From: Candidatus Fervidifonticultor sextus
GTDB lineage: Bacteria > Sysuimicrobiota > Sysuimicrobiia > Sysuimicrobiales > Humicultoraceae
NCBI GenBank assembly: GCA_031459875.1
Contig: JAVKHQ010000028.1
Location: 1-33,856 of the forward strand
Direction of reading: 5' to 3'
DNA: 33,856 nt
The position numbers were made by a program, and so were the translations under genes. The notes under the pieces were generated by a model, which did no database searches, was not told where the DNA came from, and was given only the letters and a program-made list of their open reading frames with translations. Below, piece after piece: positions 1-33,856 of the stretch (positions are counted from its first letter, which is position 1; each line of letters opens with the position of its first letter).

Positions 1-1
1 C

Positions 2-30
2 AGTATAGCACGGGCTCCCAGGGGCGTCAA
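2..30 (-). promoter_or_regulatory. Sigma70-type promoter firing leftward out of the window, divergent from mlaE
   Basis: Minus strand reads TTGACG-17 nt-TATACT, with TG forming an extended -10 (TGCTATACT). Confidence 0.75.
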
Positions 31-86
31 CCGAAGGCGCCCGGCCAGGGGGTGTCCCGGGGGACCGCGCCGAAGGGAGAGCCGGC

Positions 87-884
87 ATGGGTGAGCACCC
101 GCTGCGTTCCGGGGCGACCCCCTCTCCCGCCGGGCTCCTGTGGCGGCCGGCCCTCCACGCCCTGACCGAGACCGGCCGGGCCGTGCTCATGCTGGCGTCT
201 GCCCTCCGGCACCTGGGGCGGGGCCGGGTGGAGCTCGGGCAGACGATCGTGCAGATCAACCGGATCGGGGTGGAATCCATCTTCATCGTGCTGATCACCG
301 GGCTCTTCTCCGGCGTCGCCGTGGCCTTCCAGTCGGCCCGCCAGCTCGCCCAGTTCGGCGGACAGGGTTTCGTCGGCGGGCTGGTAGGCCTCTCCATGGC
401 CCGGGAGGCCGCCCCGGTCTTCACCGCCATCACGGTGGCCGGCCGGGTCGGCGCCGGCATCGCCGCCGAGATCGGCGCCATGGCCGTCACCGAGCAGATC
501 GACGCCTTGCGGGTACTGGCGACCGACCCGGTGCGCTACCTGGTGGTTCCCAGGTTGCTGGCCGCGGCCGTGGCGCTGCCCGGCCTCACCCTGCTGGCCA
601 ACATCGTGGGCAGCGCCGGCGGCTACCTGATCGCCACCAGCGTCGGAATCAGCGGCAGCACGTACCTGGACTCGCTGCGGCGCTTCCTCTGGGCCTACGA
701 CATCTACGCGGGCCTGATCAAGGCCCTCTTCTTCGGCCTGATCATCGCCGGGGTCGGCTGCTTCCGCGGCTTGCATGCCACGGGCGGCGCGGACGGCGTG
801 GGCCGGGCGACGACCGGCGCGGTGGTTGCGGCGATCGTCCTCATCCTGATCTTCAACACCCTGCTGGACTTCGTCTTCTTCTAG
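87..884 (+). CDS. mlaE: MlaE-family lipid ABC transporter permease
   Basis: Motifs REAAPVFTAITVAGRVGAGIAAEIGAM-x-VTEQIDALRVLATDPVRYLVVPR and GGADGVGRATT; multiple TM segments; GGGAGA RBS. Confidence 0.93.
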   Translation: MGEHPLRSGATPSPAGLLWRPALHALTETGRAVLMLASALRHLGRGRVELGQTIVQINRIGVESIFIVLITGLFSGVAVAFQSARQLAQFGGQGFVGGLVGLSMAREAAPVFTAITVAGRVGAGIAAEIGAMAVTEQIDALRVLATDPVRYLVVPRLLAAAVALPGLTLLANIVGSAGGYLIATSVGISGSTYLDSLRRFLWAYDIYAGLIKALFFGLIIAGVGCFRGLHATGGADGVGRATTGAVVAAIVLILIFNTLLDFVFF

Positions 885-893
885 GCGGGAAGG

Positions 894-1709
894 ATGACCC
901 CTGAGCGGCCACCACCCTCTCCGTCCGGCCCGGCGCCGGCTGGCGCTGGCGGACCGGACGGCGCCGTCGTGGCCGTCCGCAACCTGTGGAAGCGCTTTGG
1001 GGAGGTCACGGCCCTGGCCGGCGTCTCCCTCCAGGTCCAGCGGGGTGAGATCCAGGTGATCATGGGGCCCAGCGGCTGCGGCAAGAGCGTGCTGCTCAAA
1101 CACCTGGTGGGACTGCTGCGGCCTGACCACGGCGAGGTGCTGGTGTTCGGCCGGCCGGTCCACGCCCTGCCGGACGACGAGCTGGACGCCCTGCGCATCC
1201 GGGTGGGCGTGGTGTTCCAGTCGGGCGCCCTGTTCGACTCGCTCAGCGTGGGGGAGAACGTGGCGTTTCCCCTGCGGCGGCACCTCAGGCTTCCCCCCGA
1301 GGCGATCGCCCGCCGGGTGGCGGCGCTGCTGGCCATGGTGGAGATGGCCGGGACCGAGACCCTGATGCCGTCGGCGCTGTCCGGGGGTATGCGCAAGCGG
1401 GTGGGCATCGCGCGGGCGCTGGCGCTGGATCCGGCGCTCATCCTCTATGACGAGCCCACCAGCGGGCTGGACCCGCTCACGGCGCGCACCGTGGACGACC
1501 TGGTGCGCCGGCTGCGCGCCGACCTCGGCGTGACCTCGGTGGTGGTCACCCACAGCGTGGACTCCGCCTTCTACCTGGCGGACCGGCTCGCGGTCATGGA
1601 CGCCGGCCGGTTCACCGCGGTGGGCACACCGCGGGACATCCTGGCGTCTTTGGATCCGTTCGTCCGGAAGTTCTTGGAGACGCGGACCGTCGAGGTGACC
1701 CCCAGATGA
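894..1709 (+). CDS. mlaF: MlaF-family ABC ATP-binding protein
   Basis: Walker A GPSGCGKS, Q-loop VFQSGALFDSL, signature LSGGMRKRV, Walker B YDEPTSGLDP, H-loop VTH; lies between mlaE and an MCE gene. Confidence 0.93.
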   Translation: MTPERPPPSPSGPAPAGAGGPDGAVVAVRNLWKRFGEVTALAGVSLQVQRGEIQVIMGPSGCGKSVLLKHLVGLLRPDHGEVLVFGRPVHALPDDELDALRIRVGVVFQSGALFDSLSVGENVAFPLRRHLRLPPEAIARRVAALLAMVEMAGTETLMPSALSGGMRKRVGIARALALDPALILYDEPTSGLDPLTARTVDDLVRRLRADLGVTSVVVTHSVDSAFYLADRLAVMDAGRFTAVGTPRDILASLDPFVRKFLETRTVEVTPR

Positions 1710-3082
1710 GTCTGGAAGTGAAAGCCGCCCTGAGCGGCATCCTGATCGTCGTGCTGCTGTTCCTCTCCATTGCCTTCCTGCGGGGGAAGCTGGACTTCCG
1801 CGACCGCACCTACGAGATCCGCGTGCGCGTCGTGAACGCGGGGGGCATGCAGCGGGGCGCGCCGGTCCTCATGGCCGGCATCAAGATCGGCGAGGTCCGG
1901 TGGCTCGACCTGACCGCGCACCAGCAGGCCGAGATCACGCTGCGCATCGACGAAGACCGGAAGATCCCACGCGGATCGCGGTTTGTCATCGGCACCCAGG
2001 GGCTGCTGGGGGATCGGTTCATCGCCATCACTCCGGGGCCAGCGGATGCGCCGCCGATGGAGCCCGGCGAGATCATCGCGGGCGAGGACCCGTTCACCGT
2101 CGAGGCCCTCTTCGACCGCGTGGTCTCCGTCGCCCGCCGGGCCGAAGACCTGCTGGCCAACCTCAACCGGCTGATCAGCGACCCCGGGCTGGCGCGGGAA
2201 GTCAGCGAGACGGTGCGCCACGCCCGCGACGCGACCCTGGTGATGCGACGCGCCGCCGAGAACGTCGAGCACATCACCCAGACCATCGAGCGCTCCACAC
2301 GGGTCCTGGACCGGACCATGGCGGCCGAGGTGCCGGCCATCGCCCGACAACTGCACACCATGGCCACCGAGCTGGCCGCCGCCGCAGGGGATGTCCGGGG
2401 CCTGGTGGGGGACCTGGCCGCCGGGGGCCAGACGGCACAGCAAATCCGCTCGACGGTGGCCTCCATCGAGCGCGCGGCGCAGGGCATCGAGAAGATGGTG
2501 CGCGACCTCCAGGGCGTGGTGAACGAGCAGGAGGTCGGGGCACTCCGGGCCTCGCTGGCCGAGGCCCGGAGTGCCATCACCGAAGCCCGCCAGGCGGTGG
2601 GCGAGGGCCGGGCGGTGATCGGCCGCGCCGACGCGGTCGTCCAGCGCGTGCAGCGGCTGATCCCCGAGCGGCTCGACCTCCCCGGCCTGACGGCGCCGGT
2701 CCGGCTGGAGTACGGGCTCTGGTACGATGGACAGCGGCTCGGCCAGGACGTCACCCTCACGCTCCAACCCGAGGCGGCGCGGTCGTTCATCTTCATGCTG
2801 CGCGAGGCCGGCGGGGCCAACCGGGTGGGCCTGCAGGTCGGCAGTCGGCTGGATGCCTCGTGGAGTGTGCGCTACGGCCTGATCGACTCCCACCTGGGGG
2901 TCGGACTGGACTACCGAGCCTCGCCCTCCATGCTGTACATGATGGATCTCTACAACATCAACCAGCTCACCGCCAACGTCTACCTGCGCTACGCCCTCAC
3001 GCCGGACTACGGCCTGACCCTGCGGGCGGTCGACCTGCTGCGGACCACCACGCTGGGGGTGGGCCTCTCCCGAAGGTTCTGA
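1706..3082 (+). CDS. mlaD: MCE/MlaD protein with long helical region and predicted C-terminal beta-barrel
   Basis: N-terminal TM, MCE motifs ([33 protein letters not shown]), ~190 aa Ala/Glu/Arg helical segment, alternating-pattern strands ending [12 protein letters not shown] overlap with mlaF. Confidence 0.88.
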
Positions 3083-3115
3083 GCGCGCCGCCGACCGCAC
3101 CGGGCACCGGTTCCG

Positions 3116-3150
3116 AAAAATCAAGAGAGCACTGCGCGCGCAGTGCTCCC
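3116..3150 (-). terminator. Intrinsic terminator, possibly bidirectional between the convergent units
   Basis: Perfect 22-bp palindrome GAGCACTGCGCGCGCAGTGCTC at 3127..3148, followed on the minus strand by TCTTGATTTTT. Confidence 0.75.
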
Positions 3151-3173
3151 CGTCGATCGGAAGCGGCCGCGGG

Positions 3174-3212
3174 CTACTTGCCCTTCTTCTTGGCCGCCTT
3201 CTTCTTCGCCAC
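3174..3212 (-). CDS. Putative 12-aa lysine-rich micropeptide [12 protein letters not shown]
   Basis: GTG GCG AAG AAG AAG GCG GCC AAG AAG AAG GGC AAG TAG; every third position is G/C; GGAGAGGGGG lies 8 nt upstream; promoter-like motif upstream and terminator downstream. Confidence 0.6.
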
Positions 3213-3281
3213 GCTGCTCGCCCCCTCTCCGGAGCTGACGTCACGGACGGATCGCGTCCCGTCCGGCCTTCGGGTGCGACT

Positions 3282-3308
3282 ATTCGCGAGCCGACGACGT
3301 TTTCCTGC
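3282..3308 (-). promoter_or_regulatory. SigH-like promoter upstream of the micro-ORF
   Basis: Minus strand GCAGGAAAA-14 nt-GAAT resembles the Bacillus/Clostridium SigH consensus (RnAGGAwWW-N11/12-RnnGAAT). Confidence 0.45.
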
Positions 3309-3325
3309 CGCGCGGGAGGTTTTTT

Positions 3326-4417
3326 CTACGATGACGCGCGCATGGCGGCGCGAAAGGCGTCGACGACTGCCGGCAGGTCCGACGGCGTCACGTGCCGGTG
3401 GGTCACCAGACGGAGATGGCTGGCATCCACCACGCCCACCCGCACGCCGTGCTCGCCCAGGGCCGTCGCGACCGCCCGGGCATCCCGACCGCTCACCCGG
3501 ATGCGCACCATGTTGGTCTGGACCCGCGCCAGGTCAATCTCCAGCCCGGGGATGCCGACCAGGGCTTCCGCCAGGCGGCGGGCCAGGCGGTGGTCGTCGG
3601 CCAGCCGCTCCACCATCTCCTCCAGCGCCACGATGCCGGCCGCGGCCAGCACGCCGGCCTGCCGCATGCCGCCTCCGACCATCTTGCGGAACCGCCGGGC
3701 CTGCGCGATGAAGGGGCGGGGGCCGCAGAGCACCGACCCGACCGGCGCCGACAGGCCTTTGGAGAGGCAGAACGTCACGGAGTCGGCCGCGGCGGCCAGC
3801 CTGGCCGCCGGCACGCCCAGCGCCACGGCCGCGTTGAAGATCCTGGCACCGTCCATGTGGACGCGGAGGCCATGGCGGTGGGCGACCTCGGCCAGGTCGT
3901 CGATGGCCTCCGGCGGCACGGCGATCCCGCCGTGGCGGTTGTGCGTATTCTCCACGCAGACCAGGCGGGTCGGCGGGAAGTGCAGATCGGGCGGCCGCAA
4001 CGCCGCCTCCAGTTGCGCACCGCTGATGTACCCCCACTGGGTCGGCAGCGCCCGCGGCATGACCCCGGCGAGGGTGGCGATGGACCCGGCCTCGTGGATC
4101 AGGGTGTGGGCCTGGTCGTCCAGGACCACCTCGTCGCCCCGCTGGGTGTGGGCCATCACCGCCACCAGGTTGGCCATCGTGCCCGACGGGACGAACAGGG
4201 CCGCGTCCTTGGCCAGCCGCTGGGCCGCCATCGCCTCCAGCCGGCTGACGCTGGGATCCTCGCCGTACACGTCGTCGCCGACCTCGGCGCGGGCCATCGC
4301 CTCCCGCATGGCCTCGGTGGGCAGGGTGACGGTGTCGGAGCGCAGGTCGATGGCGCGCGCGGGCTCGGGGCCCCTGCGGATCGGCGCCGTAGATGCCCGA
4401 GGACGACTAGGCCTCAT
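3326..4417 (-). CDS. ltaE: Low-specificity L-threonine aldolase (PLP-dependent); exact start uncertain
   Basis: [45 protein letters not shown] lysine in [20 protein letters not shown]. Confidence 0.92.
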
Positions 4418-4706
4418 GCGGGGCCCGGGCCGCGGCGTAGAGTCCGATGCCGCGGGCGGCGATCGCCGAACCCGCGTAGATCATCAGGAAGAAGAACACC
4501 GCCTTCGCGGCCAGGGTCCACCAGGCGGCCGTGGCATCGCGGGGGGTCGCCGGAGAGGCGAGCTGGCCCAGCAGGCCAGAGCCGGCGAGATCAGCGTACA
4601 TCAAGACGAAGACCACCACCAGGCACGCGATGCCCAGCAGGAAGACCGCCAGCCCCATCCAGCGGGCCGCGGGATCGTCATCCGACCGCGCCGTTTTCAA
4701 CGCCAT
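4407..4706 (-). CDS. Small two-TM membrane protein of unknown function
   Basis: 99 aa with two hydrophobic segments; GGGGAGGG RBS; fills the gap between mtnP and ltaE with a short overlap. Confidence 0.7.
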
Positions 4707-4731
4707 CCCTCCCCGTGCGCAACATCCCGGC

Positions 4732-5529
4732 CTAGGAGCGAGCGCCAGCCAGCGCGGCGCCGCAGGAGCACCTGCGCTCGCGCGGGATGGCGGCGATCAG
4801 CCCCAGGATCAACTCTCGCATCCGGCCCAGGTTGGCCCGGAAGGCCGCCAACACGTCCTCGGCGCGCACCGGCCTCGCCTGGGGGTCGCCCTCGACGCCG
4901 ACGTCGTAGTCGGTGATGAGTGAGATGTTCACGTAGCAGAGTTCGGCCTCGCGGGCCAGGGCGACCTCCGGGTACTGGGTCATGTTGATGACCTCCCAGC
5001 CCGCCTGCCGGAACCACCGGCTCTCCGACCGGGTAGAGAACCGTGGTCCCTGGATGACGACCACCGTCCCCGTGCGATGCACCCGCAGGCCCTGACGCTG
5101 TGCTACCTCCCAGGCGACCTCGCGCAACTCCGGACAGTAAGGATCGGCCAGGCTGACGTGGTAGGTGTCGGGGCCGTCGAAGAAGGTGTCCCGCCGGCCG
5201 CTGGTGCGGTCGACGAACTGGTCGCAGATCACGAAGTCGCCGGGGCGGATGTGCGGCTGCAAGCTGCCGGCCGCGGCCGGCCCGAGCAGACGGGTCACCC
5301 CCAGCTGTTTCATGGCCGCGGTGTTGGCCCGGTAGTTGATGGCGTGCGGGGGGAACTGATGCTTCCTTCCGTGGCGCGGGAGGAACGCAACCCGCCGTCC
5401 CGCCACCTCTCCGACGGTGATGACGTCGCTGGGCGGCCCGTAGGGCGTGTCCACCGTGATCTCCGTGGCGCCCTCCAGCAGCGAGTAAAACCCCGATCCG
5501 CCGAACACGCCGATCTCCGCCGTGACCAT
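4732..5529 (-). CDS. mtnP: S-methyl-5'-thioadenosine phosphorylase
   Basis: [38 protein letters not shown] motifs; start set at ATG 5529 following GAGGTGG. Confidence 0.9.
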
Positions 5530-5730
5530 GCGTCCGTCCACCTCGACCGCACACTGCGCTCACCGGTCGAACGACCCGGGGAGCGGGCAAACATGCATCG
5601 GCCCGGGAGCCCCGGGCCGCGTCGCCTGTTGGAATATCCGCGAGCATCCCATCATTTCGGCGCTGTCGCGATGGGCTCCTCCAGCCTGCCGCAGCAGCGG
5701 CCGTCCTGGGCGGGCTGGCGGCACGGCCTG

Positions 5731-6471
5731 CTAGCCGCGGACCGCGTCTGCTATCTGGGGCAGCACCTGGACAGCCTCTCGCCGGATCGTCACCGCCGCC
5801 AGATGGTCGTAGGGGGTGGGCTCCAGGTTCACGATGATCAGCCGGCCGCCGCGGTCCAGCGTCTCACCCGGGAGGGAGGCAGCAGGGTAGACCTGGAGAG
5901 ACGACCCGACGACGAGCATGACGTCGGCGCTCTGCGCTGTCCGCATCGCGCGTGCCCACGCGTCTTCGGGCAAGAGATCCTCGAACAGCACGACGTTGGG
6001 CTTGAGCAGCGCCCCGCACCGCCCGCACCGCGGGAGCGTACCGGCCTCCAGGGGCACCAGGAGCCGCTGGATGGGGAGGTGCTGCCCGCAGCCGATGCAG
6101 ACCGCCTCGCGCAGGTTGCCGTGGATCTCGATGACCGCCCGCGACCCGGCGGCCTGGTGCAGCCCGTCCACGTTCTGCGTGATGACGGCGTGGAGGTAGC
6201 CGTCCTGCTCCATCGCCGCCAGCGCGGCGTGGGCAGGGTTGGGGGCGGCGTCGGCCAGGCGCGCGAGTCGCTGGCGGTAGAAAGCGTAGAAGGCCTCGGG
6301 CTGCCGCTGGAGCGCGGTCCGCGTGGCCACGGCGAAGGGATCGACGCCGGCCCACAGGCCCCCAGCCGAGCGGAAATCCGGGAGCCCGGACGCCGTACTG
6401 ATCCCCGCGCCGGTCAGTGCCACGGCGCGCCGTGCCGACCGGAGCAGACCGGCGGCGGCCTCGACGCTCAC
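5731..6471 (-). CDS. cobB: NAD-dependent protein deacylase (Sir2 family)
   Basis: TGAGISTASGLPDFRS, TQNVDGLHQ, IHG, zinc ligands CxxC...CxxC, GSSLQVYPAA; GTG start at 6471 overlaps the upstream TGA. Confidence 0.9.
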   Translation of the reverse strand: MSVEAAAGLLRSARRAVALTGAGISTASGLPDFRSAGGLWAGVDPFAVATRTALQRQPEAFYAFYRQRLARLADAAPNPAHAALAAMEQDGYLHAVITQNVDGLHQAAGSRAVIEIHGNLREAVCIGCGQHLPIQRLLVPLEAGTLPRCGRCGALLKPNVVLFEDLLPEDAWARAMRTAQSADVMLVVGSSLQVYPAASLPGETLDRGGRLIIVNLEPTPYDHLAAVTIRREAVQVLPQIADAVRG

Positions 6472-7718
6472 GCCAGGTCGGCCAGGTTGCCGTCTGGCGC
6501 GAACTCCCACGGCACCTCCGGGCCCACCTCGACCCCATCCTGTCCCCGGATGCCCTCCACGACGGTTTCGGACGCCAGCAGGCGCTCCAGGTGCGCGGTG
6601 TTGGGGATTCGGATGAGCCGGGCCCGCCGGGGATCGTCTAGCCCCAGGGTGTCCAGCGCCGTGGCAATCGCCTCGCGATCCGAGGGGAGCGTGATGGGGA
6701 TGAAACCGCGCGACAGGAAGGTGCTGGTGACCGTGTTCAGGTAGGTGGCCCGGCGGTCCATGGCGTCGACCAGGCGCTGCGTGGTCAGATCGGCCAGGCC
6801 GATGCCCTGCGCGTTTCCCTCAGAGCGTGGGGAGAGCCGCAGCACCACGATGCGCTGGATGCGCGGAGCCGACGGCTCGGGAAGTCCCGGAATCCGGTAT
6901 CGCCCGATCACGGTGGTGTCCATCCCGGTGCCGGCATAGACCTTTCCCATCTCGTCCACCACCAGCACGTCCAGCTCGTCCACCGGCAGACGGGGGAGCA
7001 GGAGGCGCGCTTCCTTGAAGAGCTCGAGTTCGCGCCCGATCAAGTCAACCGGGGCCACCGCCTCGACACGCGCCGTGTCTCCACAGGCGTTCTCCAGGAT
7101 CGCGACCCCGCCGACGACCGTCCCCGCGTCCAGATGGACCTGCGCGATGGCGCGAATCGCCTCAGGCAGCCGCGCCGGACCCAGCCGGTGGACCTGGGCG
7201 GCCCCCTCCACGTGGCCGAGCCCGACGGCCAGCATCTTCATCAGGCCGCTGCCGAACGGTTCCGCGAACGCGGTGTGGGGCTTGATCCGGTTCACGACCA
7301 GGATACCGTCGCAGGAAGCGGCTGTCGCGTCGCAGAAGGCGGCCAGGCCATCGGGAGTCCGACCCACCACGACACTCTCTGTGCCGGTGGACACCGGCGC
7401 GCCGATGCTCTCCTCGGTAATCCCCAGGTGTGCCAGCACGCGGCGCTGCCCCTCACGGGTCCCGCCACCGTGGCTGCCCATGGCGGCCACGACCACGGGC
7501 TGGGCCCCCAGGTCACGCAGCACGGCCGCCGCGACCTCAAGGACCGTCGCGATGTTGGCGATCCCGCGGCTGCCGGCCGTCATGGCGATCCGGCGGCCGC
7601 GCACGCGGGCGCTGAGGTCAAGGCTCGCCAGGGCGTCGGCGACCGCCCGCGCGGGATCGGGGACGCGAGGACGCGGAAAGCGGTACCGCACGACGCGCAT
7701 CGGAGGGAACGCCGTCAT
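6468..7718 (-). CDS. Lactate-racemase-N-terminal-like (DUF2088/DUF362-type) protein, function unknown
   Basis: GSRGI, AMGSHGGGT-x-EGQ, NRIKPHT, SGLMKMLAVGLG, GTGMDT-x-VIGR, GNAQGIGLAD; family recognised from memory; start estimated. Confidence 0.75.
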   Translation of the reverse strand: MTAFPPMRVVRYRFPRPRVPDPARAVADALASLDLSARVRGRRIAMTAGSRGIANIATVLEVAAAVLRDLGAQPVVVAAMGSHGGGTREGQRRVLAHLGITEESIGAPVSTGTESVVVGRTPDGLAAFCDATAASCDGILVVNRIKPHTAFAEPFGSGLMKMLAVGLGHVEGAAQVHRLGPARLPEAIRAIAQVHLDAGTVVGGVAILENACGDTARVEAVAPVDLIGRELELFKEARLLLPRLPVDELDVLVVDEMGKVYAGTGMDTTVIGRYRIPGLPEPSAPRIQRIVVLRLSPRSEGNAQGIGLADLTTQRLVDAMDRRATYLNTVTSTFLSRGFIPITLPSDREAIATALDTLGLDDPRRARLIRIPNTAHLERLLASETVVEGIRGQDGVEVGPEVPWEFAPDGNLADLA

Positions 7719-7742
7719 GGGCCGACTGCCCCCCGGAGCCAC

Positions 7743-10481
7743 CTACCCCCGGGGGCGGTCGGCGGGCGGCGCCTCGCCACTCTGCTGTCGCCTCAGCCGG
7801 GCGATGTAGAGCCGGGCGGCTGCCTCCATGGACGCCGTGCGCGCCGCAGCGTCGGCTGGCTCCTCGATCCGCCAGCGATCCGCGGCCGCGTACTCAGCGT
7901 CGCCTGCGGCCTCCTGAGGCGACGGCGCCCGCCGGATCCAGGCCGCCGCCGTACCTGCCAGGCGGCTCAGGTGGTCCTCGATCGTCGGGATACGGCGCAG
8001 GACGACCTCTGCGACAAATCCCGCCAGGGCAAGACTGCTGAAGACCGGCCAGACCGGCACCGACCGACGCGCCGGATTCTGGGGTGCCGCCATCGCGTCC
8101 CCGGGAGTGGTGATGACGCGCGCACCGGCTGCCTCGACCAGGTGCGAGATCAACGGCCGGTTGAGACCCACCTGCCGCAGTTCGGGCGAGTAGGGCACGG
8201 CCACCGGCAGCGCCATCTGCCCGGCGGGGCGTCCCTGCTGCGAGGCCATCACCCGGACCAGGTACGTGCCCGGCGGCGGAGCCGGCACCGTGACCTCGTA
8301 CCACCCGGCCTGGGTCTGAGAGAGCCGCGCCCTGGCCACTTCGCCGGCATCCCCGACTACCACCGCCTCCGCCTCCCAGGTCAGCACCGGCTCCCCGTCG
8401 GCGGCGCGGGCATCGAGCACGATCCGCAGCCCCTCAGGCGTCACCTCCGCGTGGGCGTCCAGGGGGCCGGTCTCGCGGCTGGCGGCCCAGCGCACGACCT
8501 GAGACCAGAACCGGGCCTCGCGCGACCAGCCCACCCATTCGGCCGTCCACCGGCGACGCGCATCGGTGGTAATGGCGGCGGCCCGGCCCAGCCCGTAGGT
8601 CCACGTGGCGACGATGGGGTCATCCTGGGGCGACGCCAGCGCGATCTGGGCCGCGGGCTTGGGGGCCGTGGCCAGGTAGCCCAATAGCGGCGGAATCGCG
8701 CCCAGATCGTCCAGGAGGTCGGCAGAGCCTACCCGGCGGGGCGTGAATCGCTCCTCGATGACATAGGCGCGCGCCGCCAGCATTGCCTCGGCGGTCAGGA
8801 TCTGGGGGATGGTGTAGACATCGCGGGCCACGTAGAAGCGACCGCGGCCCCACCCGGCCAGGTGGCGCATGATCTCCAGGTCGGCGTCGCGGCCGATCGC
8901 CACCGTGCTGGTGGTGATGCGCTCTCCGGCCATGCCGACGACCAGGCTCTGGAAGGCGCCGGGGTCAGTCTGCCCGTCCGACAGCACGATGACGTGCTTG
9001 ATCTTGGCCTCGATCCGGCGCAGCGCATCCCGCGCGGCCTCCAGGGCGGGGTACAGGTTCGTCCCGCCGCCGGCCTTGATGCGGCTCACCGCCTCCAGGA
9101 TACGGCCGCGCAGTGCGGCCGGGGACGGCTGCACCAGCCAGCGCGGCACCTGATCGAAGGCCAGCACGCCGATCAGGTCGCGCTCGCCGAGTAGGTCCAC
9201 GACGGACTGGGCGACCTCCTTGGCGACCTCCACCTTGGCCAGTTCGCTCCCGAAGCTGCCCATGCTGCCCGAGGCGTCCAGCACCAGCACCATGGCCATC
9301 GAGGGCACGGCCAGCCGGTGGCGCACATCCATGCTGACCGGCAGCGCCTCTTCCAGCGGGGTCCCCGCATACCCGCCGATCCCGAAGCTCTGGGTGCCGC
9401 CGACGGCAAGGAGGCCGCCGCCGCCGCGCACGTATTCGCGAATCGCGGTCATCTGCGCTGGCGTCAGCAGATATGCCGGTAGATCATCCAGCACGACTGC
9501 GGCGGCGCCCTGGTACCCTGCGGCCGTGACGGGCAGGGACGCCGGCGCGGCGCGCCGCACCGCGAACCCCTGCGCTTCCAGCGCCGAGGCCAGCGGCCCG
9601 GGCGCCACGGCGGCGTAGAGCACGAACGGCGGCCCGGTGATGACGCCGAGTGCGAACGCCCGGTTATTCCCGGGCTCGCCGTCGGGGGCGGCCTCGATCT
9701 GGGCATCGATGCGAAGCAGGCCGGGCTGTGTGGCGATCGGTTCCACGTCCACGAACGTGCGGCCTGGACGCATCTCGACCTCGCGCGCCATCAGCAAGGC
9801 GCCGTTGGCCCGGACACGGAGTTCCGCCTGGCTGGCCTGCGTCGCGCGCAGGATCACGCGCACCGGCAGCCGCTCGCCGACCGCCGCCGTCTGCGGCATC
9901 ACCACGTCTTCGACCATCACGTCAGGCGGGGGCTCGGACGCGATGGGCACCACGGCGAGCTCGATGCTGCGGGCCCGCAGCGCCGCCAGGGCCGGGGCCA
10001 GATCCCCGGCGGTGGCCTGCCCGTCGGTCAGCAGGACGATCCGCCGACCCGTGCCGTCGGGCAGCACCGAGGCCGCCCGGGCCAGGGCCTCGGCGATGTT
10101 CGTCCCGTCGGTGCGGACCCGTGCGGCGGCGGCCAGCCTAGGGCGGTCGGAGGGCATCTCCTCCACCACGGCGTCCGCCCCAAACGTCACCAGCCCGACG
10201 CGGCGGCCGGCATGGGCGCGGGTGCGCACGCCGTCGAGGAAGGCGCGCACGGTCCGCGCGCCGTCCGGCCCGATGCTGTCGGACCGGTCGACGACCAGCA
10301 CCACGGTCAGATCCGGCACGGGGCGGACGATCTCCATGCCCGCGGCGCCCGTCACCAGCAGGGTCAGCACCGCCAGCCGCAGGACGACCAGGGAGCGCCG
10401 CCCCCTCCCCCGCACCGCCAGCGCCACCAGCGGGAGGACCAGCAGGCCCAGGAGGACCTCGGGCGCGGTGAACCGGATCAT
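7743..10481 (-). CDS. Membrane-anchored double-VWA protein with GATase-like middle domain
   Basis: N-terminal TM pair, MIDAS motifs DRSDS...TDG and DASGS...SDG, GGGLLAVGG-x3-FG-x-GGY segment, C-terminal TM; ATG 10481 overlaps the upstream stop. Confidence 0.85.
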   Translation of the reverse strand: MIRFTAPEVLLGLLVLPLVALAVRGRGRRSLVVLRLAVLTLLVTGAAGMEIVRPVPDLTVVLVVDRSDSIGPDGARTVRAFLDGVRTRAHAGRRVGLVTFGADAVVEEMPSDRPRLAAAARVRTDGTNIAEALARAASVLPDGTGRRIVLLTDGQATAGDLAPALAALRARSIELAVVPIASEPPPDVMVEDVVMPQTAAVGERLPVRVILRATQASQAELRVRANGALLMAREVEMRPGRTFVDVEPIATQPGLLRIDAQIEAAPDGEPGNNRAFALGVITGPPFVLYAAVAPGPLASALEAQGFAVRRAAPASLPVTAAGYQGAAAVVLDDLPAYLLTPAQMTAIREYVRGGGGLLAVGGTQSFGIGGYAGTPLEEALPVSMDVRHRLAVPSMAMVLVLDASGSMGSFGSELAKVEVAKEVAQSVVDLLGERDLIGVLAFDQVPRWLVQPSPAALRGRILEAVSRIKAGGGTNLYPALEAARDALRRIEAKIKHVIVLSDGQTDPGAFQSLVVGMAGERITTSTVAIGRDADLEIMRHLAGWGRGRFYVARDVYTIPQILTAEAMLAARAYVIEERFTPRRVGSADLLDDLGAIPPLLGYLATAPKPAAQIALASPQDDPIVATWTYGLGRAAAITTDARRRWTAEWVGWSREARFWSQVVRWAASRETGPLDAHAEVTPEGLRIVLDARAADGEPVLTWEAEAVVVGDAGEVARARLSQTQAGWYEVTVPAPPPGTYLVRVMASQQGRPAGQMALPVAVPYSPELRQVGLNRPLISHLVEAAGARVITTPGDAMAAPQNPARRSVPVWPVFSSLALAGFVAEVVLRRIPTIEDHLSRLAGTAAAWIRRAPSPQEAAGDAEYAAADRWRIEEPADAAARTASMEAAARLYIARLRRQQSGEAPPADRPRG

Positions 10482-12271
10482 GAGGGCGGTCTTCGCACCG
10501 GGCCCCGCGGGACCGTTCGGGCCCACAGCAGCCACTCCCCGAACAGCACCACACTGGCCAGCCCCAGCAACCACGGCGCGAGGGAGAGTGCCGCAGGCTG
10601 CGGGAGCCCTCCGGCAGTCTGCGGCCGCTGAGGGCCGTCCACCTGCAGGTCGGACTCGCGCGGGTCGGCGGTGGAGACGATCCAGCGCCGTTCCCACGTC
10701 TCGGTCCGCAACCGCCAGACCCCGACCCGCTCCAGGGGCGGGAGCGCGAACAGGCCGCCGTTGGCCTCCACGGGCCGGGTGCCGCCAACGGGATCGACGA
10801 GCGTCCCGCGAGCCATCCTCCCGGCCGGGACGAGCGGGGCGTCGCCCGGCGCGACCTGCGGCGACTCCACCAGCCACGCGATCGCATTGGCGATCAAGAC
10901 GGGGAATCCGGGGTGCAGCGGGAGGTCGGTCTGGTTCAAGACGAAGGGGAGGAGGACGATGCGGACTCCGCGGCCGTCATAGGCCCAGACCAGGGGCACA
11001 TCGCCCTCGGCGATCACGCTGCCGGCCTGCGGACGCAGGGCCAGGGCGGAGGCCACCCTCACCCCCCGTAGATCGGCCAGGCGCGCCACCGGGTGCGTGG
11101 CCGTCACAGCCCGCACAGTCTGGTGGCGGGCGGTGCCCTCGATCTGCAACGGCAGGTTGGTGCCTATCGTGCCGATGGCGAGGTAGGCGCCGGGCGGCAG
11201 GGGGATCGGGTCGATGCCGTCGAGCACCACCAGGTCGGCCCGGCCCCACTCCTCGGGGGCCACCCGCTCCGCGCGCGCGACGCCGGCCGTGGGGACGGCA
11301 GCCAGGACCGCGTCCAGTACGGGGTTGGGCCCGCCCACCACGAGCAGGCGGGGCAGCGCTGCGGCCCCGACCGCCACCACCGCGCGGTCGTCGGCCGCCA
11401 GCGCGTCGCCGCCCTGCAGCCGGACCGTGGCCGCGCCGCTGGCCGCGCCGAGGTCGACGATGATGGTCTGGGGTGCCTGGGGCGTCAGGGACACCGGCCG
11501 CTGCACCATCGGTCGGCCGTCCAGGCTCACGGTCAGCACCCGTGGAGGGAGCGACCCGCCGAAGACCTCGAGCCGCACCAGCAGCCGGGCACGGCCTCCG
11601 GCGTCCTGCCGGACCGCGGCGGCGGTGATCGCCGCGTTGGCGGCACCCCGGCCCACACGGTGCCAGCGGGCGCGTGCGTCACTGGGAGGACGGTCGCTGA
11701 AGACATGGACCTGCGCCGGCCGGCCGCCGGCGCGCAGGCTGGCTGCCAGCGCGACAGCTTCATCGATCGGCGCGTGGGCATCGGAAGCCCGAAGCCCCCC
11801 AATGGCGGCGGCAAGCGCCGCGCGGTCGCCCGTGAAGTCGACGGCGAGCTGCGGCCCCCGTCCGGCGGCCACCAGGGCCACCACCTGCTGCGGACCGAGT
11901 CGCTCCACCAGCGCCAGTGCGTCCCGCTGCGCCACAGCCAGCCGTGACGGCGCCTCGTCGGTCGCCTGCATGCTGGCGCCCGTCCGGATCACGAGCACGA
12001 CGGCATCGCCGGCCAGACCCGGCAGCGTCACCGAGGGCCTGGAGAGCGCAAGCACTACCGCGGCAATCGTCAGGACCTGCAGCAGCAGCAGCACGCTGCG
12101 CTCCAGCTTCCGCACCGGCATCCGCGCCACGAGGTCGCGTGCCGCCCGCTCCCACAGCAGGGTGCTGGGCACCACCAGCACCTGGCGGCGTGCGCGCAGC
12201 ATGTACAGGAGGATGACCAGCGGGACCAGCAGGAGCGCCCACAGCGCGGCCGGGGACCCCAGGACCATCAC
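10478..12271 (-). CDS. BatA-domain/VWA-like membrane protein
   Basis: BatA-type N-terminus (PLVILLYML...VPSTLLW...LLLLQ...ALSRP), degenerate MIDAS RTGAS, C-terminal ESDL...EW TM anchor. Confidence 0.85.
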   Translation of the reverse strand: MMVLGSPAALWALLLVPLVILLYMLRARRQVLVVPSTLLWERAARDLVARMPVRKLERSVLLLLQVLTIAAVVLALSRPSVTLPGLAGDAVVLVIRTGASMQATDEAPSRLAVAQRDALALVERLGPQQVVALVAAGRGPQLAVDFTGDRAALAAAIGGLRASDAHAPIDEAVALAASLRAGGRPAQVHVFSDRPPSDARARWHRVGRGAANAAITAAAVRQDAGGRARLLVRLEVFGGSLPPRVLTVSLDGRPMVQRPVSLTPQAPQTIIVDLGAASGAATVRLQGGDALAADDRAVVAVGAAALPRLLVVGGPNPVLDAVLAAVPTAGVARAERVAPEEWGRADLVVLDGIDPIPLPPGAYLAIGTIGTNLPLQIEGTARHQTVRAVTATHPVARLADLRGVRVASALALRPQAGSVIAEGDVPLVWAYDGRGVRIVLLPFVLNQTDLPLHPGFPVLIANAIAWLVESPQVAPGDAPLVPAGRMARGTLVDPVGGTRPVEANGGLFALPPLERVGVWRLRTETWERRWIVSTADPRESDLQVDGPQRPQTAGGLPQPAALSLAPWLLGLASVVLFGEWLLWARTVPRGPVRRPPS

Positions 12272-13155
12272 GCCACCAGCCCTCCGGCGCGCAGGTAGCG
12301 CAGGATCAGGTCGTCAAAGGGAATCGAGGTGGCCGCGCGCAGGTACTCCACCTGCTCGCGCAGACACGTCTGCTCGACCTCGGCGAAGTACCGGTCGCGC
12401 GCCCGCGCGTACGCGGCCTCGGTGGCGGCATCGGCCGTGACCTCGACCGCAGCCGCGGTCTCGCTGTCCACCAGGCGCAGGTCGCCGGCCATGGCGGGGC
12501 TCAGTTCTCCGTCGGACAGCAGGTGCAGGATGAACGGCTCGAACCGGTGGTAGCGCGCCAGCCGCACCCCAGCCGCCACCCCGTCGGGGAACATCAGGTC
12601 GGAGATCACCACCAGGACGCCCCGCCGCCGCGTGCGGAGGCTGTACTCGCCGAGCGCACCGGCCAGGTGGCTCTTGCCGTCAGCCTGGGCCTGGGCCAGG
12701 AAGTGGAACAGAGTCAAGACCGCGGGCCGGCCGCGCCGGGGGGCCAGGGTCCGCACCGGGCGGTCGGCGAACAGCACGGCGCCGACCCGGTCGAAGTTCG
12801 TCAGCCCGATGTAGCCCAGTGCCGCAGCGGTGCGTACGGCGTAGTCCAGCTTGGACGGCTGGCCCCACCCCATCGAGCGGCTGGTGTCCACGAAGAGGTG
12901 GACGGTGACGTCCTCCTCCTCGCTGAACAGCTTGACGAAGAGGCGGTCGAGCCGGGAGTAGATGTTCCAGTCGATGTACCGGTAGTCGTCGCCGATCTGG
13001 TAAGACCGGTAATCTGCGAACTCCATGCCGCGGCCCAGGGTGCTGCTGCGTCGTTCCCCCCTGGCGCCGCTGCGGTAGAGGCGGCGCGAGAGGAGCGACA
13101 GCCGCTCCAGCTTGGCCAGGAACTCCGGCTCGAGGAGGAGCGGCACTGGGCTCAC
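12268..13155 (-). CDS. DUF58 domain protein (MoxR partner)
   Basis: G-x-G-x-EFADYRSY-x-x-GDDYRYIDWNIYSR, VKLF-x-EE, DTSRSM, VISD. Confidence 0.9.
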   Translation of the reverse strand: MSPVPLLLEPEFLAKLERLSLLSRRLYRSGARGERRSSTLGRGMEFADYRSYQIGDDYRYIDWNIYSRLDRLFVKLFSEEEDVTVHLFVDTSRSMGWGQPSKLDYAVRTAAALGYIGLTNFDRVGAVLFADRPVRTLAPRRGRPAVLTLFHFLAQAQADGKSHLAGALGEYSLRTRRRGVLVVISDLMFPDGVAAGVRLARYHRFEPFILHLLSDGELSPAMAGDLRLVDSETAAAVEVTADAATEAAYARARDRYFAEVEQTCLREQVEYLRAATSIPFDDLILRYLRAGGLVA

Positions 13156-14153
13156 AGGGCGCCCGGGGCCGAGACCGCTGGGGTCGGCGGGACCTCGGCG
13201 ACCACCGACCGGATGACCTCGTCGGGATCGACCCCTTCGGCCTCGCCTTCGAAGTTCAGGATGATCCGGTGCCGCAACGCCGGATGGGCGAGGGCCTGCA
13301 GGTCCTCGGTGCTCACGTTCGCCCGGCCCTCGATCAACGCCCGGACCTTACCGGCCACCAGCAGTGCCTGCGCGCCCCGCGGGCTGCTCCCGTACCGGAC
13401 GTAGCGGCGCGCCATGGAGCCTGCGGCCTCCTCCCGGGGATGGGTGGCGCGGACGAGGCGGGCCGCGTACTGCTTGACGTGCTCGGCCGCGGCCACCTCG
13501 CGCGCGAAGGCCTGCATCGCCCGGATCGTCTCGGCGGTGGCCACGCGCCTGGCGACGGGCTGGCTGGGGCCGGAGGTGCGGTCCATGATCTCGATCAGTT
13601 CGGGCAGCGACGGATAGTCCACCTTGAGTTTGAACATGAAGCGGTCCACCTGGGCCTCGGGCAGCGGGTAGGTCCCTTCCATCTCGATGGGGTTCTGGGT
13701 GGCCAGCACCAGGAACGGCTCTTCCAGCGTGTAGATGCTCCCGGAGACCGACACGGTGCGCTCCTGCATCGCCTCCAGCAACGCCGACTGGGTCTTGGGG
13801 GTGGCCCGGTTGATCTCGTCGGCCAGCACGATCTGCGAGAAGATCGGCCCCCGCTGGAATTCGAAGTAGCGGCGGCCGTCGGCGTCCTGGAGGACGACGT
13901 TGGTCCCGATGATGTCGGCCGGCATCAGGTCGGGGGTGAACTGGATGCGGGCGTACCGGAGATCGAGGCACTGGGCCAGCGTCTTGACCAGCAGGGTCTT
14001 CCCGATGCCGGGGACGCCCTCGAGCAGGACGTGCCCGTTCGCCATCAGCGCGATGAGCACGTGCTCGATCAGGGTCTCGTGGCCGACGATGACACGCCGC
14101 ACCTCCGTGCGGATCGCCGCGAAGGTCTCGCGAAACGTCTGCACATCCATCAT
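13152..14153 (-). CDS. moxR: MoxR-family AAA+ ATPase
   Basis: HVLLEGVPGIGKT, RIQFTPDLMPADI, LADEINRATPKTQSALLEAMQE, ATQNPIEMEGTYPLPEAQ-x-DRF, SPRG. Confidence 0.95.
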   Translation of the reverse strand: MMDVQTFRETFAAIRTEVRRVIVGHETLIEHVLIALMANGHVLLEGVPGIGKTLLVKTLAQCLDLRYARIQFTPDLMPADIIGTNVVLQDADGRRYFEFQRGPIFSQIVLADEINRATPKTQSALLEAMQERTVSVSGSIYTLEEPFLVLATQNPIEMEGTYPLPEAQVDRFMFKLKVDYPSLPELIEIMDRTSGPSQPVARRVATAETIRAMQAFAREVAAAEHVKQYAARLVRATHPREEAAGSMARRYVRYGSSPRGAQALLVAGKVRALIEGRANVSTEDLQALAHPALRHRIILNFEGEAEGVDPDEVIRSVVAEVPPTPAVSAPGAL

Positions 14154-14175
14154 CGGGCCTCCTCGCCCGGCGGAT

Positions 14176-15732
14176 CTACCTGGTGGCCGCCAGCGCCTCG
14201 AAGTACCGCCGCACGATCTCCCGATACTGGGGAGGAATCCGCCTCCGCGAGAGGTAGCGGTCGGCCTCAGACCGTGCGGCCGCCACCGACGGCCCGGCGG
14301 GGACGCGGACCTGTCCCGGCCGGCCCGGACCCAGCAGGTCGGTGATCGTCACCCGGCCTTCTCCCTGTAGGCCCTGGAGGCGGCTCTGCTGCCGGGTGAC
14401 CTCCAGCCGGGGCGTGCGCTCCCCGAGTTTCTCGGCGATCGTGCCCTGGCCCGGCGTGGTCCCCTGGTGGGGACCGGGCGGTGGCTCGGCGCCCTCCGGG
14501 CCGCCCTGCGGCACGGGCCGGCTGCCGGGCGCCGGCGCCCCGGGTTGCGCCTCGGCGCGCGGCGCCTGCGCGTCCTCGGGCGCCGTGGGCGCGCGGGCCC
14601 CGGCGATGTGGTCGGCTGACCGCCGCAGTTCCCGCTGGGCCTGGGTCAATCCCTCTTCGTCCGCCAGCATCGCGCGCAGTTCCTCCAGGTCGGTGGCGGT
14701 CTGGTGCAGCGTGCGGCGCGCGCCGGCCACGTCGCCGGCCGCCAGCTGCTGCCGCGCGGCGTCCGCCTGCTGCCTGGCGCGTGCGGGGACGTCGCCGTCC
14801 TCGCCGCCTCCGGCCAGGGCCGCGAGTTGCCGCATCAACGCCTCACGCTCGTCCGGCGAGCGACTCTGCGCCAGGCGCTCGGCGATCTCGCGGATCTGCC
14901 GGATCGCGTGCTCGACCCCGGTCCGCTGGCGGAACAGGTCGGGCGGAAGGCCGGGGGTGGCCTGCACGGAGCGCCCACCCGCACTCTGCTGGCGACGGTC
15001 CTCGACCCTGCGCCGCTCGTCTTCGATCTTCCGCGCCAGGGACTCGATGCGGGCCAGGGCTCCGCTGCGGCCCAGGCGCTCGCGCTGGAAGGCCTCGCCC
15101 AGCGCTCGCAACTCGGGGACCACACGCCGGGTGATCCTGGCGCGCTCGGTCCGGGCGCGTTCTTCCATGGTCTCGCCGACCCGTTCCAGCCGCTTGCCTT
15201 CCTGCTGAATGGCGCGGGCCACCTCGCGCGCCGGCGTACCCGGCAGGGACAGACCGCCGAGGCCTTCCGCCGCCAGCACCGCCGCCAGGGCCAGCCCCAG
15301 GGCGGCGGCCATGCTGCGATCCGGACCGGAGCGCACCGTGCGTCGAAGGTCGAGGACGGCGGCGTGGGCGGCTGCATCGGCCACCGCGGCGTCGGTGAGC
15401 GCGGTGGGCAGATGGCGGCCACTGACCACCTCCACCGCGGTGGCCAGCCGGTCCGCGAGCCCGCACCGATAGTCGAGCACCTGGGCGGCCCACAGCGGGG
15501 ACGGCCGCACCAGGACACCGGCAGCGAGGGCCACCACAATCCCGGCGGCCACGCCGGCGGCGGCCAGGGCCGCGGCGGGCAGGTCCAGCGGCACGACGGT
15601 CTGCGCCAGGGCCGCCACGAGCGCGGCCGCTGCGCCGATCAGGCCTGTGCGCCCGCCCCACCGCCACGCGCGGCGGGAGGCCAGGCGCCGGCGCGCCTGC
15701 TCGATGAGTTCGAGCAACATCTCTCGCTCCAC
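14176..15732 (-). CDS. Membrane-anchored coiled-coil protein (MoxR-cluster associated)
   Basis: Three N-terminal hydrophobic segments, DRLATA motif, long E/R/Q/A helical region, G/P-rich linker, C-terminal IPPQYREIVRRYF motif; GAGG before the GTG. Confidence 0.78.
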   Translation of the reverse strand: MEREMLLELIEQARRRLASRRAWRWGGRTGLIGAAAALVAALAQTVVPLDLPAAALAAAGVAAGIVVALAAGVLVRPSPLWAAQVLDYRCGLADRLATAVEVVSGRHLPTALTDAAVADAAAHAAVLDLRRTVRSGPDRSMAAALGLALAAVLAAEGLGGLSLPGTPAREVARAIQQEGKRLERVGETMEERARTERARITRRVVPELRALGEAFQRERLGRSGALARIESLARKIEDERRRVEDRRQQSAGGRSVQATPGLPPDLFRQRTGVEHAIRQIREIAERLAQSRSPDEREALMRQLAALAGGGEDGDVPARARQQADAARQQLAAGDVAGARRTLHQTATDLEELRAMLADEEGLTQAQRELRRSADHIAGARAPTAPEDAQAPRAEAQPGAPAPGSRPVPQGGPEGAEPPPGPHQGTTPGQGTIAEKLGERTPRLEVTRQQSRLQGLQGEGRVTITDLLGPGRPGQVRVPAGPSVAAARSEADRYLSRRRIPPQYREIVRRYFEALAATR

Positions 15733-15733
15733 C

Positions 15734-16487
15734 TCAGGAATCGCCCTCCTCGGCGCGCGCCCCCCGGACGTGACGCTCGATCAGCCAGGCCCCAACGGCC
15801 CCCACCACCAAGTATCCCACAGCGGAGACGGCCGCGGAGGGGGTCCACCCGGACCGCACGACGCCGTCCAGTACCCTGAGCGGGCTGACCGCCTCCCAGC
15901 GCGGCCCCAGCAACGCCGTGCCGCCCAGCAGCGCGGCCAGCAGGACCCAGTGGACGAAACTGCGGGTGAAGTCCGAAGCGAAGCGGCCGGCCAGCCACGC
16001 GCCCCAGGTGCCGGCGGCTGTTCCCACCGCCGCGATCACGGCCGATGCGCCCAGCACCGTCCCGATCCCGGCGCCGCGGACCGCCGAAGCCAGCGCGACC
16101 AGCGGCAGCGCCATGGCGACAAGCCAGGCCGCGTAGGCCGCGCTGGAGGTCGCCTTTCCGACCGCGATCGTGCGGTGGGAGAATCCGGAGAGTACGAGGT
16201 CGGGCAGTCCCTTCTCACCTTCGAACAGCACCTCCATCGAGGCGCTCGCAGAACACAGGTAGGTCACCACCACGAGCTGCACCACGAGGAAGATGACCAG
16301 CAGGTTGGCCTGGCGCACCTCCAGGCGGCCGATCTCCGGCGGGAGCGACAGGAGGAGGAACGCCCCGCACATCAGGAGGTAGAGAGTATGGACCCTGGCG
16401 CCGCGCGCGGAACCCAGCCGGGCGCGCAGGTCGCCCCGAGCGACGGGGTTGAGATAAGGCGTGGCGATCCCCCCGCCGGCGGCCCAT
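15734..16487 (-). CDS. ABC-2-permease-like multi-TM protein; 5' end anomalous (see findings)
   Basis: Frame continues upstream of the track's start as YLNPVARGDLRARLG...TLYLL; the EGEKGLPDLVLS...IAVGK segment resembles the permease E-x-E-x-GT..L..S...GK motif; about six TMs. Confidence 0.65.
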
Positions 16488-16519
16488 TTAGACCGCCCGT
16501 CCCCCGGTGCACGCGAGCC

Positions 16520-18133
16520 TCATGGCGGCGCGGCCAGCGGCACGAGGACGAGTTGGAGCGGCGCGTCGACGCGGCCGTCCCAACGCAAGGCGAGTGCCGG
16601 ATCACGCCACCAGCCCACGAGCCAGGCCGGAGTTGCCCTGAGTATAGCATCGGCGGCCAGACGCGAGAATGCCCAGACCAGCAACGCGTGGTGGACCTGG
16701 GTGCGGCTCAGGCGATCGTGCGGTTGCCACTTCTGCTCGTCCAGCGCGAGCCGCGCCGTCCCGACGATGGGCGGGACGGCCTGGACCCGACCCGCCGCAT
16801 AGACCCATGGCTGCTCCAGCGGCCTCCCGGAGCGGTTCGTCACGGTGACCGTGGCCCCCGCGTCCCCCGCCGCGTACGTCCCCGCAATCGCCGCCGGCAC
16901 CACAGCCGTCCCGAGGACCTGGATCCCGGCCCCCTGCCCCCTGACGATCGTCTCCGTGCCGTGGACTACCGTCACCGGCGCCGGCGGCAGCGGGCGGAGG
17001 AGCAGCGCCTCGGGCGCGGTGATCTCGAAGGCACCGTCAGGGGCGGCCGACGTGCGGGCCAGCACGGTCAGCAGGCCCGAACCGGTCGGCGGCATCACCT
17101 CCACCACGGTGGAAGCCACCAGCCCGGACGCCTCACGCCGCACGAATGCCGCGAGGCGCCACGCGCCTGCCGTCGCCAGCGCCACGACGAGCGCCGCCGT
17201 CAGCGCGCCGGCGGCGCTTACCGACGAAAGCCCCGCGTTGAGGCGGGGGACCGCCACGATGTAGAGGGCGACCAACGCGCCGACGAGCAGGTAGGTGCGC
17301 AGCGGCAGGAGGGGGCCGCCGGGCAGGGTGGCCTCGAGGCCTGGCGCCAGGGGCGCGGGCTTCGGCGCCAGGGCCTGGCGCCAGGCCTGCCGCGTCCGCG
17401 GATCCGCACGGCTGCCGGGCGAGGCCGCATCGGCAGCCCACACGATGACGCGGCCGCGACCTCCCTGGCCCGGACGCCGGAACGGCTCGAGCGTGGGGCC
17501 GGCGAGGAGCCGCGCATCATCGCCCTCCGGCATGGCCAACAGGCGGCCCCCGGCCCACACCCAGTTCCGGATCGCGGTGCGCTGGGCGTCGTCGAGACGT
17601 CGTTCGTCCAGCGTGCGGAGGACGAGCAGCCGCACGCCTTCATACGCGAGCCACACCGGCGGCAGGAGTTCGGCAGTGCCGTAGACGACCTCAAGCCGGT
17701 CAGCGGCATCGATGGCCTCCTCAACGCCCACCGGCTCGCGAGAGAGGATCAGGACGAGTTCGTCCACCGGCCGGAGGCGCGGGAGGACCACAGACGCCCT
17801 CCGGCCGCCCCCGTCGACCAGATGCACCACGCCGGGGGCGCGGGCGTCGAAGAAGATGGCCGGGACGAAGGTCCGCACCCGGGCACCTGCGGCGGCCCGG
17901 ACCGGCGCCCCGAAGCGCACGACCGGCTGGCCGATCGGCGCCGCCGCCTCAATGATCAGCGTGCCGTCGACCTCGGTGGGGGCCGCCACGTCGATCCAGA
18001 CCGGCGTCCACGCGCCGAGTCGCACGCGCCCGGAGAACCCGATCCCGACGACCTCGAGGACCGATCCGGAGGCCGCCTCAGGCGCAAGTGAGGCCGCCGC
18101 CGGGGACGAGGCGACGCCGGCTGCGGCGGCCAC
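16520..18133 (-). CDS. Exported/membrane protein of unknown function with GATase-like segment; start uncertain
   Basis: GRVRLGAWTPVWIDV, LPPVWLAYEGVRLLVL...QRTAIRNWVWAGGRLL, central TM pair; end given at the first in-frame GTG after the fmdB-like stop. Confidence 0.7.
   Translation of the reverse strand: MAAAAGVASSPAAASLAPEAASGSVLEVVGIGFSGRVRLGAWTPVWIDVAAPTEVDGTLIIEAAAPIGQPVVRFGAPVRAAAGARVRTFVPAIFFDARAPGVVHLVDGGGRRASVVLPRLRPVDELVLILSREPVGVEEAIDAADRLEVVYGTAELLPPVWLAYEGVRLLVLRTLDERRLDDAQRTAIRNWVWAGGRLLAMPEGDDARLLAGPTLEPFRRPGQGGRGRVIVWAADAASPGSRADPRTRQAWRQALAPKPAPLAPGLEATLPGGPLLPLRTYLLVGALVALYIVAVPRLNAGLSSVSAAGALTAALVVALATAGAWRLAAFVRREASGLVASTVVEVMPPTGSGLLTVLARTSAAPDGAFEITAPEALLLRPLPPAPVTVVHGTETIVRGQGAGIQVLGTAVVPAAIAGTYAAGDAGATVTVTNRSGRPLEQPWVYAAGRVQAVPPIVGTARLALDEQKWQPHDRLSRTQVHHALLVWAFSRLAADAILRATPAWLVGWWRDPALALRWDGRVDAPLQLVLVPLAAPP
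16641..16669 (-). promoter_or_regulatory. Possible internal sigma70 promoter for the permease-moxR block
   Basis: TTCTCG-17 nt-TATACT with the same extended -10 (TGCTATACT) seen at 2..10 and 31519..31527. Confidence 0.3.
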
Positions 18134-18171
18134 GACCAGGACCGCAAGGCAGGCCTGCCGGAGGAAAACGC

Positions 18172-18447
18172 CTAGGACGTCTTGGTGCCGGCAGACGATG
18201 CGACCGGCGCGGGCGCCTCGGATCCGGACGGCTGCCGGCCGGTCGGCGGTTGCTCGCCGTTGGGAGACGCGGCCTTGCGGTAGTCTGTGATGTGGAACCC
18301 GCTGCCCTTGAAAATCAGACCGACGGACGCATAGACCTTCCGGGACGGGCTGCCGCACACCGGGCAGGCCGGCGCGGGCTCGCCCACAGACTGATACTGC
18401 TCGAAGGTATGCCGACACTCCGCGCAGCGGTATTCGTAGACAGGCAT
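18172..18447 (-). CDS. FmdB-family zinc-ribbon protein
   Basis: MPVYEYRCAEC...CPVC...IFKGSGFHITDY; GGAGG RBS. Confidence 0.9.
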   Translation of the reverse strand: MPVYEYRCAECRHTFEQYQSVGEPAPACPVCGSPSRKVYASVGLIFKGSGFHITDYRKAASPNGEQPPTGRQPSGSEAPAPVASSAGTKTS

Positions 18448-18482
18448 CCCCGATCCTCCGACCCGCAAGAAAATCGCTTATT

Positions 18483-18512
18483 ATTATCGCGACGACGCTC
18501 CCGCCCTGTCAA
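18483..18512 (-). promoter_or_regulatory. Sigma70 promoter for the fmdB-like/MoxR cluster
   Basis: TTGACA-18 nt-GATAAT in an AT-rich patch about 35 nt upstream of the ATG. Confidence 0.65.
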
Positions 18513-18735
18513 TTCCCCGCATTGCCATTGCCTCAACGCATACTCGACCTGTCGGCCGACGCCCTTACTACCGCCGGTCCGGGAGGCGGGGAGAGCCATC
18601 CCGACGCTCGCAGGGGCGCAAGTCGTCGCGGAGTCGTGCTGCCGAGGTGACGGTGGCTGCGGTCTTTACCTCCGGCCGTCATCCGTCAACCAACGGGAGA
18701 TGCCTTACTTCCGGCCCGCGTCGGCATATCCTCAA

Positions 18736-18888
18736 TCATTGGGACAAACTTGAGGTCACCAGCGTACAGTTCCCGATCTGGGCGAAGTGCACCGGGGTCT
18801 CGCGCTGGTTTTCGAAGACGGTCCAGAGGAAGTAGGAGCGGAAGGAGCCGTCCCGAAAGTGGCGGAACAGGTGGTGCTCCGTCGCGTC
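18736..18888 (-). pseudogene. Start-less coding-like fragment of unidentified origin
   Basis: Reads DATEHHLFRHFRDGSFRSYFLWTVFENQRETPVHFAQIGN..., with 38 of the first 40 codons ending in G/C; no start codon. Confidence 0.35.
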
Positions 18889-19175
18889 CTACAGGCGGGA
18901 CCGCATCGCGAGGTGCACGGCTTCGTCAGCGAGGGCCAGGGCCTGCTTGGCGTCGGCCTCGCTGAAGGGCTCCCATGGCGTCTTCCAGGCGGCCTCGTCT
19001 CCGTAATCGCTCTGCGCGTGGACGTCCGGGCCGAGAAGCCGTGCACATCCCGTGATCCGCTCGACCCGCGCCAGGGTCTCTGTCGGAAACCGACCCTCCT
19101 CCGGGCCTCGTTCAAAAAACCTTCGGCGAGGTTCAGCCGGTACTCGCTCTCGCTGCCTGGCGAACTCCGCCTCAT
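18889..19175 (-). pseudogene. HEPN-domain gene disrupted by frameshift and probable internal deletion
   Basis: ATGA-coupled to the MNT gene; frame 1 reads ...EYRLNLAEGFLNEA, then at ~19103 a second frame reads EEGRFP...LLGPDVHAQSDYGDE...FSEADAKQALALADEAV...stop. Confidence 0.7.
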
Positions 19176-19639
19176 GCCTTCAGCCTCGGTGCCCAAGGCC
19201 CGGCTGGCTGTTTCCTCCAACGCCACTCGTAGCCTTCCTCCGTTGACTCCCGGTAGAGGCCCAGGTCCTCGATGAGCCGCCGCAGGCGCGAGAGCCGCTC
19301 CGCCAGGTACCCCCGCGGGTCGTAGAGGATCTTCCCGTCCAGGGCAATGTCCAGGTAGAGAGAGGGCACGTGGTCCTCGAACTCCTCCGGCGTTCTTGCG
19401 AGGAATGAGACGGCCTCACACCCCGGAGGCAGGAGCTGCTTCAAGGAGATGAGGCGTTCGAGGGGACTTTCCGGCAGGCCCCGAACCACGACCAGGAGGT
19501 CCCAGTCGCTCTGTGTCCTGGCCTCGTCGCGGGCCCGGGAGCCGAAGAGCGCCACGGCCACAAGACGATCACCCAGCGCTGTGCACAGGGCCTGTACAGC
19601 TAGGGCAGCGACGTTCTGCTCAGGGGCTTGCGACTCCAT
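19172..19639 (-). CDS. Minimal nucleotidyltransferase (MNT), putative antitoxin
   Basis: VALFGSRARDEARTQSDWDLLVV (GS-x10-DxD), LDIALDGKILYD; GAGGAGG RBS before ATG 19639. Confidence 0.88.
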   Translation of the reverse strand: MESQAPEQNVAALAVQALCTALGDRLVAVALFGSRARDEARTQSDWDLLVVVRGLPESPLERLISLKQLLPPGCEAVSFLARTPEEFEDHVPSLYLDIALDGKILYDPRGYLAERLSRLRRLIEDLGLYRESTEEGYEWRWRKQPAGPWAPRLKA

Positions 19640-19733
19640 CGGGGACTTCCTCCTCAGCGGGGGATTCCGCGGCAAAAAGCTCCTTACCCGACGCTCACAC
19701 GACCAGTCAGGTGGGCCTCGCGCCGCCGGCCGT

Positions 19734-20789
19734 TCACCGCTCCCGAAAACTGGCCAGCCAGACCGGCCCGGCCATCGCGCCCGTGTTCGTCCCGTACGCC
19801 AGGCGACGCCCGTCGGGCGACCAGGCCAGCGAGAGGCCGGCGGCGGGATCAGGGAATTCCAGCCGGTAGGTGGTGACGTGGAGCCGCGCGGCGCCCGTGG
19901 TGGCCGCCACGTAGATCTCGGCGACCCCGTCTGAGCGCAGCACCGCATAGGCGACCTTGTCCCCGTGCGGAGCCCACGAGGCGCCGGCGATCCGGCGGGC
20001 GGCTCCAGAGACCGCGTGCAGCCCGCTGCCGTCGGCGCGCACCACGTAGGCGCGCTCCTGGTCCTCCTCCTCGGCGACGAACGCCACCCACGCGCCGTCG
20101 GGGGACAGCGCCGACTCCAGCGCAGGTCGGGGTGGACCCTCCAGCCGCCGGACATCAGGGTAGGCGATCCGCACCCGCCACCACTCGGTGGTGGTCTGGG
20201 TGGCGTGGGCGGCCAGGCCCACGAAGAGATGGAGGGCATCGGGAAACCAGCCCAGCGCGGAGACCGTCCGATCGCGCGGATCCCACCCGATCATCCGGAG
20301 CAGGGCACCGTCCGGGCTGGTGATCCACAGGCGCGCGGGCCCGCCCGGCGGCCGTACGACAAAGGCCAACCGGTCGCCGCCCGGGGCCCACAGGGGGAGG
20401 GTGACCAGACCCGCGACCGGCACGCGGCGGGACGACCGGCCGTCAGGGTGCACGATCCACAGGATGCCGCGATCCACGAACGCCAGGGCGTTGGCGGCGC
20501 GCGACCAGGCCACCGCCGTGACCGCAGCGCCCTCCGCGATTTTCCTGCCGGCGGGGTCGCCGAGGTGATGGACCCAGACGCCGTCGCGGCCTCCGTAGGC
20601 GAACCGGCTCCCGTCCGGGGACCAGGCGACGGGGCTCAGCGCCGCGCGATCGGTGGCCCGCTCCACCTCCCCCACCTGCAGGAACCGCACGCCCACCGGC
20701 GCCGGCTGGCGCCCCACCTGGCAGGCGGACCCCGCGACCGCCGCAGCCACCAGCACCGCGGTGCAGATCAGGCGCCCTCGCATGCGCAT
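19734..20789 (-). CDS. TolB-like beta-propeller lipoprotein
   Basis: Signal peptide ending GSAC (lipobox-like); repeated WSPDG/WAPGG/WFPD/LSPDG/WAPHG PD40-type blades. Confidence 0.8.
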   Translation of the reverse strand: MRMRGRLICTAVLVAAAVAGSACQVGRQPAPVGVRFLQVGEVERATDRAALSPVAWSPDGSRFAYGGRDGVWVHHLGDPAGRKIAEGAAVTAVAWSRAANALAFVDRGILWIVHPDGRSSRRVPVAGLVTLPLWAPGGDRLAFVVRPPGGPARLWITSPDGALLRMIGWDPRDRTVSALGWFPDALHLFVGLAAHATQTTTEWWRVRIAYPDVRRLEGPPRPALESALSPDGAWVAFVAEEEDQERAYVVRADGSGLHAVSGAARRIAGASWAPHGDKVAYAVLRSDGVAEIYVAATTGAARLHVTTYRLEFPDPAAGLSLAWSPDGRRLAYGTNTGAMAGPVWLASFRER

Positions 20790-20810
20790 GGAGCGGACGG
20801 TGGCGCAGGC

Positions 20811-22013
20811 CTACACGACCGGATAGCGGCCTTCGGCGAGGTCCTGCATGAGCTGGGCAATCTCTCCCAGTTCCTGGTCGAGGATCTCGCGCGCCCGGCG
20901 CTCGACGGTCTTGCGGCGGGCGTGCTGCTCCAGCACGACCTGGGCGGCCGCCACTTTGGGCTGGTCAATGGGCGCGCCGATCTGGCTGAGGAGCCAGACG
21001 TAGATTTCCTGGATGCCGGGCACCTCATGGTAGATCTTGTTGGCCACCTGGTGGGTCATGATCGTGTAGATCTTGCCCACGTGGGAGACGGGGTTCTTGC
21101 CGGCGGCGGCCTCGGTTCCCATGGGCCGGTTCAGCGCGATCACGCCGTTGACCTTGTTGCCGCGGCCCACCTGGCCCGAGTCGCCGCTTTCCGCGGAGGT
21201 GCCGGTGACCGTGAGGTACATGCCTCCTAGGCCGCGGCCGGGTGCGTCCAGGGTGTTGAGGTACAGGTGGATCTGGCTGAACTGAGGCTTCCCGCGGATC
21301 CGGTCCATGACCGCGTCGTGGAGGTCCTGCTTGCGCCGGAAGTACGTCGCCTCGCTGTCGATGAAGCGGTCAACCATGGCCACCGCCGCGGTCAGGTGGA
21401 GTTCGTCGCCCCGGCGGAACCCCATCACCTTGATGTCCTCGCCGACCTCCGGGAAGCGCTCCTTGAAGGTGCGCGAGTTCATCAGCCGCTCCACCTCCAG
21501 CACCGCCTCCTCGGTGGGGGAGAGGGGCGCGTAGCCGACCGCGGCGGATGTGTCGTTGGCCACCGGCGCCTCGCGTGAGAAGATGTCCACCAGCTCGGGC
21601 GACCCCGGCTTGATCTGCACGTCGTAGGTCACGTGGCGCTCGGGGTCGACGAAGCGCAGGTGGTCCCGGATCCACGCCTTGGCCGTGCCGATGGCGATGT
21701 CGGCCACCGGGATGTGCTCGCTGTTCCACCGGTCGACGGCGCGGTCCCCGAAGATCAGCCGCATGGGCTCGGTGACGGTGCCGCCGCCCAGGCGGATCTC
21801 GGCGCTGCCCGCCACCAGGAAGGCCTTGTCGATGTTGTGATGGAGGATCTTGCCGAACCGGTCCTTGTACTCCTTGCTGAGCGCGATCGAGACGCGCTCC
21901 ATGATGGCGTCGCAGATCGAGTCCGGATGCCCGACGCCCTTGCGTTCCACGATCTCGACCTGGTGCCGGGCAACCGGCGTGCGGGCCAGGATTTCGACGG
22001 TGATATTGCGCAT
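20811..22013 (-). CDS. mat: Archaeal-type methionine adenosyltransferase (SAM synthetase)
   Basis: [71 protein letters not shown]. Confidence 0.92.
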
Positions 22014-22054
22014 GCTTGTCCTCCTTGGATCAACCGCGCGGAAGCCACCCGCCC

Positions 22055-22063
22055 ACTATAGCA
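22055..22063 (-). promoter_or_regulatory. Extended -10 promoter for mat
   Basis: TGCTATAGT about 40 nt upstream of the ATG in the short intergenic gap. Confidence 0.55.
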
Positions 22064-22089
22064 AACCGCCCGCCATGCGGCCAGCGCCG

Positions 22090-22743
22090 CTACCGGCGCC
22101 GCACGAAGATGGGGACGAGCACCGCGCCGGCGATGAACCCGCCCACGTGGGCCCACCACGCCACCATGGTGACCGCGGGTGCGCCCAGGGCCCACAGGCC
22201 CTCGGCCAACTGGAGGAGGAACCACAGTCCCAGCACCAGCGCCGCCGGCAGCTCCACGAACCGGATGAAGATGCCAAAGAACACCAGCGAGAGGATCCGC
22301 GCCCGCGGGTAGAGGACCAGATAGGCCCCAAGTACGCCGGCGATGGCGCCGCTGGCGCCGATGAGCGGCACCGTGGAGGTCGGCTGGGTCGCCACATGGG
22401 CCAGGGCGGCCAGCACGCCGGCCGCCAGGTAGAACACCAGGAAGGAGCCGTGCCCCATGGCGTCCTCGACGTTGTCTCCGAAGACCCAGAGGTAGAGCAT
22501 GTTGCCGCCCAGGTGGACCCAGTTCCCGTGGAGGAACATCGACGTGATCAGGCCGAGCCCCGCGTCCGGATACGGCCCGGCGACCACGGCGGACGGCACC
22601 GCGCCGTACGTGGTGTAGACGGCTGCGGCCTGATCCGGGCGCAGTCCCTGCGTGTAGAGGAAGGCGCCGACGCAGGCGGCGATGACGGCGTAGACGACGA
22701 CGGGCCTGGAATAGGATCGGGTGCTGTCGCGGAGCGGGATCAT
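22090..22743 (-). CDS. Rhomboid-family intramembrane serine protease
   Basis: MIPLRD start, SMFLHG-x-x-x-HL-x-GNM, catalytic GASG, WWAHVGGF. Confidence 0.92.
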   Translation of the reverse strand: MIPLRDSTRSYSRPVVVYAVIAACVGAFLYTQGLRPDQAAAVYTTYGAVPSAVVAGPYPDAGLGLITSMFLHGNWVHLGGNMLYLWVFGDNVEDAMGHGSFLVFYLAAGVLAALAHVATQPTSTVPLIGASGAIAGVLGAYLVLYPRARILSLVFFGIFIRFVELPAALVLGLWFLLQLAEGLWALGAPAVTMVAWWAHVGGFIAGAVLVPIFVRRR

Positions 22744-22767
22744 GCGGCGACAAGGGGGCGAGGCGGA

Positions 22768-23418
22768 TCAGGACTCCCAATGGCACTCATCGACGCCCTC
22801 GATCTCGCCCAGGGCCACCAGCACGTCGTCGCGGGTGACGCGCAGCGGCAGGCGCAGGGTGAGGTCCATCAGGACCTTCTGGTCGATCTTCTGGGTGAAC
22901 TCGACGCGGTCGATGTTCACGCCCAGGGCCCCCAGCGCGGTCCCGATCTTGCCCAGCTGGCCGGGCACGTCGGCCATGAGCACGATGCAGTGACCCGTAG
23001 CCCGGCGCGGCAGCCGGCGCTCCAGCCCCTTCATCAGGGCGAGGACCCCGATGACGATGGCCGTGGCCCCCAGCGCCGCGGCGTAGAACCCGATGCCGAC
23101 CGCCGTGCCGACCGCGGCCACCGTCCACAGACTGGCGGCGGTGGTCAGCCCCTGGACGCCACCCCCGGTCCGCCAGATCGTCCCGGCCCCCAGGAAGCCG
23201 ATGCCGACGACGATGTTGCTCGCCACCCGCGCCGGGTCGGCTCCGGAGCCGAAGAACCCCTCGCGCGACACCAAGGCAAACAGCGCCGCGCCCACGCAGA
23301 CCAGGATGTGGGTGCGGAACCCGGCTGGCTTCTCGACGCTCTCCCGCTCCCACCCCACCAGGCCGCCCAGCAGCAGGGCGAGCGCCAGGCGCAGCAGGAT
23401 CTCCCACCAGGGGATCAT
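22768..23418 (-). CDS. MgtC/SapB-family membrane protein with C-terminal ACT-like domain
   Basis: GWERE...PAGFRTH, DPARVASNIVVGIGFLGAG, GLTTAASLW; DVPGQLGKI...GVNI ACT motif. Confidence 0.9.
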   Translation of the reverse strand: MIPWWEILLRLALALLLGGLVGWERESVEKPAGFRTHILVCVGAALFALVSREGFFGSGADPARVASNIVVGIGFLGAGTIWRTGGGVQGLTTAASLWTVAAVGTAVGIGFYAAALGATAIVIGVLALMKGLERRLPRRATGHCIVLMADVPGQLGKIGTALGALGVNIDRVEFTQKIDQKVLMDLTLRLPLRVTRDDVLVALGEIEGVDECHWES

Positions 23419-24542
23419 GGCATCCGGCCGGGCGCCGCGACGTCTGCGGCCTGAGGCTCGGCCGCGCCGTATCGCTCGCGGGCCACCCGCCAGACGTGTT
23501 CCATCAGGCCGTCGATCAGGCGGTCCTCGGGCAGCGAGGCGACGATCCGTCCGTCCTGGAAGATCAGACCCATCCCGCGGCCGCAGGCGATACCCAGGTC
23601 GGCCATGCGCGCCTCGCCGGGACCGTTCACGGCACAGCCCATGACCGCCACCTTGACCGGCGCCGGGATGCCGCGCAGCCGCCGCTCCACCTCCTGGGCG
23701 ATCTGGATGATGTCCACCTCGGCCCGGCCGCAGGACGGGCAGGCCACGAACTGCACCCCCCGCGTGCGCAGGTGCAGGCTCTTGAGGATCTCGTAGGCGG
23801 CGCGCACCTCCTCTGCGGGATCCGCAGCCAGGGAGACGCGAATGGTGTCGCCGATGCCGCGGGCCAGCACGGCCCCGATCCCCACCGCCGACTTCAGTCC
23901 CCCCGCCCAGGCCGTGCCCGCCTCGGTGACCCCCACGTGGAGCGGATAGGCGACGCAGTCGGCGATGCTCTCGTAGGCCTCGATCATCATGGGAACCTCC
24001 GAGGCCTTCACCGAGATGACGATGTCGTGGAAGTCCAGGTCCTCCAGCACCCGGACGTCCTCCAGGGCGCTGGCCACCAGCGCCTCGGCGCAGGGCCTGC
24101 CAAAGGCGCGCAGCGTCGCCTTAGACAGCGACCCGATGTTGGCGCCGATCCGGATCGGGACGCCCCGCGCGCGCGCCTCCCGCGCCACGATGCGGGTCCG
24201 CTCGCGGCTGCCGATGTTGCCCGGGTTGATGCGCAGCTTGTCCACCCCGGCTTCCAGCGCCCGCAGCGCCAGCCGGTAGTCGAAGTGGATATCGGCCACG
24301 ATCGGCAGCGGGCTCCTGGGCTTGATCTCGCCCAGCGCCGCGGCCGCCGCCTCGTCGGGGACGGCCAGCCGGACGATCTCGCAGCCCTCGGCCGCCAGCT
24401 GGTAGATCTGCGCCAGGGTGCCCTCGACGTCCCGGGTGTCGGTGATGGTCATGGACTGGACGGCGATCGGGGCCCCGCCGCCGATCTCGACCTTTCCGAC
24501 CCTCACCCTCCGGGTGCGCAGCCGGTGCGCGGTGGCGTCCAC
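23415..24542 (-). CDS. ispG: (E)-4-hydroxy-3-methylbut-2-enyl-diphosphate synthase
   Basis: VQSMT, VADIHFD, RINPGN, PLHVGVTEAG, GDTIRVSL, ACPSCGR, MGCAVNGPGE; start estimated at GTG 24542. Confidence 0.95.
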   Translation of the reverse strand: MDATAHRLRTRRVRVGKVEIGGGAPIAVQSMTITDTRDVEGTLAQIYQLAAEGCEIVRLAVPDEAAAAALGEIKPRSPLPIVADIHFDYRLALRALEAGVDKLRINPGNIGSRERTRIVAREARARGVPIRIGANIGSLSKATLRAFGRPCAEALVASALEDVRVLEDLDFHDIVISVKASEVPMMIEAYESIADCVAYPLHVGVTEAGTAWAGGLKSAVGIGAVLARGIGDTIRVSLAADPAEEVRAAYEILKSLHLRTRGVQFVACPSCGRAEVDIIQIAQEVERRLRGIPAPVKVAVMGCAVNGPGEARMADLGIACGRGMGLIFQDGRIVASLPEDRLIDGLMEHVWRVARERYGAAEPQAADVAAPGRMP

Positions 24543-24547
24543 CTGAC

Positions 24548-25609
24548 TCAACCGCCCAGCCACCGGAGGAGCAGCCCCCGGGCATCCTTGATGGTCAGCA
24601 CGACCAGCAGGAAAAGCAACAGGGCAAAGCCGACCATGTGGACCAGGCCCTCGCGGCGCGGATCTATCGGTCGCCGCCGCACGGCCTCCACGAACAGGAA
24701 TGCCAGCCGACCGCCGTCCAGCGCCGGGATCGGCAGCAGGTTGAAGATCCCGATCATGATGCTGAAGGCGGCGGCCAGGTTGAAGAACGCGGCCATCCCC
24801 AGGGCCGCGGCCTGCACGAGCTGGTCGCCGACGGCCAGCGGTCCGCCGAGGTTGGCCAGGAACCGGCCCTCGCGGATCAGCATCTCGACGGCCGCGAAGA
24901 TCACCACCACGTATTGCCCCGTCCGCCGGACGCCCCACGCCAGCGCCGCGATCGGCGAGAGCCGGCGCATGATCGGCTCGGGGGTGAACCCGATCCGTCC
25001 GACGCCACGCTCGGGGTCGAGCCGCGGGGTCACGCTGACGGTGAGGTCCTGCCCGTCCCGCCGGATCAGGAGGGCCAGCGGTCGCCCGGTGCCGGCGTTG
25101 ATGGTCTCGATGAGCTGCTCGGTCCCCATCGGCACGCCGTCTGCGGCCACGATGATATCGCCGGGTCGCATCCCGACCGCCTCGGCCGGCCAGCCGCTCT
25201 GCAGCGCCCTGACCCGGGTGCTGGTCGCCACCCCGACGACCGCGGCCAGCGACGCCAGGATCACGACGGCCAGCACCAGGTTCATCGCCGGGCCCGCCGC
25301 GATGATGGCGGCCCGCGCCCCCGGGCGCTTCGCGCGGAAGCTGCCCTCGCCGGGGGGGCCGGCGGTATCCTCGCCCTCCATGCGGACATAGCCGCCAAAG
25401 GGGATCATGTTGACGGCGTACTGCGTCTCCCCGCGCCGCCAGGCGATCAGCCTGGGACCGAACCCGAGCGCAAAGGCATGGACGCGCACGCCGAAGCGGC
25501 GGGCCATCAGGAAGTGGCCAAATTCGTGGACGAAGATCATGGCCCCGAAGGCGAGCACGGCCAGCAGGATGTTGGGCGCGCCCGCCAGCGCCTCCGGCAC
25601 CGCCATCAC
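24548..25609 (-). CDS. rseP: RIP metalloprotease RseP (M50, single PDZ)
   Basis: HEFGH, PFGGYVRM, AGPAMN, NLLPIPALDGG; canonical position after dxr. Confidence 0.92.
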   Translation of the reverse strand: MMAVPEALAGAPNILLAVLAFGAMIFVHEFGHFLMARRFGVRVHAFALGFGPRLIAWRRGETQYAVNMIPFGGYVRMEGEDTAGPPGEGSFRAKRPGARAAIIAAGPAMNLVLAVVILASLAAVVGVATSTRVRALQSGWPAEAVGMRPGDIIVAADGVPMGTEQLIETINAGTGRPLALLIRRDGQDLTVSVTPRLDPERGVGRIGFTPEPIMRRLSPIAALAWGVRRTGQYVVVIFAAVEMLIREGRFLANLGGPLAVGDQLVQAAALGMAAFFNLAAAFSIMIGIFNLLPIPALDGGRLAFLFVEAVRRRPIDPRREGLVHMVGFALLLFLLVVLTIKDARGLLLRWLGG

Positions 25610-26751
25610 CTCACCGTACCGATGACCCGGTCGGCTTCCCGCCGCGCCCAGGCATCGGCGTCCAGGACCGATTCCAGCGAATCCGCCGGACGGGGCTCGC
25701 AGCGCTCCAGCACGGCGGCCACCGTCTCGACGATCTCGGGGAACCGGATCGTCCCCTGGAGGAACTTCACGACGGCCACCTCGTTGGCGGCATTCAAGAC
25801 CGCCGGGGCGACCCCGCCGAGTTCGAGGGCCCTGCGGGCCAGCGCCAGCGCCGGGAATCGCTCCGGGTCCGGCTGTTCAAACGTCAGGTGGAGCCGGCTC
25901 CATTCCAACGGGCGCACCGGACCCGGGCGGCGGCGCGGCGCGGTGAGGGCGTACTGGATGGGCCCGCGCATGTCCGGGACGCCGGCCTGCATGATCGTCG
26001 ATCCGTCGATGAACTCCACCATGGAGTGGACCAGGCTCTGGGGATGGATCACCACCTCGATCTGCGCCGCCGCCACGCCAAACAGCCAGTGGGCCTCGAT
26101 GATCTCCAGCCCTTTGTTCATCAGGGTGGCGGAGTCGATGGTGACCTTTGGGCCCATATTCCACGTGGGGTGCGCGAGCGCCTCCTCCACGGTCGCCGAC
26201 CGCAGGTCCTGGAGCGGGCGGCGCAGGAACGGTCCGCCCGAGGCCGTGAGGATCAGCCGACGCACGGCCGCGCGATCCTGGCCGGCCAGACACTGGAAGA
26301 TCGCGGAGTGCTCGCTGTCCACCGGCAGCAGGCGCGCGCCGCTGCGCTCACGGGCGGCAGTCACGAGGGCGCCTCCGGCCACCAGGGCCTCTTTGTTGGC
26401 CAGCGCCACGTCGTGCCCGGCCGCCAGCGCCGCCAGCGTCGGGGACAGGCCGGCCGCACCCACCAGCGCCACCAGGACCACGTCCGCCTCCGGCATCGAC
26501 GCCAGCGCCAGGAGGCCGTCGGCCCCGACCAGCAGCCGCACACCCGGCGGGAGGTCGCCCTGCACCCTCGCGGCCGCCGCGGGGTCTAGGATCGCCACCG
26601 CGCGCGGCCGCCAGCGCCGCGCCTGGGTGGCCAGCAATTCCACGTTGGCGCGCGCCGACAGGCCCATGACCTCCACGTCGCCGAGCCCCTCGGCCACCTC
26701 CAGCGCCGCGCGGCCGATGCTCCCGGTCGAGCCCAACACCACCAACCGCAT
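25606..26751 (-). CDS. dxr: 1-deoxy-D-xylulose 5-phosphate reductoisomerase
   Basis: LGSTGSIG, LANKE, PVDSEHSAIFQ, HPTWNMG-x-K-x-TIDSAT, NKGLE, NAANE. Confidence 0.96.
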   Translation of the reverse strand: MRLVVLGSTGSIGRAALEVAEGLGDVEVMGLSARANVELLATQARRWRPRAVAILDPAAAARVQGDLPPGVRLLVGADGLLALASMPEADVVLVALVGAAGLSPTLAALAAGHDVALANKEALVAGGALVTAARERSGARLLPVDSEHSAIFQCLAGQDRAAVRRLILTASGGPFLRRPLQDLRSATVEEALAHPTWNMGPKVTIDSATLMNKGLEIIEAHWLFGVAAAQIEVVIHPQSLVHSMVEFIDGSTIMQAGVPDMRGPIQYALTAPRRRPGPVRPLEWSRLHLTFEQPDPERFPALALARRALELGGVAPAVLNAANEVAVVKFLQGTIRFPEIVETVAAVLERCEPRPADSLESVLDADAWARREADRVIGTVR

Positions 26752-27566
26752 CACACGATCAGCCACCGCCACAGGTAGTACCCCGCCGGCACGCCGAAGA
26801 GGACCGCGTCGAACCGGTCCAGCACGCCGCCGTGCCCGGGCAGCGCGGCGCCGGAGTCCTTCACCCCCGCCGCACGCTTCATCGTGGACTTCGACAGATC
26901 GCCGACTGCGCCCGCGAGCGCCACGGCCAGACCGATCAGACCGAGGAGACCGACCGGCCATCCCTGCCATGCGCCCGCGGCCATCGCCACGACGACGGCG
27001 GCGGCGAGGCCGCCGACAAACCCTTCCACACTCTTGCCGGGACTGATGGCGGGTGCCAGCTTGCGGCGTCCCAGTGTCCCCCCCACCAGGTACGCGGCAA
27101 TGTCGTTGGCCCAGATGATCCCGAGCACGCTCAGGACCGCAGCGAGCCCGATCTCCGCCCGCATCAGGATGAGATGGGCGAAGAGCGCGCCCACATACAG
27201 CGCACCCAGGGTGTCCACAGCCACGCCGGAGGGGGCGCCCTCCCTCCGGGAGGCCGTCAGCCCGCAGGCGGCGGCGGCCAGGACCACGGCCACAACCACG
27301 GGCCCCGCGGCGTCCCACCGTCCCACACCCGCCAAGACGGGAAAGGCCAGCGCGCCGGCCAGCAGCACCGGCGAGGACCGATAGCCGACGGCGTCCACCA
27401 GCCGCCGGAACTCCTGGGCCGCGACCGCCGCCAGCACGCAGACCGCGGCCACCAGCCACCACCCGCCTGCCCACAGAAGTGCGATCAGCGCGGGCGCGCC
27501 CACGGCGATCGTGATCAGACGGGGGGCCAGGCCGTGCTCCCGCCACCGGCGTGGAGGCTCACTCAC
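26751..27566 (-). CDS. cdsA: Phosphatidate cytidylyltransferase
   Basis: ISPGKSVEG, GDL-x-x-S-x-x-KR-x-x-GVKDSG-x-x-LPGHGGVLDRFD; start estimated at GTG 27566. Confidence 0.93.
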   Translation of the reverse strand: MSEPPRRWREHGLAPRLITIAVGAPALIALLWAGGWWLVAAVCVLAAVAAQEFRRLVDAVGYRSSPVLLAGALAFPVLAGVGRWDAAGPVVVAVVLAAAACGLTASRREGAPSGVAVDTLGALYVGALFAHLILMRAEIGLAAVLSVLGIIWANDIAAYLVGGTLGRRKLAPAISPGKSVEGFVGGLAAAVVVAMAAGAWQGWPVGLLGLIGLAVALAGAVGDLSKSTMKRAAGVKDSGAALPGHGGVLDRFDAVLFGVPAGYYLWRWLIV

Positions 27567-28311
27567 CCGGGGCGCCCCCAAAGCGTCGCTGCCGCTGCTG
27601 GTAGTCGGCGATCGCCGCGATGAGATGGTCGCGCTGGAAGTCGGGCCAGTAGACGTCGGTGAAGTAGAGTTCGGCGTAGGCCGCCTGCCACAGCAGGAAA
27701 TTGGAGAGGCGCCGCTCGCCGCCGGTGCGGATGAGCAGATCAGGATCGGGCAGATCACCGGTGTCGAGGCTGCCGCGCAGGGTGGCCTCTTCGATGCTGT
27801 CCGGGGACCTCCGGCCTGCGGCCACGTCCTGGGCCAGCCGGCGCGCGGCCCGGACGATCTCGTCGCGGCCACCGTAGTTCAGGGCGATGTTGAGGACCAT
27901 GGCCTGGTTGGCGCCGGTCAATTCCACGACGCGGGTGATCTCGCGGCGGATCTCCGGCGGCATCGCGTCCACATCGCCGGAGATCCGCAGCCGGATGCCG
28001 GTGCGGTGGAGTTCCTCGGCCTCGCTGATCAGCGACTCCCGGAGGAGGTCCAGCAGCGCCTCGACTTCATCGGGCGGCCGCCGCCAGTTCTCGGTGGAGA
28101 AGGCGTAGAGGGTCAGGATCCGGACGCCGAGCTCGCGGCAGGCCTCGATGGTCCGCCGGATCGCCTCCCGGCCCGCCCGATGCCCGGCCGATCGAGGCAG
28201 CCCCCGGGTGGCTGCCCACCGGCCGTTTCCATCCATAATAATCGCCACGTGGGCGGGAATGCGGAGCCGGTCGAGGTCGGCCGGCGGGGTGAGCGGCTGA
28301 CGGCTAACCAC
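27559..28311 (-). CDS. uppS: Undecaprenyl-diphosphate synthase (cis-prenyltransferase)
   Basis: HVAIIMDGNGRW, YAFSTENWRRP, NYGGRDE, DLLIRTGGERRLSNFLLWQ. Confidence 0.96.
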   Translation of the reverse strand: MVSRQPLTPPADLDRLRIPAHVAIIMDGNGRWAATRGLPRSAGHRAGREAIRRTIEACRELGVRILTLYAFSTENWRRPPDEVEALLDLLRESLISEAEELHRTGIRLRISGDVDAMPPEIRREITRVVELTGANQAMVLNIALNYGGRDEIVRAARRLAQDVAAGRRSPDSIEEATLRGSLDTGDLPDPDLLIRTGGERRLSNFLLWQAAYAELYFTDVYWPDFQRDHLIAAIADYQQRQRRFGGAPGE

Positions 28312-28519
28312 CCGCCGTCCCCGCGGGCGGGCCGTAGCGCTCGTGCGTGACCACCAGCTGGACGGTCCGGTCAGCGCCCTCCCGCTGGCGGACCACCCGC
28401 AACGGACCGAAGAGCGTGACCCGGCGGGGCGTGCGGGTCTCGATCACCTCGACCCGGTAGCCCGCCGCCTCGAGGGCGGCGCGGGCGGAGGCCAGATCCC
28501 GTCCCAACACGTCGATCAC
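28304..28519 (-). CDS. Small PASTA-like protein
   Basis: 71 aa; DVLGRDLASARAALEAAGYRV resembles a PASTA helix; fills the frr-uppS gap; GGGGG upstream. Confidence 0.65.
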   Translation of the reverse strand: MIDVLGRDLASARAALEAAGYRVEVIETRTPRRVTLFGPLRVVRQREGADRTVQLVVTHERYGPPAGTAGG

Positions 28520-28529
28520 GGCCGGCCCC

Positions 28530-29096
28530 CTACACTTCCAGGATTTCCTGCTCCTTGACCTCGAGCAGGCGGTCGAGTTGGGCGATCATCTCGTCGGTGA
28601 GCTTCTGGAGGCGCTCCTGAGCGCGACGGCTCTCGTCTTCGGAGATCTCGCCGTCCTGCTCGAGTTGCTCGAGCATCTCCTTGGCCTCGCGCCGGATGTT
28701 GCGGATGGCGACCCGTCCTTCCTCGGCGTTCTTGCGGGCGACCTTGACCAGTTCTCGGCGCCGTTCCTCGGTGAGCGGCGGGATCGGGATGCGGATCACC
28801 GTGCCGTCGGACGAGGGGACCAGGCCCAGGTCGCTCTTGAGGATCGCCCGCTCGATGTCCCGGATCAGGTTCTTGTCGAACGGCCTCACCACCAACATCC
28901 GCTCCACCACCGAGGTCGACGCCAGCGCCACCACCGGGGTCGGGGTCTGGTAGTAGTCCACGCGGATGTGCTCCAGCAGCGAGGGACTGGGGCGGCCGGT
29001 GCGCAGGGCGCCGAACTCCCGACGCGTGGCCTCGATCGCCTTCTGCATCCGGTCCCTGGCGTCCTTGAGGATCTCGTCGACCATCGCCGACGTCAT
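28530..29096 (-). CDS. frr: Ribosome recycling factor
   Basis: LRTGR, VDYY, IPPLTEERRRELVK, RVAIRNIRR. Confidence 0.96.
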   Translation of the reverse strand: MTSAMVDEILKDARDRMQKAIEATRREFGALRTGRPSPSLLEHIRVDYYQTPTPVVALASTSVVERMLVVRPFDKNLIRDIERAILKSDLGLVPSSDGTVIRIPIPPLTEERRRELVKVARKNAEEGRVAIRNIRREAKEMLEQLEQDGEISEDESRRAQERLQKLTDEMIAQLDRLLEVKEQEILEV

Positions 29097-29845
29097 CGTC
29101 GGCTGCCTCCGACCAGCGTGCCGATGGGATCGCCGGCGACCGCCCGGACGATGTTCCCCGGACGGGAGACGTCGAAGACGATGATGTCCATGTTGTTGTC
29201 CTTGCAGAGGGCGGCCGCGGTGGCATCCATCACCCGCAGGTCGCGGTTGAGGATGTCCATGTAGTCCAGGCGCGAGTACATCACCGCGTCGGGGTGCTGG
29301 CGCGGATCCTTATCGTAGACCCCCGAGACGCCCTTCTTGGCCATCAGCAGCGCGTCGGCCCGAATCTCGATGGCCCGCAGCGCCGCCGCGGTGTCGGTGC
29401 TGAAGTACGGACTGCCGGTGCCGCCGACGAAGATGACCACGCGCCCCTTCTCCAGGTGGCGCAGCGCCCGGCGGCGGATGAAGGGTTCCGCGATCTGGTG
29501 CATCTCGATGGACGACTGAACGCGGACGACCAGCCCGACCCGTTCCATGACGTCCATGAGGGCCAGGCCGTTGATGACCGTGGCCAGCATGCCCATGGTG
29601 TGGCCGGTGACCTCCTCGATGCCCAGGCGCCGGCTCAGGTCCGAACCGCGCGCGATGTTCCCGCCGCCCACGACGATGGCCACCTGGACGCCGCGCCGCG
29701 TGACCTCCAGCACCTCGTTGGCCACGAGCTGGAAGACATTCGGGTCCAGCCCGGTGCCGCCTTCCCCGGCGAGCGCCTCGCCGCTCAACTTGAGCAGGAC
29801 CCTCCGGTAGGCGGGCCGGAGTGATGCGTCCGATCGGTCCTCCAT
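29093..29845 (-). CDS. pyrH: UMP kinase
   Basis: RVLLKLSGEAL, GGGNI-x-RG, MGMLATVIN, PYFSTDTAAALRA, VMDATA. Confidence 0.97.
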   Translation of the reverse strand: MEDRSDASLRPAYRRVLLKLSGEALAGEGGTGLDPNVFQLVANEVLEVTRRGVQVAIVVGGGNIARGSDLSRRLGIEEVTGHTMGMLATVINGLALMDVMERVGLVVRVQSSIEMHQIAEPFIRRRALRHLEKGRVVIFVGGTGSPYFSTDTAAALRAIEIRADALLMAKKGVSGVYDKDPRQHPDAVMYSRLDYMDILNRDLRVMDATAAALCKDNNMDIIVFDVSRPGNIVRAVAGDPIGTLVGGSRR

Positions 29846-29883
29846 CGTCCCTCTCCTGCCCGGCGGGCTCCGTCGCCTCCGGG

Positions 29884-30456
29884 CTACTCGCCGAGCCTGA
29901 ACCGGGCGAACCGCCGCACCTGAATGTGCTCCCCGGTGCGTGCGGCGGCGTCAGCGACCACGTCGGAGACGCGGCGGCCCGCATCCCGAATGTAGGGCTG
30001 GTCCAGCAGGACGACCTCCGCGAACCACAGGGCGAGGCGACGGTCCAGCTCGGCCTCGGGGGCGCCCGGCGCTTCCCGCAGGATGGCCGCCCGCCGGTCG
30101 TCCAGCACGTCGGGTGGGATCTCCTCGCGGCTGACATACCGGGGGGCCGAAGCCGCCACCTGCATCGCCAGTTCGCGGGCCAGGGTCTTGAACTCGTCGG
30201 TGCGCGCCACGAAGTCGGTCTCGCAGTTGACCTCCACGAGCGCCCCGAGCCGGCCTCCGGCGTGGATGTACGCCTCTACGACCCCTTCTGACGCCACGCG
30301 CCCGGCGCGTTTCGCCGCCGCGGCCAGCCCCCGGGCCCGCAACACCTCGGCGGCGGCGTCGAGGTCGCCCCCGACCTCCTCCAGCGCGCGCCGGCAGTCC
30401 ATCACGCCGGCCCCCGTCCGCTCGCGCAGGGCCTTGACCTTCTCCGCGCTGACCAC
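29884..30456 (-). CDS. tsf: Translation elongation factor Ts (short form)
   Basis: VKALRERTGAGVMDC, EVNCETDFVA, LAMQVAA, LLDQPY, VRRFARF. Confidence 0.95.
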   Translation of the reverse strand: MVSAEKVKALRERTGAGVMDCRRALEEVGGDLDAAAEVLRARGLAAAAKRAGRVASEGVVEAYIHAGGRLGALVEVNCETDFVARTDEFKTLARELAMQVAASAPRYVSREEIPPDVLDDRRAAILREAPGAPEAELDRRLALWFAEVVLLDQPYIRDAGRRVSDVVADAAARTGEHIQVRRFARFRLGE

Positions 30457-30461
30457 CAGGC

Positions 30462-31289
30462 CTACCCTCTCAACTCCTCGCCGTCGGTGGCCACGACCTC
30501 GAATTCGTGCTCGGCGACCTCGGCCACCTTCTCTTCTTCCTCGTCCTCCGCCATCGCGCCCACGGCCGCCGGGCTCGGCGCCTCCTCAACGACCTCGTGC
30601 TTGCGGCGCTCCTCCAGCCCCTCCAGACACGCGTTGGCCATGCGGTTGGTGATCAGGCGGACCGCCCGGATTGCGTCGTCGTTGCCCGGGATCGGATAGT
30701 CGACTTCGTCGGGATCGCAGTTGGTGTCCAGGATGGCCACGATGGGGATGCCCAGCTTGCGGGCCTCGGCCACGGCGATGTGCTCCTGACGCGTATCCAC
30801 CACGTAGACGGCTGCGGGGAGATGCTGCATGGTCTTGATGCCGCCCAGGTACTTCTCGAGTCTGGCGGCCTCCTCCAGCAGGCGCGCCTGTTCGCGCTTG
30901 GGCAGGACATCGAGCGTGCCCCGGGTACGCATGTCCTCGATCTCCCGCAGCCGCTCCACCCGCTTGCGAATGGTCTGGAAATTGGTCAGCATCCCGCCCA
31001 GCCAGCGCTGGTTCACATACGGCTGGCTGGCGCGGGTCGCCTCTTCGCGGACGGCGTCCTGGGCCTGCTTCTTCGTGCCCACGAACAGGACGTCGCCGCC
31101 GGCGGCCACCGTGTCCCGCACGAACCGATAGGCCTCCTCGATGAGGGGGACGCTCTTCTGGAGATCGATGATGTGGATGCCGTTGCGTTCGGTGAAGATG
31201 AACCGCGCCATCTTGGGATTCCACCGCCGGGTCTGGTGCCCGAAGTGGACCCCGGCCTCCAGCAACTGCTTCATGGTGACAACCGGCAC
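30462..31289 (-). CDS. rpsB: 30S ribosomal protein S2
   Basis: [55 protein letters not shown]. Confidence 0.98.
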
Positions 31290-31333
31290 CCGACTGCCTC
31301 CCCTTGGGACCCCGTGCCCGCAGGATCCCGCAT

Positions 31334-31413
31334 GGTTTCTCCTCCGCCCCCTTCATCCCCGGAAGCCGGGCCGAGGTCTGGGGTGACACCCTCGCCGGGT
31401 CTGGGAACGTGCG
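31334..31413 (-). promoter_or_regulatory. Probable rpsB (S2-binding, t44-like) leader RNA
   Basis: Minus strand GCACGT...GGGTG...GGGATGA...GCGGAGG-AG-AAACC follows the layout of known rpsB leaders and lies in the rpsB 5' UTR. Confidence 0.55.
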
Positions 31414-31518
31414 TCCTGGACCGCCTCCCTTCGGCCCGCACAGAAATCCCGCAAAATCGCTTCCGACTTTGCGGGATGCCTGCACGCAATCGGCCGCACC
31501 GGGCGGCAATCCCGCGGT

Positions 31519-31527
31519 AGTATAGCA
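31519..31527 (-). promoter_or_regulatory. Extended -10 promoter of the rpsB-tsf operon
   Basis: TGCTATACT about 230 nt upstream of rpsB; rpsB promoters are typically extended -10. Confidence 0.65.
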
Positions 31528-31631
31528 CGCAGCGCCGCACGGTGAAAACCCCCGGACCCGCCCGGGCGCGCCGTCTCAAGGGGGCTCGGCGACACTCCCA
31601 CCCGCCTCGGTCCGGAAGCACCCCGCGTTGG

Positions 31632-32555
31632 CTACGCCCGCGGGTGAGCCTGCGCGTAGACGCGCTTGAGGTGGTCGCGGGAGACGTGGGTGTAGATCTG
31701 CGTCGTCGCCAGGCTGGCGTGCCCCAGCAGTTCCTGCACCGCGCGCAGGTCGGCGCCGCCGTCCAGCAGGTGCGTCGCAAAGGTGTGCCGCAGCACATGG
31801 GGGCTGGTCCGCTGCTGGATCCCCGCGGCACGAACCCAGCGGCGCACGATGAGCTGGACGGCGCGGGCTGACAGCGATCCTCCCCGCGCGTTGAGGAACA
31901 CAGCCTCGCCCTCGCCGCGCGCCAGGCGCGGCCGGCCCTCGGCCAGATACCGACGGAGGGCGCGGGAGGCCTGCGTGCCGATGAGCACCACCCGGTCCCT
32001 CCCGCCCTTGCCGCGGACGCGGATCTCGTCGCCCCCGACCTGCCGACACGTCAGCCCGACGAGTTCCCCGACCCGCAGGCCGCCGGCGTAGAGGAGTTCG
32101 AGGATCGCGCGGTCGCGCAACCCCTCGGGCCGATCCGGCGGCGGCGCGGCCAGCAGCGCGGCGATGGCGTCGTGGGTCAGTGCCGCGGGCAGGCGACGGC
32201 CGCGGCGCGGCCCGACCAGGAGCCGCAGGGGATTGGCGTCCACCCGGCCCTCCCGGCGGAGGTAGCGGTAGAAGGAGCGCAGCGCCGAGAGTTGACGCGC
32301 GATCGAACTGCGCGCGTAGCGCCGGTGGAGGACGGCCAGGTAGCGCCGCACGACCGGCGCGTCAGCCGCCTGCCAGCCTCCGATGCGCGCCTGCTGGAGG
32401 AACCGGTGGAAGGCCACCAGGTCCCGCCGGTACGCCGCCAGCGTGTGCGCCGAGACCTGCTGTTCGGCTTCGAGCGCCCGCAGGAACGCCTGGATGTCGC
32501 GGTCGGGCACCGCGGCCCGCGGTGCGCGGCGGCGGGGGTGATCTCCTGGCGGCAT
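31632..32555 (-). CDS. xerC: Tyrosine recombinase XerC
   Basis: SAHTLAAYRRDL, LYAGGLRVGEL, GKG, HVLRHTFATH, LGH, TTQIYTH; located after topA. Confidence 0.88.
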   Translation of the reverse strand: MPPGDHPRRRAPRAAVPDRDIQAFLRALEAEQQVSAHTLAAYRRDLVAFHRFLQQARIGGWQAADAPVVRRYLAVLHRRYARSSIARQLSALRSFYRYLRREGRVDANPLRLLVGPRRGRRLPAALTHDAIAALLAAPPPDRPEGLRDRAILELLYAGGLRVGELVGLTCRQVGGDEIRVRGKGGRDRVVLIGTQASRALRRYLAEGRPRLARGEGEAVFLNARGGSLSARAVQLIVRRWVRAAGIQQRTSPHVLRHTFATHLLDGGADLRAVQELLGHASLATTQIYTHVSRDHLKRVYAQAHPRA

Positions 32556-32561
32556 CGTGGT

Positions 32562-33856
32562 CTAGACGCGCGGCGCGCCGGCGACGGGAGCCGCAGGCGG
32601 CGGGGCTGGGGGAGCCGGCGGCGTTTCGGCGACCACTCCCGGTTCGGCGGCGGACTGGCGGTGCCCGCAGGCCCGATTGGTGCAGCGGAGGTCGCTGCCA
32701 CGGCGGGTCTGCCTGGTGACCATGAGGCCGCCGCAGGCGGGGCAGGGGGTCGCACTCGGCCGGTCCCACGAGGTAAACGTGCAGGTGGGGTAGGCGCTGC
32801 AACCGTAGAAGGTCCGGCCGCGCCGGGTGCGCCGGGCCACGATCTCCGCCCCGCAGCGGGGGCAGGCGACCCCGATGCCGACCGGCCGCGTGTACCTGCA
32901 CTCGGGATAGCCGGAGCAGGCGATGAACTCGCCGAACCGGCCGTGCTTGCGGACCAACGGCCGGCCGCACTGGGGGCAGGCCTCCCCGATCTCGACGTCG
33001 GGCACGTCCATGGCCGGAATCCGGCTCTCGGCGCGCTGCAGCGTCTTCTCGAACGGCTCGTAGAACGCACGCACCACCTGCAGCCAGTCGGCCCGACCTT
33101 CTTCCACCCGGTCGAGGTCGCTCTCCATGCTCGCCGTGAAGTCCACGTCCACGATCTCTGGGAAGTGCTCGACCAGCAGGTCGGTGACCATGCGGCCCAC
33201 CTCGGTGGGGACCAGACGCCGCTGGTGCGTGGTCACGTAGCCGCGCTTCTTGATGGTCTCAATGGTCGGCGCATACGTGCTGGGCCGCCCGATGCCGCGC
33301 TCTTCCAGGGCGCGGACCAGCGTGGCCTCGGTGTACCGGGGCGGCGGTTGGGTGAAGTGCTGCTCGGGCGTCACCTCGTCCAGAACCAGCGGGTCGCCGG
33401 TGGCCAGCGGCGGCAGCCAGCCCTCCCCTTCCTCCTGACCGTTGTCCGCCACTTCGCGGTAGAGGATGAGGTAGCCGGGGAACTTGATGCGGCTGCCGGC
33501 GGCGCGGAACAGGAACGGACCGCCGACGACGTCCACCGAGAGCGTGTCCAGCACCGCCGAGGCCATCTGGCTGGCCAGGAACCGCTCCCAGATCAGCCGG
33601 TAGAGGCGGTACTGGTCGGCGCGCAGGTAGGGCTTGATGCGATCGGGGGTGCGGGCCAGGCTGGTGGGCCGGATCGCCTCGTGGGCTTCCTGGGCGTCCC
33701 GGCGGGAGCGGTAGTGCCGCGGCCGCTCGGGCAGATAGGTCTCGCCGAAGGTGCGCGTGATGAACTCGCGGGCCTCGTGCTGGGCAGACGGCGCCACCCG
33801 CACGGAGTCGGTCCGCATGTAGGTGATCAGCCCGACCGGACCCGCCTCGCCGACCT
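32562..33856 (-). CDS. topA: DNA topoisomerase I, 5' end outside the window
   Basis: Catalytic GLITYMRTD, QEAHEAIRPT, GIGRPSTYA, three C4 zinc ribbons; frame is open to the window edge. Confidence 0.97.
   Translation of the reverse strand, partial: VGEAGPVGLITYMRTDSVRVAPSAQHEAREFITRTFGETYLPERPRHYRSRRDAQEAHEAIRPTSLARTPDRIKPYLRADQYRLYRLIWERFLASQMASAVLDTLSVDVVGGPFLFRAAGSRIKFPGYLILYREVADNGQEEGEGWLPPLATGDPLVLDEVTPEQHFTQPPPRYTEATLVRALEERGIGRPSTYAPTIETIKKRGYVTTHQRRLVPTEVGRMVTDLLVEHFPEIVDVDFTASMESDLDRVEEGRADWLQVVRAFYEPFEKTLQRAESRIPAMDVPDVEIGEACPQCGRPLVRKHGRFGEFIACSGYPECRYTRPVGIGVACPRCGAEIVARRTRRGRTFYGCSAYPTCTFTSWDRPSATPCPACGGLMVTRQTRRGSDLRCTNRACGHRQSAAEPGVVAETPPAPPAPPPAAPVAGAPRV

Follow-up and report, generated by a model that had tools for sequence, protein, structure and literature searches.

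Lysine- and alanine-rich sequences resembling histone H1 are carried by chlamydial Hc1/Hc2 and by the tail of mycobacterial HupB. Bacterial histone-H1-like Lys/Ala(/Pro) repeats likewise make up the C-terminal domains of the proteins AlgP and PhaF (PMC11894788); such domains are disordered polycations which bind DNA and, in the case of AlgP, also polyphosphate granules. They prefer lysine over arginine even in high-GC genomes, and their repeats number in the tens and are borne by folded proteins of at least 100 residues. Small, flexible, multivalent amine cations of another kind are spermidine and spermine, with charges of +3 or +4. Tiny ribosomal proteins such as bTHX, bL37, and eL41 have 24-56 residues with a conserved, Arg-rich, non-repetitive sequence, and each is encoded by a single gene. 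Such proteins, bS22 and bL38 included, bind RNA, are extremely small and basic, and often escape annotation. Attenuator leaders of the trpL/hisL type combine a short ORF, a run of one codon, and a terminator that follows at once, and peTrpL, with only 14 residues, is reported to be trans-acting, so that a small size does not preclude such a role.

The micro-gene described here lies on the minus strand of a 33.9-kb window, the whole stretch of DNA that was analysed, in the gap between two flanking ORFs (Table 1). It is a real, conserved, multi-copy gene that is unannotated in this genome. Like the H1-like domains, its product is of low complexity, consists of Lys and Ala, and prefers Lys over Arg; however, the whole gene amounts to one or two 'repeats' (9-20 codons) and is present in several copies. 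Basic Lys/Ala repeats of low complexity are found in the 91 distinct ORFs collected below, whereas many tandem repeats joined to a folded domain are not, the ORFs having 9-28 codons and no other domain. It resembles the tiny ribosomal proteins in being very short and very basic, but its variants of 20-29 residues match no profile of such proteins. By analogy with spermidine and spermine, the peptide would be expected to neutralise nucleic-acid phosphate; unlike them, it is gene-encoded and would be made by ribosomes, with a charge of about +7.

Table 1. Features of the micro-gene and its surroundings in the window, listed in the direction of its transcription.
Feature	Position	Strand	Remarks
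Beta_elim_lyase (threonine-aldolase-like) ORF	4417..3326	-	upstream flank; 371 bits (Pfam typing)
Gap between the flanking ORFs	3083..3325		243 nt
Terminator-like hairpin CCTGCCGCGCGGGAGG, then TTTTTT	3301-3325	+	adjoins the minus-strand lyase stop
Upstream box GCAGGAAAA	3300..3308	-	conserved; candidate promoter element or leader start
Upstream box CGCGAATA	3281..3288	-	conserved, CGAAT invariant; putative -10-like element
5' leader stem-loop, GGACGG-loop-CCGTCC	3245..3264	-	sequence and centroid fold
Shine-Dalgarno GGAGAGGGGG	3221..3230	-	8 nt spacer, then GTG at 3212
Micro-ORF, GTG..TAG	3174..3212	-	12 codons and stop (TAG at 3176..3174); coding signature
Intrinsic terminator: stem GGGGAGCACTGCGC/GCGCAGTGCTCTCT, then TGATTTTT	3116..3151	-	stem 3151..3124; 12 pairs (7 G-C), loop of 4
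MlaD-domain ORF	1706..3082	+	downstream flank; 70 bits; convergent with the micro-gene

The earlier note, made from the sequence of the window, had proposed a promoter-like motif followed by a leader stem-loop, a Shine-Dalgarno (SD) sequence, a 12-codon ORF with its stop, and a terminator, and all of these except the first were found in that order. A sigma-70 consensus scan of 2900..3600 found no promoter; two conserved boxes lie upstream instead, which may act as the promoter of the micro-gene. Read from its start, the ORF consists of GTG, GCG, three AAG, GCG, GCC, three AAG, GGC, AAG, and TAG, so that 7 of its 12 codons are AAG (Lys). Beyond its terminator the sole gene is the convergent MlaD ORF. 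The minus-strand terminator adjoins the MlaD stop as the plus-strand hairpin adjoins the lyase stop, and the two terminators thus 'cross'; a transcript reading through from MlaD would therefore lie antisense to the micro-gene. At the site of the lyase-side hairpin, orthologues mostly show a minus-strand T-run instead.

The micro-ORF is not a chance occurrence. The window contains two occurrences of AAGAAGAAG, both of them within the micro-ORF, against an expectation of 0.01, and two occurrences were obtained in 0 of 100 shuffles of the window. Across the genome (3.05 Mb, 70% GC), 57,440 ORFs have 8-41 codons, and only two of these contain at least 40% Lys, namely the micro-ORF and a paralog on contig C26, and a six-frame scan found at least six Lys per 12 residues at these two places only. 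The earlier note had likewise called the lysine-codon run unexpected in such GC-rich noncoding DNA. Likely genes of the same genome (GC3-filtered frames) contain 1.6% Lys against 9.8% Arg, and end with TGA in 53%, TAG in 42%, and TAA in 5%.

Of 41 related genomes, 28 have a match to the 243-nt gap, the best-conserved stretch of which is the ORF. In all 21 distinct loci of this comparison (L001-L021), the SD, the start, and a Lys/Ala ORF of 10-20 codons are retained. The frame-agnostic pattern AAGAAG, gap, AAGAAGAAG, gap, TAR was then applied to a phylum set of 94 genomes, all from one order, and it matched 60 of them: 28/33 in family f1, 21/22 in f2, 6/12 in f5, 1/23 in f4, and 1/1 in each of f3, f6, and f7. 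These counts are an undercount, since the pattern is based on AAG and scored f4 at 1/23, yet f4 genomes of genus g15 are carriers. When five f4 genomes were re-examined, both g15 genomes carried a Lys micro-ORF, one of them being MAKKKKAASKKKR, and the three others (g23, g29) gave larger proteins only, or no match. Overall, 116 instances were extracted, 91 of them distinct, with 9-28 codons and modes at 12 and 14; a genome usually has about 2-5 copies. Among the 91 units, L009, L165, and L194 stem from an unpublished genome (G022); in addition, a single BLAST row is from genome G013 and a single out-of-frame pattern match from G172, and the conclusions rest on none of these. Two Lys micro-ORFs stand in tandem at L217 (G056:C146) and at L219 (G034:C104), separated by about 50 nt and each preceded by a separate SD; the pairs resemble bicistronic micro-operons, and a terminator follows one of them. 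MAGs labelled Ca. Fervidifonticultor, the closest named organisms among the matches listed, carry the same units and belong to the uncultured phylum Ca. Sysuimicrobiota; its taxonomy and habitat are treated in PMC11604079, which also states that public metatranscriptomes of enrichment cultures exist.

The copies occupy different gene contexts, as established by Pfam typing of the neighbours. Copy 1, that of the window, always follows the lyase gene, and MlaD lies opposite it in all seven loci with a typed downstream ORF (L001, L003, L007, L009, L010, L012, and L013); at L020 the lyase side alone was identified. Copy 2, the paralog on C26, has an SLH+SPOR gene on its divergent side and the gene for an acyl-CoA dehydrogenase on the side that it faces (L021, L016). 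A third context lies between the genes for MR_MLE and NAPRTase (L017). The gene after the micro-gene is convergent in all three typed contexts (MlaD, acyl-CoA dehydrogenase, and NAPRTase).

The ORFs carry a clear coding signature, and the view that the micro-gene is self-contained is supported. An SD-like motif of the GGAGG- or GGGGG-type precedes the start in 116/116 instances, and among the 91 distinct units the start is GTG in 59, ATG in 30, and TTG in 2, and the stop is TAA in 50, TAG in 41, and TGA in none. Since the pattern required a TAR stop, a TGA version was run as a control; its 15 matches, spread over 11 of the 94 genomes, were mostly out-of-frame overlaps of the same genes and included no micro-ORF with a TGA end. 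Both gaps of the frame-agnostic pattern are multiples of three in 67 of 69 distinct places, where chance would give 1 in 9. For copy 2, 18 of 21 distinct units, spread across several genera, encode the identical peptide, and their ORFs vary at six sites, all of which are third codon positions and synonymous; other same-peptide clusters add three further synonymous sites. When ORFs were clustered solely on length and upstream identity, different peptides fell together, and the resulting 46 'non-synonymous' columns are whole-codon swaps, either of Lys and Ala or, at the C-terminus, of Lys and Arg. The same-peptide clusters are the only informative ones. There, variation is synonymous, and the comparison of sequences indicates purifying selection at the level of the peptide.

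The 91 distinct ORFs contain 684 Lys codons (AAG 662, AAA 22), 252 Ala, 66 Gly, and 30 Arg, the last mostly C-terminal, and AKKA-type strings occur among their peptides. AAA makes up 3% of the Lys codons in the micro-ORFs versus 12% genome-wide. Set against genome use, these counts show that Lys (not Arg) and small residues are kept against the genome bias.

Outside the ORF, several RNA-level elements are conserved as well. The distal box GCAGGAAAA reads (G)CAGGAAA in most copy-1 orthologues, and paralog classes have AGGAGAA/AGGAAAA at an equal distance from a CGAA(C/T) box; of the proximal box CGCGAATA, columns C17, G18, A19, A20, and T21 are invariant in the 15/15 copy-1 sequences of alignment A1. 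The copy-1 leader stem-loop keeps its place with differing sequences in 16 of 20 units (judged by eye), and scripted folding of the leader, in which the L009 and L014 segments were badly cut, gave z below -1 in 10/20 units with a mean z of -0.99. This stem-loop is too variable for MAFFT alignment and is therefore absent from the RNAalifold prediction. The copy-1 terminator stem GGGAGCACTGC/GC(A/G)GTGCTCTC is invariant in the 15/15 aligned orthologues while its loop varies, and no covariation was found in the stem among these 15. In a paralog class common to f1 and f2 the leader is invariant, GGTGGCGAAC preceding the hairpin GACGG/CCGTC in 22/22 units, and a CUUCC tract of this class might pair with the SD. 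The constraint on leader and terminator indicates that the RNA itself also matters, and the invariant elements are candidate new regulatory RNA motifs. A third leader class, in f2 (L222, L223, L226, L230, L232, L235, L238, L241, and similar loci), has a conserved 5' region, about 100 nt long, that appears to be structured and is of the form …GGTGCAC…GTGCACC GGCGCGCTGAG…CGGTGCGCGATCAC…GCGCGAAGGGGGGA; this class, which is without an Rfam match, is a candidate new cis-regulatory RNA.

The fold of the whole transcript is modest (z = -1.81). Among the Rfam 15 covariance models, the best match over the unit had an E of 0.46 and covered the terminator hairpin only, and nothing was found over the units of 11 related loci; a known non-coding RNA family, which would have argued against the interpretation of the earlier note, is thus not apparent in these searches. 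A search of sequencing runs listed no RNA run as a carrier. The one RNA-library run of the same study, searched with the copy-2 locus at 80% likeness, gave a 780-nt contig of a relative at depth 6; it covers the 3' end of the acyl-CoA dehydrogenase gene together with the micro-gene, and its end lies some 50 nt upstream of the start codon (L021:1300-1600). It is a weak hint of transcription, as RNA-library contigs may contain DNA. A second, low-depth contig from the RNA library at L021 has an in-frame GGC insertion within the ORF.

In the interpretation that we prefer, to which we give a probability of about one half, this is a free-standing, translated micro-gene whose peptide is a small mobile polycation binding polyanions (rRNA and ribosomes, RNA, DNA). 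Transcription would be driven by its own upstream signals and yield an RNA of about 155-160 nt, comprising the 5' stem-loop, the strong SD, the 12-codon ORF, and the intrinsic terminator. The product would be a Lys/Ala peptide of 12 residues, probably 11 after removal of Met, with a net charge of about +7, in effect a single stand-alone repeat of the histone-H1-like 'AKKA' tails. Judged from its composition, it may associate electrostatically with rRNA and ribosomes, other RNA, or DNA. Non-specific or semi-specific binding is favoured, since copy 1 and the f2 units drift in length and residue order, several copies exist, and the composition is H1-like. The micro-gene may be highly expressed, and its structured leader, if it has a role, probably stabilises the mRNA or serves feedback control. 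As rapid degradation is the usual fate of short unstructured peptides, a bulk role would demand very high synthesis. An account by the peptide only also leaves unexplained the constraint on the RNA (terminator 15/15, leader 22/22). With regard to polyphosphate as a partner, PPK1 had no match in the genome, which is 96% complete.

If the peptide is instead a dedicated ribosomal micro-protein, it would occupy one rRNA pocket in one copy per ribosome, as bTHX, bL37, bS22, and eL41 do; we regard this as a serious rival, though an unlikely one. The extreme basic charge and tiny size would suit it, and the enrichment of TAA together with a strong SD is often seen in highly expressed genes of translation. 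In addition, the identity of the copy-2 peptide, with changes that are synonymous, is tighter than a non-specific counter-ion needs and therefore points to a defined binding site. That such sequences do serve in ribosomes is indicated by uS13 of Coriobacteriia, which has GAKKKGK at its C-terminus (71 of the 120 loci listed). However, length (9-20 codons) and the order of Lys and Ala drift freely in copy 1 and f2, the peptide has neither Arg nor aromatic residues as anchors, a genome carries 2-5 copies of the gene, and no ribosomal genes are neighbours in the three typed contexts. The 20-29-residue variants have no Pfam or NCBIfam match, bar a weak HypB_prefix_1 row. Replacement of bS21 was rejected, because bS21 is present in the genome (68 bits). 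A 12-mer stays within the ribosome exit tunnel until release, and it is conceivable, at a very low probability, that the nascent or just-released peptide acts there, lingering on the rRNA of the tunnel and modulating its own ribosome. The short ORF, stops (TAA/TAG) that are all readable by RF1, and what is generally known of the length and charge of the tunnel would agree with this, but AAG-encoded lysine runs are not known to act as strong arrest signals in bacteria.

Two further alternatives place the function in the RNA. A translation-coupled regulatory RNA, in which the Lys codons report the charging of Lys-tRNA or the supply of ribosomes and the RNA is the effector, with a dual function like that of rnTrpL/peTrpL, appears improbable. 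Since Lys is rare in the genome (1.6%), 7 Lys codons in 12 would make a sensitive sensor, and the terminator directly after the ORF, the invariance of leader and terminator at the RNA level, and a candidate CCGCC/GGCGG pairing in copy 2 could be read in its favour; the last, noted by eye, would join CCGCC just past the stop to GGCGG in the left terminator arm. On the other hand, a downstream co-directional gene is absent in the three typed contexts, the convergent partner differs among the copies so that they have no common antisense target, and Ala and Gly together supply about 85% of the codons other than Lys, a restriction not needed by a pure codon sensor. The other alternative is a non-coding small RNA with an incidental ORF, the A/G-rich tract of which would bind a protein such as Hfq; we consider it highly improbable. 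Hfq binds an A-R-N motif, a repeat that (AAG)n fits, the genome has an Hfq-like match just below the cut-off (26.7 bits versus 27), and the hairpin sequences are conserved. However, of the traits of an Hfq-dependent small RNA (a binding tract, an Hfq gene, and no coding signature), the last is contradicted by the strong coding signature: an SD and an in-frame start in 91/91 distinct units, in-frame TAA/TAG and never TGA, gaps of whole codons, and synonymous-only variation among the 18 same-peptide copy-2 ORFs. There is also no Rfam match.

Two more specific ideas about the micro-gene can be judged from its neighbours and its genome. A ribosome-mediated attenuator leader was considered, since a codon run for one amino acid and a terminator after the ORF are both present. 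Unlike leaders of the trpL/hisL type, however, the micro-gene has no operon downstream, and since no co-directional gene follows it, a cis-acting leader is ruled out in the three typed contexts; the earlier note had reached the same conclusion for the copy in the window. Its suggestion of a genetically encoded polyamine substitute fares less well, because the genome retains polyamine synthase genes: the spermidine/spermine synthase family is matched four times, at up to 191 bits. At most, the peptide would thus supplement polyamines.

The micro-peptide had also been put forward as undescribed, and our literature search agrees, since no description of a stand-alone polylysine micro-gene was found; in the main text of the sORFdb paper the word 'lysine' is absent (PMC11796252). 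The 12-mer itself is below the 20-residue minimum of profile tools, and four longer variants of 20-29 residues stood in for it. Pfam gave no match to these at E up to 10, and NCBIfam gave nothing for three of them; the fourth, an ORF from Planctomycetales, had a weak HypB_prefix_1 row (E 0.039, 15.3 bits versus a cut-off of 30). Because genes of 10-14 codons are invisible to gene callers and protein databases, a conserved, multi-copy component may be unannotated throughout these phyla.

It is possible, although we hold it only tentatively, that oligolysines of 9-20 residues, encoded by genes of their own, are an overlooked and widespread class of bacterial micro-proteins. These would act as a tunable macromolecular counter-ion of ribosomes and nucleic acids, at a level set by conserved structured leaders that would sense polycation, Mg2+, or temperature status. 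With the same reserve, such genes might be among the smallest conserved free-standing genes, with several copies per Ca. Sysuimicrobiota genome, and the look-alikes in Acidobacteriota, Planctomycetota, and Verrucomicrobiota could perhaps belong to the class. If the peptide is an abundant polycation or a ribosome component, views of the charge balance, ribosome composition, and nucleoid organisation of uncultured lineages would have to be revised, and polyamines would gain a counterpart made by ribosomes.

A global scan for proteins ending in ...AKKKGK-stop gave at least 120 loci, a number which is not a measure of distribution. Among the matches listed, 71/120 are the C-terminus of uS13 from Coriobacteriia and related Actinomycetota MAGs (within L023-L142); this protein ends in ...RKGPRRQ(I/V)GAKKKGK, and its last seven residues match the C-terminus of the micro-peptide, even by codon. 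A further 31/120 of the listed matches are ends of other, larger ORFs, and 18/120 are stand-alone micro-ORFs, Sysuimicrobiota included. Look-alikes were confirmed in Acidobacteriota, Planctomycetota, and Verrucomicrobiota; among the matches listed, an acidobacterial micro-ORF has a TTGACA-N17-TATACA promoter and a terminator, and the other stand-alone micro-ORFs include those of Phycisphaerales (20 codons), Planctomycetales (29), and Opitutaceae (28). Homology between the phyla cannot be shown, as the sequences are of low complexity and the leaders differ.

In one acidobacterial class, the pattern matched 50 of 101 sampled genomes, control counts there being substantial too. Of 40 places inspected, 35 are in this class, and 10 of these 35 are micro-ORF candidates; one of the ten, L304, was rejected as an artefact of the start rule within a frame of 510 codons. 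In L036, a Planctomycetales MAG, the 29-codon ORF joins a Cys-rich head to a Lys/Ala tail. Longer proteins with AKKA/PAKKAAKK repeats were encountered in Acidobacteria only (L279, 135 residues; L306, 77 residues), and there is a continuum of sizes, with Lys ORFs of 14-27 codons in the sampled Acidobacteria beside AKKA-repeat proteins of 77-135 residues.
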